Assembly (NCBI GenBank): GCA_027623195.1
Contig: JAQBUT010000016.1
Coordinates: 1-64,000 of the forward strand
DNA from: Chloroflexota bacterium
GTDB lineage: Bacteria > Chloroflexota > Dehalococcoidia > Lucifugimonadales > JADFKI01
DNA: 64,000 bases
Direction: 5' to 3'
Part shown: piece after piece, positions 1-64,000 of the stretch
How the letters are laid out: every line of letters starts with the position of its first letter
Position numbering within the stretch: position 1 is the first letter of the stretch
The notes under the pieces: model-generated
Database searches by the model: none
What the model was told of the DNA's origin: nothing
The model's input: only the letters and a program-made list of their open reading frames with translations
Made by a program: the position numbers and the translations under genes

Positions 1-154
1 TTTCTGTCATTTTAGGAGCGGGACTCTCTCTTAGCTACCTGTCTAAAAAACCGATACCACCTCAGTATCCTGATCCGATGTCCACAGATTTTCTTTGCGT
101 CCGGAAGACGGCATTCAGGCCCTATATACAAAGTGGTTGGAGTTAATCAAAAGG

Positions 155-733
155 ATGAAATTCGTTTACAGAACAGCGATGGTGGCCAGCATCAGTCTCA
201 TTGCGATAGCTCTCGTGGCCTGCGGTGGCCAGGTCGCTCCGTCCGCTGCGCCTACGGAAGTCCCGGGGCCGCCTACGTTGGTGGCCACGGCGACGAACGC
301 TCCGCCTACGGAACTGCCGGCTTTGCCGACATCCACTTTAGTGCCGACGGCGACTGCGCAGCCAATGCCGATTATCACGGCCACACCATGGCCATCTCCG
401 GCCACGCCCGTTCCTCCAACCGAAACTCCGGTTCCGCAGACTTCGACTCCTGAACCGCAGTTGCAGGAAGTAAGCACCGATATTTCACGGTTTACATTCG
501 AAATTTTGGATGTACCGATAGGCACCACCGTAACGTGGACAAATCGGGATGGCGCGCCCCACACCACAACGTCCGGCAAGCCTCCCAATCACACTACAGG
601 CGTTTGGGCCAGCGGAACCCTTAACCTGGGCGACACGTTCTCCATTACCTTAGATACCGCTGGGGAATATTCGTATTTTTGTGAAATACACCCGGGCATG
701 ACCGCTAAAATTACGGTATCCGGAGGAGGCTAA
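155..733 (+). CDS. Cupredoxin (plastocyanin/amicyanin-like blue copper) lipoprotein with Pro/Thr-rich linker
   Basis: Signal peptide with lipobox LVAC, long P/T/A linker, C-terminal type-1 Cu ligands (PHT...YFCEIHPGM). Start moved to ATG 155. Confidence 0.85.
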   Translation: MKFVYRTAMVASISLIAIALVACGGQVAPSAAPTEVPGPPTLVATATNAPPTELPALPTSTLVPTATAQPMPIITATPWPSPATPVPPTETPVPQTSTPEPQLQEVSTDISRFTFEILDVPIGTTVTWTNRDGAPHTTTSGKPPNHTTGVWASGTLNLGDTFSITLDTAGEYSYFCEIHPGMTAKITVSGGG

Positions 734-793
734 AGAATCATATACGTTGATACGAGCACAACTATATAGGCTATTTCGAGCCTATTGGCTACC

Positions 794-823
794 TTGACAC
801 TATTTTTCTGGCTATGTTACGTT
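794..823 (+). promoter_or_regulatory. Putative sigma70 promoter of otsA
   Basis: TTGACA (794-799), 18 nt spacer, TG-extended TACGTT (818-823). Confidence 0.4.
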
Positions 824-964
824 CGAGCCGTATTATAGGTGACGTTATTCCAATGCCCTGGGGTGGTGGCATAGAGCATGTCTTCCTAATTGCTCAAGCC
901 GAGATTCCACTATGCACTTCGCAGGGCACGTAAGATAGATTATACGCGTGATGTCGGTGGAATT

Positions 965-2485
965 ATGGTAGAAGCAGATCTAGGTGACCCCCGCAAAAAT
1001 GAGTTAGTCCAGCTTTGTGAAAAGCTAGTGCAAGATCGGCGTCTGATAATTCTCAGCAACCGTGGGCCGGTGGAGCATCAGTTAGCCGCCAACGGGCAGA
1101 TGCATGGCCGTCGTGGGACCGGTGGGGTTGTCACCGCGCTTAACACCCTGACTAATAACATCGACTTTACATGGATCGCCAGCGCAATGGGGGAGGGTGA
1201 CCGCGCCATTACAGAGGCCTCGGAAGGCGCCAACATAAAGTCGCCAATACCGGGGCAGCGGCTGAGCCTCCGATACGTTGTCACTCCACGCCGGGTATAC
1301 CACAAGTTCTACAACGTGTTTTGCAACCCCCTCCTGTGGTTTCTTCAGCATTACATGTGGAGTTCACCATACACGCCTAACGTTGACGGCGCGGTTCACG
1401 ATGCATGGGAAAACGGCTACGTCCCTGTGAATAAGGCCTTCGCCGACTCTGTAATCGCAGAAGCGGAAGGAAGCGAAACAGCCCCGTATGTTGTCATACA
1501 TGACTACCACCTGTACCTCGTGCCTATGTACGTGCGGCAGGCGGTGCCTAATGCCACTATATGCCACTTCGTGCACATTCCTTGGCCTGCGCCAGCCTAC
1601 TGGTTGCTACTTCCGGCCTACATACGAAACTCCATATGCCGTGCCCTGTGTCAAAGCGACATAGTGGGTTTCCAGTGCTTACGAGACGCCCGGGCGTTTC
1701 TGCAAACATGCGAGGAATTTCTACCGGACGCTGTTGTGGATCACCAGGAGAAGACGATTGAACTGGATGGGCGCAAGGTCAACGTGCGCGTCTATCCCCT
1801 GTCCATCGACCCCTCGGAGCTTCGTAGAATTGCAGACTCCCCTCGCAGCTTGGATTATGAGAAGCGGCTGGAGCTTCTGTGTTTGGAAAACACTATCGTA
1901 AGGGTAGACAGGTTGGAACCCAGTAAAAACGTCGTCAGGGGTTTCCGCGCCTACGATCTGCTGCTGGAGCGTCATCCCGAACTGCACGAGAAGGTTACAT
2001 TCCTGGCCTTCCTTGCGCCTTCGCGGACGCGAGTGCGCCAATACCAGCGCTACGCCGAAGAGGTTGAGCAACACGTACAAAACGTGAACAACACCTATGG
2101 CACGGAAAACTGGACGCCCATACACACCTTTTATGAGAATAACTATACCCAGGCCATAGCTGGTCTGCGCCTATACGACGTCCTTTTGGTAAACCCGGTC
2201 ATCGATGGCATGAACCTGGTGGCCAAAGAGGGTCCTGTCGTTAACACCAAAGAGGGCATGATTGTATTGTCCGAGTCCGTTGGGGCTCACGATCAGCTTC
2301 AAGGCGGAGTGCTGTCTGTTTCGCCTACGGATATCGAAGGCACTATGCAGGCGATGCATAGCGCCATAGCCATGTCAACGGATGAGCGGAGTAGAAGGTT
2401 TTCCGACTTGACGGATGTGGTTGAGAAAGAGGATGTGACGTACTGGCTAAAGCTTCAGATTGAGGACATGCTGAACCTTAATTAA
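965..2485 (+). CDS. otsA: Trehalose-6-phosphate synthase (GT20)
   Basis: SNRGP, GGVV, HDYHL, HIPWP, RVDRLEPSKN and DGMNLVAKE motifs. Likely start ATG 965. Confidence 0.88.
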   Translation: MVEADLGDPRKNELVQLCEKLVQDRRLIILSNRGPVEHQLAANGQMHGRRGTGGVVTALNTLTNNIDFTWIASAMGEGDRAITEASEGANIKSPIPGQRLSLRYVVTPRRVYHKFYNVFCNPLLWFLQHYMWSSPYTPNVDGAVHDAWENGYVPVNKAFADSVIAEAEGSETAPYVVIHDYHLYLVPMYVRQAVPNATICHFVHIPWPAPAYWLLLPAYIRNSICRALCQSDIVGFQCLRDARAFLQTCEEFLPDAVVDHQEKTIELDGRKVNVRVYPLSIDPSELRRIADSPRSLDYEKRLELLCLENTIVRVDRLEPSKNVVRGFRAYDLLLERHPELHEKVTFLAFLAPSRTRVRQYQRYAEEVEQHVQNVNNTYGTENWTPIHTFYENNYTQAIAGLRLYDVLLVNPVIDGMNLVAKEGPVVNTKEGMIVLSESVGAHDQLQGGVLSVSPTDIEGTMQAMHSAIAMSTDERSRRFSDLTDVVEKEDVTYWLKLQIEDMLNLN

Positions 2486-3294
2486 GTCGTAGCCTTGTCA
2501 AGCATCTTCAGAAACTCCACGACCTCTGCCACTCCGCCCAGACTGTAGTCTGCGTTATCCGGTACACCTTGAGGGGTGCCGTCTTGGATGACCGCCACGG
2601 CGACGCCGTTTACCAGGCCACTACTGGTTAGCTTTTGCAAGGCCTTTAGGCCGTCGATGTCCGTAGTGTCGTCGCCCAGGAAGAATAGCGAATCAAGCTT
2701 ATGCTCATTCACTATCTTCTCAATGGCAAAGCCCTTGTTAGCGCTGTTCTTGGCGCGTATCTCCATCACCATGTTGCCAGATATCATTTCCATGGCCCGA
2801 ATCTCCGGCACCGTATCTACTGCCCTGAGAAGTGCCAAAAAAGCCTTTGGTTTATCTGGCGACATTCGGAAGTGAATGGCAAGGCTGAATTGCTTCACTT
2901 CCCACACCACTCCCGGTCCATCACCGATGGGCTTGAGTTGCTCTGCCAAGGCCTCGGGACTCATGGGAAGTTCTGTTGCCTGAGGCACTTGCGTCAGTTG
3001 TCCGTTGGAAAGGTATTCCACGCCATGGTTGCCTACGTAGAGCATGCCCTTCATGTCTACGAGGGTCTCTATGTCCCTGGCAGGCCGTCCCGACATTATC
3101 GCTGTCAGGCCGAGCTTGGATAACAGACTCCTCAATGGCGCAGCTACGTCGGGATGCAACACTGCCTCACTAGGCACCGGAACCAGCTCTGCAACAGTCC
3201 CGTCGAAATCCAGGACCAGCCCCAATTTATCGAGGTCGCATGCGCGAAGCCACGCGTCGGAATTGGCCAACAAATTAGGAGGATAGGCAGGCAT
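2482..3294 (-). CDS. otsB: Trehalose-6-phosphate phosphatase (HAD)
   Basis: LDFDGT, SGR, GNHG, NKG and GDDTTD motifs; adjacent to otsA. Confidence 0.88.
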   Translation of the reverse strand: MPAYPPNLLANSDAWLRACDLDKLGLVLDFDGTVAELVPVPSEAVLHPDVAAPLRSLLSKLGLTAIMSGRPARDIETLVDMKGMLYVGNHGVEYLSNGQLTQVPQATELPMSPEALAEQLKPIGDGPGVVWEVKQFSLAIHFRMSPDKPKAFLALLRAVDTVPEIRAMEMISGNMVMEIRAKNSANKGFAIEKIVNEHKLDSLFFLGDDTTDIDGLKALQKLTSSGLVNGVAVAVIQDGTPQGVPDNADYSLGGVAEVVEFLKMLDKATT

Positions 3295-3328
3295 TAATTA
3301 GCCTTTCGAAGATGGATAGATTGCGTGG

Positions 3329-4315
3329 TTAACGCCACTGAGAAAGAAGCGTTTCCACGGCGCGGCTGGCTAGCCCAGACGTTAATCTTATCTTGTAACC
3401 GTTGTGCTCCAGGGCTTTGGCGCGGTGAACCGCGGCCTCGCCTACCTCTTTGAGATCGACGTTACCTACGGCCTTGCCTACAAGAACGGACTCAGCGGCG
3501 GTAGCCCGCCATGGAATCGGGGCCACACCCCCAATTGTTACCCTGGCCGATGAGACGACGTCTCCCGCCAAGGTGAGGGCAACGGCAACGCTGGAAGTAG
3601 CGAAGTCCATGCCCTGGCGTTCCTTGGCCTTGAGGTAAATGCTTTTGGAGTTGGCAGGCAGGGCAGGTATGCTTACCGAGGTGACAATCTCGCCAGGAGT
3701 GAGAACATTCTCGGCCATGATGTTGACGTCCGGACCGGCAAAGAATTTTTCTACGGGCATAGTTCGGGTGCTGGCCGCCGAAGAGAGCGTTATCGAAGCG
3801 TCCAGGGATATGAGCGCCACGGCCAAGTCCGATGGGTGGACGATGACACAGTCTGATCCGCCCAGGATGGCGTGGTACTTGTTCTCTCCCAATGCGGCGA
3901 AGCAGGTGGTCCCGCCCTTCTTTCGGCACAGGAAGCTGATGCTTCGGTAATACCAGCAGCGTGGCCTCTGGCAAAGGTTTCCGCCCAGAGTGCCCACGTT
4001 CCGAATCTGTGGGGTCGCAACCGATTCGGCTGCCTGCGCCAGCGCAGCATAATCCCTAATGATGTCCGAGTGGGAAGCCAGCTCGGCGAGAGTTGTACCG
4101 GCCCCGATATCTAGGCCGGACGGCTTCACATTGATGCCCTGCATCTCCGTTAGGCTGACAAGATTAACAAGCTTGTCCGGCCTTACAACACCTTCTTTAA
4201 TCTCGTCGAGAAGGTCGGTTCCACCCGCGATCAGGTTTGTCGGAGTGCCGTTGGACTGGGCTAGCTGGGAGGCCTCCTGGACAGTGCTTGGATTAATAAC
4301 CTCAAGCGGCTTCAT
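3329..4315 (-). CDS. Xanthine dehydrogenase family FAD-binding subunit (YagS/PaoB type with [4Fe-4S] insert)
   Basis: AGGTDL, QIRNVGTLGGNLCQRPRCWYYR...C...C motifs. Confidence 0.9.
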   Translation of the reverse strand: MKPLEVINPSTVQEASQLAQSNGTPTNLIAGGTDLLDEIKEGVVRPDKLVNLVSLTEMQGINVKPSGLDIGAGTTLAELASHSDIIRDYAALAQAAESVATPQIRNVGTLGGNLCQRPRCWYYRSISFLCRKKGGTTCFAALGENKYHAILGGSDCVIVHPSDLAVALISLDASITLSSAASTRTMPVEKFFAGPDVNIMAENVLTPGEIVTSVSIPALPANSKSIYLKAKERQGMDFATSSVAVALTLAGDVVSSARVTIGGVAPIPWRATAAESVLVGKAVGNVDLKEVGEAAVHRAKALEHNGYKIRLTSGLASRAVETLLSQWR

Positions 4316-6576
4316 GCGCGGCCTTCCCGTTCTTTGCGATCTAGAGCGTCCAATATCTTGTCGGGAGTGGCCGGCAGATCGTGAATTCTTACGCCTATTG
4401 CGTCGTATATGGCATTGATGATTGCGGGGGCCACGCCGATATTTGGCGGTTCGCCCAGGGCCTTCATGCCGAAGGGCCCTACGGGGTCGTAAACGTCTGC
4501 AAAAATTACGTCGATGTTGGGGAACTCCTGAATGGTCGCGCCCTTGTGCTCGAGGAAACTGCCGTTGAGCGTTACCCCGCTGCCCGGGTCGGTGAGCATC
4601 TGTTCCGTGAGGGCAAAGCCCAGCATCTGCGAGACACCGCCTTCGACCTGGTTCGTTGCCAACTGCGGATTGATGACGTTACCCGAGTCGTGGGCTGCGA
4701 CGTAGTGGAGGACGTCGACGTTTCCTGTGACCGTGTCAACCTCCACCTCGGCAAAGTGCGCCCCAAAGGAGTTGACGATAAAGTCGGTGCTGCCAGGAGT
4801 AAGAGAGGCTTCGGTGCGGATTTGGCCAGTTATGGCTGCCACTTCCGCCAGCGTCATGGATGCGATCCCATCTTTGGCCTTCACGACGCCGTTTGCTATT
4901 TCAAGATTGTTCGCCGGCATGCCCATGCTTTCGGATGCAGCTGCCAGGATTTTCGACTTCAGTTCCTTTGTGGCGTTCAGCGCAGCTTGCCCCGTCGAGA
5001 AGGTTGCCGTTGAGCCGGACGTGATGGGGGCCTCAGGTGTAATATCTGAGTCACCGAACAAGACCTTGACGTCCTCGTAGGCCACGCCAAGCTCCTCAGC
5101 CACCATCTGCGGTATGGCGGTGGAGTTGCCCTCCCCTACATCCATGGTGCCTGCGGTGACCTGCAGCGTCCCGTCCGCATTCAATGTCATCCATGCGTTG
5201 GTGGGTGTGCCGGGGCCTCCTCGGTAGATGAACATGCCCATGCCAACGCCGCGTAGTCTGCTTCCCGACTGGTTGGCGTTTCGCTCGTGCCTGCCCTGCC
5301 AGTCGATGGCTTCTGACCCTAATTCCAGGCACTGCTGTAGGCCATTGGATGAGAAAGGCACTCCGCCTTCTACGGGCTGCGTGTCGATTATCTGGTCCGC
5401 TGGAGTGATGCGCTCACCTGGTTGACCCTCGGGACCCACGTGGTTCTTCAAGCGGAACTCCAGTGAGTCCATGCCCAAGGCTTCCGCCACCTTTTCCATT
5501 GTAGACTCCAGTGCGAAATGCCCCTGCGGAGCGCCCAGCGCACGATATGATCCCCCAGACGGCTGGTTCGTGTAGGTGAGGTATCCGTCGTACTGCACGT
5601 TGGCGCACCTGTACAGGTACAGCGCACCCTGTCCCGCCCTGCGCACCACTCCCGGACCCGAAGACAGGTATGCCCCGGTGTCCATGAGCGTGATGGTGTG
5701 AATGGCGGTGACAGTGCCGTCGTTCTTGACGCCTACCTTAACTGTTGTTTCGGTTGAGTGGCGCTTGCGGCCAGCGACAAACTCCTCTTCTCGCGTCAAC
5801 TCCAGCCTTACTGGCCTTCCGGCGCTTTTCGCCAGAGCGGACACTATAGCAGCAAGTCGAGTCTCGTCCTTGTTGCCGTATCCGGCACCCATCGTAGGCC
5901 CAATCACATGGACGTTTTCCTGGCCTATTTGCAGGGCGGACGCCAGACTTAGTTTATCAGCGTGAACGCCACGGCTGGACTTCCAAACAGTCAGCCTGTC
6001 GCCGTCCCAGGAGGCCACGGCTACGCGGGGTTCCAGAGCAGCACCAGCGTGGGCAGGTGTCGTAAATGACTCCTCAACAACGAGGTCGGCCTCCGCGAAG
6101 CCCTCCTCTATGTTGCCACGGCTCAAGATCAGTGGCTCGCCGCCTATGAGGTTGCCTCCGGAATGAATCGCAGTGGCGTAAGACTTTATGGCCTCCCTTG
6201 GGTCTGTAACAAAGGGCAGGACCTCGTACTCCACCTTGATTGATGCCAAGGCCTCTTGTGCAGCGTCCTCGCTGTCTGCGGCGACCGCGGCCACCTCATC
6301 TCCGACAAAGCGGACCGTCGTATCGAGAATCGCCAGGTCTGGCGCGACCCGGCCCGTTGGAGTGTTGAATGGAGTTAGAACAGCATGAACGCCCGTGAGA
6401 GCCTCTGCGGCGGACGCATCTATGGATAGTATCCGAGCGTGAGGGTGAGGGCTACGCAATACCTTGGCGTGCAGCATACCCGGAAGCTTTATATCGCCTG
6501 CGTACTTGGATTCGCCGGTTAATTTTTCAGGCAGGTCGTACCTTGGGACCGACTTGCCGACTACGTTATAGGCCAT
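4312..6576 (-). CDS. Xanthine dehydrogenase family molybdopterin-binding subunit
   Basis: RSPHPHARI, VRFVGDEVAAV, GAGYGNK, QVEGG and KALGEPP (catalytic Glu). Confidence 0.92.
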   Translation of the reverse strand: MAYNVVGKSVPRYDLPEKLTGESKYAGDIKLPGMLHAKVLRSPHPHARILSIDASAAEALTGVHAVLTPFNTPTGRVAPDLAILDTTVRFVGDEVAAVAADSEDAAQEALASIKVEYEVLPFVTDPREAIKSYATAIHSGGNLIGGEPLILSRGNIEEGFAEADLVVEESFTTPAHAGAALEPRVAVASWDGDRLTVWKSSRGVHADKLSLASALQIGQENVHVIGPTMGAGYGNKDETRLAAIVSALAKSAGRPVRLELTREEEFVAGRKRHSTETTVKVGVKNDGTVTAIHTITLMDTGAYLSSGPGVVRRAGQGALYLYRCANVQYDGYLTYTNQPSGGSYRALGAPQGHFALESTMEKVAEALGMDSLEFRLKNHVGPEGQPGERITPADQIIDTQPVEGGVPFSSNGLQQCLELGSEAIDWQGRHERNANQSGSRLRGVGMGMFIYRGGPGTPTNAWMTLNADGTLQVTAGTMDVGEGNSTAIPQMVAEELGVAYEDVKVLFGDSDITPEAPITSGSTATFSTGQAALNATKELKSKILAAASESMGMPANNLEIANGVVKAKDGIASMTLAEVAAITGQIRTEASLTPGSTDFIVNSFGAHFAEVEVDTVTGNVDVLHYVAAHDSGNVINPQLATNQVEGGVSQMLGFALTEQMLTDPGSGVTLNGSFLEHKGATIQEFPNIDVIFADVYDPVGPFGMKALGEPPNIGVAPAIINAIYDAIGVRIHDLPATPDKILDALDRKEREGRA

Positions 6577-6580
6577 GGAG

Positions 6581-7063
6581 CTAACCCTCCGCGATCAAGC
6601 GCGCCGCTTCTTTGACGGACTCGATGATGCGTCCGTAGGCGTTGCACCGGCAGAGGTTTCCAGCCAGACCATTGCGTATGTCCCACTCAGAGGGATTGGC
6701 ATTGGAGTCCAGCAAGGCTTTGGTGCTTAACAGAAATCCCGGCGTGCAGAAGCCACACTGGCCGCCATCCTTATCAAGGAAGGCCTGCTGGATTGGATTC
6801 AAATTAGATGAGTCGCCTAAGGACTCTATGGTGGTGACCTGCCTGTCGCCTACCTGCATGGCCAGCATCTGGCAGGAGCAGATGGGTTTGCCATCCAGGA
6901 GCACCGTGCATGCGCCGCATTCGCCACGGTCGCAGCCGCGTTTGGCCCCTGTCAGGCCTAACTCATCGCGCAGGACATGCAGCAGAGTCCACCTGTGGTC
7001 AATTTCTATGTCTAAGGGTGCCTGGTTAACGTTAAGAGTGACATGCGATCTGACTCCGACCAA
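6581..7063 (-). CDS. Xanthine dehydrogenase family 2x[2Fe-2S] subunit
   Basis: GCDRGECGACTV and QCGFCTPG...NLCRC. Confidence 0.92.
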   Translation of the reverse strand: MVGVRSHVTLNVNQAPLDIEIDHRWTLLHVLRDELGLTGAKRGCDRGECGACTVLLDGKPICSCQMLAMQVGDRQVTTIESLGDSSNLNPIQQAFLDKDGGQCGFCTPGFLLSTKALLDSNANPSEWDIRNGLAGNLCRCNAYGRIIESVKEAARLIAEG

Positions 7064-7072
7064 TATCGGACC

Positions 7073-7822
7073 TCACTGTGCTGTAATACCACCGTCGATG
7101 ACAAGTTCTGAACCCGTCATGTAAGAAGACTCGTCGGATGCGAGAAAGAGAACGCCGTAGGCAACGTCATCGACTGTGCCTACCTTGCCCAGAGGAATAC
7201 GCGATATCGAGGCCGCAAGCCCCTCAGGCGTACCTATATTACCCGCAATCATCTCGGTATCAATTGGACCGGGATGCACGGAGTTTGCTCGTATGCCATC
7301 CTTCGCTAGTTGGATGGCAGTGTTTTTGGTGAACAGGCGTACGCCGCCCTTGGAGGTCGAGTAGGCGCTTCCCCTGGCGCTACCTACCAGGCCGGCAGTA
7401 GAGGACAGATTGACGATCGAGCCGCCCCCAGCGTCGCGCATAGCCTGTATAGAGTGCTTTGTGCCGAGGAAGACCCCCTTGGTGTTGACCTCCATGATGC
7501 GGTCCCATTCGTCCTCTGAGGTCGCCTCTATGGGAGTGCGGCTGTAAATGCCGGCATTATTTATCAGAACATTCAGTTTGCCAAAGGTCTCAACAGCCTT
7601 GGAAACGGCGTTCTTCCAGTCGTCGGAGCTAGTAACGTTCAGCTTTACGAATAGCGCCTTGCCACCGGATTCGTTGATCTGCGCTTCTACCTGCCGACCT
7701 TCATTCTCAAGAAGATCACCAATCACCACGGCAGCGCCTTCCTTGGCGAACAGTATGGCTTCGGCAGCACCCTGGCCGCGCGCTCCACCACTGATGAGGG
7801 CTACTTTTCCGTCAAGTCTCAT
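7073..7822 (-). CDS. Short-chain dehydrogenase/reductase (3alpha,20beta-HSD/cyclopentanol dehydrogenase-like)
   Basis: SGGARGQG, NNAG, YSTSK, NSVHPG. Start at MRLDGK. Confidence 0.9.
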   Translation of the reverse strand: MRLDGKVALISGGARGQGAAEAILFAKEGAAVVIGDLLENEGRQVEAQINESGGKALFVKLNVTSSDDWKNAVSKAVETFGKLNVLINNAGIYSRTPIEATSEDEWDRIMEVNTKGVFLGTKHSIQAMRDAGGGSIVNLSSTAGLVGSARGSAYSTSKGGVRLFTKNTAIQLAKDGIRANSVHPGPIDTEMIAGNIGTPEGLAASISRIPLGKVGTVDDVAYGVLFLASDESSYMTGSELVIDGGITAQ

Positions 7823-8091
7823 GATTCCCCCGGACAAGTTAAATCTTTGCCGTCGTGATTCTAGCACTTATCGATGGGCAAGCAAAATAGCTTGTATTGA
7901 TCCCTGCCACCCAAATGCCATTTTTCTGCCTCTTATCCTTCGACAGGTTCAGTAAGGTTGGGACTTTAGCAGCAACGTTCGCAGTGAGCCACTCCAACCA
8001 TAGCTTCCTTAAAAACTAAGAATACTAATTCCGAGAAGGGCGTTGCAAAGATTGAATCTTAGGCGGAATTTGGCATTAGTATAAAAAAGAC

Positions 8092-8121
8092 TTGACGCGA
8101 ACAATCGTTCTGTTCTATTAT
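8092..8121 (+). promoter_or_regulatory. sigma70 promoter with LexA (Cheo/DinR-type) SOS box GAACAATCGTTC in the spacer
   Basis: TTGACG 8092-8097, GAAC-AATC-GTTC 8099-8110, TATTAT 8116-8121. Confidence 0.7.
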
Positions 8122-8158
8122 GTTCTAAAGATAAGAAATAAGACGTGAGGGCAAGGTC

Positions 8159-8446
8159 ATGCAAAAGGCAGTTAAAGCTAACAGGGCCGCGCAGATTGAA
8201 TTGCCGGGGATGCCAAGGCCCCGCCAAGCTACTACAGTCCTCTCATGCTGCGACTTGGTTCCAGGTCAGCAGGTGGTATATGTGGGCAAGATCATGGGTG
8301 GCCCACGATATGGCATTCGCGGTATCGTTACGCAGGCACTGCAACGCAAGGCTGTGGTGGATATGGGAAGGCACGGCACCTGGAACGTACCTTACTTCTT
8401 TCTCACCCTTCCTCAGGAAGACCTCGAACTGGCTCAGGCAGCGTAA
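8159..8446 (+). CDS. Small hypothetical protein, predicted SH3/KOW-like beta barrel
   Basis: 95-aa ORF directly behind the promoter. Pattern LVPGQQVVY..G.RGIV....RKAVVD...GTWNVP..FL. Confidence 0.65.
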   Translation: MQKAVKANRAAQIELPGMPRPRQATTVLSCCDLVPGQQVVYVGKIMGGPRYGIRGIVTQALQRKAVVDMGRHGTWNVPYFFLTLPQEDLELAQAA

Positions 8447-8601
8447 GTCGCTTTCGGGTTTCTGCCCAGAGTGCCCAAAGCTGGCCGCCCCGTATGTGGT
8501 TGAACGCGTCTGAGCGCTAGCACTACGCCCCATTTCCATTTTGAGACATAACCCGAATATCGATTTCAAATCTGTTTTAAATTCTACAGGAGGCCGCTGC
8601 A

Positions 8602-9696
8602 TTGAATAACGCTAGAGCCGGATCCATTCGCGTTAAGGTTGTTGGCGTTGGAGGCGCCGGTGGTAATGCCCTTCTGCGAATGGTTAAGGGCGGCCTGCGC
8701 GATGCAGAGGTCATAGCGTTGAACACGGACGTTCAAGCCCTGCGTAAGCTTAACGGCATTTATTCTTTTGCCATCGGGCCGAACGCCACGAAAGGTCTGG
8801 GCTCAGGTGGGCACCCGGACGCAGGCAGGAAAGCCATTCGGGAAAGCAGCGAACAGGTAGCAAGCCTGCTGCAAGGCTCCGACATGGTGTTTATTACCGC
8901 CGGTATGGGTGGCGGGACTGGTACCGGAGCGTCTGCCGTAGTAGCTGATTTGGCTCGGAAGCAGGGCGCTCTTACCGTGGGGGTCGTTACCCTACCCTTC
9001 TCTTTCGAGGGGCCGCGTCGGAGGGCCGTTGCAGAACAGGGCCTCTATAATTTGCAGCAGAAGGTAGACACCCTCATAACTATTGATAACGACAGGCTGC
9101 TTCCCTCATTGGACGGCAACGCCTCACTGGAGATGGCATTGAAGGCCGCGGACGAGGTGTTGCGGCAAGGCGTCCAGGGCATAACTGACATCATCACTGT
9201 GCCAGGCATGATCAATGTGGACTTCGCTGACGTGAAGTCCATTATGGGCAACGGGGGTACGGCGTTCATGGCTGTCGGCGAGGGCAAAGGCAAGTGGGCG
9301 TCTAGGGAGGCGGCGGAGATTGCGGTCTCCAATCCACTATTCGATGCGCCAATGCAAGGCGCTTCCGGTGTATTGTTCAACGTAACAGGCGGAAAGGACC
9401 TTACGCTGGCTCAGGTGCACGAAGTGGCGGAAATCATTCGTAAGACTGCCAGGCCTGACGCTAACATCATCTTTGGAGTGGTTCAGGACAAGAAGATGAA
9501 AAAGCGCGTGAGCATTACGTTAGTCGCGACTGGCGTTGTATCGGCAAGATCATTTGAGGAAGTCGAACCAATTGACGACGGCGAAACGGCCAGTTCGTCC
9601 GAATCCACTAACGACAGCGTTGGCAAGATCTTGGAATTTTCGTCAGCCAACGGTCACGCAATGGCTGGCGCAGGCGAAACTCGAAAACTTATCTAA
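8602..9696 (+). CDS. ftsZ: FtsZ (paralog lacking the canonical C-terminal peptide)
   Basis: VGVGGAGGN, NTD, GMGGGTGTG tubulin signature, T7 loop GMINVDFADV. RBS AGGAGG then TTG start. Confidence 0.93.
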   Translation: MNNARAGSIRVKVVGVGGAGGNALLRMVKGGLRDAEVIALNTDVQALRKLNGIYSFAIGPNATKGLGSGGHPDAGRKAIRESSEQVASLLQGSDMVFITAGMGGGTGTGASAVVADLARKQGALTVGVVTLPFSFEGPRRRAVAEQGLYNLQQKVDTLITIDNDRLLPSLDGNASLEMALKAADEVLRQGVQGITDIITVPGMINVDFADVKSIMGNGGTAFMAVGEGKGKWASREAAEIAVSNPLFDAPMQGASGVLFNVTGGKDLTLAQVHEVAEIIRKTARPDANIIFGVVQDKKMKKRVSITLVATGVVSARSFEEVEPIDDGETASSSESTNDSVGKILEFSSANGHAMAGAGETRKLI

Positions 9697-10568
9697 CCGA
9701 AGAATCCGCTCTTGATGTGCTCCGCGATTGTCCCAGCCACCAACTCGGGTCGCTGAATAGGCACGTCGTGGACGCTGTCCTCGAACCACACGGTTTGGCT
9801 CCTGGGGAGTAGCCGTGACGCCTCTGCAATGGACTCTTCCTTACGCCAACGTCGGTCGGCCACTGATTCGTTGTCCTTCTCGCGGGCAGGCATTAGTAGG
9901 ACAGGGCACTGCACCTGTGGATATAGCGCGGGTGGGCTGTGGTCCCATAGCGCCTCGATGATGCGTATGTGGTTTTCTCGGCTGAGTCTTGCGGTTATAG
10001 TTTCGTCGCCGTTCTGTCGGAAATTGGAACGCAAAATTTCGATATGTGCGGGTGTCAGCATGGAAGGCGTGCGCCATGTGCGGGCTCGTTCTTCTAACTT
10101 CTGGAAGGTCATGCCTTCCCACACAGGAGGCGCCATGTCCTCTTTCGCCTGCTCCAATGTATTCCCCGGACGTGCCGCTATGTTAATAGTGCCACCGTCT
10201 ACAAAACCCAGGCCCTTAACGTTGTCCTGATGAGTCACCGCGTACTCTAGCGCAACATCGCCGCCCCACGAGTGGCCGAAAACAATCGGCTGTCTAATAC
10301 CCAGGCTGCCAATGAACTCATCAAGGTCGCCAACGACCGTTGAGAAGTCATAGCCATGGTCGGGCGTATCGCTCTCCCCGTGGCCACGTTGGTCCAGAGC
10401 CACGACCCTATTGTTCTCCACAAGAATGGGCGCAACCATGTTCCATATGTGCGAGGTTGACGCCAGGCCATGTAGCAGAACGACAGGTTGGCCCGTACCA
10501 CCCCAGTCTCGGTAATGGAAACTCAGGCCGTGCAGCGTGACCCATTTATCCTGCGGCGATTGGGGCAT
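9693..10568 (-). CDS. Alpha/beta hydrolase
   Basis: LLHG, DQRGHG, GHSWGG nucleophile elbow, C-terminal His. GGAG RBS before ATG 10568. Confidence 0.88.
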   Translation of the reverse strand: MPQSPQDKWVTLHGLSFHYRDWGGTGQPVVLLHGLASTSHIWNMVAPILVENNRVVALDQRGHGESDTPDHGYDFSTVVGDLDEFIGSLGIRQPIVFGHSWGGDVALEYAVTHQDNVKGLGFVDGGTINIAARPGNTLEQAKEDMAPPVWEGMTFQKLEERARTWRTPSMLTPAHIEILRSNFRQNGDETITARLSRENHIRIIEALWDHSPPALYPQVQCPVLLMPAREKDNESVADRRWRKEESIAEASRLLPRSQTVWFEDSVHDVPIQRPELVAGTIAEHIKSGFFG

Positions 10569-10615
10569 AGGTAACTCCTGGTGGTTTGGCGGTTTCATTT
10601 GCGCGACAGGAAAGG

Positions 10616-11515
10616 TTACTCGGAGGGTAATTCCTCTTCGGGCTCTTGACGCTGACTCCGCAGAAATTCCTCCAACTCATGGACCATCGTGTCGGGGCTT
10701 GGAATTTCTTCGTTGGGCTGGTTAGACTCCGCTGCGTCGTAGCGCTGCTCCAGCCGCGTAACGTACGAGGAGACGTCCGGCTGCTTGGCGATGACCTTGT
10801 TGACCTCTTCCTGATACGCCTCGCCCGCAAGACGAAGCTCTTCAAGGTCCACATCCACATCTATGAGACTGCGTAGCCTCGTCAATAGAGCGCGACTAAC
10901 GCGAGGGTCTGGAGTTGTGTTCACGTAGTGCGGGCAGTGTCCCCACACACTAGCATGGGCAATGTTCAGATTGGTGCAGGCGTCCATGAAGGCGGTGTGT
11001 ATTCCCGTCGGCCCCTGGTATCCGGAGTTTCGGATTCCCAGCCATTCGGCCTTTTGCGTAAGCTCCTGTGAGCTAGCCCGCCCGGTGATGCGTGGTTCTC
11101 GCGTGTGAGGAACAGCGTCCAGCAAAGCGCCCAGGGACACTATCAGCTTCACCTCGTGCCTTACGGCAATGCTGGTAAGAATGTTAGAGTATGCCCGCCA
11201 CTTCAGGTTCGGTTCCGTGCCCACGAAAAGTATGAAACGACGACTTTCCTCTTCCGGGGCGTAGTAGTAAAGGTCGTTTTGCGGCCATCGGATGATACGG
11301 TCGCCTTGTCGATTGGTCCGGGTCTGTGGACGCACCACAGTGAAGTCGTAAAACTCCTCCGGGTCGATCTCTGCGAACTTCTTTGCGGGAAGCTTGCGGA
11401 CCAGGTATCGAACGGCGCGAGTGGCCGCCTCCGCAGCGTCAGGCCAGCCAGCGAAGGCCACAATCATGGTAGGGAAATTTTGCTCGGGGGTCTCGTGTTC
11501 TATCAGGCCATCCAT
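10616..11515 (-). CDS. PAC2 family (proteasome assembly chaperone-like) protein
   Basis: AFAGWPDAAEAA, DPEEFYDF..RP, EPNLKW, VPHTR, YQGPTGI, PHY motifs. Confidence 0.85.
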   Translation of the reverse strand: MDGLIEHETPEQNFPTMIVAFAGWPDAAEAATRAVRYLVRKLPAKKFAEIDPEEFYDFTVVRPQTRTNRQGDRIIRWPQNDLYYYAPEEESRRFILFVGTEPNLKWRAYSNILTSIAVRHEVKLIVSLGALLDAVPHTREPRITGRASSQELTQKAEWLGIRNSGYQGPTGIHTAFMDACTNLNIAHASVWGHCPHYVNTTPDPRVSRALLTRLRSLIDVDVDLEELRLAGEAYQEEVNKVIAKQPDVSSYVTRLEQRYDAAESNQPNEEIPSPDTMVHELEEFLRSQRQEPEEELPSE

Positions 11516-11702
11516 GTGTATCCACCTATACGTTTATATGTGAAATTCTAGCATTTGGCCTGCGTGATGCCAAGTTTCCCGTGTGTCTGTCTCTTGTCGC
11601 TTTGACGCCAAAATAGTGGCCTAGGGGCCATGATATACTGCCCGTGCTTCCGTTGTATCACCTGGCATCAGCTTAATCTCAACATAATGGAGGAGTTTCC
11701 AT

Positions 11703-12647
11703 ATGGCAGATAAGATCATTGGAGTTGCTATTCCTGCGCCGGATCCGCAAACAGTACTGGCATCTATCCGCAGGGCCGAAAAGTTAGGCGTAAAGGCGGC
11801 CTGGATGACCTCTGGCGGTGATGTAGGTGATGCGCTGACAGTCTTCGCTGCGGCCGCTGCCCAGACCGAAAGCATAATGCTGGGTACTTCGATCATGCGC
11901 ACGTGGACCAGGCACCCCATCGTGGCGGCCCGTCAGGCGCAGACGATAGCCGGTATTGCGCCGGGACGCATAAGATTGGGAATCGGTCCCAGCCACAGAG
12001 GCAGTATGACAGAAACCTTCGGAGTGGATTTTCGTGAACCCCTGGGCCACCTGAAGGAATATATCCAGATACTCAGCGGACTGTCCCACGAGGGCAAAAT
12101 CGACTTTGAAGGCCGGCACTATTCTGCTCATTTCTCCATGTCTTCCCCTACGAATGTGCCAATCATGGCGTCTGCGCTGCTTTCTGCGTCATTCGAGGTC
12201 TGCGGCGAGTTAGCCGACGGTGCCATAAGCTGGGTCTGTCCCCTCTCATACGTTCGGGACGTCGCTCTGCCTGCGCTCAAGGCCGGCGCGGAGAAAGCTG
12301 GTCGACCAGCACCGCCTCTTGTCGTGCACGCCCCTGTGTGCGTCAATGAGGACTTGGAGGCGGCTCGCAACGGTGTTCGGGAGCAGTTGGGTTACTTTCC
12401 GAAGACCCCGTTTTACGCCCGTATGTTCGAGAGGGCCGGATTCGCGGAGTCCGAAGACACAGGTTGGACCGACGAGATGCTGGACTCGGTTCTTATCGCA
12501 GGTAGCGAGGAGCAGGTGGCCGATAAGCTCAATGAGATATTCGCATGGGGTGGCGCTGAGGTGTTGGCTAGCGCAATAACTGTAGGTGACGCCGAGGCTT
12601 CCCGGGAGCGGACCTTGAAGCTCATTGCACAGGTGTCAGCGTCGTAA
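11703..12647 (+). CDS. LLM-class (luciferase-like, possibly F420-dependent) oxidoreductase
   Basis: AEKLG..AAW, LGTSI..RHP, GRIRLGIG.SH, GELADG. Confidence 0.85.
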   Translation: MADKIIGVAIPAPDPQTVLASIRRAEKLGVKAAWMTSGGDVGDALTVFAAAAAQTESIMLGTSIMRTWTRHPIVAARQAQTIAGIAPGRIRLGIGPSHRGSMTETFGVDFREPLGHLKEYIQILSGLSHEGKIDFEGRHYSAHFSMSSPTNVPIMASALLSASFEVCGELADGAISWVCPLSYVRDVALPALKAGAEKAGRPAPPLVVHAPVCVNEDLEAARNGVREQLGYFPKTPFYARMFERAGFAESEDTGWTDEMLDSVLIAGSEEQVADKLNEIFAWGGAEVLASAITVGDAEASRERTLKLIAQVSAS

Positions 12648-12653
12648 CGATGT

Positions 12654-13817
12654 GTGAATTGGAGGACGGACGGATTGAGTGACGGTGTTAAGCTCTTACG
12701 CGTTCAGTTCGCGTCGGTAGAGGTGACGGAGCGAACGACATGGACGTTTGCCGAGTTTCTAGACGTTGACGGCCTGAAAGCCGTCACTGAAATTACAAGC
12801 GGCAGCGACACAGCCAGGGCAGTCGGCCTGCTGCCTGAAATGCTGGGCGCATTGAAAGGTGGTGCGCTGCCGAGCGATGTGGACGTTCAAACGAGGCTGT
12901 CTTTCTCGGACTATGATCTGCAGAAAGATAAGGCTAAGGCCACCGCGGTAAGCGCGATTCGTAGCGCAGTATCCGATCTGTTGGCGCAAAAGCAGGGCCT
13001 ATCTCTCACCGAATTCCTTGGGGGCGCGCCTCATGAGAGCGTCCCTCTGTATGCGAATATCAACCGCCACCTGTTGACGCGAGAGCGCACTCCAGAGGCC
13101 TTCGCAAATGCGGCCTTGCTGGCCGTCAACAACGGCTTCACGACGATAAAGTGCGCGCCCTTTGATGAGGTCACACCGCCTTCAACTGCCGAGGCCGTAC
13201 TTGACCTGGCCGGACTTGGCATCAGGCGCGTGGCTGCCATTCGAGACGCCGTAGGGCCAGATGTTACGGTGCTGGTGGACTGCCACAGCCGCTTCGAGTT
13301 GCACACGGCGCCCCTAATTGCAGAGGAGCTAGCGAAGTCCAACATCGGATGGTTTGAGGAGCCGGTTGAGCCGACCAGTGATATCGCTGCGCTGGTAGAA
13401 ATCGCGGCCCTGGTTGGTATCACCGTGGCAGGCGGCGAGAACGGGTATGGTCAGCAATTCTTCGACGGACTCATCGGTTCGGGTGCGGTAAGTGTAATCA
13501 TGCCGGATGTTAAATACTGTGGGGGGATTGCTGAGGCTTATCGTGCGGGTAAATCAGCACTGGCAGTGGGAGCGCAGGTATCGCCCCATAGTCCATCCGG
13601 GCCAGTCTCATTGTTACTTGGTGGGCACGTGACTGCGGCTTTGCCTGAAGCGTTGCCGTTGGAGCACGCCGTGTATGAGGCATCATGGCGGTCGGAGGTC
13701 ATGTCTCCCGCAGAGCTTGTGAAGGACGGGAGGCTGTGGATGCCTTCAGGCTTCGGCCTTGGCGCAACGCTGGACGACGCCGTCATAGCTAAACGCGGCA
13801 AACGCTGGAAGCCTTAG
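12654..13817 (+). CDS. Mandelate racemase/galactonate dehydratase-like enolase-superfamily enzyme
   Basis: LYANINR, KCAPFD, VDCH, WFEEP, GGE, MPDVKYCGG, PHSPSGP. Start uncertain (TTG 12675 possible). Confidence 0.85.
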   Translation: MNWRTDGLSDGVKLLRVQFASVEVTERTTWTFAEFLDVDGLKAVTEITSGSDTARAVGLLPEMLGALKGGALPSDVDVQTRLSFSDYDLQKDKAKATAVSAIRSAVSDLLAQKQGLSLTEFLGGAPHESVPLYANINRHLLTRERTPEAFANAALLAVNNGFTTIKCAPFDEVTPPSTAEAVLDLAGLGIRRVAAIRDAVGPDVTVLVDCHSRFELHTAPLIAEELAKSNIGWFEEPVEPTSDIAALVEIAALVGITVAGGENGYGQQFFDGLIGSGAVSVIMPDVKYCGGIAEAYRAGKSALAVGAQVSPHSPSGPVSLLLGGHVTAALPEALPLEHAVYEASWRSEVMSPAELVKDGRLWMPSGFGLGATLDDAVIAKRGKRWKP

Positions 13818-13844
13818 CCTTTACAACCCAACTCTTCCAAAAAC

Positions 13845-15197
13845 CTACGTCAGCAGATCAATGGCCAACGCCATCATTATTTTGGTGCCGCTGATTAGGC
13901 TTGAGATTCCCACCGACTCATCGGTACCGTGGATGTGACTTAGCATTGGATCGTCGTCCGGATGCGTTCCAGAGAAGCCATATGTCACGGTTCCCAGTGG
14001 TCGAGTAAATCTCGAATCCGTGAATCCGGTGCTGATCGCCGGCACCCACTGGATGTCGTTCCTCCCCAAAGCCTTGGCCGTGGACTCCTGTATGCTTCTC
14101 GACAAATCCGTTCGGAAATCAGACGAGTTAGGCACCGCCATGTAGTCGATCTGGTAGCTTACCCCTGGAATGTCCTTCACAATCTCGTCCAGCTGTTCCC
14201 GCAGGTAGTCTTCGCTCTGGTGCGGCAGCGTTCGCACGTCGCAGGTCAGGTTTATGGTCTCCGGAACGCTGTTGGATTTGATACCGCCCTGTATCATTGT
14301 TGGCGTCAAGGTCATGCGGGACAGTGCCCGCATCATAGAAGCAAACCTTGGGTTCTCCGGCTCGATCTCGCTGATAATCTCGTCGACATTGGAGGCCGAG
14401 GGCTTATGCTCGATGGCGAAACTGGACAGGTAATCAAATAGGCTTGTCGACGTGTCACGCTCAGGTTCGTAGTCCTCTATGCGACGCAGTACCTGGCTAA
14501 GTCTATACATGGCGTTGGTGCCCTGCCACGGCACCGATGCGTGAGCGCTGGTGCCCTTAATCTCTATCTCAACCTGTAGCCGGCCCTTCTCGCCAACTCC
14601 AAGGATGTATGTCAGGCCGCTGGGCGAATCAATGGGCGTGCCGCCGCCTTCGTTGACGGCGAAAGGAGCCTTTAGCTTCTCAGGGTGATGTTCCGCAAGC
14701 CAGCCAAAGCCGTATCGGCCCCCGTGCTCCTCATCCGCGCCGGAAACAAAGCCAAGGGTATCCTTTAGCTGGATGCCGTTGCGCTTTAGAAGACGCATGG
14801 CGTATAGCTGCGCTGTGAGCAGCCCCTTGCAGTCGGAAGCACCCCGGCCGTAGATTCGGTCGTTGGCTATCGTTGCACTGAATGGAGGGTATGTCCACTT
14901 GTCCTCCTCCTCAACAGGCACAACGTCGGTGTGCGACATGAAGAGAAGACCTGTCTCTCCGGAAGTTCCAGGTATGCTGGATATGATGTTGCCACGATTC
15001 GGCGTGGCCTCAAGGATCTCCGACTCGATGCCGTCCTGGGCCAGCCAATCCCGTATGTACTCGCACACGGGCGTCTCGTTACCGGTGGGCATGAAGCCGG
15101 TGTTCACCGACGGAATCTTTACCAGCTCCTGCTCCAGGGCGACAATTTCGTTTCGTTGGGCGTCAACCTGGGCAAATAGTTCATCTAAGTTCGGCAT
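13845..15197 (-). CDS. M20/M25/M40 family metallo-hydrolase
   Basis: SHTDVVP, GRGASDCK, ADEE, NEGG, C-terminal HGTDE. Confidence 0.9.
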   Translation of the reverse strand: MPNLDELFAQVDAQRNEIVALEQELVKIPSVNTGFMPTGNETPVCEYIRDWLAQDGIESEILEATPNRGNIISSIPGTSGETGLLFMSHTDVVPVEEEDKWTYPPFSATIANDRIYGRGASDCKGLLTAQLYAMRLLKRNGIQLKDTLGFVSGADEEHGGRYGFGWLAEHHPEKLKAPFAVNEGGGTPIDSPSGLTYILGVGEKGRLQVEIEIKGTSAHASVPWQGTNAMYRLSQVLRRIEDYEPERDTSTSLFDYLSSFAIEHKPSASNVDEIISEIEPENPRFASMMRALSRMTLTPTMIQGGIKSNSVPETINLTCDVRTLPHQSEDYLREQLDEIVKDIPGVSYQIDYMAVPNSSDFRTDLSRSIQESTAKALGRNDIQWVPAISTGFTDSRFTRPLGTVTYGFSGTHPDDDPMLSHIHGTDESVGISSLISGTKIMMALAIDLLT

Positions 15198-15243
15198 TGG
15201 AATCTCCTGAGGGCGATGGTGGGAAAGTCTTCAATAATATTCT

Positions 15244-15786
15244 TTAGGATTTTTCGAAAATGATGGTCGCCATCAGCAGTGCTGCGATGGTTTTGGAATC
15301 CTGAATTTCACCCAGCCGGATGAGTTTGTTGATGCTGGACATGGGCGTTGGAATCACCTCTATGGCCTCGTCGTCGTCGGCGTTAAGCTTGCTAGGCACC
15401 AGGTCCCGAGCCATGTAAGCGTACAGGTACTCTGTGCTGAAGCCCGGTGCAGACCAGAAGCCTCCCATGGGCCGGATATTTCTACTGGCATATCCCACCT
15501 CTTCTTGGAGCTCCCGTTGCGCGCAGTCGTCGGGCGATTCCCCATCTTCCAAACCGCCGGCAGGAGCTTCCAGAATGAACTGGTCAATGGGATATCGGTA
15601 CTGCCTGACAAGAAGCACGTTGTCGTCTGAATCTATGGGGACGATTACCACGGCAGCGGAGTGCTCAACGACTTCGCGGACCGTCTGGCGTCCACTAGGA
15701 AGCAAGACGGTATCCGACCGAACATTCACGATTTTGCCCTGGAATACGGACTGCGAACTGACAAGCTTCTCAGGTTCCATGCTCAT
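15244..15786 (-). CDS. nudF: NUDIX hydrolase (ADP-ribose pyrophosphatase-like)
   Basis: Nudix box GGLEDGESPDDCAQRELQEEVG; REVVEH, RQYRY, IQDSKT. Confidence 0.85.
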   Translation of the reverse strand: MSMEPEKLVSSQSVFQGKIVNVRSDTVLLPSGRQTVREVVEHSAAVVIVPIDSDDNVLLVRQYRYPIDQFILEAPAGGLEDGESPDDCAQRELQEEVGYASRNIRPMGGFWSAPGFSTEYLYAYMARDLVPSKLNADDDEAIEVIPTPMSSINKLIRLGEIQDSKTIAALLMATIIFEKS

Positions 15787-15813
15787 CTCCCGATGGTCTT
15801 GGTGTAAGTCTAT

Positions 15814-16644
15814 CTAGAGGATTTCCAGACCCAATCGTCTGGTCAACGCTGCGTAGAACGTGCTGGGGGCGTGAGCCCGCAAGAACTTCGTAGTGTATGG
15901 GCTTCGCTTGATGGTAACCACATCGTCGAGTTGCAATTTCAAATCTGCGAATCCATCAACGCTGAGTACGGACTCGTGGGCGGCACTCGCATGCAGTTCA
16001 ATGACCGAATAGTCGGGAAGAATAACGCCGTTGCTGAGGCCCGTATGCGCGGCGACGGGCTGAATGAGCATCGCCCGAGTCTCGGGATACATGATAGGCC
16101 CGCCCGCTGATAGCGCGTACCCAGTGCTGCCGGTGGCCGTGGAAACTATGACTGCGTCCGCCCTGTAGCTTGTCAGTGGCACTCCGTCGATAGTCGTCTC
16201 GATGTCCAGAAGTCCGCTGACACCGCCCCGTCCAACGACGACTTCGTTAAGGGCGTGGAGGACGAGCCTGGGCTTCGAATCGGAAGAGCCGGTAACCGTT
16301 GCCTCCAGCATCATACGCTCCTCTATTCTAGAAGCTCCGTCCAGGTAGTCGGGAAGTTTTCCCACCGCCTCATCGACAGGAATTTCGGCCATAAAGCCCA
16401 CACGGCCCATGTTGATACCCACCATGGGTATGCCGTGTGCAGCGATGACGCGAACGATGCGAAGGATTGTCCCGTCGCCCCCGGCCACCACGATGACAGA
16501 CGTTTCAGGCAGAACGTCGCTCATCTTCTCGAGATCCCCGGCGGCGCACTTCCAGTGGTCACTGGGGAAATGGACGGACTTCTCCAGCGTTTCCACCATC
16601 TTTGCGGTCGCTGGCGACTGCGAGTTGTAGACGAGCCCTATCAT
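15814..16644 (-). CDS. nadK: NAD(+) kinase
   Basis: GGDGT, GINMGRVGF, LNE, STATGSTGYALSAGGP. Confidence 0.93.
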   Translation of the reverse strand: MIGLVYNSQSPATAKMVETLEKSVHFPSDHWKCAAGDLEKMSDVLPETSVIVVAGGDGTILRIVRVIAAHGIPMVGINMGRVGFMAEIPVDEAVGKLPDYLDGASRIEERMMLEATVTGSSDSKPRLVLHALNEVVVGRGGVSGLLDIETTIDGVPLTSYRADAVIVSTATGSTGYALSAGGPIMYPETRAMLIQPVAAHTGLSNGVILPDYSVIELHASAAHESVLSVDGFADLKLQLDDVVTIKRSPYTTKFLRAHAPSTFYAALTRRLGLEIL

Positions 16645-16829
16645 GCTGCAATTGGTCCATACAGGGGATGTATGGCCTGACAGGTATCAGCAATGGCTTT
16701 ATGGAAGGGGATCATCATAGGAACTTTCGGCATCAATATCCGGCCTAAATTGATCGGTTTGGTCGGGTGAGTGTCCGACGCAGAGGGAGTCTAGCATCGG
16801 GCAATTGGCGTGTCAACGAAGTCAAGGCT

Positions 16830-18326
16830 TCAAGAAATCAATGCGCCCGCAGCAGTCCTGGCTAGGTTTAGCAATGGCGTTGGGTACAGGCCAAAGAACA
16901 GGGTCGCCGCGAAAGATACTCCCACAGCCAGTCGCATTGGAAAACCAAAACTAATTTTGACATCGGATTGAGGTTCTGAAAGATACATAGCTTTGACGAC
17001 ACGCAGGTAATAGTAAGCGGACACTACGCTGTTGACCACCCCGATCACCACCAGCCACCCCAGGCCGGTATTAACTGCAGCGCCGAACAGGTAAATCTTC
17101 GCCCAAAACCCCACGCCGGGCGGCAGGCCTATCAGCGAGAGCATGGATAGCGTCAGCACCGCAGCCAGCAGAGGCGCTCGTCGACCAACACCGGCATAGT
17201 CGTCTATCTCGTGGCTTTTGATTCGGTTGGAAACGGCTATGATTACGGTGAACGCCGCCAGGTTCGTTGCTGCGAATCCGCCCAGGTAAAAAAGCACACC
17301 GGACGGCCCCAGAGCCGCTTCGCCGCCAGATGCCCTAGCCGACACTGCGGCCAGACCCATCAGTATGTAACCGGCGTGGGCCACCGTACTGTAACCCATC
17401 ATGCGCTTGATGTTCGTCTGCCGTATGGCGACCAGGTTCCCCAGTGTCATTGAGAGGGCGCTGAGCACTGCGAATAATGCTCCCCAATCCAGGCTTAATG
17501 TATCCAGAGGGAAGGCTACGTAAAAGACCCGTAAAATTACGGCAAATCCAGCGGTCTTTGATGCCACCGAGAGGAATGCCGTTATAGGCGTGGGTGAGCC
17601 CTCGTATACGTCCGGCGCCCACATCTGGAAAGGTACGCTGGCTATCTTGAATCCGAATCCCGCAATAATCAGCACTATGCCGAAAAGCAGCGCGTTGCTG
17701 CCGAAAGGCGTGCCGCTGGTAAGGGTCATTTGGGATATCTGGTTTGCGATGGCCGCCAAGGAAGTAGTTCCGGTGAAGCCGTAGACGATTACCATGCCGT
17801 ACAGCAGCACTGCCGAGCTTATGGCGCTTAGTATCAGGAACTTCAAGCCTGCTTCAGTGGAACGGCTGTCCCGTCTGAACGCCGCCAGCGCCGCGATGGG
17901 CAGAGCCGTCAATTCCAGCGATATGTAAATGGTGATGAGCTCCGTTGTGGAGGCCAGAAGCATCATCCCGGTGGCCGAAAACAGAATGAGAGCGAAATAT
18001 TCGGCCTGAAACCGTTGGATTTTCTTTACGTACTCAGTGGAAGCTAGTATGACCACGACGACGGCCGCCAACAGTACGAACTTCAAAAACAGGCTAAAGT
18101 GGTCCACCACCATGGCATTGAACAGTCCCGGTAAATGGGTCGTGTTGTCGCCAGCGAGGTCCGACCACAGGGAAATGCTAAAGGCCAGGGGTACGATAAG
18201 CCCTAGCACAGCCAACGCTGGAAGTATTCCTTTGCGCTTGACTACGAGGTCCACCAGGATAAGCAGTGCGCCCAGCGCGGCTAGGCTTATCTCCGGTGAT
18301 AGCAGGTAAAGGTCGTGGATACTCAT
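16830..18326 (-). CDS. nuoN: NADH-quinone oxidoreductase subunit N
   Basis: Multi-TM antiporter-like; EAGLKF, FKIASVPFQMWAPDVYEGSP, NIKRMMGYS. Confidence 0.95.
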   Translation of the reverse strand: MSIHDLYLLSPEISLAALGALLILVDLVVKRKGILPALAVLGLIVPLAFSISLWSDLAGDNTTHLPGLFNAMVVDHFSLFLKFVLLAAVVVVILASTEYVKKIQRFQAEYFALILFSATGMMLLASTTELITIYISLELTALPIAALAAFRRDSRSTEAGLKFLILSAISSAVLLYGMVIVYGFTGTTSLAAIANQISQMTLTSGTPFGSNALLFGIVLIIAGFGFKIASVPFQMWAPDVYEGSPTPITAFLSVASKTAGFAVILRVFYVAFPLDTLSLDWGALFAVLSALSMTLGNLVAIRQTNIKRMMGYSTVAHAGYILMGLAAVSARASGGEAALGPSGVLFYLGGFAATNLAAFTVIIAVSNRIKSHEIDDYAGVGRRAPLLAAVLTLSMLSLIGLPPGVGFWAKIYLFGAAVNTGLGWLVVIGVVNSVVSAYYYLRVVKAMYLSEPQSDVKISFGFPMRLAVGVSFAATLFFGLYPTPLLNLARTAAGALIS

Positions 18327-18330
18327 ATAA

Positions 18331-19863
18331 CTATCTCAACCTCGTCTGCGCCACGTTTTCCAGCGACCTGGTAATTGGCTCGATTCCGCTGGAGAAGACG
18401 TCGGAAATGATGGACGGGAATACGCCCACAACAATGATGGCGAAAACCAGCACAGCTATCGGAACGAATTGCATACCTGAGGCATCGGTGATGTCAGCGA
18501 ACCTCTCTTTGATTGGGCCGAACATCACACGCTGCATGGTCCACAAGATGTAACCCGCGGCCAAGACAACGCCGGTGGCTCCGATGGCGGTAGCCCACGG
18601 CCATACCGTGAAGGTCCCCAGGAAGATCATAATCTCTGCCACGAAACCGCTGGTGCCTGGCAAACCCAGAGAGGCCAGCCCCGCGACCATTAGGGCAACC
18701 GTGACGAATGGCATGCGTTTAGCCAGACCGCCCAGATCCGGGATGTAACGAGTATGGGCCTTGTCGTATATGAAGCCAACCAATAGGAACAACAGTCCCG
18801 TGATGGTGCCGTGTGTGAACATCTGCATTGCCGCGCCTGTTAGGCCAAGCGGGGATACGGAGCCTGCTACTCCAGCGACGGAGGCAATTCCCAACACCAC
18901 AAAGCCCATGTGGCTAACGCTGCTGTAGGCGATAAGTCGCTTGAGGTCCGTCTGACGGAAAACGACGATACCACCGTACACGATGTTGATGACGCCGGCC
19001 GTTGCAAGAATCCATGCGAATTGGGAAACCACTTCGGGGAACATGCCTACTGAAACCCGGAGCATGCCGTAGCCACCCATCTTTAGTAGGACTCCCGCCA
19101 GCATGACGCTGCCCGCGGTGGGCGCGTCCGTGTGAGCGTCGGGCAGCCAAGTGTGGAAAGGCCACAGGGGTAGTTTCACTGCGAACGCCACGAACAGTAG
19201 CGTGAAGACCATGCCCGCTGGGAGCAAAAGCTTACCGCCCGCAATGGCATCCGGCAACGCCGTCATGTCGAAGGTGCCTGTGGAGAAGAACAGTACCAGG
19301 ATTCCGACAAGCATGAATGCGCTGCCCAGGATAGTGAATATCAGGAACTTCATGGCGGAGTATTCGCGCTTGTTCCTTGGTTCGCTTCCCCATACGGATA
19401 TGAGCATGAACATTGGCAGCAACTCAAGCTCCCAAAACAGGAAGAACATGAGGAAGTCCAAGGAGAGGAACACGCCCATGACGCCGGTCTGCAAAGCCAA
19501 CAGCCACATGAAGTACTCGCGCACTCGATGGCCGATGTGCCAAGACGCCAGCACCGCCACAAATCCAAGCAGGCCGGTCAAAAGCACCAGCGGTGCGCTA
19601 AGTCCATCGACGCCTAAGAAGTATTGCACGGCGAAGCCGTCGCCCATGCCCGGAATCCAGTCCCTGATTTTGTCGACCATCTGGACGCCGCCAACGCTCG
19701 TGTCGTATCTGGCGAACACGATTACGGTCAATACAAGGTCTGCGGTGGCGACCAGCGCAGCGAAGGTGCGAATAAGCTTATCGCCACGAAGCAGCAAGGC
19801 AATCACAATCGCTCCTGCAATTGGCAGGAAGACAGTTATGGTTAGGAGACCGGAAAATCCCAA
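18331..19863 (-). CDS. nuoM: NADH-quinone oxidoreductase subunit M
   Basis: GVDGLS, FWE, KLPLWPFHTWLPDAH, LKMGGYG, DLKRLIAYSS. Confidence 0.95.
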   Translation of the reverse strand: MGFSGLLTITVFLPIAGAIVIALLLRGDKLIRTFAALVATADLVLTVIVFARYDTSVGGVQMVDKIRDWIPGMGDGFAVQYFLGVDGLSAPLVLLTGLLGFVAVLASWHIGHRVREYFMWLLALQTGVMGVFLSLDFLMFFLFWELELLPMFMLISVWGSEPRNKREYSAMKFLIFTILGSAFMLVGILVLFFSTGTFDMTALPDAIAGGKLLLPAGMVFTLLFVAFAVKLPLWPFHTWLPDAHTDAPTAGSVMLAGVLLKMGGYGMLRVSVGMFPEVVSQFAWILATAGVINIVYGGIVVFRQTDLKRLIAYSSVSHMGFVVLGIASVAGVAGSVSPLGLTGAAMQMFTHGTITGLLFLLVGFIYDKAHTRYIPDLGGLAKRMPFVTVALMVAGLASLGLPGTSGFVAEIMIFLGTFTVWPWATAIGATGVVLAAGYILWTMQRVMFGPIKERFADITDASGMQFVPIAVLVFAIIVVGVFPSIISDVFSSGIEPITRSLENVAQTRLR

Positions 19864-19872
19864 GCTAAGTCC

Positions 19873-21852
19873 TTATCCTCTGACGAATAGGAAGGCGCCG
19901 AATATTATTAGAATACCTATGGAAATGGCCATGCCGTATGTCTGCAACTGGCCCGTCTGCAGCTGACGTAAGGCCGACCCCGCGTTTGCGCCAAACCAGC
20001 CGATTAGTCGCGCCAAGGCGTCTACTACCGACCTATCGAACCAGTCGAATGCGTAGGCCACGCTGCCGTAAAACACTCGACGGACCAATATGTCCTCATA
20101 AAGCTCGTCGAAATAATATTTCCTGGAAAGAAGCACGTATAACGGCCTGAACATCCGGCCCACAACTTCGGGGGATATAACCTTGACCTGGTACATCATG
20201 TATGCCAAGAGTATTCCCGCTAGCGCTACTGCGCTGGAGAATGCCGCCAGCGATTTGTTGAATTCGGGCGCTCCAGAGTGCAGATTGTGCAAAGCCGGAT
20301 TAGAGTGCAGGAATTCCGACATCCAATGAATGGGCACTACGCCAAGGTCTGTTAGCGGATTGGCCACGAAGCCGATTAGCACGGCAGGGACAGCCAGTAT
20401 GAGCAACGGCCATAGCATCACGGCGGGCGACTCTCCAAGGTGCAGGCCTCCTCCGTGGGTTGGTGCGTCCGGGTCGGCCTCTGCGCCGCCCTTGAAGTCG
20501 CCATTAAATGTCATGAATAGCGCGCGGAACATATAGAAGGCCGTCATAAACACGGCGATGAGCGCCAGCAAGAAGACGAGGCCCCCTACAGGGTCTCCTG
20601 AGTCGAAAGCATGCGCCAGAATTTCGTCCTTACTCCAGAAGCCGGACAGCGGGAAGATGCCGGACAGACTCAAACTCCCTATGAGAAAGGTCGCGTATGT
20701 CCAGGGCATGAACTTGCGAAGGCCGCCCATGTATCTCATGTCAAAGGTGCCGGTGGCGTGATTAACATTGCCGGATCCGAGGAACAGCAAGGCTTTGAAG
20801 AAGGCGTGGGTGAACAGGTGGAATATGGCCGCGCCGTATGCCCCTACGCCTAAGGCGAGCATCATGTATCCCAACTGGCTTACCGTGGAGTAGGCCAGCA
20901 CCCTCTTTATGTCGTTGGACACCAGGCCCATCGATGCGGCGAATATTGCCGTTATGCCACCGATTAACGCCACCACGTTCATTGCAACCGGCGAAATCTC
21001 GAAGAGAGGGAAGAACCTTGCCACCAGGAATACCCCAGCCGTGACCATCGTCGCGGCGTGGATCAGCGCGCTTACCGGCGTAGGGCCCTCCATGGCGTCC
21101 GGGAGCCAGGTGTGCAGCGGGAACTGCGCCGACTTGCCCATAGCCCCTGCGAATATACCCAAGGCCACCCATTGCGCCACGCCCACAGATATGATGCCCA
21201 AGTCTATCGCATGATAAATGTCGGTTATCACGAAGGGGTTGAGGTCTGCGGCCCGGAAAGTATCACCGTTGAAGAACAGGTACAGTATCGCCAGCAAAAG
21301 TCCAAAGTCCGCGAACCGCGTTATGATGAACGCCTTCTTTGCTGCCGCAGCCGCCGACGGCCTGTCGAACCAGAACCCGATTAGCAGGTACGACCCCAGT
21401 CCGACCAGCTCCCAGAATACGAATATCTGTAGCAGGTTGTTGGCCAGGACCAGACCAAGCATGGCCATGGTGAAAAGCGACATGCTGGCGTAATAACGAG
21501 TGTAGCCGCGGTCGCCGTGCATGTAGCCGATGGAATAGATCTGCACCATAAGACTGACGCCCGTGACCACCACGAGCATCACCGCCGTAAGTGGGTCCAT
21601 AAGGATTCCCACGGCGAAATTGAATTCCCCTGCTGAAAACCAGTCGTGCAGCGGATAGGCTATGTGGCCGTCACTAGCGACTGTACTGAACAGCGCAACT
21701 AGCGACAGCACGAAGGACGCGCCTACGGCCAGAATCGTTACGTACCCAGCCAACTGCGACGCTGAGCCAAGCGTCGGCCTGATGACTATTGAAATCAAGA
21801 GGAACGACGCCAGCGGCAGGAACAGAATTAACCAGGCTGCGGCTTCAGGCAT
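19873..21852 (-). CDS. nuoL: NADH-quinone oxidoreductase subunit L
   Basis: WELVG, GKSAQFPLHTWLPDAMEGPTPVSALIHAATMV, HAFFKALLFL. Confidence 0.95.
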   Translation of the reverse strand: MPEAAAWLILFLPLASFLLISIVIRPTLGSASQLAGYVTILAVGASFVLSLVALFSTVASDGHIAYPLHDWFSAGEFNFAVGILMDPLTAVMLVVVTGVSLMVQIYSIGYMHGDRGYTRYYASMSLFTMAMLGLVLANNLLQIFVFWELVGLGSYLLIGFWFDRPSAAAAAKKAFIITRFADFGLLLAILYLFFNGDTFRAADLNPFVITDIYHAIDLGIISVGVAQWVALGIFAGAMGKSAQFPLHTWLPDAMEGPTPVSALIHAATMVTAGVFLVARFFPLFEISPVAMNVVALIGGITAIFAASMGLVSNDIKRVLAYSTVSQLGYMMLALGVGAYGAAIFHLFTHAFFKALLFLGSGNVNHATGTFDMRYMGGLRKFMPWTYATFLIGSLSLSGIFPLSGFWSKDEILAHAFDSGDPVGGLVFLLALIAVFMTAFYMFRALFMTFNGDFKGGAEADPDAPTHGGGLHLGESPAVMLWPLLILAVPAVLIGFVANPLTDLGVVPIHWMSEFLHSNPALHNLHSGAPEFNKSLAAFSSAVALAGILLAYMMYQVKVISPEVVGRMFRPLYVLLSRKYYFDELYEDILVRRVFYGSVAYAFDWFDRSVVDALARLIGWFGANAGSALRQLQTGQLQTYGMAISIGILIIFGAFLFVRG

Positions 21853-21855
21853 CCT

Positions 21856-22050
21856 TTACAGCTTCCTCAATATTTCGTCGGCAACGTGTTCGCGGCCCTT
21901 TGGCACCAGAACGCGAAAAGGCACTCGTTCCCCCCAGGTCAAGATGTCGCCTTCAGGAATTATCTTGGTGGGCAAACCGTCGCCCTCCAAGACGTCTTTC
22001 CACATCTCGGCGATCATCAGGTTGGGAGCTTTTCTGTAATCAACCCACAT
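21856..22050 (-). CDS. Small DUF2007-like protein inside the nuo operon
   Basis: 64-aa ORF fills the nuoK-nuoL gap exactly; A.N...AE.WK..LE..G.P...RVLVP pattern. Confidence 0.75.
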   Translation of the reverse strand: MWVDYRKAPNLMIAEMWKDVLEGDGLPTKIIPEGDILTWGERVPFRVLVPKGREHVADEILRKL

Positions 22051-22064
22051 TTAATAAATGCGAC

Positions 22065-22418
22065 CTACTTCTTTAGTTCTGCGACGTCTGTTACGTAAAT
22101 GCTGGAACGTTGTCGGAAAATGGCCAGTACGATGGCCAGCCCCAGGGCTACCTCTGCCGCCGCCACTGTGATGATGAACACTGAAAATATCTGACCGGTC
22201 AGCAGGAATCTTGCGGCCGTGTCGGCAGTTGTCTCTGGATTGCCCAACAAAGCCTGAGGCACAACGTAGCGCGAAAATGCCACGGCCGTAATGTTCACTG
22301 CGTTGAACATCAACTCGATGGACATAAGAACGGTTATGGCGTTGCGCTTTGCCATGGCACCGTAAAGGCCAATGGCAAATATGATGGCTGCTACTATCAG
22401 GAAGTTTTCGAGGTTCAA
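22065..22418 (-). CDS. nuoK: NADH-quinone oxidoreductase subunit K
   Basis: RNAITVLMSIELMFNA, GQIF, VAAAEVALGLAI. Confidence 0.95.
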   Translation of the reverse strand: MNLENFLIVAAIIFAIGLYGAMAKRNAITVLMSIELMFNAVNITAVAFSRYVVPQALLGNPETTADTAARFLLTGQIFSVFIITVAAAEVALGLAIVLAIFRQRSSIYVTDVAELKK

Positions 22419-22419
22419 G

Positions 22420-22980
22420 CTATTCCCTCTCCCTGATGAGCGCCAACGCTCCTATGACGGCTGCCAACAACACTACGGACGCTACCTCGAACGCGAGGAC
22501 GAAATCTCGGAGCAGCATTTGCCCGATCCAAGGCACCGTGTTAGAAAATACCAGGGCGATTCCGTCGGCCGCCTCTGCGCTGAAAGCCCCGGCGGCAAGC
22601 GCTGCATCGATAGTGATCCAGTTTGTGGACGTGACCACAAAAATGGCGACAATAGCGAATAGAACGGCAGCTATGCCCATGGGTAGACGCAACGTGTTGC
22701 CCGGGCTGCCCTCCTCCACGTCGCGGGTCATGAATATGGCGAAGATTATCAGGACTGATATGGCCCCAACATAAATCAGGACCTGGATTATAGCCAGAAA
22801 CTCTGCCCTAAGAAGAACGAACATACCCGCCACGCCAATAAAGGCTACGATCAGGAACAGCGCCGACCTGAACAGGTCCCGAAGCTGCACCACAGCGAAC
22901 GCAGCCACTATAGTGGATACGGCGATCATCCAGAAGATGACGTCTACGAAGAGTGTCGACTCTGTCCCCTGCCCTAGCAT
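22420..22980 (-). CDS. nuoJ: NADH-quinone oxidoreductase subunit J
   Basis: AEFLAIIQVLIYVGAISVL, FEVASVVLL. TAATG coupling to nuoI. Confidence 0.93.
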   Translation of the reverse strand: MLGQGTESTLFVDVIFWMIAVSTIVAAFAVVQLRDLFRSALFLIVAFIGVAGMFVLLRAEFLAIIQVLIYVGAISVLIIFAIFMTRDVEEGSPGNTLRLPMGIAAVLFAIVAIFVVTSTNWITIDAALAAGAFSAEAADGIALVFSNTVPWIGQMLLRDFVLAFEVASVVLLAAVIGALALIRERE

Positions 22981-23651
22981 TATCTCTTGGCCCACTTCTT
23001 CTGCTGGTCTTCCCTGCTGGGTTTCACGTGACGTCCCGCCTTGGTCCAGTCAACTTCGTCGCCGCTCTGCGGATCGAAGCCTTGCCCCTCTATTTGCGGG
23101 CGGAACCAGGTGCTGGGACGTTTGGGTGCGTCATTAAGCCGCTGCTTGTCGATGACCAGGTCGCGGCGGCTGTACTTGCCTTCCTCGAATCCAGAACCCA
23201 TGTGTAACGCGTCATAAGGGCACGCCTCCACGCAGAGGCCACAGAACATGCATCGGCCCATGTCGATGTCGAACACGTCCAGCACGTACTTGTCCCCTTC
23301 GTCTACAGCCTTCTCGCTGGGGTGCGTTACGATGCGGATAATGCCCAGTGGGCAGTACTTGGCGCAACTGGCGCACCCGGTACATCGGTCCTCGTACCAG
23401 CTAAATTCCTCGCCACGGAAACGCGAGTGCTGCGGCATGCGGTCTTCTACCGATGCGAGACCGACCATGGCCTTGAGGGTCATAAGCGGTCGCTTGATGC
23501 TGTAAGTGATAGGGTTTGTACCCTCTAACTTAGCCAGTCCTAACAGTCCTATCTTGCGGTCCGGGTACTGGTGCAAGGTGAACATGCGACCGGGCATAAG
23601 CATGTTCTTCATGGTAATGGTCAGGCCTTTGGCCAGCCCTAATCCGTACAT
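22980..23651 (-). CDS. nuoI: NADH-quinone oxidoreductase subunit I
   Basis: QYP, RFRG, CTGCASCAKYCP, CMFCGLCVEACP. Confidence 0.93.
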   Translation of the reverse strand: MYGLGLAKGLTITMKNMLMPGRMFTLHQYPDRKIGLLGLAKLEGTNPITYSIKRPLMTLKAMVGLASVEDRMPQHSRFRGEEFSWYEDRCTGCASCAKYCPLGIIRIVTHPSEKAVDEGDKYVLDVFDIDMGRCMFCGLCVEACPYDALHMGSGFEEGKYSRRDLVIDKQRLNDAPKRPSTWFRPQIEGQGFDPQSGDEVDWTKAGRHVKPSREDQQKKWAKR

Positions 23652-23652
23652 G

Positions 23653-24861
23653 CTAATCTGCCTCCGCGTACATGTTCGCCAGCGGCGACGGCGTGGGTAC
23701 AGGTCGCTCCCACTGCTTGCTTCCGAAAACCTTCGCCATGAATGCGATTGTCACGACTGTGACGCCCCAATTTATGGCGGCCATCAGCCACAGGTCGGAT
23801 GTGGTCAGCGCCCCTGTGTTCGGGTCCTGCAACAGCATGACTTCCACGGCCACGACGAAAATGTTCAGAAGGGCCATCGCGAAAAGGCCCTTCCAGGCGA
23901 ATGCCATAATCTGGTCGATGCGTAGTCGAGGCCATGTGGCTCTAACCCAAAGCAATGCGAACATGATGACGAAGACCTTGAGCACGAACCAAATCTGCCC
24001 AGGAATCGGGTCCCAACCACGAGTCCCACTGAAGAAGAGCACCGTGGCGATTATGCTCGTTACCAGTGGCGCCATGAACTCCGCCAACTGGAAGATAGCA
24101 AACTTCATGCCGCTGTACTCGGTATGGTAACCGGCCCCTAATTCGGATTCAGCCTCAATTTGGTCAAAGGGCGTGCGGCTCATCTCCGCAGACGCCGCGG
24201 CCATGAATACCAGGAAGCCCAGCGGCTGAACCAGCCAGAATGGCACTCCCTGCGCGGCCACTACATCGAACAGCGATAACGAGTTGGCTATAAGCACTAC
24301 ACCTGTGATGCTCAATGCCATTGGCACCTCGTAGCTCACGAGCATGGCCACACCACGCATTGCGCCTATCATGGCGTACTTGTTTCGTGAGGCCCATCCT
24401 CCAGCCAGCACGGCTATGGTGTTCACTGAAGTTATGCCGATGATAAATAGCACGCCTATGTTCAGACGGCCAAGAAAGGTGTCATCACCAAAAGGTATGA
24501 TGGCAATGACCAGCAAGGCGGGCACCAGCAAGATAACGGGTGCAATATTGAATACCAGACGGTCGGCCAACGCCGGCACTGTGTCCTCTTTGACCATTAG
24601 CTTTAGCACGTCGGCAATAGGCTGCAGCAGTCCGAATGGCCCCCAGCGGTTGGGACCTAGGCGGGCCTGCATTCTGCCTATGACTCGGCGTTCAAACCAG
24701 GTGTAGAGTCCTGTGCCCATCACCATGACGTTGATGACTATGAAGGAGACTAGCCCGCCAGCTAGAACGAATGCCAGCCAGTCCATTCCGTCGGGTAGGA
24801 AGAAATCAAAAAAGCCATAAACGCTATGAAAATCTAGGAAGCCGGCCTGCAGAGATTCCAT
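23653..24861 (-). CDS. nuoH: NADH-quinone oxidoreductase subunit H
   Basis: ERRVIGRMQARLGPNR, GLLQPIADVLKL, SYE, RTPFD..EAESEL..GYHTEYSG, PRLRIDQ. Confidence 0.95.
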   Translation of the reverse strand: MESLQAGFLDFHSVYGFFDFFLPDGMDWLAFVLAGGLVSFIVINVMVMGTGLYTWFERRVIGRMQARLGPNRWGPFGLLQPIADVLKLMVKEDTVPALADRLVFNIAPVILLVPALLVIAIIPFGDDTFLGRLNIGVLFIIGITSVNTIAVLAGGWASRNKYAMIGAMRGVAMLVSYEVPMALSITGVVLIANSLSLFDVVAAQGVPFWLVQPLGFLVFMAAASAEMSRTPFDQIEAESELGAGYHTEYSGMKFAIFQLAEFMAPLVTSIIATVLFFSGTRGWDPIPGQIWFVLKVFVIMFALLWVRATWPRLRIDQIMAFAWKGLFAMALLNIFVVAVEVMLLQDPNTGALTTSDLWLMAAINWGVTVVTIAFMAKVFGSKQWERPVPTPSPLANMYAEAD

Positions 24862-25967
24862 TACCGGTCGACCTCCCCCAGAACGATGTCGATGGAGCCG
24901 AATATGATGATGAGGTCGCTCATCTTCCAGCCCACCAGCATGTCCCGTAACGCCGTAATGTTAATGAATGACGGCGCACGCACGTGGCAACGATAAGGAG
25001 ATATTCCGCCGTCGCTTACCAGGTAAAAGCCAAGCTCACCCTTTGGAGACTCCACGGAAGCGTATGCATCGCCCGCCGGCGGCCTGATGAAGTAAGGCGT
25101 CCCTGTCCGAATAGGGCCCTGTGGTATGTCGCGGATGCACTGCTCCACAATCTTGATGCTCTCTCGCATTTCCAGAACACGCACCATGTAGCGGTCGAAG
25201 GTGTCGCCTAGCGCGCCGATGGGAATGTCGAAATCAAGCCTGTCGTAAATTTCATATGGGTTAGCCTTACGAAGGTCCCACTGTACCCCGGCAGCTCTGA
25301 GCATGGGCCCGGTAATTGAGGCGTTGATCGCCTGCGCGTCGGTGAGAATGCCGACATCCCGGGTGCGTGTCAGCACAATCTCGTTGCCGGAAATAAGGCT
25401 CTCAATCTCGTCGAGATACCCAGGGAAGTCGTTAACAAAGGTATTCAGTGCCGGCCAGAACTCGGCAGGGGCGTCCTGTAACACGCCGCCCGGTCGCATG
25501 TAGGTCAAGGTTATGCGCGCGCCACAAAGCATCTCGAACATATCGAGAATCCGTTCGCGCTCTCGGAAGCAGTACATAAGCGGAGTGGCCAAGGCGCCAA
25601 GGTCGTTCAGTAAGAACCCCGTAGCCATCAGGTGGCTGGCAATGCGCTGCAACTCGGCGCAGATTACGCGAATGTACTGCGCTCGTTCAGGCACATCAAT
25701 GCCCGCCAATTTTTCCACCGAGCTGACGTACGCCAGGTTGTTGGACATGCTGGCCGTGTAGTCCATGCGGTCCGTAAGCGTGACGATTTGGACGTAGCTC
25801 CGTCCCTCGGCCAGCTTTTCAGACCCTCGGTGCAGATAACCCATTACCGGCTCCGCATCGACAACGGTCTCGCCATCAAAAGTTACCCTTAGCCTGAACA
25901 CGCCGTGAGTGCTGGGGTGCTGAGGGCCAAGGTTTAGAATGACCGGTTCAGACTTCATCTCAGACAT
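24861..25967 (-). CDS. nuoD: NADH-quinone oxidoreductase subunit D
   Basis: GPQHPSTHGVFRL, GYLHRG.EK, DRMDY, ESPKGE, GSIDIVLGEVDR. Confidence 0.95.
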   Translation of the reverse strand: MSEMKSEPVILNLGPQHPSTHGVFRLRVTFDGETVVDAEPVMGYLHRGSEKLAEGRSYVQIVTLTDRMDYTASMSNNLAYVSSVEKLAGIDVPERAQYIRVICAELQRIASHLMATGFLLNDLGALATPLMYCFRERERILDMFEMLCGARITLTYMRPGGVLQDAPAEFWPALNTFVNDFPGYLDEIESLISGNEIVLTRTRDVGILTDAQAINASITGPMLRAAGVQWDLRKANPYEIYDRLDFDIPIGALGDTFDRYMVRVLEMRESIKIVEQCIRDIPQGPIRTGTPYFIRPPAGDAYASVESPKGELGFYLVSDGGISPYRCHVRAPSFINITALRDMLVGWKMSDLIIIFGSIDIVLGEVDR

Positions 25968-26442
25968 CGAGGTCCTCAGGCCTTTGCATTTCCCCGTCCT
26001 GGCCCAGGTAGTCCTTCCTCAAAGGATGACCTGGAAAGCCCTCCCACAAGAGGATTCGCTTGAGGTTGGGGTGGCCATCGAACCGGATACCCATGAGGTC
26101 CCAGACCTCTCGTTCCTGGAAGTCGGCACCCTGCCAAATGCTCGTCACCGACGACACCGACAAGTCCTCCCTTCCGTAGCAGCGCGACTTTATCACTACG
26201 CTATGGTTATTTCTCATGGAAAGCAGCCGGTACACCAGTTCGAAGTACTCGATATAGTCGATGGAGGTAATCGATGTCAGGAAGGAGAAGTCGAGAGCAT
26301 AGTCGCCATTGAGGAATGTTGCCACTTCCAGAATGGACTGCGGCGACACCCAAACATCTGTCTGGTTGGAGTCCGTAGCCGCTCCGGGTATGGACTCGTT
26401 AATGCGGCTTGCAACGCTACTGCCTTGAAGGGCCCTAGTCAT
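25960..26442 (-). CDS. nuoC: NADH-quinone oxidoreductase subunit C
   Basis: EREVWDLMGIRFDGHPNLKRIL...GHPLRKDY. Confidence 0.95.
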   Translation of the reverse strand: MTRALQGSSVASRINESIPGAATDSNQTDVWVSPQSILEVATFLNGDYALDFSFLTSITSIDYIEYFELVYRLLSMRNNHSVVIKSRCYGREDLSVSSVTSIWQGADFQEREVWDLMGIRFDGHPNLKRILLWEGFPGHPLRKDYLGQDGEMQRPEDLDV

Positions 26443-26456
26443 ACTTGAAAAGCCAC

Positions 26457-27077
26457 CTACGGCTTTCTGGATATGCTGTAGCGCTTGATCTTCTCATGCA
26501 ACTGCATGATGCCGTATAGAAGGGCGTCGGGTCGTGGAGGGCACCCGGGCACATAAACGTCTACCGGGATGATGTGGTTTACACCAGGCACCACACTGTA
26601 ACTGCCGTAGTAGGGGCCGCCGCTGGTAGCGCAAACGCCCATGGAGATAACCCATTTGGGTTCTGCCATCTGCTCGTATACCCGCATTATGGCAGGGGCC
26701 ATTTTCCAAGTGACCGTCCCCGCGATAATGATAAGGTCCGCCTGCCGAGGTGATGGCCTGAATGCCTCCATACCGAATCGCGAAATGTCGAAACGGGACA
26801 TGGCGCTGGCCATCATTTCGAAGGCGCAACAGGCCAGGCCGAAAGACAGCGGCCACAGTGCAGACTTGCGTCCCCAGTTAACCAACGCATCAATGGAAGT
26901 CACTGCGACGTTGCGCTGTAGATCGTCCGGAACTTCGATAATCGGTTCCGACAAGGCGTCCTGATGCGTCGCCTTTAGGTGGTTGATGATCTGACCTTCG
27001 TCCTGATCCACGCCCCAGGTCTGCTGGTGCAGAGGTATTGTGAGGCTGGGGTTCTGGGGCAGATTGCCGCTTTGCAT
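26457..27077 (-). CDS. nuoB: NADH-quinone oxidoreductase subunit B
   Basis: [37 protein letters not shown] coupling to nuoA. Confidence 0.95.
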
Positions 27078-27472
27078 TAACTCCACTCCAGGGCCCCCTT
27101 TTTCCAGGCATAAAGCCATCCAACAATGAGAATGCCTATGAAGACTACCATTTCCAACAGGGCGTAAATGCCGAAGCTCCGTGACATGTATCCGAAGCTG
27201 GCAGCCCAGGGGAACAGAAATGCCACTTCAACGTCGAAAACCACGAAAATCAAAGCGAAGCCGTAAAACCGGAAATTGAACTGGCTCCACCTGGTCGTGA
27301 GCGTCTCGAAGCCACATTCGTAAATGCTTGATTTAATAGCGCTGGGTACCCTTGGCCGGATGTTGGCCATGGATAACATCCACGACATCATCAGCATCCC
27401 TGTAGGAACTGCTACGGCCAGTGCGGCGAATATGGCTATGAGGCCATACTGCCGGAAGTAATCGTCAATCAT
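27077..27472 (-). CDS. nuoA: NADH-quinone oxidoreductase subunit A
   Basis: [25 protein letters not shown]. Start at MIDDY. Confidence 0.95.
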
Positions 27473-27508
27473 TAATCCGCACTTGGGAAGGTCGAATTTA
27501 CCGCGCTG

Positions 27509-27554
27509 AATATAGCATAGTGCGTTAAAATATTGCAAGTGAAAAATTCCACAA
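27509..27554 (-). promoter_or_regulatory. Putative nuo promoter with adjacent Rex-like operator
   Basis: Minus strand TTGCAA-N18-TATATT (TG-extended). AAGTGAA-AAAT-TCCACAA at 27537-27554 matches 11/14 of TTGTGAA-N4-TTCACAA. Confidence 0.45.
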
Positions 27555-27617
27555 ATAAAAGCCCAGCAACGCCTTAACGAGCGGGCGGGAATAGCCGTTA
27601 ACTCCGGTAACGCCGTG

Positions 27618-27646
27618 TTGACAGTGCTGTAGCGGAATGCTAGGAT
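27618..27646 (+). promoter_or_regulatory. Putative sigma70 promoter of the hopanoid operon
   Basis: TTGACA-N17-TAGGAT with TG extension. Confidence 0.6.
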
Positions 27647-27734
27647 TTGCCATCGTAATACTATGTAGTCCTGTCCAACCGTCTTGCAGGGCTTGTGTGA
27701 CGGCTGCAGGCTACCATTCCGGCAGGTTGCTTGA

Positions 27735-28814
27735 ATGACCAAACCTTTGCTAAATACACCTGATAAGCAGACTGACAGCCTCCCAGGCCTGTTCCTAAGG
27801 TATAGGGCGGAGATTGGGACTGCGTTACGTCAGGCTATTACCCCTCAGAACTCCTCTAAAGAAGCCATTGCCGTGTATGACATGTTGCGTTACTACATGG
27901 GCTGGGCCGACACGGAGGGCAATCCCATTGTGGCCACGGAGGGCAAGTACCTGCGCCCGACCCTTTGTCTTTTCGCATGCCAGGCCACGGGTGGTTCGAT
28001 TGAGCAGGCCATGCCGGCGGCAGTGGCGCTCGAGTTGATACACAACTTCTCACTTATTCATGACGACATTCAGGACCAGGACGAGACCCGCCACCACCGC
28101 AAAACGCTGTGGGCGGTCTGGGGCATTCCCAAAGCTCTGGTCGCCGGAAACGTCCTTAGAGTGGTCGCCGATTTTTCCTTGGAGGAGCTGATCCGACGCG
28201 GCGTGGACGCAGAGACCGCCCTGGGTGTGGCCAGTCTCCTCACCGAGGCGTATCTGGAGATGATTGAAGGTCAGTACCTGGACCTTTCTTTTGAGGGCCA
28301 GTCCGACCTGGGCATGCAGGACTACCTGGGCATGATCGCTCGTAAGACCGGAGCGCTGATCAGGTGCGCATTCACCATGGGCGCCCTCATTGGTTCGGGC
28401 GACAAGGCAACGGCAAACGCCTTCCGATCCAGCGGAGAGGCTCTGGGCTTCATCTTTCAGGTCCGAGACGACGTTTTGGGCGTCTGGGGTGACGAGAAGA
28501 CTACAGGCAAACCTGTAGGCGCTGACATCAGAAGAAAGAAAAATTCCTTTCCGGTCGTCCATGCTATGTCTCAAGCCAAGGGCGCTGAAAAGCAATCGCT
28601 TCTGGACATCTACAGGCAAGACGAGGTCGCCGAGGGAGATGTTGGCCGGGTGTTGGAGATAATGGATCGAGCGGAAACTCGCGGATGCGCCCACGAAATG
28701 GCGATGGAGCATGGCCAGGACGCGTCAGATGCTTTGGAGTCGGTGGAGCTTGAACCCAGTGCCCGAGCAGAAATTGAGGAGCTAATCCAGTTCTTAGTGG
28801 TGAGAGAACACTGA
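27735..28814 (+). CDS. Short-chain polyprenyl diphosphate (FPP/GGPP) synthase
   Basis: GKYLRP, HNFSLIHDDIQD (Phe at -5 implies short chain), GQYLD, KT, FQVRDD. Confidence 0.92.
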   Translation: MTKPLLNTPDKQTDSLPGLFLRYRAEIGTALRQAITPQNSSKEAIAVYDMLRYYMGWADTEGNPIVATEGKYLRPTLCLFACQATGGSIEQAMPAAVALELIHNFSLIHDDIQDQDETRHHRKTLWAVWGIPKALVAGNVLRVVADFSLEELIRRGVDAETALGVASLLTEAYLEMIEGQYLDLSFEGQSDLGMQDYLGMIARKTGALIRCAFTMGALIGSGDKATANAFRSSGEALGFIFQVRDDVLGVWGDEKTTGKPVGADIRRKKNSFPVVHAMSQAKGAEKQSLLDIYRQDEVAEGDVGRVLEIMDRAETRGCAHEMAMEHGQDASDALESVELEPSARAEIEELIQFLVVREH

Positions 28815-28842
28815 TGGTTATCAGGTCAAGATTTGGGAGTGC

Positions 28843-29874
28843 GTGATGGGTAGACCTTTGGAACTAGCATTTAAAACCGGTTGGTACATTGTCAAGAATA
28901 AGATGATGGGAAGGAAACGCTTCCCCCTGGTTACGATGCTTGAGCCTTTGGAGAAGTGTAACCTCGCTTGCCTAGGCTGCGGTCGTATCCGCGAGTACGA
29001 ACGCGTGCTAGACCGAACGCTCTCCGTAGAACACTGCCTGGCGGCAGTGGAGGAATCAGGCGCGCCAATCGTGTCCATCGCCGGCGGAGAGCCGTCTCTA
29101 CACCCGCAGATAGACGAGATCGTGAAGGCCATCACGGCGAAGAAGAAGTTTGTATTCATGTGCACCAATGCCCTTTTAATGGAGCGCATGATGAAGAAGA
29201 TTCCCCCGTCCAAGTACTTTTGCTTCGTCGTTCACATGGACGGGATGGAAGAGGCCCACGATAAGTCTGTATATCGTAAAGGCGTTTTCCAGATCGCCAT
29301 GCGCGGAATACGCAAGGCGCTGGACGAGGGCTACCGTGTGACCACGAATACCACTGTATTCAACGGCGTTGACGAAGAAGACCTCGTAACGATGTTCAAG
29401 ATGCTCACGGACATGGGCATAGAGGGCTGCATGGTTTCTCCGGGTTACCAGTTCGACACGGTGCCTAATCAGAACCTGTTCATCTCCAGGCAGAATGCAC
29501 GTAAGGTTTTCAGGAACATCCTGGACCCAGCGCGAAACATCCGCTTCTACAACAACCCTCTTTATTTGGATTTCTTGAGAGGGGATCGGGAATATCAGTG
29601 CACCGCCTGGTCCAATCCTACGTATACAGTATTGGGTTGGCGCGAACCCTGCTACCTGCTGGGCGACCGACACACCCAGGACATCAACGACCTGTTCAGC
29701 GAGGAGATGTGGTCGGAGCGTTACGGAGTTGGTAACGACTCTCGCTGCGACAACTGCCTCATGCACTGCGGATTTGAATCTGCGTCGATTTTCGGCACCT
29801 TCGAAAGGCCAGCCGATGCGCTTCGTCTTCTGAAAAAGGGCGCGTTGCAAAACAGCGGTATCGGAACGGCTTAG
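28843..29874 (+). CDS. hpnH: Adenosylhopane synthase, radical SAM
   Basis: KRFPLVTMLEPL.CNLACLGCG, SIAGGEP, C-terminal CTAW..P...PCYL...RCDNCLMHCGFE; next to shc. Confidence 0.92.
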   Translation: MMGRPLELAFKTGWYIVKNKMMGRKRFPLVTMLEPLEKCNLACLGCGRIREYERVLDRTLSVEHCLAAVEESGAPIVSIAGGEPSLHPQIDEIVKAITAKKKFVFMCTNALLMERMMKKIPPSKYFCFVVHMDGMEEAHDKSVYRKGVFQIAMRGIRKALDEGYRVTTNTTVFNGVDEEDLVTMFKMLTDMGIEGCMVSPGYQFDTVPNQNLFISRQNARKVFRNILDPARNIRFYNNPLYLDFLRGDREYQCTAWSNPTYTVLGWREPCYLLGDRHTQDINDLFSEEMWSERYGVGNDSRCDNCLMHCGFESASIFGTFERPADALRLLKKGALQNSGIGTA

Positions 29875-29901
29875 GCCGAGAAATCAACTGAGTACAGGGG
29901 C

Positions 29902-30681
29902 ATGCTGGCAATACTTGTAGCGTTCGAGCGAGAGATTAAGGACTACCTGCGTGCAGGGCAGTTCAGGTTGGTAGAGAAGGAAGACGCCTTTCGGTTTTAC
30001 CTGTCGCCTGTTTGCCGGGACGTGGTCGTCGTGGAAGGCGGCTTTGGTCCCCAAATGTCGCGGGACGCCGTAAGACTAGTGGCAGACAAGTACCCGCCAG
30101 ACCTCCTGGTGTCAGCCGGATATGCCGCTGGCTCAAGGCCGGATATGGTCACGGGCGAGGTTGTCGTCTGCAGTCGGCTACAAAGCCTGACTGGCGAAGC
30201 AGCGTATTGGAACGTGGATACGATTCTCGGAAAATCTGTTCCGGAATCAGTGCTGCCTTACGACCAGTGGAACGACATTGAGGTACGTTGGGGCTCCTGC
30301 TTAACAATGCCCTACCTGGTGTCGGGCAGCTCTATGAAGGAGTGGTTGGGTCGAACCTTCGCGACCGACGTTATAGATATGGAAAGCTACTGGGTAAGCG
30401 AGGCCGCTGAAGAACTTGGCATACCGCATATTATCTTGCGCGCCGTTTTTGACCCCATGGGGCAAACGCTGCCTTCGTTCGTCGCCAAGTCGCTTGATGG
30501 CTCGGCTGTCCAGACGGCATTAAGGGCTGCATCATATATGGCCTCCCATCCGACATCGATAAAACGCACCATTGCTCTATTAACCCAGTCCAGGCAGGCA
30601 ACAGCGTCGCTCAGCCGATTCCTGTTGAATCTGACCCCAGATGGCGCCCAGGCCTTAAACCTAGCGTTGGGCGCAAGGTGA
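29902..30681 (+). CDS. hpnG: Hopanoid-associated nucleoside phosphorylase/nucleosidase
   Basis: PNP/MTAN fold motifs (SAGYAAG, IDMES, RAVFD), ..LP...; lies between hpnH and shc. Confidence 0.8.
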   Translation: MLAILVAFEREIKDYLRAGQFRLVEKEDAFRFYLSPVCRDVVVVEGGFGPQMSRDAVRLVADKYPPDLLVSAGYAAGSRPDMVTGEVVVCSRLQSLTGEAAYWNVDTILGKSVPESVLPYDQWNDIEVRWGSCLTMPYLVSGSSMKEWLGRTFATDVIDMESYWVSEAAEELGIPHIILRAVFDPMGQTLPSFVAKSLDGSAVQTALRAASYMASHPTSIKRTIALLTQSRQATASLSRFLLNLTPDGAQALNLALGAR

Positions 30682-30689
30682 AATAAGTC

Positions 30690-32792
30690 ATGGACACTTT
30701 GTCCACCGGTAATTTAGTGGAGCAAACATCTCATCTGGACAAATCTATCCAGATGAGCCATGACTACTTGCTTAACGCCCAATACGCGGAGGGCTACTGG
30801 TGGGGTGAACTTGAGTCAAACCCGACCATGGAAGCCGAGTTCATACTGCTGAACTATTTTCTGGGCATCAGGGACGAGGGGCGCAACCGGAAACTGGTCA
30901 ACCGCATTCTGGGCCAGCAGCGCGACGATGGGACGTGGGGTCAGTACTACGGTTCGCCAGGCGACCTAAGTACGTCGGCCGAATGTTACTTTGCGCTGAA
31001 GCTGTCCGGCATTTCCGCCGATGAGCCAAATATGGTGAAAGCCAGGGATTTCATTCTGTCCAAGGGTGGTATGCCGAACGCAAGGGTCTTTACGAAGATA
31101 TGGTTCTCTCTGTTTGGCCAGTGGGACTGGAAGGGCGTTCCGGTGATGCCGCCGGAGTTGATGCTGATTCCAGACTGGTTCCCACTTAATCTTTATGACT
31201 TCTCCAGTTGGGCAAGGGCGACAGTTGTGCCTCTGCTTGTGCTGATGGACCGGAAGCCTGTTCGGAAGATACCAGACGAGGCCTGCGTCGACGAGCTATA
31301 CATTCGTTCGCGAAAGGATACCGCCTACGCCATAAAGCGGCCATCCAAGCTGATCGGGTGGGAATCGCTTTTCTATGCCAACGACGTTGTGCTTCGACAG
31401 TTAGAACGACTGCCGTGGATACCGACTCGCGGCCAGGCGGTGCGCCGTGCTGAACGCTGGATCTTAGATCATCAGGAAGAGGATGGCAGTTGGGGGGGTA
31501 TACAGCCGCCCTGGGTATATTCCCTGATGGCCCTTCACGAGCTGGGCTACGGCCTGGATCATCCTGCCATAAAAAAGGGACTAGAGGGGTTCGAGGCCTT
31601 TGTTATTGAGGAAGACGACACTCTAAGAGTGCAGGCATGCGTCTCGCCCCTGTGGGACACTTGCCTGACGATGATAGCGCTGCTGGACTCCGGCTTAAGG
31701 CCGGACCACCCGTCCCTGGCAAAAGCGGGCAGCTTCCTCGTGAAAAAGCAGGTTTTGAACGGTGGCGACTGGCAGGTGAGAGCCAAGGGTACGCCTCCCG
31801 GAGGATGGGCCTTCGAGTTCGCCAACGATAGCTACCCGGACCTTGACGACACGGCGGAAGTGGTAATGGCGTTGAATAAGGTGAACCTCGACGCCTACGA
31901 AGGCGAAAAACAAGAGGCTATTGAACGGGCATTACAGTGGCTTATGGGCATGCAGAGTTCCAACGGCGGCTGGGCCTCCTTCGACAAGGACAATTCCAAG
32001 GGGCTCATTTCCAAGATTCCGTTTTCTGATTTCGGCGAGACTATCGACCCGCCCAGCGTTGATGTTACTGCTCATATCCTGGAAATGTTGGGCCAATTGG
32101 GTTTCTCCGATGACATACCTGTCGTCCAGAAAGCGTTGGCTTTTATCACAAATGATCAGGAGCTTGATGGTGCTTGGTTTGGTAGGTGGGGGGTTAACTA
32201 CATATACGGTATTGGGGCAGTATTGCCTGCCTTAGAGGCATTGGGCATCGATATGAAACAGAATTTCGTTCATAAAGCCGTCCATTGGGTCATCGAACAC
32301 CAGAACGAAGATGGTGGATGGGGAGAAAGCTGTTCTTCTTACGTGGACTCAGCGTCACGAGGACGAGGTCCCAGCACTGCTTCTCAAACGGCCTGGGCGC
32401 TAATGGCGCTTATCGCCGCTGGAAAAAGCGAGCATCCGTCTACGTTAAATGGAGTGGACTACCTGTTGAGAACACAAGTGTCTGACGGCACTTGGGACGA
32501 GCCCTACTTTACAGGAACAGGCTTCCCTGGCTATGGTATCGGCCAGCGTTTGCCCGACTATTTGAACCCGGAGGACCCTGGATATCAAGGTGAAGAACTC
32601 TCGGCGGGCTTCATGATCAAATATCACATGTATCGTATCTACTGGCCTTTGACGGCGTTGGGACGATATAGAAGCCATATGAATGGCGAGAGGCGTATCA
32701 TTAGTCGTAGTCGCGGGGTGGCTATTGCGGGGAAAAACCGGGTTGAAAAACCTAGACGAAAAAGATTGAAACAACTTATACCGATGTGGTAA
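30690..32792 (+). CDS. shc: Squalene-hopene cyclase
   Basis: GYWWGELE, QW repeats, SPLWDT, catalytic YPDLDDTA, WFGRWGVNY.YG, STASQTAWA, FTGTGFP. Confidence 0.97.
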   Translation: MDTLSTGNLVEQTSHLDKSIQMSHDYLLNAQYAEGYWWGELESNPTMEAEFILLNYFLGIRDEGRNRKLVNRILGQQRDDGTWGQYYGSPGDLSTSAECYFALKLSGISADEPNMVKARDFILSKGGMPNARVFTKIWFSLFGQWDWKGVPVMPPELMLIPDWFPLNLYDFSSWARATVVPLLVLMDRKPVRKIPDEACVDELYIRSRKDTAYAIKRPSKLIGWESLFYANDVVLRQLERLPWIPTRGQAVRRAERWILDHQEEDGSWGGIQPPWVYSLMALHELGYGLDHPAIKKGLEGFEAFVIEEDDTLRVQACVSPLWDTCLTMIALLDSGLRPDHPSLAKAGSFLVKKQVLNGGDWQVRAKGTPPGGWAFEFANDSYPDLDDTAEVVMALNKVNLDAYEGEKQEAIERALQWLMGMQSSNGGWASFDKDNSKGLISKIPFSDFGETIDPPSVDVTAHILEMLGQLGFSDDIPVVQKALAFITNDQELDGAWFGRWGVNYIYGIGAVLPALEALGIDMKQNFVHKAVHWVIEHQNEDGGWGESCSSYVDSASRGRGPSTASQTAWALMALIAAGKSEHPSTLNGVDYLLRTQVSDGTWDEPYFTGTGFPGYGIGQRLPDYLNPEDPGYQGEELSAGFMIKYHMYRIYWPLTALGRYRSHMNGERRIISRSRGVAIAGKNRVEKPRRKRLKQLIPMW

Positions 32793-32837
32793 ATTTCACG
32801 TTGACTGTCCTTCAAAGGTTGACGGGAGAGGTTCAAA

Positions 32838-33314
32838 ATGAAGGTTCTACAAGAGGCATCATTCAAGACCTGTATATTCACACTCGAAGTGGATGTTAGG
32901 TCTGCGGGCATGCCGGAGTTTTTCGATATCACCGACGAGGTGCAAGAATTCGTTAAGCAGTCACAGGTGCAGAACGGATTTGCGGTAGTGTTCTCGAAAC
33001 ATACTACGGCAGCTATTGTGTTGCAGGAAAACGAACCCCTCCTGTTGCAAGACATGGCCAGCGCAATCGAGAGATTCGCCCCAAGAAACCAGCACTACAG
33101 GCACAACGACTTCGAGGTTCGTACCGTGCACATGCACGAGGACGAGTGCCCCAACGGCCACTCGCACTGCCAGCACCTGATTTTAGGCGCTAGCGAGAAC
33201 GTGCCCGTGGTGGATGGCAAACTCACGCTTGGCGAGTTCCAGCGGATATTCATGGTTGAGTTGGATGATCAGAGGGAATTTCGTCAGGTCTTGATTCAGG
33301 TAATGGGCGCCTAA
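32838..33314 (+). CDS. yjbQ: YjbQ/UPF0047 family protein
   Basis: HTTAAI..QENEP, YRHND, NGHSH, LG.FQRIF..ELD. Confidence 0.88.
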   Translation: MKVLQEASFKTCIFTLEVDVRSAGMPEFFDITDEVQEFVKQSQVQNGFAVVFSKHTTAAIVLQENEPLLLQDMASAIERFAPRNQHYRHNDFEVRTVHMHEDECPNGHSHCQHLILGASENVPVVDGKLTLGEFQRIFMVELDDQREFRQVLIQVMGA

Positions 33315-33412
33315 TTCGCCCCTGGCAACAAATGTAATTACGGGCCCGTTAATTCCCCGTTGATTCTTTGTAAACGCAGTCCCCGTCTAATGCGGGAGAC
33401 TCGGGGGGCGAT

Positions 33413-34297
33413 ATGGGCAATGAAGTAGAACAGGCCTACGACCACTGCCAGCAAATAGCCAAAGAACACGCTCGCAATTTCTATTACGCCTTCCGCACCT
33501 TGCCCGCCAGGAAGCGTAGGGCTATCTATGCGGCGTATGCATTTTGTCGGCTTTGTGACGATATCTCTGACGAAGACCTTCCTCCCGGTGAAAAGGACCG
33601 CCAATTCGCGGAAACTCGCCGACATCTGGCGGACTCCCGCGATGGCAGCGCCACCGAACCCGTCTTCCGCGCCATAAGCGACGCCTCCCACGCCTTTCAT
33701 ATCCCCTTCGATTATTACGAAGAGGTTATCGAGGGAGTGGAGATGGACCTGACCAAGACCCGCTTCGCAAATTTCGATGAGCTAAAAGAGTACTGCTACA
33801 AGGTCGCCTCTGTGGTGGGTCTCATCTGTATCGAGGTCTTCGGCTACGACGATGCTCAGGCCCGGGAATATGCGGTAGACATGGGCTTGGCGATGCAGCT
33901 CACCAACATTCTTCGGGACGTTAAAGAGGACGCGGAGCGCGACCGCATTTACCTGCCGCAGGACGATATGGCCCGTTTCGGTTACACGGAGCAGGACCTC
34001 ATGAACGGCGTTGTTAATGATTCTTTTCGAGCACTGATGGAATTCGAGGTTGGCCGCGCCAGGTCGTATTACGACAAGTCTCGGAAGCTCTTCCCGCTGA
34101 TTCATCCGGAGGCCAGGGTGTGTCCAAGCTTATTGCACGCCACGTATAGTAGGGTCCTTGACCGTATTGAGTCCTCCGGCTATAACGTTTTCGAGAGGCG
34201 CATCGGTCTTAGCAAACCGACGAAGCTTCTTCTGGTGGCGAAACTCTGGGCAGGCACGCTACTTCCCTCCGTGCCAAAACCTTCGCTCAAGAGGTAG
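33413..34297 (+). CDS. hpnD: Squalene/phytoene synthase family, HpnD-like presqualene diphosphate synthase
   Basis: NFYYAF..LP, YAFCR.CDD..D, YCYKVASVVG, QLTNILRDV.ED, RIYLP; hopanoid context. Confidence 0.8.
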   Translation: MGNEVEQAYDHCQQIAKEHARNFYYAFRTLPARKRRAIYAAYAFCRLCDDISDEDLPPGEKDRQFAETRRHLADSRDGSATEPVFRAISDASHAFHIPFDYYEEVIEGVEMDLTKTRFANFDELKEYCYKVASVVGLICIEVFGYDDAQAREYAVDMGLAMQLTNILRDVKEDAERDRIYLPQDDMARFGYTEQDLMNGVVNDSFRALMEFEVGRARSYYDKSRKLFPLIHPEARVCPSLLHATYSRVLDRIESSGYNVFERRIGLSKPTKLLLVAKLWAGTLLPSVPKPSLKR

Positions 34298-34313
34298 GCG
34301 GCGCGCCACACGA

Positions 34314-35309
34314 ATGTCCACCGACCACGCCCTGATCCTCGCGCCCTTTAGCGACAGCCAGCTTGCCCGATTGCGTCAAGAAATTCACGTCGCACACGAA
34401 AGCTGGATGAAGACTAGAAAGCTCTACGACCCCGACGAGTTGGCGCAACGCCTTTTGAAGGACGGCTCTTCAATTCTCGTGATCGAGTCGGACTTTGCCT
34501 TCGAGGAGACCTTCGCACAGGTGCCCGGTCTCAAGTTCGTCGGCATTTGTAGGGCGGCAACAAATCATGTCGATCTTGAGGCGGCCTCTGAAAAAGGCAT
34601 AGTCGTCGTTAACACACCGGGACGCAATGCACGCGCCGTAGCCGAGCACACGTTAGGTCTCATGCTGGCGTTGGCACGGAAGATTCCTCAATCGCATAAC
34701 TACGTCAAAGAAGGCTCGTGGCAGGACCCAACGGAGCCTTACACCACCCTTCGCGGCATAGAGTTGCAGGGACGCGCGGTCGGTGTGATTGGTCTGGGCG
34801 CCATAGGCCTCATGGTTGCAGAGATATGTCACGCGCTGGGGATGGAGGTGCTGGGCTACGACCCCTACGCCGACCCCAATGTCTCCTACATAAAACAGGT
34901 GGAGTTGGATGAGCTTCTCAAGCAGGCTGACTTCATCGATGTGCATGTGCCGTTGACGCCGCAGACCCTGGGTACGTTGAATGCCGAACGGTTGGCTTTG
35001 GTGAAGCCGACAGCATATGTAATAAGCGCCTCCGACGCAGCGGTCTTCGAAGGGAAGGCATTGGCAGACGCTCTTATTGAAAAGCGCATAGCCGGCGCCG
35101 CTCTGGACGTCTTTGAGTCGCACCCTGTTTCGCCGCAGAACCCGTTGCTTGCGCTCGATAACGTAGTCCTCACCCCCCACATCGGAGGAGCCACCGAGGA
35201 GACAGTGGAGCGTCATTCCCGCATGATGACCGATGACATTCTGCGGTTCGTAAACGGCCAGAGCCCCCTTAACCTCGTGAACCCTGACGCCTGGCAGAAC
35301 AGGACGTGA
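34314..35309 (+). CDS. D-2-hydroxyacid dehydrogenase-fold NAD oxidoreductase with atypical catalytic residues
   Basis: NTPGRNARAVAEH, GLGAIG, YDPY, HVPLTPQT, ALDVF, TPHIGGAT. Start at MSTDH. Confidence 0.88.
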   Translation: MSTDHALILAPFSDSQLARLRQEIHVAHESWMKTRKLYDPDELAQRLLKDGSSILVIESDFAFEETFAQVPGLKFVGICRAATNHVDLEAASEKGIVVVNTPGRNARAVAEHTLGLMLALARKIPQSHNYVKEGSWQDPTEPYTTLRGIELQGRAVGVIGLGAIGLMVAEICHALGMEVLGYDPYADPNVSYIKQVELDELLKQADFIDVHVPLTPQTLGTLNAERLALVKPTAYVISASDAAVFEGKALADALIEKRIAGAALDVFESHPVSPQNPLLALDNVVLTPHIGGATEETVERHSRMMTDDILRFVNGQSPLNLVNPDAWQNRT

Positions 35310-35313
35310 TGGC

Positions 35314-36822
35314 ATGATTAAGGGACCTGTTCTGGTAATAGACGCCGGCTCTAGCAGGCTGCGCTGCCACATTTTCGATGGTGAGGGCACAATAGTAGCC
35401 TCGTCTGCCACGGAATGGGCGTATCTGGAAGAGCCAGACGCTCCATCTATGGCCAGGTCATTCGACCCACAACAGTTGTGGGACGGTATTTGCCTGGCAA
35501 TTCGCCAGTGTGCTGCCGATGCCCCGACCAGCCTCGGAGTCGTGTCATGCATCGCGGTGACCAGTCAACGCCAGGGTGTCGTATTTCTGGACGCAGCCGG
35601 TAACGAAATCTACGCCGGACCGAACATGGACCTGCGAGCGGTCTTTGAAGGCGCGGCCATAGATGAGGAATTTCGGGAGCATGTCTACGGAGTAACGGGA
35701 CATCTGCCCTCATTCTTTTTCACGCCTGCCAAGCTGCGTTGGTTCCAGCAACAGCGGCCGAAAGCCTATGGTAGAATAGCCACCGTTTTGACTTTGGCCG
35801 ACTGGTTGGCGTGGCGGCTTACAGGCGTCGTCGCCAACGAAGTTACTCTGGCTGGCGAGGCCGGACTGCTGGATATCGGCAGTCGACAATGGTGCAACGG
35901 TCTGCTGCGGGAACTCGAACTGCCTGAACGGACCGGTCCTCTGGTGAAGTCCGGTGTTGTAGCCGGCAACGTATCTGGTCACGCTGCCAGCGCGACTGGC
36001 CTTGCAGTGGGAGTTCCCGTCACGATTGCAGGCGCGGACACCCAGTGTGGACTTCTAGGCATGGGCGTAGCGGAAACAGGTCACGTTGGCGTCGTGGCAG
36101 GCTGGAGCGCACCGGTACAGATGGTGACGGCTCAGCCGAAGCTTTCACCGGAGATGCGCACTTGGGCGGGATGCCATGTGCTCGACGACGGCTGGGTGGC
36201 GGAAAGTTCGGCCGGAGATACCGGAAACGCTTACCAGTGGCTGGCGGACACGGTTTACGGCGACAGGAGTGATCCTTTCGCTGATATGGCGATTGACGCT
36301 TCCTTCAGCGGTTCGGGGGCGAACGGAGCAGTAGCATTCATGGGAAACGGAGCAATGGACATGGGATCTGTTGGGATGACCTACGGCGGGCTCATGTTTC
36401 CAGTGCCTCTTAATGCGGCGACTGGTAAGATTCAGCGGAAAGACCTGGCGCGGGCTGCGTTGGAATCCACCGCCTACGCCATAAGAGCCAACATAGAGCA
36501 GTTGGAGGCCGTGACTGGTCAGAGTGCGATGTCCATCTCGCTGGGTGGCGGCATGACACGGACCGCCGCCTTCCCTAAAATACTTGTTGATGTACTGGGG
36601 CGGGATGTTCTTCTGTCGTCTCTTCCGGACGCAACGGCGATTGGTACATTCTTGTGCGCCAAAACAGTCTTGGGCGACTTCCGAGACCTGAGGGAGGCTG
36701 CCGCGCATGCCAGGTCAGACATGCGGCTACTGCAGCCAGACGCACGCAACGCGGCCCAGTACGAAGAGTATTACAAGGGTTGGATACGACTGTCTGAATC
36801 TCTCCGAAACATAGAACTTTAG
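35314..36822 (+). CDS. FGGY-family carbohydrate kinase (LsrK-like)
   Basis: IDAGSS, TSQRQG, PAKLRW, GADTQCG, GGGM. Confidence 0.88.
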   Translation: MIKGPVLVIDAGSSRLRCHIFDGEGTIVASSATEWAYLEEPDAPSMARSFDPQQLWDGICLAIRQCAADAPTSLGVVSCIAVTSQRQGVVFLDAAGNEIYAGPNMDLRAVFEGAAIDEEFREHVYGVTGHLPSFFFTPAKLRWFQQQRPKAYGRIATVLTLADWLAWRLTGVVANEVTLAGEAGLLDIGSRQWCNGLLRELELPERTGPLVKSGVVAGNVSGHAASATGLAVGVPVTIAGADTQCGLLGMGVAETGHVGVVAGWSAPVQMVTAQPKLSPEMRTWAGCHVLDDGWVAESSAGDTGNAYQWLADTVYGDRSDPFADMAIDASFSGSGANGAVAFMGNGAMDMGSVGMTYGGLMFPVPLNAATGKIQRKDLARAALESTAYAIRANIEQLEAVTGQSAMSISLGGGMTRTAAFPKILVDVLGRDVLLSSLPDATAIGTFLCAKTVLGDFRDLREAAAHARSDMRLLQPDARNAAQYEEYYKGWIRLSESLRNIEL

Positions 36823-36841
36823 CAAGGGCGACTCCAGAAAT

Positions 36842-37528
36842 ATGACGATTCGCTGGAAAGACGAAAGGCAGTCCGTAGTAACGGCGGCGCAGGAAATGGC
36901 GTCGCTGGGGCTTACCGTCGGCACCAGTGGTAACGTGAGCCTCCGCGTCTCTTCTGACGACATGGGCGAGCCTGACCGGGTACTGGTTGCGATTACTCCA
37001 ACGGGCGTGTCTTACGCTGAAATGACACCCCAGGACATCGTGGTCGTTGACCTCGATGTGAACCCTGTAGACGGTGAAGGCATTCCCTCTTCCGAAACGC
37101 TGCTGCATACGGAGATTTACCGGCGGCGTGCTGACGCTGGCGCGGTAATCCACACCCACTCGGTTTTTGCCAGTGTAGCGGCCGTAATGGGGCTGGAGAT
37201 GCCGCCGATAATTGACGAGGCGATCATATCAATCGGGGGGCCGGTCAAGGTGTCCGAGTACGCCTTTCCAGGGTCGCAGGAGTTGGCCGACAACGTCTGC
37301 GCCGCGCTGGAAGGACGTAACGCCGCCATTATCCGTAACCATGGCGCCGTCTGCGTGGGCGAAGACCTCAGAGAAGCGCTGAACGTCTGCGTGATGCTGG
37401 AACGTCTGGCTCAGATATATTATTACGCTTCTATGTCGGGGAAGGTGACCACCTTGCCAGCCGATGTTGTTGAGGCCGAGGTGGCGATTTTCGAAATGCG
37501 CCGGCAGGCCCGTTTGAATAGATCGTAA
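36842..37528 (+). CDS. Class II aldolase/adducin family (FucA-like)
   Basis: GTSGNVS, ITPTG, PSSE..LH, HTHS, NHG Zn ligands. Confidence 0.9.
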   Translation: MTIRWKDERQSVVTAAQEMASLGLTVGTSGNVSLRVSSDDMGEPDRVLVAITPTGVSYAEMTPQDIVVVDLDVNPVDGEGIPSSETLLHTEIYRRRADAGAVIHTHSVFASVAAVMGLEMPPIIDEAIISIGGPVKVSEYAFPGSQELADNVCAALEGRNAAIIRNHGAVCVGEDLREALNVCVMLERLAQIYYYASMSGKVTTLPADVVEAEVAIFEMRRQARLNRS

Positions 37529-37550
37529 TCAGGACTGTGAGGAATAGAGA

Positions 37551-37916
37551 ATGGTAAGCGTTCCCGGTTTCCTGCTTCGTAGGCTCTACGTTAAGGAAAG
37601 CCTTAGAAATACACCTAACGGCTTTGAGTTCCAGCTCATGAACAAGTTGGGGTCCGGATATACTCATGGCATGTCACCTCTCATCGTGGATGGCGTAGAG
37701 CAGGTTTTGAGCCGATCATTCTTCATTCTGAACGACCAGGAGACTGCTTTCGATCAGATATCCCGGGACAATACGTTCACTCTGGCCATGAACAAAGCGA
37801 TTACAGTTTGGGTAGATGGCGTGACGCTGGAACCGGGCGCCCGGAAGATAGGGATGGGGTTTGATGTCCCTGGTCTTGGTACTCTAAAGTTCGACTTCAC
37901 TGACGTGATCGAGTAG
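37551..37916 (+). CDS. Hypothetical protein (predicted beta-sandwich)
   Basis: 121-aa ORF with RBS; stop overlaps the next start (TAGTG); beta-strand-rich. Confidence 0.75.
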   Translation: MVSVPGFLLRRLYVKESLRNTPNGFEFQLMNKLGSGYTHGMSPLIVDGVEQVLSRSFFILNDQETAFDQISRDNTFTLAMNKAITVWVDGVTLEPGARKIGMGFDVPGLGTLKFDFTDVIE

Positions 37917-38872
37917 TGACCTCTGGGATTCGAGGGATAGCTATCACGGGGGCGTCCGGCTACATAGGGGGCCAGCTTATCCGGCACTTGGACGGTCTGG
38001 ATAGCGTCGACCATATCCTCGCCACAGACATCCGTCCTCCTCGGCAGCAGTACTCAAGCAAGGTTGTGTTTGTTCAACACGATGTCACATTGCCCATGGA
38101 TGATCTGTTTCGAGAGCACGGCGTGGAAGCGGTAGCACACCTGGCGTTTGTGCTTAATCCAGATCGGCAGTACAAGACGGCGCTTCGAATCAATGTGCAC
38201 GGAGCCATGAATGTTATGCAATCGTGCGTTCTAGGTTACGTGCGGCATCTGGTATACCTTAGCAGCACGACAGTTTACGGGGCGCACCCAGATAACCCTG
38301 CCCTGCTAACCGAAGAATCACCCGTGCGTCCTGTGAAGGGCTTCCGATACGGTGAGACCAAGGCGAGTGCGGACCTCTACCTACAAGGTGATCTGATGGC
38401 AGACGCTGCTTGCGACGTATCGATACTGCGGTCATGCCCGGTACTTGGTCCAAACGCAGACAACTTCGTAGCCCAGTCCTTCTCGCGATCCACGTTGGTG
38501 GGTATTAGAGGCTTCGATCCTCCAATGCAGTTCATCCACGAGGATGACATGGTTGCGGTTCTGGCACATTGCCTGCTGAACAAAGTCAACGGCATCTACA
38601 ACGTTGGCGGTGATGGGGCAGTTGCTTGGGATGAAATGGCGCGTTTGGCTGGAAAGCGCCTGTTGAGAATGCCTGCGCCGCTGCTTTATGGCCTGACTAG
38701 TCTCACCTGGGCGCTTCGACTGCAAAATAGCTCCCCGGCATCCGGGCTAAACTTCATTCGCTACCCGTTCTTGGCCTCCACACAGAAGCTTGAACGAGAG
38801 CACGGACTGAAGGCAAAGTATACTTCCCGTGACGCTTGGGAGGCCTTCGTCGCAAGCAGGAATAAGATATGA
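37916..38872 (+). CDS. NAD-dependent epimerase/dehydratase (extended SDR)
   Basis: TGASGYIG, HLAF, SSTTVYG, YGETK, QFIHEDD. Confidence 0.88.
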   Translation: MTSGIRGIAITGASGYIGGQLIRHLDGLDSVDHILATDIRPPRQQYSSKVVFVQHDVTLPMDDLFREHGVEAVAHLAFVLNPDRQYKTALRINVHGAMNVMQSCVLGYVRHLVYLSSTTVYGAHPDNPALLTEESPVRPVKGFRYGETKASADLYLQGDLMADAACDVSILRSCPVLGPNADNFVAQSFSRSTLVGIRGFDPPMQFIHEDDMVAVLAHCLLNKVNGIYNVGGDGAVAWDEMARLAGKRLLRMPAPLLYGLTSLTWALRLQNSSPASGLNFIRYPFLASTQKLEREHGLKAKYTSRDAWEAFVASRNKI

Positions 38873-39756
38873 AAGTGTTGATCGACACGGACCCTGGCAC
38901 CGACGATGCTCTTGCCTTGATCTTGGCGCTTAATTCGCCTGCATTAGAGATTCTTGGCCTAACGACCGTGGCTGGTAATGCTTCGCTGGCCCTCACCACT
39001 CGTAACGCCCTGCGTATTCTTGAATATATGGGCCACCCAGACATTCCCGTTTACAGGGGAGCCTCCCGGCCACTCAAGGGGCACTTCACCTACGCCTACT
39101 ACTACCACGGCCCCGCTGGATTGACGGTGCGACTTCCTACGCCAAAGTCGAAACCCTCCGCCGTCGCGGCTCGCCAGGCTATTGTGGACTCCGCCAAAGC
39201 CTATCCAGGCGAGCTTACCCTGATTGCATTGGGTCCCCTAACTAACGTTGCCCGGGCAATCCAGGACGAGCCAGCTTTGCCGGAATTGCTGAAAGAAATC
39301 TACGTCATGGGTGGCGCTGTTAACGTGCCGGGCAACGTGACGCCCTACGCGGAGTTCAACATTTATGACGATGCGGAGGCCGCTAACGTAGTCTTTTCGT
39401 CCGATGCCAAGATAACGCTGGTGGGGTTGGACGTATGCCACGAGCCGTCTGTTTTGCGCGATGACGCCGAATGGTTCAGCGGGAAATCCCTGGGCGAAAA
39501 GCTGGTGGCTCGCATTATAAGAAACTGGTTCAAAATGCGCCCCGATGACGACCGGTATAACCTTTGCGATCCCCTGACCGTGCTAGCTTCCCTCAGGCCA
39601 GAGCTTTTCACCTATAAACAGGCCTCCGTACAGGTCGAAACCCAGGGGGAACGTCTAGGCGAGACCACCGCAGAGTTCGGCTCTGGCCGAGTGCGGGTGG
39701 CCGTAGATATCGATGTTGCGGCCGCCAAAGATGGCGTCCTGGCAGGGTTGGGCTAG
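38869..39756 (+). CDS. Nucleoside hydrolase (IU-NH family, LCDP variant)
   Basis: DTDPGTDDA, TVAGN, GPLTN, MGG, AEFN, LCDP. Confidence 0.9.
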   Translation: MKVLIDTDPGTDDALALILALNSPALEILGLTTVAGNASLALTTRNALRILEYMGHPDIPVYRGASRPLKGHFTYAYYYHGPAGLTVRLPTPKSKPSAVAARQAIVDSAKAYPGELTLIALGPLTNVARAIQDEPALPELLKEIYVMGGAVNVPGNVTPYAEFNIYDDAEAANVVFSSDAKITLVGLDVCHEPSVLRDDAEWFSGKSLGEKLVARIIRNWFKMRPDDDRYNLCDPLTVLASLRPELFTYKQASVQVETQGERLGETTAEFGSGRVRVAVDIDVAAAKDGVLAGLG

Positions 39757-39810
39757 GCAACGGCCCCGTTGCCGTTCTAACAGGCGTTGCCGGAAAACCT
39801 GGACTAACTG

Positions 39811-39872
39811 TTGACCGTCCCTGGCGTCGGTGCTATATTACCAGTAGGATTGTTGACTAAAATCATCAACAA
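39811..39872 (+). promoter_or_regulatory. suf promoter with downstream Rrf2/IscR-like palindromic operator
   Basis: TTGACC-N17-TATATT (39811-39839); TTGTTGA-CTAAAATCA-TCAACAA (39850-39872). Confidence 0.7.
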
Positions 39873-39901
39873 AGAGTTTTACTCTCAGGAGAACATAAAA
39901 T

Positions 39902-41362
39902 ATGACCGAACAAAGGGTCATTTCCCGTGCAACCGGAGTAGAAGACAACGAATATAAATGGGGCTTCGACTTCGATATTGAATCGGACAAAGCTCCCAAA
40001 GGACTCAGCGAGGACATTGTCCGGCTGATATCCCAAAAAAAAGGCGAGCCTGAGTGGATGTTGGAATGGCGTCTTAAGGCCTACAAGTACTGGTTGACCC
40101 TCGATAATGAGGAGCCAAAATGGGCCAACATCGACTACCCGCCCATCGACTTTCAGGACATGTACTACTACGCGGCACCCAAGTCGTCGGCCGAAGCTCC
40201 TCAGAGCATGGATGACGTGGACCCTGAAATACGGGAGGCCTTCAACAAGCTGGGCATACCTTTGATTGAGCAGCAACGCCTGAGCGGCGTGGCCGTGGAC
40301 GCAGTGCTGGACAGCGCATCCGTGGCCACCACCTATCGCAAGATGCTTGAGGAAGTGGGCGTTATATTCTGCTCCGTCAGCGAGGCCGTGAAGACCCACC
40401 CTGACCTCGTAAAGAAGTACCTTGGTTCAGTGGTTCCCTATACGGACAACTTCTTCGCTGCCCTAAACGCTGGGGTTTTCAGCGACGGTTCCTTCGTCTA
40501 CGTACCTCCGGGAGTGCGTTGCCCCATCGAATTGATGACCTACTTCCGCATCAACGAACTGAACACGGGACAGTTCGAGCGAACCCTGATTATCGCGGAC
40601 AAGGGCAGCTACGTAAGCTACCTTGAAGGCTGCACAGCGCCTATGCGCAAGACACATCAACTCCACGCTGCAGTTGTTGAGCTTATAGCGCTGGACGATG
40701 CGGAAATCAAGTACTCGACATTGCAGAACTGGTTTCCTGGTGATAAGGAAGGCAACGGCGGAGTCTACAATTTCGTGACGAAGCGTGGCGCCGCAAGGGG
40801 CAAGAACTCGAAGATATCCTGGACGCAGGTGGAGACAGGCTCGGCCATCACGTGGAAGTACCCCAGCGTCATTTTGCAGGGTGACAACTCCGTGGGTGAG
40901 TTCTACTCCGTCGCGTTGGTAAACAACTACCAGCAGGCTGATACCGGCACGAAGATGATCCACATCGGCAAGAACACAAAAAGCACGATCATCGCCAAGG
41001 GCATATCCGCTGGTAAGGCGCAAAACACGTATCGCGGCCAGGTTAAAATAATGCCCTCGGCAACGAACGCTCGGAACTTTACGCAGTGCGATTCGCTCCT
41101 CATAGGGGACAAGTGTGGCGCACACACAGTCCCGTATATAGAGGTGCGGAACCCCACGGCGCAGATGGCTCACGAGGCCACCACCTCCAAGGTCGACGAC
41201 AGTCAACTGTTCTACCTGCAACAACGCGGGATAGGCCTGGAGGACGCCAACTACATGATCATAAACGGCTTTTGTCGTGGCATCTTCAAGGAGTTGCCAT
41301 TCGAGTTCGCGGCTGAGGCCTCTCAGTTGCTAAGAGTAAATCTGGAGGGAACCGTAGGGTAA
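39902..41362 (+). CDS. sufB: Fe-S cluster assembly protein SufB
   Basis: [53 protein letters not shown]. Confidence 0.97.
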
Positions 41363-41364
41363 AG

Positions 41365-42144
41365 ATGACTCAGGAAATCAAGAATAGCCCAGTGCTTGAG
41401 GTCATAGACCTCCACGTTTCAATCGAAGATAAAGAGATACTAAAGGGCGTTAACCTGACCGTTAACATCGGCGAGGTACACGCTATCATGGGTCCAAACG
41501 GCTCAGGTAAGAGTACTCTCGCCAATGTTTTGGCGGGGCGACCTGAATACACGGTCACTGGAGGCCAGGTCCTGTATAAGGGCATGGACCTTCTCAGCAT
41601 GCTGCCGGAATTGCGCGCTCGCGAAGGCATATTCCTTGCCTTCCAGTACCCGGTGGAGTTGCCGGGAGTTCGCACGTGGCAGTTCCTGAAGGCCTCTGTA
41701 GACGCCATTCGACAGCACAGGGGCGAGAAAGTGCTGAGCGTCCGTGAATTCGACAAACTTTTGGATGAAAAGCGTGAGATCGTCGAGATGGACACGGATC
41801 TGGTGAAGCGCTCGGTAAACGAGGGTTTCTCCGGCGGAGAGAAGAAGCGGAACGAGATAATGCAAATGGCGCTTCTCGATCCCACATTGGCGCTGCTAGA
41901 CGAGACGGACTCGGGTCTCGACATCGACGCCTTGAGGATTGTCTCCGAGGGCGTTAATAAGGTACGTTCCGACAAGAACGCCTTCGTTCTCGTGACACAC
42001 TACCAACGAATTCTGAACTACATAACGCCAGACTATGTACATGTACTGGTAGATGGCAGTATCGTGCGCTCGGGAGGCCGTGAGCTAGCCCTGGAACTTG
42101 AAGACAAGGGCTACGAATGGCTGCGAGACCAGGTAGCGGTGTAG
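41365..42144 (+). CDS. sufC: Fe-S cluster assembly ATPase SufC
   Basis: GPNGSGKST, FLAFQYP, GFSGGEKKRNE, LDETDSGLDIDAL. Confidence 0.97.
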   Translation: MTQEIKNSPVLEVIDLHVSIEDKEILKGVNLTVNIGEVHAIMGPNGSGKSTLANVLAGRPEYTVTGGQVLYKGMDLLSMLPELRAREGIFLAFQYPVELPGVRTWQFLKASVDAIRQHRGEKVLSVREFDKLLDEKREIVEMDTDLVKRSVNEGFSGGEKKRNEIMQMALLDPTLALLDETDSGLDIDALRIVSEGVNKVRSDKNAFVLVTHYQRILNYITPDYVHVLVDGSIVRSGGRELALELEDKGYEWLRDQVAV

Positions 42145-42157
42145 GTTAAGCCAATAT

Positions 42158-43492
42158 ATGACACAGACACTAACTAAATACCAACAGTACGAAACGGACT
42201 ACAAGAGCTTCGATGACTCGATTGGCAGCGGCCAGCCCGAGTGGCTACGGTCGATGCGGCTAAGTGCATGGTCACGCTTTCAGGAGCTAGGCTTTCCGAC
42301 AGCGCGGCGAGGCAACGAGCCCTGGAAGTACACCAACGTGGGGCCTATAGCCGACGCAAGTTTGGCTTTGGCTACCAAGCCAGCGCAGGTTACCCTCGAT
42401 CAGATCAAGGCCACAGCGCCTTGGGACGATAGCTGGCTCAACATGGTTTTTGTAGACGGACATTACGTCTCTGAATATTCCGGAAGCGCGTCTGGCAACG
42501 TCACGGTGACTAGCCTCGCGCAGGCCATTGCTAACGGCGACGAATTGGTAGAGCAACACCTGGGGCAAGCTCCTCAGTTCGAGGAAGCCGACGGGTTCGT
42601 CTCTCTTAACACGGCGTTCGTGCGGGACGGCGCGGTGCTCCACATCAAACAAGGTGTTACCGCTGATAAGCCCGTTCACCTGCTCTTCGTTTCTTCGGGA
42701 GCAGATGAGGCCACAGTGTCCCATCCCAGGGTACTCCTGGTGTGCGAGGCCAACAGTAAGGCCACACTAATCGAGAGCTTTGTCGGCCTGGACGAGAACG
42801 TCTACTTCACCAATGCCATCACCGAGATTTCGATGGCCTCAGGCGCAGAGCTGCAGCACTACCGACTAATGCAGGAGAGCGAAAAAAGCTTCCACGTTGG
42901 GTCCGCCCGCGTTCAACAAGAGTCGGATAGCGTCTACAGGTCCAAGGTGTTCGAGAGGAAAGTCGGCCTCGGTAGGTTCGACCTCTACACCAACATGGAT
43001 GGCGAGGGCTCCAGTTGTGACCTGAAGGGCCTTTACTACACGTCGGGCTCGCAGCACGTGGACAATTACATAAACATCAACCATCAGAAACCGCACTCCA
43101 CTAGCCGTCTGTACTACAAGGGCATTCTGGACGGGAAATCCAGGGCCGTATTTGGCGGGACGGTTTACGTGCAGCCTGGCGCCATCAAGACGGACTCTCG
43201 TCAAGAGGACAAGAACCTGGTGCTTTCGCCCGACGCAGAGGTGGATAGCAAACCGGCTCTTTTCATATACGCCGACGATGTAGTTTGTGGCCACGGCGCA
43301 ACAGCCGGCAACATTGACCAGGACACGGTGTTCTATATGCGGAGTCGCGGTCTGGATCTTGAAGCGGCCAGCCGTCAACTGATCTACGGATTCGCGGATG
43401 AGATCATCGAGGCTGTGGAAGATGACGGCCTCCGCCAGTACCTTGAAAAGCTGTTCCTGGAATCTCTTCCCAGCTACAAGTTTGAATTCTAA
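42158..43492 (+). CDS. sufD: Fe-S cluster assembly protein SufD
   Basis: E.WKYT, KGILD..SRAVF.G, KP.L.IYADDV.CGHGAT, FYMRSRG. Confidence 0.95.
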   Translation: MTQTLTKYQQYETDYKSFDDSIGSGQPEWLRSMRLSAWSRFQELGFPTARRGNEPWKYTNVGPIADASLALATKPAQVTLDQIKATAPWDDSWLNMVFVDGHYVSEYSGSASGNVTVTSLAQAIANGDELVEQHLGQAPQFEEADGFVSLNTAFVRDGAVLHIKQGVTADKPVHLLFVSSGADEATVSHPRVLLVCEANSKATLIESFVGLDENVYFTNAITEISMASGAELQHYRLMQESEKSFHVGSARVQQESDSVYRSKVFERKVGLGRFDLYTNMDGEGSSCDLKGLYYTSGSQHVDNYININHQKPHSTSRLYYKGILDGKSRAVFGGTVYVQPGAIKTDSRQEDKNLVLSPDAEVDSKPALFIYADDVVCGHGATAGNIDQDTVFYMRSRGLDLEAASRQLIYGFADEIIEAVEDDGLRQYLEKLFLESLPSYKFEF

Positions 43493-43672
43493 CTTTAAGT
43501 AGAGTTTTCAAGCGAGTGTTATCTGGCAGAGCCGGATTGCCCGTTATGGCATTTTCAGGTCGGAGCTAAATTTTGGCTGGTGTGTTCTGAGGCTTTCGAT
43601 GGGAGGTATCCCGCTAGCGAAAGTACCTCGTCGTTGGATTGGAACATAAGATGAGCCGGAAAATATAGAAAA

Positions 43673-44122
43673 ATGTACGATTTACAAGAGCTATACCAGG
43701 AAGTTGTGATGGACCATAATCGCAGTCCACGCAACTTCCGTAAATTGGGAAATGCTAACCGGTCGGCGGAGGGCTTCAACCCTCTGTGCGGTGACCAGAT
43801 CACGTTGTACTTGGAAGTGGACGACGACGATAAGATCAAGGACATCGGCTTTCAAGCTGGAGGTTGCGCTATATCCAAAGCGTCAGCTTCAATGATGACG
43901 GACGTTGTCAAAGGCGTCAGCGTGAAAGAGGCTGAACACATTTTCAATAATTTTCGTCAGATGATAACCCAGGAAGACTACGATGCCGAAATTCTAGGCG
44001 ACGCGGAGATACTATCCGGTGTCTCGCAATATCCGGCGCGAATCAAATGCGCAGTGCTATCTTGGCACACGCTGAAGTCTGCGCTAGATGGCGCTGACAC
44101 TCAGCGAATTACCACCGAATAA
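43673..44122 (+). CDS. sufU: SufU/NifU-like sulfur transfer protein (copy 1)
   Basis: LYQEVVMDH..SPRN, NPLCGD, GCAIS.AS, RIKCA. Confidence 0.93.
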   Translation: MYDLQELYQEVVMDHNRSPRNFRKLGNANRSAEGFNPLCGDQITLYLEVDDDDKIKDIGFQAGGCAISKASASMMTDVVKGVSVKEAEHIFNNFRQMITQEDYDAEILGDAEILSGVSQYPARIKCAVLSWHTLKSALDGADTQRITTE

Positions 44123-44142
44123 CGGGGCAGAGGTATTTCCCA

Positions 44143-44580
44143 ATGAACATTCCCATTAAAGTCGACTACGGGGTGCGGGCGCTGGTTGATATTGCCATGA
44201 ACGGCGATGGTAACCCGGTGAGGGCCAGCGTGATAGCGGGCCGGACATCTATACCGGAGCCTTACCTGGCACAGGTGCTGCATGGGCTTAGCAGGAATGG
44301 CATCATCAAGAGCGTGCGCGGCCCTCTGGGTGGTCACTTACTGGCCAAGCCACCCTCCGAGATACGTCTAAGCAAGGTTATGGCCTGCCTGGGTGGCACC
44401 GAGACCCCCGTGGCCTGTTTGGATGACGCATCGTCATGTATCCATGTCCCTGCATGTGCTCAGAGAGAAGTTTGGCGAAATGTTGCAGAAACTGTGTTCA
44501 AGATCTTAGACTCTACAACTATAGAAGACCTGGTCAACAGGACTCGTTCAAATCCGGCGCGAATTGAGGCCGTAGTTTAG
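44143..44580 (+). CDS. Rrf2-family (IscR-like) transcriptional regulator
   Basis: DYGVRAL, YLAQVL, SVRGPLGG, three Cys (CLDDASSCIHVPAC). Confidence 0.9.
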   Translation: MNIPIKVDYGVRALVDIAMNGDGNPVRASVIAGRTSIPEPYLAQVLHGLSRNGIIKSVRGPLGGHLLAKPPSEIRLSKVMACLGGTETPVACLDDASSCIHVPACAQREVWRNVAETVFKILDSTTIEDLVNRTRSNPARIEAVV

Positions 44581-44627
44581 CACCAGGACTTTGGTTAGTC
44601 TAAATAACGTTCACAGGGGGTAAAGAA

Positions 44628-44933
44628 ATGGCGTTTCAAAAAGTAGGGAAAGTAGACGAGGTTCCCGAGGGCAAGTCCAAAGTATTCGAAGTTGGCAACA
44701 GACCCATCGCAGTTTGCAATTTCGAGGGCAAGCTTTACGGCATTGAGGACGTATGTACCCACGACGGGGCATCATTCAATGCCAGCGCTCTAATCGGTTG
44801 TGAAATCGAATGCCCTCGGCACGGCGCACGCTTCGACGTGACCAACGGCAAAGTCACGGACCTTCCTGCAGTTATGCCTGTTGAAACATTTGAAGTGCGT
44901 ATCGATGGAGACGACATCGAGATTGATGTCTAG
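44628..44933 (+). CDS. Rieske-type ferredoxin
   Basis: CTHD and CPRHGARFD. Confidence 0.92.
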   Translation: MAFQKVGKVDEVPEGKSKVFEVGNRPIAVCNFEGKLYGIEDVCTHDGASFNASALIGCEIECPRHGARFDVTNGKVTDLPAVMPVETFEVRIDGDDIEIDV

Positions 44934-44982
44934 GTCCACTCGCAATTATGTGGACTCTCTATTTCCGAAGGGATAGTGGAAT

Positions 44983-46233
44983 ATGCTCGACGTTAGCAAA
45001 ATAAGAGAGGACTTTCCGATCCTCTCCAAAAAAGTGTACGATGGCCAGCCTTTGATCTGGTTGGATTCTGCCGCGACATCGCAGAAGCCTCGTTCCGTAA
45101 TTCAGTCCATCGTGGACTACTACGAAGGCTTCAATGCCAACGTACATCGTGGTGTACACGCCCTTAGCATAGAGTCCACCGCGGCCTTTGAAGACGCCCG
45201 ACAGAAGGTTGCTGATTTCATTGGCGCCGAGAGTTCAGAGTGCATTATATGGACACGCAACACTACCGAGAGCATTAATCTCGTAGCGCACACATGGGCC
45301 CAGGAAAATATCCACGCCGGCGACGAGATTCTCGTTACGGCTTTGGAGCACCACAGCAATCTCGTGCCCTGGCAGAAGGTGGCTCGTGACAAGAAAGCCA
45401 CGCTCCGTATAATTCCGCTGGCCAAGGACCAGTCACTGGACCTGAGCGAGATTGATACGCTGATTAACCCGCGAACCAAGCTTGTTGCCATGGTTCAAAA
45501 GTCCAACTCCATCGGAACCACCAACCCTGTTAAAGAACTAGCCGCCAAGGCCAGGGCCGTCGGCGCAGCTGTGCTGGTGGATGGCGCACAGAGCGTCCCG
45601 CACATGCCGGTGGACGTGGCGGATATCGACTGCGATTTTCTGGCCTTCTCGGGCCACAAGATGTTGGGGCCCACGGGAATAGGTGTGCTGTACGTGAAGC
45701 ATGACATACTGGAGCGCATGGAGCCCTTCCTGCGTGGCGGTGATATGGTGCTCGAGGTTAGCTATGAGGATGCCTCTTGGAATAGCCTTCCTTGGCGCTT
45801 CGAGGCGGGCACTCCGAATATGGCGGGGGCCATAGGTATGGGCGCTGCCATCGATTATTTGAACGGGCTTGGCATGGAAAACGTCCGCGACCACGACATC
45901 CAGTTGACCAAACATGCCCTCGACTCCTTCAAGGAGCTGGAAGAGGAGTTGGAGATTTACGGGCCTAAAGACCCTGCTCTTCGGTCTGGGGTCGTCTCCT
46001 TTCACCACCCGGATGTGCACCCTCACGACCTGGGTACGGTGCTGGACAGACGAGGCATAGCCATACGCACAGGTCACCACTGCACCATGCCACTGGTAAG
46101 GTCGCTTGGTGTTCCTGCTACTGCAAGGGCTAGCTTCTACCTGTACAATACCAACGAAGAGGTCGATGCACTGCTGGACGGGATTAAAGAAGCCCTGAGG
46201 TATTTCGGGAATGGCGCTGGAACGGCTGGATGA
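44983..46233 (+). CDS. sufS: Cysteine desulfurase SufS
   Basis: LDSAATSQKP, ANVHRG, EHHSN, SGHKM.GPTG, RTGHHC. Confidence 0.96.
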   Translation: MLDVSKIREDFPILSKKVYDGQPLIWLDSAATSQKPRSVIQSIVDYYEGFNANVHRGVHALSIESTAAFEDARQKVADFIGAESSECIIWTRNTTESINLVAHTWAQENIHAGDEILVTALEHHSNLVPWQKVARDKKATLRIIPLAKDQSLDLSEIDTLINPRTKLVAMVQKSNSIGTTNPVKELAAKARAVGAAVLVDGAQSVPHMPVDVADIDCDFLAFSGHKMLGPTGIGVLYVKHDILERMEPFLRGGDMVLEVSYEDASWNSLPWRFEAGTPNMAGAIGMGAAIDYLNGLGMENVRDHDIQLTKHALDSFKELEEELEIYGPKDPALRSGVVSFHHPDVHPHDLGTVLDRRGIAIRTGHHCTMPLVRSLGVPATARASFYLYNTNEEVDALLDGIKEALRYFGNGAGTAG

Positions 46234-46660
46234 TCTTTATCGCGATGCTATATTGGAGCATCGCCGTAACCCTAGAAACGCCGATAAACTCGAAGACTTC
46301 GACACCACGGGTGACGCCGTTAACCCCTTCTGCGGCGACGAGATACACCTTCAGCTAAAGCAGGACGACAAGGGTCGTATTACTGCGGTGGGCCTGCAAG
46401 GCGAGGGCTGTTCTATCAACCGGGCATCAGGCTCAATGATGTCCGAGGCCGCCAAAGGCAAGACCCCTACGGAAATTCGCGCCCTTACCGACTGGGTAAG
46501 AAAGCTAATGCAGGGTGACCCTGAAGCCGAATCCCAATTGAGTCCCGAGGGTGACCTTCGAAATCTTTTCGGCGTGCGAGAGTACCCCATCCGCATCAAG
46601 TGTGCGCTGCTTCCCTGGTCCGCGCTGGACGAGGCGCTTTCCAAACTTTCCGACGGCTAG
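46211..46660 (+). CDS. sufU: SufU/NifU-like protein (copy 2)
   Basis: LYRDAILEH..NPRN, NPFCGD, GCSI..AS, RIKCALLPW; overlaps the sufS end. Confidence 0.9.
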   Translation: MALERLDDLYRDAILEHRRNPRNADKLEDFDTTGDAVNPFCGDEIHLQLKQDDKGRITAVGLQGEGCSINRASGSMMSEAAKGKTPTEIRALTDWVRKLMQGDPEAESQLSPEGDLRNLFGVREYPIRIKCALLPWSALDEALSKLSDG

Positions 46661-46712
46661 AGCGATAAAAACGAGTCCGCCCGTAAGCTTTCCCTTGGCC
46701 TCCGTTAAACCC

Positions 46713-47807
46713 TTACCGCTGACCGGACGCCAAAAAAGTCTTGAGCGTCTCGAGGTCCATTCCATCTATGCCCAGGTCTTCGGGTGTGCGTGCCGCTTCC
46801 CAGCCGTCGAACCCAATCACGATGGAACCAATGTCCACGAACGACCTCATGAGGGGCGTGTCCACACCGAACTGTTTCCCCACCAGACTCCATGCGGCAA
46901 TTCCGTAGGGAATGTCTTCCGTGAGCCAGCGGCTGTCCAGGGAGCCGGGGGCCTTTAGCCGAGTAAGCATCATGCTGCCGTTAATCGTAGCCCAGAGGTC
47001 CCCTTGCGGCCCAAATCCTGCATTATGGAATCCCTCGTTGGCCGGCAATAACTCGTACCCCAGGGCACTGCCTATGGCGCGGCGTTCGTCGTCCACCTGC
47101 ATGATGACCTTCGCTACAGAGGGCGAGACGCCCTCCTCGTAGAAGTAGAACTCGCCACGGGAATACTCGATGCGCCCGGCGTTCATTAGCACCCCCGCAG
47201 GATGGACCACCGGATTGATGGCTGACAGCCCTGCCGCCATCACGTCTGGGTACAGAGAAATGCCGGGAAACAGAGGGTCGACGATCTGCCTCACCCGTTC
47301 GCCGTCCGTAGCTGGCAACACGCCCATACCAAGGCTGGTCACGATGCCCCATATCGTAGCCGTATCGGGCGAGGTCTTGCGACAAACATAGGGAGCAGTG
47401 TCTACCTCCGCCAGCGTCACGCCTGTAGTTCCAGCGTCGCGCAGTACCTTTGCCCACTCGAGCGCGCCAAACGTTCCGGGTATGACCACCACCGTCTGCC
47501 CTTGCCGAATGTGAGGGGCGCACACCTCAGCGAATCGTTTGTGGGCGTAGGCAGGCACTATAAGCAACACCAGGTCCGATGCGGCCAATGCTTCCTCCGC
47601 ATCTGTAGTTACCTTTTGGATTTTGGCTGCACCCTGCTCCGCTACTCCCACCAGATTGATGATTTGGGACTCGCGTATCGGCTGTAGGGAATCTGCGAAC
47701 TCCGGTAACTCGTACAGGGTGATCTCGTGACCCTGGAGGCTCAGGTTAGCTGCGACGGCGAAGGCTGTGTTACCGCCTCCCAAGATGGTTACAGATCTGT
47801 TGCTCAT
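46713..47807 (-). CDS. NAD/NADP octopine/nopaline (opine) dehydrogenase family protein
   Basis: ILGGGN, VPAYAH, NPVVHP..LMNAGRIE, FY.EG, D.ER, RWLTEDIPYG. Confidence 0.88.
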   Translation of the reverse strand: MSNRSVTILGGGNTAFAVAANLSLQGHEITLYELPEFADSLQPIRESQIINLVGVAEQGAAKIQKVTTDAEEALAASDLVLLIVPAYAHKRFAEVCAPHIRQGQTVVVIPGTFGALEWAKVLRDAGTTGVTLAEVDTAPYVCRKTSPDTATIWGIVTSLGMGVLPATDGERVRQIVDPLFPGISLYPDVMAAGLSAINPVVHPAGVLMNAGRIEYSRGEFYFYEEGVSPSVAKVIMQVDDERRAIGSALGYELLPANEGFHNAGFGPQGDLWATINGSMMLTRLKAPGSLDSRWLTEDIPYGIAAWSLVGKQFGVDTPLMRSFVDIGSIVIGFDGWEAARTPEDLGIDGMDLETLKTFLASGQR

Positions 47808-47928
47808 TTTCCCCCTCTACGATGTAGTAACGCTGATCAACCTGCGCTATTTATGTGAGTTGGTATCTTCGCATATTGAGTCTGGCTAATTCCGCACTTT
47901 TGCTCGGAGCCTAGACTAGCATTCGACT

Positions 47929-49044
47929 TTACCCAAATCTGGCTGGACTGAAAGGCTCAATGGGAAAATCCGCCGCGCCTTTTAGTATCTGGTCAGTGAG
48001 TGCTTTTGCCATCCCCGGCCCAAGAAGAATGCCCTTGCGTCCTGCGCCTGTGGCGATGTATGCGCCCTCCAGGCCCGGCACAGGGCCAAGAATGGGAATG
48101 CCGTCCACAGAAAGGGGCCGCAGACATGCCGTGTGCTGCACTAGCTCCGCGTCCAACAGCGAGGGTATCATCTTCAATAGAGAGGCCATAATCTGATCTC
48201 TCGCCGCCGCTGTCGGGTTCTCGTCGAAGCCCGCCTCTTCCTCGGTCGTGCCGGTCCAAAGTAGGCCGTCCATCTTGGTATTTGCGTAGTTTCCCGCCCA
48301 GCCTATTGAGCAGTCGAAGGGAGCGCCCGGAGCCTTCAAGCGAAGTATCTGCCCCTTCAATGGTCGGATCGGTATGTCCAGTCCGGTCCAGGAAGACGCG
48401 TCTGCGCTCCATGGGCCTATCGCAATGACAACCGCACCGCATGGTATTTCGCCGGTCTCAGTGACGACGCCTGTCACCTTGCCGCCGCTAGTTCGGAGGC
48501 CGTTAACGTTGCCGTGTCGAACCGTAGCTCCCATCTTTTCCGCTGCCTGAGTGAGCGCCAGAATGAATTTGTAGGGCTCTACTTCTGCGACGCCTTCCAC
48601 GTAAACCCCGCCGAGAATCTCCTCAGAAACTCGGGGCTCAATCTCCATGGCCTTTGCGGCATCTACCCACTCTACGCGGTAGCCGTCCTGCTCCTGCTGC
48701 CACGCCAACGGCCCTTTGGCCTCGTCCACCTCATCCTCTGTGAAGGACAGCGAAAGCGAAGGGCGCAGGCGAAATTCCGTGGCGACTCCGGTTTCTTCCG
48801 GAAGCGACTTGGCGAACTCACTGTGAAGGCGAAGGCCCTCTTTGGCCAGAGGATACACCGGGCCGGGTATGCCTGCTCCAGACAAAGGCGTCAGGCCGCC
48901 GTAAGCGAAACCAGATGCGTGGCTTCCGACGGAGTCGCGTTCAATGACGGTACTCCGAACCCCGGCCAGGCCCAGAAAGTAAGCCGTCGCGATTCCGACT
49001 ACGCCACCGCCAACGATGACTACTTCGCTGCTGCCTGCGTTCAT
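47929..49044 (-). CDS. FAD-dependent glycine/D-amino-acid oxidase (ThiO/DadA family)
   Basis: GGGVVG, ASGFAYG, P.KGQ, LRP..DG.PILG, ATG..R.GILL. GGAGG RBS before ATG 49044. Confidence 0.85.
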   Translation of the reverse strand: MNAGSSEVVIVGGGVVGIATAYFLGLAGVRSTVIERDSVGSHASGFAYGGLTPLSGAGIPGPVYPLAKEGLRLHSEFAKSLPEETGVATEFRLRPSLSLSFTEDEVDEAKGPLAWQQEQDGYRVEWVDAAKAMEIEPRVSEEILGGVYVEGVAEVEPYKFILALTQAAEKMGATVRHGNVNGLRTSGGKVTGVVTETGEIPCGAVVIAIGPWSADASSWTGLDIPIRPLKGQILRLKAPGAPFDCSIGWAGNYANTKMDGLLWTGTTEEEAGFDENPTAAARDQIMASLLKMIPSLLDAELVQHTACLRPLSVDGIPILGPVPGLEGAYIATGAGRKGILLGPGMAKALTDQILKGAADFPIEPFSPARFG

Positions 49045-49294
49045 TATATCCTCCAAACTAGACTACTCTCACCGGCCTGTTCAGGGCCGAAAGCCCCGTG
49101 AACGCCCGAATAGGCGCAAGTGCAAACTCGAATCCTAAGTCGGTCAAACCAATGTTACCCCATTGGCCTGAAAGGCGCACCACCTGCCAATCGCCTTGGC
49201 CATTTCCCATTTGTCAGATTTTTCAGAGCAGACCTGCGTGGCCGCCGTGGGGAGGTGTTTGCATGGCCCATTTTGAGGTGCCTGACTCCGCTAC

Positions 49295-49323
49295 TTGCCG
49301 CAACCAACCCTGGTGCCTATAAT
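49295..49323 (+). promoter_or_regulatory. Putative sigma70 promoter flanked by TCCGCTAC direct repeats
   Basis: TTGCCG-N17-TATAAT; TCCGCTAC at 49287-49294 and 49323-49330. Confidence 0.55.
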
Positions 49324-49454
49324 CCGCTACGGAAGTCCCACCTTTGACAAGACGAACGACATGAAGGTCGGGGAATCCGTGACGGCTTAATTCTCGCAGT
49401 TGACTGGAACAGGCCGGAATCAAGAAAAATTTACCGTAAGGAGCTCAAGAGGGA

Positions 49455-50624
49455 ATGACAGTAGCGTCCGATGACATCGAACATTATCTGGAAGTCGCCA
49501 AAAGACTGTTTCCGAAAGTGGCGGCTGCGTCTGAACAGATTCACAATGATCGGGAGCTACCGCCCGCACTGGCTCAAGAATTGGCTGATGAGGGTTTTTT
49601 CAGACTACTATTGCCCAAGAGTCTCGGGGGCGCAGAGCTTAATTTCCTCGACTTCTTACGCATAATCCAATACATCGGGCAGGCCGACAGCAGCACGGCA
49701 TGGTGCCTTAACCAAAACAACATTTTGGCCACAAACGCTGTACGCATGCCTGAGGCAACCGCAAAGAAGATATGGAATGAGCAGAGGGCAGTGCTGACGA
49801 ACGGTCCTCCCACATACGAAGCTAAAGCGGTGCAAGTCGATGGCGGCTATAAGCTCTCCGGTCGCTGGGACTTCAGTACGGGGATACGCCACGCGACATG
49901 GGTTGCAGCATTGGCTCCGGTTACTCGGGACAGCCACGAGCAGGACAGCATAACCTCACGACGCGATTCCCGAATCTTTCTGGTCCCGAAAGAAGAGGTC
50001 GAGGTTCATGACGCGTGGGATGTAAGGGGTCTTCGTGGCACGGGCAGCTTTAGCTTCTCGGCCCTTGACATATTCGTGCCTTCCGACCATACTTACAGCA
50101 CGTCCGACCCTACTCGCGAGCCCGGACCAACCTATGCCATCCCCACGGTGCTTACCTTCGGGGCTGGTTTCGCAACTGCTGCGTTGGGCAATGCGCGGGC
50201 TAGTCTGGACGCAGTCATAAAGCTTGCCAGCACCAAGACTCCTGCATATGGCAATACCCTTCTTCGAGATATGTCTACTACGCAGCGCCAGATGGGCCAG
50301 ACCGAGGCCATGTGGCGGTCCTGCCGTGCGTACCTGCGTGAAGCAACTGCCAGGGTCTGGGAGAGCGCCAGCGTACGGGGAACCTTGACGGTCGAAGAGC
50401 GCATTGACTTGCGCCTTGCCGCCACGCACGCCATCCGTACCTCCTGCGAGGTCGTGGGCATTGCCTATAACCTTGGAGGGTCCAGCGCCGTATTCGAGAG
50501 CAGCCCTCTCCAACGTTACTTTCAGGACGCCAACGTCATGAGCCAGCAGGGTCAGGGTCGCATGCTGCATTTCGACGTGGCTGGCGCGTATCACCTGGGT
50601 CTTGAGCCAGAAGGCCTTTTCTAA
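49455..50624 (+). CDS. Acyl-CoA dehydrogenase-fold flavin-dependent monooxygenase (HsaA/NcnH-like)
   Basis: LLLPKSLGG.E, DSSTAW, SGRWDFSTG..HATW, WDVRGLRGTGS, LQRYFQDA. Confidence 0.85.
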   Translation: MTVASDDIEHYLEVAKRLFPKVAAASEQIHNDRELPPALAQELADEGFFRLLLPKSLGGAELNFLDFLRIIQYIGQADSSTAWCLNQNNILATNAVRMPEATAKKIWNEQRAVLTNGPPTYEAKAVQVDGGYKLSGRWDFSTGIRHATWVAALAPVTRDSHEQDSITSRRDSRIFLVPKEEVEVHDAWDVRGLRGTGSFSFSALDIFVPSDHTYSTSDPTREPGPTYAIPTVLTFGAGFATAALGNARASLDAVIKLASTKTPAYGNTLLRDMSTTQRQMGQTEAMWRSCRAYLREATARVWESASVRGTLTVEERIDLRLAATHAIRTSCEVVGIAYNLGGSSAVFESSPLQRYFQDANVMSQQGQGRMLHFDVAGAYHLGLEPEGLF

Positions 50625-50672
50625 CCTGCTACCCATGTCTCGTGAGCCTCGCGGCGGCGGGACCGATTCATT

Positions 50673-51710
50673 GTGGCATATTGGAGTTATTTATTGAGTT
50701 CTTCAGATTACCAGAGAGACGTAATGCCCTATTACGGGGGACTGGTCTCTTTCTTCAGGTTGCCTCCGATTGAGTTCAAGGATATTGCGGAAGGAACGAC
50801 CGTTATCGCCGGTGTGCCTATCGATAACGGCATATACGGAGGGAGACCCGGCGCGCGTTTCGGTCCAAGGGCGATCCGCGAGGCGTCTATGTTCTTCAGG
50901 GCGGGATACGAGTTGGCGCCAGATAAGACGAGAGTGGACCTGGATTCCGAGACTGCCCTACGTCTGAAGGATGCGCCCGATGTCGGAGACCTGGGCGACT
51001 TCAACATATACCCTACGGATCTGATGAAAACTACAGAGTCCGTGACTCAGGGTGTTGCGGAGGTGGTTCAGCGAGGCGGCTTCCCGGTAGTAATGGGTGG
51101 CGATCACTACGTAGCGTATCCGTCGTTCGAAGGCTTTGCCAAAGGCATGGCGGAGAGGCATGAGAATCTTCGCCTGGGATTCATACATATCGACGCCCAC
51201 ACTGACTTCAACGAAAGCAACGCGCTGGGCGGGCGCTACCACCACGGAACCATGGTACGTCGCATCAGCGAAAACCCCGCGATTGAATATAAGAACCTGG
51301 CCTGGGTTGGCCTGAACAGTCCCGTCACCGTGGACCAGTTTGAGCTGAAGCGAGAGCACAATCTGAACATGATGACGGCCCGGAACGTGCGCGACCGGGG
51401 AATTGCCGACGTTATGACCGATGCCATGAACACGGCCGCGGATGGCGTGCACGCGGTGTACGTCAGCATAGACATCGATGTAATCGACGCCCACCAGTCC
51501 ACTGGCACTGGCTCGCCCGAATTTAACGGGGTTCACACTGCCGAATTCTTTGAGGCCATGGACATGCTTAGCCGCTACGATATGCTGGCGGCCTTCGATC
51601 TGTGCGAGGTGTCGCCCGAATGGGACCCCTCAGGCCAAACTGAGCGCATCGCGGTAGATGGCATGCTCAGGGTGCTGCACCCGAGGCTTTTCGATGAGGT
51701 GAATCTGTGA
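50673..51710 (+). CDS. Ureohydrolase (agmatinase/guanidinobutyrase family)
   Basis: RPGARFGP.AIR, GGDH, HIDAHTD, HHGT, SIDIDVID, EVSP. Start may be ATG 50724. Confidence 0.9.
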   Translation: MAYWSYLLSSSDYQRDVMPYYGGLVSFFRLPPIEFKDIAEGTTVIAGVPIDNGIYGGRPGARFGPRAIREASMFFRAGYELAPDKTRVDLDSETALRLKDAPDVGDLGDFNIYPTDLMKTTESVTQGVAEVVQRGGFPVVMGGDHYVAYPSFEGFAKGMAERHENLRLGFIHIDAHTDFNESNALGGRYHHGTMVRRISENPAIEYKNLAWVGLNSPVTVDQFELKREHNLNMMTARNVRDRGIADVMTDAMNTAADGVHAVYVSIDIDVIDAHQSTGTGSPEFNGVHTAEFFEAMDMLSRYDMLAAFDLCEVSPEWDPSGQTERIAVDGMLRVLHPRLFDEVNL

Positions 51711-51747
51711 GGTGGACGATGACCATCAGTAAGCAATCAGGGAGTCG

Positions 51748-52164
51748 ATGATGTCTGGAAACCTCCGCATTACGGCAGGGCCGTACAACTTCGTGGCGAA
51801 GCAGGAAGAGGCAGCGCCTAACACCTGCGCGGCTTTCCTGGGGCAGTTGCCGTTCCGTAACAAGATCATTCACGTCCGTTGGAGCGGCGAGGCAGTGTGG
51901 GTGCCTCTCGGCGATGCGAAGATAACCTCTGAATACGAGAACCACACAACCTATCCCTCCCGTGGCGACATTCTGCTCTACCCCGGCGGAATAAGCGAAA
52001 CGGAGATCTTGATCGCTTACGGGGCTACTTCGTTCGCCAGCAAGATGGGTTCTCTGGCAGGCAACCACTTTCTTACCATAGTAGAAGGCTTGGAAAATCT
52101 GGCTGCGCTGGGCCACATGGTGCTTTGGGAAGGCGCTCAGGACATACTTTTCGAGGCCATATAG
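51748..52164 (+). CDS. DUF3830 family (cyclophilin-like fold) protein
   Basis: AP.TCAAF...LP, HVRWSGE, EN.T.YPS.G..L.YPGG.SETE, GNHFLT. Confidence 0.85.
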   Translation: MMSGNLRITAGPYNFVAKQEEAAPNTCAAFLGQLPFRNKIIHVRWSGEAVWVPLGDAKITSEYENHTTYPSRGDILLYPGGISETEILIAYGATSFASKMGSLAGNHFLTIVEGLENLAALGHMVLWEGAQDILFEAI

Positions 52165-52196
52165 GCACACTCACCACGATGGGCCTCTTCCAGAAG

Positions 52197-53951
52197 TTAC
52201 CTTACCGAGACCTTTGACCAGTGAGAATACTCAAACCCGGCGAAATTAGGATGGAACTGCTTCACCCTTGGCCACCATGTCCAGACGGAAACGCCGCCAG
52301 CAGCAACGAACCGATGCGAATCTTCCATTGCCCGCCGCTGAACTTCCAGAAATATCTTTTTGCGTTTCGTGGGGTCTAGTTCTTGGGCTTGCGACTCGAT
52401 CAGGGCATCTATATTGGCATCGTACACCGCAGTGGTGTTCCAGTGGCCTCCGCTGTGCAGAACGGTCAGCATGTATGCATTAGGAGACAACACTGGCGCC
52501 ATAGGACCGGCGAACATCTGGTAATCTCCACCCAGCCAAACATCCTCTCCGAAGTAACGTCGGTTAACGACCTCAATCGCTGGCTCAAAGCCGACAACTC
52601 GCATCTCATCCGCGATTCGTTCGGCATGCCTGAGGTAGGCCTCTCCAAAGTCCCCGACCTTTATGGTTACGGGAATAGACGTATCCCCTCTCGATTCGGT
52701 AACCAGAATCCGTGCCCGCACAACGTCGCCGAAGTAGGTGCGCATCACGTCTTGCGGCAGCAACCAGTCTGCAGCAGGGGATGGAACGCCCTGCCCTACT
52801 GTTGCCGCACCCAGCCAAATATCTTCCACGGCCGCCCACGGGTCCATCGAGAGCATAGCCGCTCGACGCAACCGTGCGTCCTGGAATGGCTCCGAGCTGG
52901 CGTTCAGGGCAACCTCAAGCCCAGTGCCCTGGTCCGGCGAAAAGAGACCAGGGGCACCCGGTACTCCTCTCAGGTGTTCCTGCCACTGAGGGGGCGACAT
53001 CTGATACACGTCGATGTTGCGCACCTGAAAGGCCGCATCACGAGTAGCTGCGTCTTGCAGCACGTGTATGTTTAGCCTATCCAGCAGAGGGTAACCCTCT
53101 TCGTAGTAGTCAGGGTTGGCGCTGAAGAAATGCCTGGTCCCCGGCCTGCTTTCTGTCAGCACCCACGGACCGGAGCCCACTGTTGGGCCGTTGGTCAGAT
53201 CGCCGGTTTGCTCCACAGCCTCCCGGGCTACTATCTTGGAATGGCCGTCTGCCAATGCCACCATGAAGTCGGCGTCCGGGGCCTTGAGACTCAGACGCAA
53301 CGTTCTCGGTCCGATGGCCTCGGCACTTTCCAGCATGTTCAGGAGGGCTGCGTTGGGGGACTCGTCTCGCTGTTGCCTGAGGTAGCTGAAGACCACATCG
53401 TCTGCGGAAACAGGCCTTCTGTTGACCGGATTAATGTCCTGCCACACGGCGTTTTCCCGTAATTCGAATGCGATCGTCGTATCGTCTAGCATGCTCCAGC
53501 GAGAGCAGAGGTCGCATTCCACCTGCAGGCTGGGGAGAGCGACCACTGGCCCCGACTGGAACCTTAAGAGCCTGCTGTACGCTATACCGGGACCCCATGT
53601 GGACAGGGCTGGTGAAACATCTTCCTGGACGTCGTAATGCGTAATGGCCTGTCGGCTGGCCAAGTTAAGGGTGCCGCCTCGAAGAGAATCGCTAACTGGA
53701 ACGGTTGGGGACGCGGCTGGGGATGGCCCTGCCGTCGGCACCGAGGCGGTGGGCGTGGCAGGTGTTATGGTTGCGAGCGCCGTTCGGGTAGGCTCAGGCG
53801 GTGCGACTGTGGTCACGGCTACGGAAGTCGCGGATGCCGTCGGTTGCAGGCCTGGCGGGTTACTTTCTGGCGAGCAGGATAGCAGCAGGATTGGGGCGAA
53901 CACAGCCAGCACCATTATCTGAAAGACAAGCGAACTGGGGCGAAGGTTCAT
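52197..53951 (-). CDS. ABC transporter family-5 substrate-binding lipoprotein with Pro/Thr linker
   Basis: Lipobox LLSC, P/T linker, RGGTL, ADDVVFS, GSGPW, NPDYY, PF.D.RLRRA. Confidence 0.88.
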   Translation of the reverse strand: MNLRPSSLVFQIMVLAVFAPILLLSCSPESNPPGLQPTASATSVAVTTVAPPEPTRTALATITPATPTASVPTAGPSPAASPTVPVSDSLRGGTLNLASRQAITHYDVQEDVSPALSTWGPGIAYSRLLRFQSGPVVALPSLQVECDLCSRWSMLDDTTIAFELRENAVWQDINPVNRRPVSADDVVFSYLRQQRDESPNAALLNMLESAEAIGPRTLRLSLKAPDADFMVALADGHSKIVAREAVEQTGDLTNGPTVGSGPWVLTESRPGTRHFFSANPDYYEEGYPLLDRLNIHVLQDAATRDAAFQVRNIDVYQMSPPQWQEHLRGVPGAPGLFSPDQGTGLEVALNASSEPFQDARLRRAAMLSMDPWAAVEDIWLGAATVGQGVPSPAADWLLPQDVMRTYFGDVVRARILVTESRGDTSIPVTIKVGDFGEAYLRHAERIADEMRVVGFEPAIEVVNRRYFGEDVWLGGDYQMFAGPMAPVLSPNAYMLTVLHSGGHWNTTAVYDANIDALIESQAQELDPTKRKKIFLEVQRRAMEDSHRFVAAGGVSVWTWWPRVKQFHPNFAGFEYSHWSKVSVR

Positions 53952-54943
53952 GCCGAGTCGCCGGTCAGCATTGGCTCGGGACTATCCGGCATACGTTTCC
54001 AGGGAAGCCTTCCACGAAGCCTCTGTGCAATCTGCAATCCCTCTCTTGGAAGGAATATCGCTGCAATAATAGTTGGAGGCAGGAAAAATACGGCATGGCA
54101 TATCAGAGCAAAGCCGAGTCCTGCTTCACGCTCAACGCCGAAGCGCTCCAGTATGATCAGCATTGCGTACTCAAATGTGCCGAGGGCGCTTGGCGCGGAT
54201 GGCATAGTCGTCGCGATGAATATAGTACCCATTATTGTTACCATTGCCGTGATCGGTGATATGGGTAGTCCCACCCCTACCGCCACAAACCAGGAGGCCA
54301 CACCCACGGTCAGCCAAAACAGTATGCTTAGGAGCAGCGACGCTATAAGCCTGTCGGGATGCTTCTCCAACTCGGACACAGCCCATGAGAGCGAACTAAG
54401 AAAAGGGACCTTTCTAATGAGTTCAAAGTTTTGTCCTGCCCAGCTAATCGTCTTCACGCCGACTATTGCCAGAATTATCACCGCCGCCGGCACCCAAAGG
54501 TAATCGCTAAACTGCCGCATCTGGGGAACGAAGAAGACCGCAGCCAGCAATATCATAGCGCTCGATATGGTGTCAATTATGCGTTCCATGCCAAGCGTCG
54601 CTATCGCTGTAGAGGGCTGCACGCCATCTCTGACGGTGAGAATTGCTACCTGGGCCGGGTCGCTGGCGACGCGCACGGGCAACATGTTGTTCAGCCCTAT
54701 ACCCTCGTTTTGGATAATAAAAAGTCGAGAGCTTGATATAGGGAAATTAATGAAGAGACAGCGCCAACGCACTGCTCGGAGGAAACCAGCCATCATGAAG
54801 AGTATGACGGCGCCCATAACTACAGGAGGGGAAACATCTCTCAACGAATGGCCCACCTGGTCCCAGTCCAACCCTCTGAATACAAGCCATACCATAAGAC
54901 TGCTGAGGACCAGTCCCAGTGAGATACGGCCGAATTTCGTCAT
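53948..54943 (-). CDS. Lysylphosphatidylglycerol synthase TM-domain/flippase-like protein (UPF0104)
   Basis: RAVRW, NNMLP.R, ERIID, PSAPSALGTFE. Start 54943 or 54955. Confidence 0.82.
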   Translation of the reverse strand: MTKFGRISLGLVLSSLMVWLVFRGLDWDQVGHSLRDVSPPVVMGAVILFMMAGFLRAVRWRCLFINFPISSSRLFIIQNEGIGLNNMLPVRVASDPAQVAILTVRDGVQPSTAIATLGMERIIDTISSAMILLAAVFFVPQMRQFSDYLWVPAAVIILAIVGVKTISWAGQNFELIRKVPFLSSLSWAVSELEKHPDRLIASLLLSILFWLTVGVASWFVAVGVGLPISPITAMVTIMGTIFIATTMPSAPSALGTFEYAMLIILERFGVEREAGLGFALICHAVFFLPPTIIAAIFLPREGLQIAQRLRGRLPWKRMPDSPEPMLTGDSA

Positions 54944-55070
54944 ATTAGAATGCATGGTTGAATGGAAAACCCCTGGAGCCCAAGGGCCGCATGGGCGATG
55001 TACCGTCTCTGTAGTATAATCAATGCTGCCTACCAATACCACGTAAACAGGTACCCTTCAGCTTACACTT

Positions 55071-55880
55071 ATGCTCATAGACTGCCACGTCCACCTTGAC
55101 TCTTATACGAACGATGAGGTCTTTGAGATTCTCCAGAGAGGCCGCGATGTTGGCGTGGGATTCGTTATATCCGCAGGCACCACGTTAGCGTCCACACAGC
55201 GCTCGTTGGAACTTTCGAAAACATTCCCGGACTTCTTTTCGGGCGTGGGCATACACCCCATGGATATAGAAGAACCGTTCGACGATTCCACGTACGAACG
55301 CCTACGAGACATGGCCCTATCTACAGACAAGGTGCTGGTCGTAAGTGAGATTGGCCTGGACTTCATGGAAGGCATGCCAGACAGAGCGTTACAGTACGAA
55401 GCGTTTCGTCAGCAGATAAGGCTTGCTCGAGACCTGGGTAGGCCTGTAATTTTCCACAGCCGCGAATCACACGACGAGGCGTTCCGAGTGCTGCGAGAGG
55501 AGAAGGCCTATGAGGTCGGCGGAGTGATGCACTACTTTCAGGGCACTTTGGATGACGCCCGGAAGGTGTTGGACATGGGGTTATACATTTCTCTGGCAAG
55601 ACCACTTCTGAGATTGCCACACCTTCAAGCCGTGGCTGCCGAACTTCCTCTTGATAGCATCGTTCTGGAGACAGACTCCGCGCCACAGCCGTTCAAACCC
55701 AAGCGTGAGAACTGGACGGAGCCCCGGTATACGCGATTCATAGCGGAAAAGCTCGCCGAGCTACAAGGCAAGGACGTGGAGGAGGTAGTGCAAGCCACTA
55801 CCGCCAACATGAGGAATTTGCTTGGAGACGGCTGGGCCACAGTGGAGACTTACGTCCAGGGCGCCCGAATCGGCGATTAG
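55071..55880 (+). CDS. tatD: TatD family hydrolase
   Basis: IDCHVH, GIHP, EIGLD, FHSRE, MHYF, LETD. Confidence 0.9.
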   Translation: MLIDCHVHLDSYTNDEVFEILQRGRDVGVGFVISAGTTLASTQRSLELSKTFPDFFSGVGIHPMDIEEPFDDSTYERLRDMALSTDKVLVVSEIGLDFMEGMPDRALQYEAFRQQIRLARDLGRPVIFHSRESHDEAFRVLREEKAYEVGGVMHYFQGTLDDARKVLDMGLYISLARPLLRLPHLQAVAAELPLDSIVLETDSAPQPFKPKRENWTEPRYTRFIAEKLAELQGKDVEEVVQATTANMRNLLGDGWATVETYVQGARIGD

Positions 55881-55934
55881 TACAGAGTATTGGGAACATA
55901 TATGAAGCGAATTACCATTTCGTCTTAGCGACGC

Positions 55935-56474
55935 TTACATGCGGCCTACGGACTGTATGGGAACAAGAAGTGCGGGAACTATAAATATTCCGATCGTCCA
56001 TGCCACAGAGTTTACAATGATGGCCCTGACCCAATCGATCTCATGCGTTTCCTTAATCGCCACCAGGCCAGCAGGGTACAACCAGATAAAGGAAAGCGGA
56101 AATAGGTACGCTCCGGCCCAGGGTATGTCAAATAGAATACCAAGAACCCCAGGCCCAAAAGTGAAGCCCAAATTCCTAAGAAGCTGTCTGAATCCGGCTT
56201 TCCCGCCCAGAATTCGGCCAAGCAAGAAAGCAAGCACAGTCCACAAGACCCAGCTGGTCACTTTGGAGCTCGCCGCCATCGCAATGATCACGGAAGATGG
56301 CGCATCTGGAAACGATAATATACTGGCGTTTTTTAGCCCCAAACCAAATGCTACTGCGGCCAGCAGTACGATGCCCAGCGCATAAAACATCTCCCTCGGA
56401 TCGTCCCCAATTTCGCGGTACAGCCGCCCGTCCAGAATTGTCGCTCTTAACGCCCTTGCCAGCACCGTTTTCAC
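55935..56474 (-). CDS. Yip1-like membrane protein
   Basis: About 5 TM segments; RA..LD..LY.E, LGGKA.F.QLLR.LGF..GP pattern. Confidence 0.65.
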   Translation of the reverse strand: MKTVLARALRATILDGRLYREIGDDPREMFYALGIVLLAAVAFGLGLKNASILSFPDAPSSVIIAMAASSKVTSWVLWTVLAFLLGRILGGKAGFRQLLRNLGFTFGPGVLGILFDIPWAGAYLFPLSFIWLYPAGLVAIKETHEIDWVRAIIVNSVAWTIGIFIVPALLVPIQSVGRM

Positions 56475-56486
56475 TCTCCCCCAAAA

Positions 56487-56563
56487 CTGTGGAATTCAAC
56501 CTGTGGAATTCTACCAGATTGCTGCCAAGCTCCCTTAAAACGTGGCCAGGTGAATTCACCTGG
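56487..56563. repeat. CTGTGGAATTC direct repeat x2 plus perfect 18-bp palindrome CCAGGTGAATTCACCTGG
   Basis: Repeats at 56487-56497 and 56501-56511; palindrome at 56546-56563; TATAAT at 56572-56577. Confidence 0.7.
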
Positions 56564-56618
56564 AATATATGTATAATGCTAGTTAAATTTTATTTGAATA
56601 AACTATAAGCCACATATT

Positions 56619-57530
56619 ATGACAGAAACGAATTTTCACCAGCTACTTATCTTCCATTCCGTCGCCAGATTGGGAAGCTTCTCGAAAGCTGCCAACGAGC
56701 TCTCTATCAGTCAACCTGCGGTTTCTATCCAGGTCAGAGAGTTGGAAACAACGCTGGGAGCGCCGCTTATCCACCGGCTGCGTCGCGGTTTGCAGCTCAC
56801 AGACACAGGTACAGCAGTATTCGGCTACACACAACGGATATTCGCCTTGTCCGAGGAGATGCGCAGCGCCGTACAGGATATTCAGGGATTGAAGGCGGGA
56901 CGGCTGACCATAGGCTCATCCTCTACCCCCGGCGAGTACATACTTCCCTGGGCTATTGGTAAGTTTCGTAGGCAATATCCTGGTGTCGAGGTTTCTCTGG
57001 CAATAACGAACACCCAGTCCATCGTGGAGCGTATCGTTAACCACGAATTGGACCTGGGAATGGCCGGCGCTACCGTTAACCTGCAAGGGTTGGCGTCCTT
57101 CCCCTACGTCGAAGATGAGATCGTCGTCATAGCCTCGCCGGACCATCCCCTAGCCAAGATCGACGAGGTCTCTTTGCAAGACCTGGATGGCGAGGAATTC
57201 ATCTTAAGAGAAGAGGGGTCAGCTACGCGGAGTACTGCCGAGGAATGCCTCAAAGACGGCGGCATTACGGTAAAAGTCAACATGGAACTAGGTAGCAACG
57301 AAGCCGTGAAAAGAGCTGTGGCCGCCGGGCTTGGTCTGGGTATTATTTCCAAATTCGCAGTAGAGCCGGATACCTTGGCTGGCTTTTTGACAGTTGTCGA
57401 TGTGAAGGGATGGGATTGCCGAAGACCTCTGACCGTGTTCCATCGCAACGACCGAAATTTGCCACCCGCGCAAAAGGCCTTTCTTACCTTTCTCCAAGAA
57501 CAAAAACCCCTGCCTTGGGATGCCTCCTGA
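56619..57530 (+). CDS. LysR-family regulator (CysL-like)
   Basis: GSFSKAA..L.ISQPAVS.Q, GSSSTPGEYILP, REEGSATR, ELGSNEAVKRAV. Confidence 0.92.
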   Translation: MTETNFHQLLIFHSVARLGSFSKAANELSISQPAVSIQVRELETTLGAPLIHRLRRGLQLTDTGTAVFGYTQRIFALSEEMRSAVQDIQGLKAGRLTIGSSSTPGEYILPWAIGKFRRQYPGVEVSLAITNTQSIVERIVNHELDLGMAGATVNLQGLASFPYVEDEIVVIASPDHPLAKIDEVSLQDLDGEEFILREEGSATRSTAEECLKDGGITVKVNMELGSNEAVKRAVAAGLGLGIISKFAVEPDTLAGFLTVVDVKGWDCRRPLTVFHRNDRNLPPAQKAFLTFLQEQKPLPWDAS

Positions 57531-57730
57531 GAACTTTTTCGTTCGTTTACAGTACAGCCGCACTGTTAAATAGGTCCCCCATACGTTGATATTACATATA
57601 CGAGATGCTTCGAATATCGCAGAAAATCGGACGGATCGCATTCGACTACTGTGAGCCCTGTTGGTTATAATAAGGGCAAGTTCAAAGTAAGAAACTGGCA
57701 ATTTAGAAAGTACTACGGGAGATGTTGTAG

Positions 57731-58324
57731 ATGATGCTGCCACCTAGTTCAGATCTAGCCTTGAAGGAGTGGGCGGTTGCTGTCAAAGCCCTGTCGGAGG
57801 GTAAGCAGATACTCATTCTCCGCAAGGGCGGAATACACATCGACGATAAAGAATTTCGAGTCGTCCATCCTGAATTCTTGCTCTACCCGACTTACGAACA
57901 TCAAAACGCTGAACTGATAATGCCGGAATATCAGGCCGATCTGCAGCAGACGTTGGATGAAAACGATGTTCCGGGTCTGGTCACACTTGGATACTGGTGT
58001 CAGGTAACCGACAAATTCCAGGTCAGCGAGCAGGACTTACTAGATGACGTGGCCCCGTACCACATTTGGACCAAGGACTATGCTAATAAGCGTTTGAACT
58101 GGCGGCCAAAGCAGCCCGTCACGATAGCTCTTCTACGCGTGTACGAACTGCAGCAGCCCCAGGCACTACCGGTACTGGCCGAATACGGAGGATGCAAGTC
58201 CTGGGTTGAGTTGGGCCAGGATGTTCCTCTGAGCGTCATGGTGCCCGTGCTCTCGGACCAGGCCTACGAAGATCGTGCCGAAGTATTAAGACAGGTACTC
58301 GGCGGCGCGCCGATGGCGGTCTAG
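57731..58324 (+). CDS. DUF1802 family protein
   Basis: ALKEWA.....L..G.Q...LRKGGI, FLLYPTYEHQ, YGGCKSW. Confidence 0.88.
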   Translation: MMLPPSSDLALKEWAVAVKALSEGKQILILRKGGIHIDDKEFRVVHPEFLLYPTYEHQNAELIMPEYQADLQQTLDENDVPGLVTLGYWCQVTDKFQVSEQDLLDDVAPYHIWTKDYANKRLNWRPKQPVTIALLRVYELQQPQALPVLAEYGGCKSWVELGQDVPLSVMVPVLSDQAYEDRAEVLRQVLGGAPMAV

Positions 58325-58370
58325 TCTTCTCACTAAGATTTAACTTTCATTTTGTATAAGGCAGGCAAGT

Positions 58371-59378
58371 GTGAAATATAGGCAGCTGGGAACTACTGAC
58401 CTCAACGTTTCCGAAGTCGGTTTTGGCGTCTGGACGGTCGCCACCAATTGGTGGGGAAAAATTGAAGAGGACCAGGGCATAAACCTTCTTACCAAGGCAA
58501 TGGACCTTGGCGTTAACTTCTTCGACACAGGGGACACGTACGGCGAAGGCTACGGCGAGGAGATCCTGGCCAAGGCATTGGGCAAGCACCGCCACGAGGT
58601 CATTATAGGAACCAAGTTTGGCTATGACTTTTACACTAATGTAGAACGGGAAGGCCACACGGAGCGCCCGCAGAAGTGGACACCGGAGTTTGTGCGTTTC
58701 GCTTGCGAGCAGAGCCTGCGACGCCTGAACACGGATTACATTGACCTTTATCAGCTTCACAACCCGAAGATGGACGCCATCGAAAATGATGAGCTTTTCG
58801 GCACCCTGGACGAGCTAGTTCAAGAAGGCAAGATACTTAACTACGGCTTTGCCATCGGCCCGGACATTGGCTGGGAGGAAGAGGGCGAAGCTGCCTTGTC
58901 GGGTCGGCATGCCAAGGCCATGCAGATCATTTACAGCATTCTGGAGCAGGAGCCTACTCGAAAATGGTTCCCCTCGGCGGAGCGGGAAAAGACTGGCTTT
59001 ATAACCAGGGTGCCCCATGCGTCAGGCATGTTGGACGGCACATACAACAAGGACACGATATTCGAGCAGAGCGACCATCGAAGTCATCGCAGGCAGGTCT
59101 GGCTGAATAACTCGTTGAAGAAGATCGGCCAACTCGATTTCCTAATGCAGAACATGGATTCCACAATAGGGCAGCTTGCGATCAAATTCGCGTTGTCCGG
59201 CCCGATGGTGGCGTCGGTGCTGCCGAACTTTACGAACATTCCTCAGCTAGAGGAGTTCACTGCGATGTCCGAAACGCCCGATATCCCTCAGGAGTTCCTG
59301 GACCGAATCGTGGAGCTCTACGACGAGAATTTCTACGTCGTAGACGAACTGGTCGAGGAGTCTTCCGTAGCCGGGTGA
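58371..59378 (+). CDS. Aldo/keto reductase
   Basis: VSEVGFG.W, FFDTGDTYG, GTKFG, SLRRL.TDYIDLYQLH. Confidence 0.92.
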   Translation: MKYRQLGTTDLNVSEVGFGVWTVATNWWGKIEEDQGINLLTKAMDLGVNFFDTGDTYGEGYGEEILAKALGKHRHEVIIGTKFGYDFYTNVEREGHTERPQKWTPEFVRFACEQSLRRLNTDYIDLYQLHNPKMDAIENDELFGTLDELVQEGKILNYGFAIGPDIGWEEEGEAALSGRHAKAMQIIYSILEQEPTRKWFPSAEREKTGFITRVPHASGMLDGTYNKDTIFEQSDHRSHRRQVWLNNSLKKIGQLDFLMQNMDSTIGQLAIKFALSGPMVASVLPNFTNIPQLEEFTAMSETPDIPQEFLDRIVELYDENFYVVDELVEESSVAG

Positions 59379-60127
59379 TCGTCGACTACTGAATCCTGTG
59401 CATTTTTAGATTCGGTTTGTCCGATCACAGGCCGTGCACCATGTTCATCTACGGGCCTATCATGCATCTGCCCCGAAACCGGACTTGCTGGTGAGACGAA
59501 CTCGCGCTCGTCATATGGCGCTGCAATAGGAGCAGTCGGGATGTTCCGAGCAGACTGCGGCACTATCAGTCCGTTTCTCTGATTGGTGTTTGGGGCACCA
59601 TTCCCCCCTCGATTGTTGGCCTGCCTTGGATCGCCACCGCGCCCGCTGTCTGGAACGTTACGAAGTGGCCTGTTCCGTTTCGGACCTACAAACCGGTTCA
59701 TCTCCGCTTCGATAAGCCGAAAGTCTTTTTGTGGAATAAGGTGCAGGCTATCGAAAAAAGCCAGAGGCCAGTCTTCCGGCGCCCACCGTTTGACGTATTC
59801 CAGGCGTGGGGCCAGCATTAGCGCATCTATATAATCTTCTTCATCTAGGACGATCTCCGGCTTGGTCTTGACCCTGAAAGGGTATACTTCTTCCCTACCA
59901 TTTACGTTCCAGATAGGGCTGCGGTCCTCGAAAAATAGCGAGGTTATTGTGGCCGTAGCGGTCCACTTACGAAGACCTTTGACGTAGAAGAGCATTCGAT
60001 CGTCAGGCTGCATGCGCTGCGCGCGGCGGCGGTACTTTCCTCGAACGCCGTATACCGTAAAGCCATGTTCCTTGGTTACTTCAAAGTCTTCTGGAGATGC
60101 AACCATCATCCAGTAGTTTTTGCCCAT
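59333..60127 (-). CDS. EVE domain protein with disordered C-terminal tail
   Basis: NYWM, MQPDDRMLFY, YPFRV, LHLIP.KDF.LI. Start at MGKNYW. Confidence 0.82.
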   Translation of the reverse strand: MGKNYWMMVASPEDFEVTKEHGFTVYGVRGKYRRRAQRMQPDDRMLFYVKGLRKWTATATITSLFFEDRSPIWNVNGREEVYPFRVKTKPEIVLDEEDYIDALMLAPRLEYVKRWAPEDWPLAFFDSLHLIPQKDFRLIEAEMNRFVGPKRNRPLRNVPDSGRGGDPRQANNRGGNGAPNTNQRNGLIVPQSARNIPTAPIAAPYDEREFVSPASPVSGQMHDRPVDEHGARPVIGQTESKNAQDSVVDDHPATEDSSTSSSTT

Positions 60128-60595
60128 TTGTATCTCTTTCCATTTCAACAGAGCCTTTATGTCATATTTTACCACTTATCGAAGGTCATGAACCCTAGTG
60201 CACGACATCTATTACGCAATCTCTGCGAACTATCGAGGCGGGTGCGTAAAAATCACTCCTGTTCTTCAACTTAGCATCTCATATTCATCCAAGACTGGTT
60301 AGGGCAGTAAAGTAAAGGAACACCGATGACATGTAATGTATATAAGCTTGCTGATGAGTAAATTAGAAAAACGCTAAATCAAGTTACTTGGGGTTGGAGA
60401 TGTATCGTTTTTATATGAATCCATGATGGACTACGGCAACACCGCGACAAGACGCCAACATGCGACGAATTGGCCTAGATGGCGGGGGAGATCAGCAATC
60501 GTAATCGACATCGACCCGTATGGTCGGCAGTCACCTCACCTAAGCAGTCACCTTCCATGCGCCGCATAAACATGTGATTGCAGGTGTATACGCCG

Positions 60596-60625
60596 TTGAC
60601 ATTAGTTCGATTTCAATGCTACTGT
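60596..60625 (+). promoter_or_regulatory. Putative sigma70 promoter
   Basis: TTGACA-N18-TACTGT with TG extension. Confidence 0.5.
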
Positions 60626-60631
60626 GAAGGT

Positions 60632-60815
60632 GTGAGATAGCGCATATTTGGATTACATAAAAACGGGTGGGCTACTACTGGTCGGCATGCCAAATTTCCC
60701 TGGATGGGGGCATGTGAATTGTTTGACCCTGGTCCGACCAAGACCGGCAGGTCCGATCTAGAAGGTTATATGAATGCACAGGGATAGGTTAATTCCCCCT
60801 TTCCCTGATATTCAT
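60632..60815 (+). ncRNA. Putative structured RNA/leader of unknown class
   Basis: Nested complementary segments read by eye (see finding); no long ORF. Confidence 0.35.
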
Positions 60816-60863
60816 CGGACACCTAATACGTTTGGTTCGCAGGCCGGTTTTTGAGGCGTTGAA

Positions 60864-61901
60864 ATGGTTACGGAAATTATAGCCCGTCTTATTGGTGGGG
60901 CTATCCTGGCCACCGGTGGATGGAGGCTAGGTGAATACATCAGCCAAGTCTGGGGACCTGAGTTGTACGTGCCCTGGGTTTTGGGCCTTACGATTCTTGG
61001 CCTGGTCCTGGGTCTTTTGGCTACCCCGTACCTGTCGGTTCGATTCGCCCACAACCTTGTTTTACAGATTGAAAGCATTCCCACATCGCGGCTGCTGTCC
61101 ACCATACTCGGCGGCGTGCTGGGGCTTCTAGTCGCCCTCCTTCTCTCCATTCCTCTCTCTCGGGTCCCCGGCTGGTTGGGCCTGGGGTTACCGGTTGCTC
61201 TGAGCGTGCTACTTGCCTATGTAGGGGGATTCCTGCTTTCCAGGGGCGAGCGCGATGTCTTTGCTCACCTTTTGCCCAGCGATTTAAGCACGAACGGAAG
61301 TGGCGGGGGCAACATATTGCTGGACACGAGCGCCATCATTGATGGTCGCATCGCCGACGTAACACAAACCGGCTTCCTGAGAGGCACCATCGTAATTCCC
61401 AGCTTCATTCTGGATGAATTAAGGCACATTGCCGACTCCAGCGACTCGTTAAGACGCGCTCGGGGACGCAGGGGCCTTGAGATGCTGAACAGGCTGCGCC
61501 AGGAGACGGAGATTCCCGTTAGAGTCCTCGACATCGCCATTCGTGATGGGCTGGAGGTTGACGCCATGCTGGTGGACGTGGCAAAGGAAATGAACGGCTC
61601 CATCGTTACAACCGACTATAACCTGAATCGGGTGGCGCAAATTCACGGCGTCCCAGTACTGAACGTGAACGAACTGTCCAATTCTCTTAAGCCTGTGGTT
61701 TTGCCAGGGGAGGGAATGACCGTACGTGTTATTCAGGAAGGCAAGGAGCCTGGTCAGGGCGTGGGCTTCCTGGACGACGGCACTATGGTGGTCATCGAGG
61801 GCGGCAACAGGTTCGTAAATCGCGACCTGGAGGTGCTGGTGACGCGAATGCTCCAGACCTCCACGGGCAGCATTGTTTTCGCTCAGCCAAAACGAGGCTG
61901 A
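60864..61901 (+). CDS. yacL: PIN/TRAM domain membrane protein (YacL-like)
   Basis: TM N-terminus, LDTSAIIDGRI, RGRRGL, TTDYNLN, GVGFLDDGTMVV; precedes ispD. Confidence 0.9.
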   Translation: MVTEIIARLIGGAILATGGWRLGEYISQVWGPELYVPWVLGLTILGLVLGLLATPYLSVRFAHNLVLQIESIPTSRLLSTILGGVLGLLVALLLSIPLSRVPGWLGLGLPVALSVLLAYVGGFLLSRGERDVFAHLLPSDLSTNGSGGGNILLDTSAIIDGRIADVTQTGFLRGTIVIPSFILDELRHIADSSDSLRRARGRRGLEMLNRLRQETEIPVRVLDIAIRDGLEVDAMLVDVAKEMNGSIVTTDYNLNRVAQIHGVPVLNVNELSNSLKPVVLPGEGMTVRVIQEGKEPGQGVGFLDDGTMVVIEGGNRFVNRDLEVLVTRMLQTSTGSIVFAQPKRG

Positions 61902-61906
61902 TTTAT

Positions 61907-62644
61907 TTGACAAATTCGTCAAACCATATAGTTCATAATGGCCCCCGCTCCCGAGTGGGGGCCATTGTTGTCGCTGCAGGCGAGAGCCGTCGAATGGGCG
62001 ACGTCGACAAGATATTTACAGAGCTAGGCGGCAGGCCTCTCGTTCTCCACAGTTTGGATATTCTACAGGGCTGTCATAGCGTTACCGATATCGTTCTTGT
62101 TACCTCCCAGGGACGTCTTTCCGAAGCAATGGCCCTTGTTGCCTCGCATAGCCTACCCAAAGTGCGGGCGGTCTGTGCGGGCGGGAAAAGACGTCAGGAC
62201 TCGGTCCAGAATGGTCTGGAGGCGCTGAGCGACTGCGATTGGATCATTGTTCAGGATGGGGCCAGGCCGTTCATTCAGCGACATATGGTCGAATTTGGAC
62301 TGCTTGAGGCGAGACGCACTGGGGCAGCCGTTGCCGCCGTTCCGGTCAAGGACACTATCAAAACGGCCGACGCTCAGGGATACGTTCTTACGACAGTCCC
62401 AAGGGACGGGCTTTGGATTATCCAGACGCCCCAGGTGTTTCGTCGAGACCTGTTGCAACAGGCGCACCATGAGGTAATCGACGAGGTTACTGATGACGCA
62501 GCCATGGTGGAGCGTATCGGGGGCGAGGTGAAGGTTTTCGCCGGGTCTTACAGCAATATTAAGATTACAACGCCAGAAGACCTCCCTGTGGCTGAGGCTA
62601 TTTTGCGGTCGCTCACAGAAACAAACCCAGAGGCCGCCCAGTGA
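61907..62644 (+). CDS. ispD: 2-C-methyl-D-erythritol 4-phosphate cytidylyltransferase
   Basis: AAGESRRM..DK, GG.RRQDSV, DGARP, PVKDTIK, QTPQ, TDDA, NIKITTPED. Confidence 0.95.
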   Translation: MTNSSNHIVHNGPRSRVGAIVVAAGESRRMGDVDKIFTELGGRPLVLHSLDILQGCHSVTDIVLVTSQGRLSEAMALVASHSLPKVRAVCAGGKRRQDSVQNGLEALSDCDWIIVQDGARPFIQRHMVEFGLLEARRTGAAVAAVPVKDTIKTADAQGYVLTTVPRDGLWIIQTPQVFRRDLLQQAHHEVIDEVTDDAAMVERIGGEVKVFAGSYSNIKITTPEDLPVAEAILRSLTETNPEAAQ

Positions 62645-63123
62645 CGCAACGAACAGGCATTGGAATTGACGTTCATCCGCTGGTGGAGGGTCGAGAGCTT
62701 GTGCTCGGTGGCGTGGTCATTCCATTCGAGAAGGGCCTCGATGGCAACAGCGACGCCGACGTGCTGATTCATGCCGTTATAGACGCAATGTTGGGCGCGG
62801 CCGCTTTGGGCGATATCGGAACCCACTTCCCGCCGGGTGACGAGCGTTACCTCGGAATAGCCAGTGGAGTACTCCTCACGGAAACCCAAAAGATGCTGAA
62901 GGCGGCTCTCTGGCGTGTCGAATATGTTGATGCTACAATACTTGCCGAGCGTCCCATACTCAGGCCGTTTATGCCCCAGATGAAGCTGTCTATGGCCAAA
63001 TTGCTGGGTCTGAGTGAGGATTCGCTGAATCTAAAGGCCACGACCACAGACGGCCTCGGTTTCATCGGTAGAGGCGAGGGAATATCCTGTACGGCCGTGG
63101 CAACAATTACGCGAATCGAATGA
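62641..63123 (+). CDS. ispF: 2-C-methyl-D-erythritol 2,4-cyclodiphosphate synthase
   Basis: GIDVH, LGGV, SDADV..HA..DA.LGA..LGDIG.HFP, KATT. Confidence 0.95.
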
Positions 63124-64000
63124 AACTTTACAACACGCTTACTGGAGAAAAAGAGGAATTCACCACCGCGGACGGCAAGGTACGGATGTACGTTTGCGGC
63201 ATCACTCCTTACTCCTCTTCTCACATCGGCCACGCAATGTTCTCTGTGGTTTTCGACGTGGTCCGCCGCTATATGGAGCATAAAGGCTTCAAGATAAAGC
63301 ACGTCCAAAACTTCACCGATATCGATGACAAGATGATAGCCGCCGCCAATAGCCGTGGTATTACTGTCGAGGAGTTGGCGGAGGAAAACATCCAGCAATA
63401 TCTGGAGGAGACGGACGCGCTGAACATCCGCAGGGCACACCAGTACCCTCGGGCCACCAAGGAAATTCCCAAGATCATCAGTATGATTAAGGGTCTGGAA
63501 GACGGAGGCTATGCCTATTCCACCAGCGGCGACGTATACTTCCGCGTCAACCGCGACGAGGACTACGGCAAGCTGAGTGGTCGCAACGCCGAAGACCTTC
63601 TGGCTGGGGCCAGGGTGGAGCTCGGCGAGATAAAAGAGGACCCTCGTGACTTCGCGCTTTGGAAGACACAGAAGCCTGGCGAGCCTGCGTGGGACAGTCC
63701 GTGGGGCCCCGGCAGGCCGGGCTGGCACATTGAGTGCAGCGCCATGTCCATGAAGTATCTCGGAGAGACCATTGATATTCACGGCGGCGGACAGGATCTC
63801 ATCTTTCCACACCATGAAAACGAAATAGCCCAGAGCGAGTCCTTCACCTCCAGCGAACCCTTTGCCCGATTCTGGATGCACAACGGCCTTCTGAGTATCG
63901 GCGAAGATAAGATGAGTAAGTCTATAGGCAATGTCATCTCCGTGCGGCAGGCGCTAGACCAGTTCTCACCTGCGGCCTTGAGACTATTCTTCCTCAGCTC
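63120..64000 (+). CDS. cysS: Cysteine--tRNA ligase (runs off the window end; missing from the ORF track)
   Basis: Translated by hand from ATG 63120: [18 protein letters not shown]...[50 protein letters not shown]. Confidence 0.96.

Follow-up and report, generated by a model that had tools for sequence, protein, structure and literature searches.

Is there an FtsZ whose expression is controlled by LexA, and what would such a protein do to division when DNA is damaged? The question is raised by a locus in a 64,000-nucleotide stretch of DNA (the window) on contig C50 of an 87%-complete, 3.0-Mb genome. A 95-aa ORF (positions 8159 to 8446) is followed there, after 155 nt, by an ftsZ gene (8602 to 9696; 364 aa, TTG start), whose product we call FtsZ2. 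The neighbors of the pair are an SDR gene and an alpha/beta hydrolase gene. The original prediction had read the locus as an SOS-controlled module of a small SH3-like protein and an FtsZ that cannot be tethered to the membrane and could poison the main Z-ring. Our surveys covered the 30 closest loci, 80 named loci, 41 relative genomes, and 151 genomes of the order; class-wide searches used 120 genomes, each at least 90% complete. All 80 named loci come from records titled Dehalococcoidia, Chloroflexota, or SAR202. SAR202 are abundant marine bacteria without a peptidoglycan wall. The region from 7900 to 9800 lies in one contig in three assemblies from a second study, each with 16 substitutions and no indels, and no listed substitution touches the box or the FtsZ tail. 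These assemblies and the conserved tails of homologs rule out an assembly error or a truncated FtsZ2 tail. No Rfam family was found in the window. The features of the locus are collected in Table 1.

Table 1. Features of the locus, with positions in the window
Feature	Position	Strand	Evidence or remark
-35 hexamer TTGACG	8092..8097	+	TTGAC in 30/30 relative loci (alignment anchor) and 75/78 anchored named loci
LexA-type palindrome GAAC-AATC-GTTC in promoter spacer	8099..8110	.	Perfect in 40/80 and with at most 1 mismatch in 77/80 named loci
Two extra GTTC half-sites with 10-bp period, flanking the -10	8112..8126	+	GTTCTA in 78/80 loci (used as anchor)
-10 hexamer TATTAT	8116-8121	+	18-nt spacer from -35
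95-aa protein of unnamed family: clamp-type motif, modeled SH3/KOW/Tudor-like barrel (about residues 31-85), C-terminal Ala-Ala	8159..8446	+	Model, loci
QIELPGM (residues 12-18), predicted beta-clamp-binding motif	8192..8212	+	Q-phi-x-[LMF] in 80/80 loci
C-terminal Ala-Ala, ssrA-like degron candidate	8438..8443	+	AA in 58, VA in 9, TA in 5 of 80
Gap with ribosome-binding site AGGAGG (8588-8593)	8447..8601	+	155 nt; folding z -0.60
GTPase core of FtsZ2, ending at residue 312, with all catalytic loops preserved and a net charge of +4	8602..9537	+	Profiles, alignment
Disordered FtsZ2 tail without DxPxFL; conserved Asn-Gly(-His) (N350), RKLI end	9538..9696	+	pLDDT <50 for residues 316-364

The original prediction placed a perfect GAAC-N4-GTTC box between TTGACG and TATTAT, upstream of the 95-aa ORF and then ftsZ, and this arrangement is exactly what the locus contains; two extra GTTC half-sites, at 8112 to 8115 and 8122 to 8125, had been missed. 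A promoter scan alone is not significant, with two promoter-like sites between 7600 and 10200 versus 1.6 ± 1.2 in shuffles. The box is conserved across Dehalococcoidia/SAR202: the promoter precedes the small gene in 79 of the 80 named loci, and in 77 of the 80 the box has at most one mismatch. Conservation is motif-shaped, in that the low-information 4-nt spacer of the palindrome is free to vary. The GTTC direct repeat is conserved best, ahead of the palindrome's left half. The left half-site has decayed in 6 of the 30 closest loci, where the direct repeat is retained, and a third GTTC stands 6 to 7 nt further on in 75 of 78 anchored loci. LexA alone may not account for conservation of the repeat. 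Of 151 genomes of the order, 42 contain the composite promoter pattern, and none matches the reversed control. Of 48 listed sites, 20 were fetched: the small gene lies after 12 of these and a radical SAM gene after 4, ftsZ2 follows 1 directly, and nothing was recognized after the other 3. The one radical SAM gene scanned best matched the Rv2578c family (352 bits, under the cut-off of 430); such genes are presumably linked to SOS.

Genome-wide, GAAC-N4-GTTC is depleted, with 30 occurrences against ~47 expected in 3.0 Mb, the lowest among spacers of 0 to 11 nt. Eleven of the 30 lie outside long ORFs. One such intergenic box precedes an imuB-like (DNA polymerase IV-like)/error-prone dnaE2 pair, and others precede ruvB, priA, an ImmA-like peptidase gene, and a ribonucleotide reductase gene (labels given by reading the sequence rather than by family search); the genes after the five remaining intergenic boxes have no visible repair link. 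The depletion and the placement before repair genes together indicate that the box is present beyond chance. The lexA gene that the original prediction presupposed is present, as is recA (lexA, on contig C23, matches TIGR00498 over cut-off), and both have degenerate boxes upstream (GAAC-ATTA-GTAC for lexA and GAAC-AAAT-GTAT for recA). We take GAAC-N4-GTTC to be the LexA box of Chloroflexota. The Dehalococcoides box is reportedly the subject of a paper; we found no open-access paper that gives GAAC-N4-GTTC for the phylum. The same sequence is the LexA box in Firmicutes and Actinobacteria (PMC3323433). The locus has one mark of a LexA regulon, a conserved operator that overlaps the promoter and is common to repair genes. 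From this pattern, LexA would be expected to bind the promoter and DNA damage to induce it.

We then considered whether ftsZ2 shares this promoter. In 45 loci where the genes are paired, the gaps are short (median, 69 nt; range, 14 to 350 nt), none contains a box, and few contain a promoter-like site (4/45) or a terminator-like site (1/45); hence, co-transcription is likely. The 155-nt gap in this genome yielded no promoter, box, terminator, or stable RNA structure of its own, so the LexA-independent ftsZ promoter that would have counted against the original prediction did not turn up there. ftsZ2 follows the small gene in 28 of the 30 closest loci. Among the 80 named loci, it follows in 45; 34 have room for it but contain no ftsZ, and 1 ends too soon. 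Of the 34 ftsZ-less loci, 26 were listed, and most of the neighboring genes (hydrolase, PAC2-family, or SDR) are still present there. No FtsZ above 51% identity was found in 33 searched genomes with such loci, whose completeness is not stated, and G296, queried with one FtsZ2-type protein, gave only a 44%-identical copy. A FastTree of 84 columns implies six changes in a count of ftsZ2 losses, of which only one is forced by starred branches. Since 34 of 80 loci keep the small gene and promoter with no ftsZ, the pair is not an obligate module. What stands of the predicted SOS module is the conserved, probably shared promoter, with ftsZ2 as the next gene in 45 of 80 loci; the two genes are co-regulated yet separable.

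Loci in which the genes are apart show whether control stays with ftsZ2. In three genomes of one genus (G207, G267, and G241), ftsZ2 lies away from the small gene, at a distance of ~540 kb in G207, and the composite promoter is found at both places; in G031, of the same genus, the genes are adjacent. In G038, a perfect box lies directly upstream of a divergent ftsZ2; this genome is 90% complete, and no small gene was found in it. The G038 protein shares the diagnostic residues of FtsZ2 and is placed on the FtsZ2 side in the tree, at the end of a long branch. These cases are two separate rearrangements, not four events. The retention of a box by ftsZ2 where it is unlinked, or where the small gene was not found, argues that SOS control of ftsZ2 itself is under selection.

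FtsZ2 is not the only FtsZ of its host, a possibility that three ftsZ genes in the genome rule out. The canonical gene that the original prediction suggested might exist lies on contig C41 in the position after mraW-ftsA, which FtsZ2 does not occupy, and its product ends in DLPPFLRR. A third copy, on C42, ends in a glycine-rich stretch and GGFFRR. Similarly, all relatives with an adjacent ftsZ2 (29 of 41 genomes) have at least two tubulin matches. The description of FtsZ2 as an ftsZ product with the GTPase motifs GGGTGTG and NVDFAD, lacking D(I/V)PxFL and without an ftsA neighbor, was accurate. It scores 371 bits against TIGR00065 (cut-off, 295) and matches PF00091 and PF12327. Loops T1 to T7 are as conserved as in canonical copies, and both filament faces are conserved. 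The only catalytic-loop deviation in this copy is at F180 (94% F in the subfamily), which is L. FtsZ2 is 51% identical to the canonical copy over the core, so co-assembly of the two is not a given. It also evolves faster, with 58 to 71% identity compared with 72 to 89% for the canonical protein in five genome pairs, and has many subfamily-specific residues. In a quick tree of 70 rows, with 30 of 52 FtsZ2 sequences kept after thinning and no outgroup beyond the class, the FtsZ2 sequences cluster together and are separated from every other Dehalococcoidia FtsZ sampled (branch length, 0.68; SH-aLRT, 100). A phage origin was rejected; 27 phage records match FtsZ2, all at <60% identity.

The most distinctive property of the core is its charge. 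The median net charge and pI are +4 and 9.3 for 52 FtsZ2 cores versus -13.5 and 4.8 for 28 canonical cores, and FtsZ2 is the more basic protein in 6 of 6 same-genome pairs. A charge of +4 or more is seen in only ~10% of proteins of similar size encoded by this genome. The D(I/V/L)PxFL peptide is present in 25 of 28 canonical tails but in none of 52 FtsZ2 tails and none of 120 FtsZ2 homologs. The tail as such has not been lost, contrary to the original prediction: its median length is 48 residues (51.5 in canonical copies), and the missing peptide is replaced by a conserved end motif, NG..[KR]L[LI]. NG is found in 114 of 120 homologs, with N350 invariant in a 45-row alignment, and the last two residues are hydrophobic, mostly after K or R, in 119 of 120. 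Three FtsZ2 copies end in KVA, as do some small proteins. The FtsZ2 end presumably resembles C-terminal signals for ClpX and is for that reason a degron candidate.

For the family as a whole, the proposed inability of FtsZ2 to be tethered is doubtful, although it fits this copy. With starts chosen by a ribosome-site heuristic, 35 of 45 FtsZ2 loci encode an N-terminal extension of 20 to 44 residues with a hydrophobic or basic start, and 11 of 45 pass a strict filter for an amphipathic helix. An extension is also present in 82 of 120 homologs. It may bind the membrane, judging from its composition. The extension is absent from FtsZ2 of this genome and from 10 of the 45 loci in all. As for the named tethering partners of canonical FtsZ, ftsA is present, whereas a search of this 87%-complete genome gave no SepF.

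The division machinery of the host is reduced. FtsW/RodA was not found in this genome or in five near-complete relatives, and SulA (PF03846) was not found in five genomes. Available portions of published studies describe SAR202 as lacking ftsW and ftsI (PMC11994032) and the dcw genes between mraW and ftsA (PMC10608941). Most SOS brakes described in the accessible part of PMC13396833 act on FtsW or late divisome steps. Since neither FtsW nor SulA was found, the known SOS division brakes would have no target here.

The small protein has no Pfam or NCBIfam match, and a Foldseek search with its model gave no match at E ≤ 0.001. Known families were considered and set aside, the only candidates being weak matches to KOW5_SPT5 (3 of 31 members) and MSSS (2 of 31). 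The family comprises 65 representatives at 50% identity and was matched in 31 of 41 relative genomes. It was not found in the 120 class-wide genomes or in viral contigs, which rules out a wide distribution. The model is a four-stranded barrel (core pLDDT, 85 to 92) with SH3-type structural matches at Z scores of 7 to 8.4; the best is 3fc3_A (Z, 8.4; rmsd, 1.3; 53 residues aligned), and NusG matches at Z 7.5 (rmsd, 1.4; 51 residues aligned). As modeled, the protein is an SH3/KOW/Tudor barrel, which agrees with the predicted SH3-like character; this assigns a fold class only, with no family standing out.

A clamp-type motif precedes the barrel, at one fixed place in the disordered N terminus across all 80 loci. 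Its forms in the 80 loci are QxxLPG[MILF] (58, including this copy), the textbook hexamer with I/V allowed (13), QxxF (8), and one other; as background, Q-phi-x-[LMF] occurs within the first 40 aa of 4.4% of proxy genes of this genome. QIELPGM has no F or L at position 5 or 6. Modeled with DnaN of this genome, the protein scored 0.65, compared with 0.00 for the best of three controls, and passed a mark that is reached by 116 of 157 solved pairs and 2 of 215 mismatched pairs. At least 63% of contacts recur between runs, and partner pLDDT is at least 63. Residues 11 to 23 lie in the DnaN pocket and contact DnaN residues 150-155, 172-177, 243-250, and 371-375, which is the pocket defined, together with beta-clamp motifs, in PMC11139829 (consulted in part). 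Clamp-peptide complexes have already been solved, so the pass may reflect likeness to them. The small protein is predicted to bind the sliding clamp through its N-terminal motif, and the motif and the model make the clamp, rather than FtsZ, its probable partner.

The ends of both proteins are candidate degrons. Only 17 of 2,813 proxy genes of this genome encode a product that ends in AA, as the small protein does, and the tmRNA tag of this genome ends in YALAA. The ssrA tag is a ClpXP/ClpAP degron (PMC7325246, as accessible). ClpX is present in five of five relatives, but a search of this genome did not find it. Judging from these ends, both proteins may be subject to proteolysis.

What, then, would the locus do? 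Our leading explanation, to which we give somewhat less than even weight, is a LexA-repressed SOS transcription unit from which a short-lived FtsZ2 disturbs the Z-ring while the small protein sits on the clamp. The unit would belong to one branch of the SAR202 order. On DNA damage, LexA would be cleaved and a single promoter would yield two proteins that act separately and are probably short-lived. Of these, the small one would use its N-terminal motif to dock on the beta sliding clamp and would present its SH3/KOW barrel there, as a competitor or adaptor at stalled forks. FtsZ2, as an active GTPase, would co-assemble with acidic canonical FtsZ through its polymerization faces, or bundle it through its basic surface. 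Having no FtsA-binding peptide, it would dilute tethering by FtsA and alter filament turnover, so that division would be delayed until the C-terminal end led to destruction of FtsZ2. This would amount to the poisoning of the Z-ring put forward in the original prediction. A broader version, which we hold a shade more tentatively, is a two-pronged damage checkpoint in which the clamp-binding SH3 protein throttles or redirects the replisome, the charge-reversed FtsZ serves as a division brake or a DNA-handling filament, and both are cleared through their degrons. Any FtsZ2 checkpoint is dispensable, since 34 of the 80 lineages do without FtsZ2 while retaining both the small gene and its promoter. 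The two intact filament faces, the 48-residue tail of canonical length, and the N-terminal extension in 35 of 45 loci count against a pure inhibitor; they fit a filament with its own job.

That filament could be separate from the Z-ring altogether. An SOS-induced FtsZ2 might polymerize on DNA or membrane through its basic surface, as TubZ or PhuZ do, leaving the Z-ring untouched and serving in nucleoid compaction or in the positioning or segregation of damaged chromosomes. We consider this unlikely but worth weighing, since the reversed core charge, the long stem branch with its many subfamily-specific residues, the intact faces, the private tail motif, and co-regulation with a predicted clamp binder would all suit it. 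However, FtsZ2 is a bona fide FtsZ by its TIGR00065 score, neither a DNA-binding adaptor nor a centromere-like repeat was found beside its gene, its phage matches are all distant (<60% identity), and the bacterial accessory FtsZs described in the accessible text of 10.1101/412759 localize to the Z-ring. A further alternative is that FtsZ2 promotes division after damage, with a self-anchored rescue ring serving to restart septation or to pinch off damaged DNA. The N-terminal extension (35 of 45 loci; 82 of 120 homologs) and the intact GTPase residues are consistent with such a ring, and an N-terminal amphipathic helix directly anchors FtsZ1 of Odinarchaeota (PMC12583498, in the part available). 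The extension is nevertheless absent from this copy and from 10 of 45 loci, the strict helix filter is passed by only 11 of 45, and inducing a factor that promotes division early in the SOS response would go against the usual logic (PMC13396833, in part); we regard a rescue ring as improbable. Least probable of all is a different regulator or target: either the GTTCT direct repeat is read by another factor, or SOS control is aimed at the small gene alone and ftsZ2 is a passenger. In favor are the stronger conservation of the repeat relative to the left half-site, the 34 of 80 loci in which the small gene has no ftsZ beside it, and the fact that no open-access paper we found confirms the Chloroflexota box. 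Against it, 77 of 80 loci preserve the palindrome with its low-information spacer, the same motif precedes repair genes of this genome, and ftsZ2 retained its own box in two separate rearrangements.

The disturbed Z-ring thus remains our preferred reading. If it is true, the locus represents a possibly undescribed way of pausing division during DNA repair. An FtsZ copy that stays under LexA control through two rearrangements is a concrete, purifiable candidate for coupling repair to division, and it would supply the natural switch-on condition for an accessory FtsZ that is missing from the Agrobacterium work. A basic FtsZ and a stand-alone SH3 protein predicted to bind the clamp are each unusual, and each can be tested in vitro. 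Separately, division inhibitors under SOS control and accessory FtsZs have been described before. What is apparently undescribed is the joining of the two, along with the charge reversal and the predicted clamp-binding SH3 family. In the open-access literature, subscription papers and supplements aside, we found no description of a LexA-controlled FtsZ, a charge-reversed FtsZ, or a clamp-binding SH3 family.

The closest known proteins are FtsZ1 of Agrobacterium tumefaciens and the truncated paralogs of Hyphomicrobiales, which, like FtsZ2, are FtsZ copies outside the dcw cluster with an intact GTPase and no FtsA-binding peptide. According to the accessible portions of two sources, Agrobacterium FtsZ1 has no C-terminal peptide and co-polymerizes with the essential FtsZ (10.1101/412759), and it blocks division when expressed (PMC13732431). 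It is non-essential, and we count FtsZ2, like it, as an accessory copy (PMC13732431; 10.1101/412759; both in part). Several differences separate the two. Agrobacterium FtsZ1 lacks both linker and peptide, whereas the tail of FtsZ2 has its full length and closes with a new conserved motif; with its median 48-aa tail and a host class of Dehalococcoidia, FtsZ2 falls outside the Hyphomicrobiales truncated paralogs. The available text of the FtsZ1 paper makes no link to SOS (PMC13732431), with "SOS" and "DNA damage" appearing just in its references, whereas ftsZ2 has a LexA-type box. The FtsZ2 core is basic, and FtsZ2, which belongs to another phylum, probably arose independently, although our tree covered Dehalococcoidia FtsZ and no alphaproteobacterial sequences. 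The Agrobacterium block acts through septal peptidoglycan, and the co-polymers behave like the homopolymer (PMC13732431 and 10.1101/412759, as accessible); it runs through FtsW, which was not found in these genomes. Since SAR202 lack the septal peptidoglycan route, this precedent counts partly against the same mechanism here.

Compared with SulA of E. coli, the shared elements are LexA control, FtsZ as the proposed target, and proposed rapid proteolysis (PMC13396833, in part). In contrast, SulA is unrelated to FtsZ and prevents polymerization, whereas FtsZ2 is itself an FtsZ with both faces intact. YneA, SidA, DidA, ChiZ, and SosA are, like the proposed role of FtsZ2, DNA-damage-induced division brakes, but the accessible part of PMC13396833 describes them as small membrane proteins that act on FtsW or late steps, and neither gene here encodes a protein so built. 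FtsZ1 of Odinarchaeota resembles FtsZ2 as an FtsZ paralog that may be membrane bound through an N-terminal amphipathic helix; it is archaeal, no damage control is described for it in the available text (PMC12583498), and the helix is absent from FtsZ2 of this genome. Finally, the small protein resembles the clamp partners Hda (QLSLPL) and Pol IV (QLVLGL) in having Gln-aliphatic-any-Leu/Met in a disordered N terminus, modeled into the same pocket (PMC11139829, in part). It differs from them in that its family mostly carries QxxLPG[MILF] and in that the motif is joined not to an enzyme domain but only to an SH3/KOW-type barrel.

An Rv2578c-like radical SAM gene lies under the same composite promoter as the small gene before ftsZ2, comprising a -35 element, the LexA-type box and two further GTTC half-sites flanking the -10 element, at four loci (L196, L201, L202 and L208, in genomes G032, G181, G183 and G178, respectively). 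All three complete radical SAM proteins from these loci have C termini like the motif that binds the beta sliding clamp, DnaN (QLVLAI, QLTMGL and QLALGL). Each of six genomes from one genus (G014, G015, G016, G020, G021 and G024) gave two to four full-length dnaN matches. In the window, the left LexA half-site is less well conserved than the GTTC direct repeats around the -10 element (8112-8126), and we found a similar element, GTTCTAAAACTGTTA, in the lexA promoter of the source genome (contig C23).

Other loci in the source genome that carry the box include two listed in the table. At the first, we read the neighbors of an ImmA-like peptidase gene as an XRE-type helix-turn-helix gene, an AlkA-like glycosylase gene and a gene that encodes a small Cys-rich protein and itself carries a degenerate box; judging by sequence, this cluster is possibly a second damage switch controlled by LexA. 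At the second, an NrdR-like protein adjoining the ribonucleotide-reductase-like gene contains QLSFLD, a string resembling the clamp motif.

The stop codons of ftsZ2 and a convergent hydrolase gene overlap by 4 nt (window 9693-9696), leaving no space for a terminator there.

Features in the window and at other loci of the source genome
Feature	Location	Remark
Polyprenyl synthase, radical SAM and squalene-hopene-cyclase-like genes	window 27735-32792	putative hopanoid-type cluster, by reading of ORFs
SUF-type Fe-S cluster genes, including two SufU-like ORFs	window 39902-46660	by reading of ORFs
ImmA-like peptidase gene with box, and its neighbors	C3:34894-37252	label by reading of sequence
Ribonucleotide-reductase-like gene and its NrdR-like neighbor	C61:8705-12117	perfect box 184 nt upstream of the former
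Third FtsZ paralogue (L004), lacking DxPxFL	C42:69550-70668	

Two ftsZ copies with the DxPxFL peptide occur in each of G028 (L038 and L049), G062, G124, G139, G078 and G115; in G028, each is preceded by an ftsA-like gene. FtsZ proteins of the L004 type form a separate clade of the FtsZ tree. Members of this clade occur in several families; G025 has three of them, and their genes have no box upstream. L004 ends in a glycine-rich stretch followed by GGFFRR, which may be a built-in membrane anchor; the GGFFRR end is similar to the C terminus of FtsA from the same genome (..SRFFNPFRRNGK).
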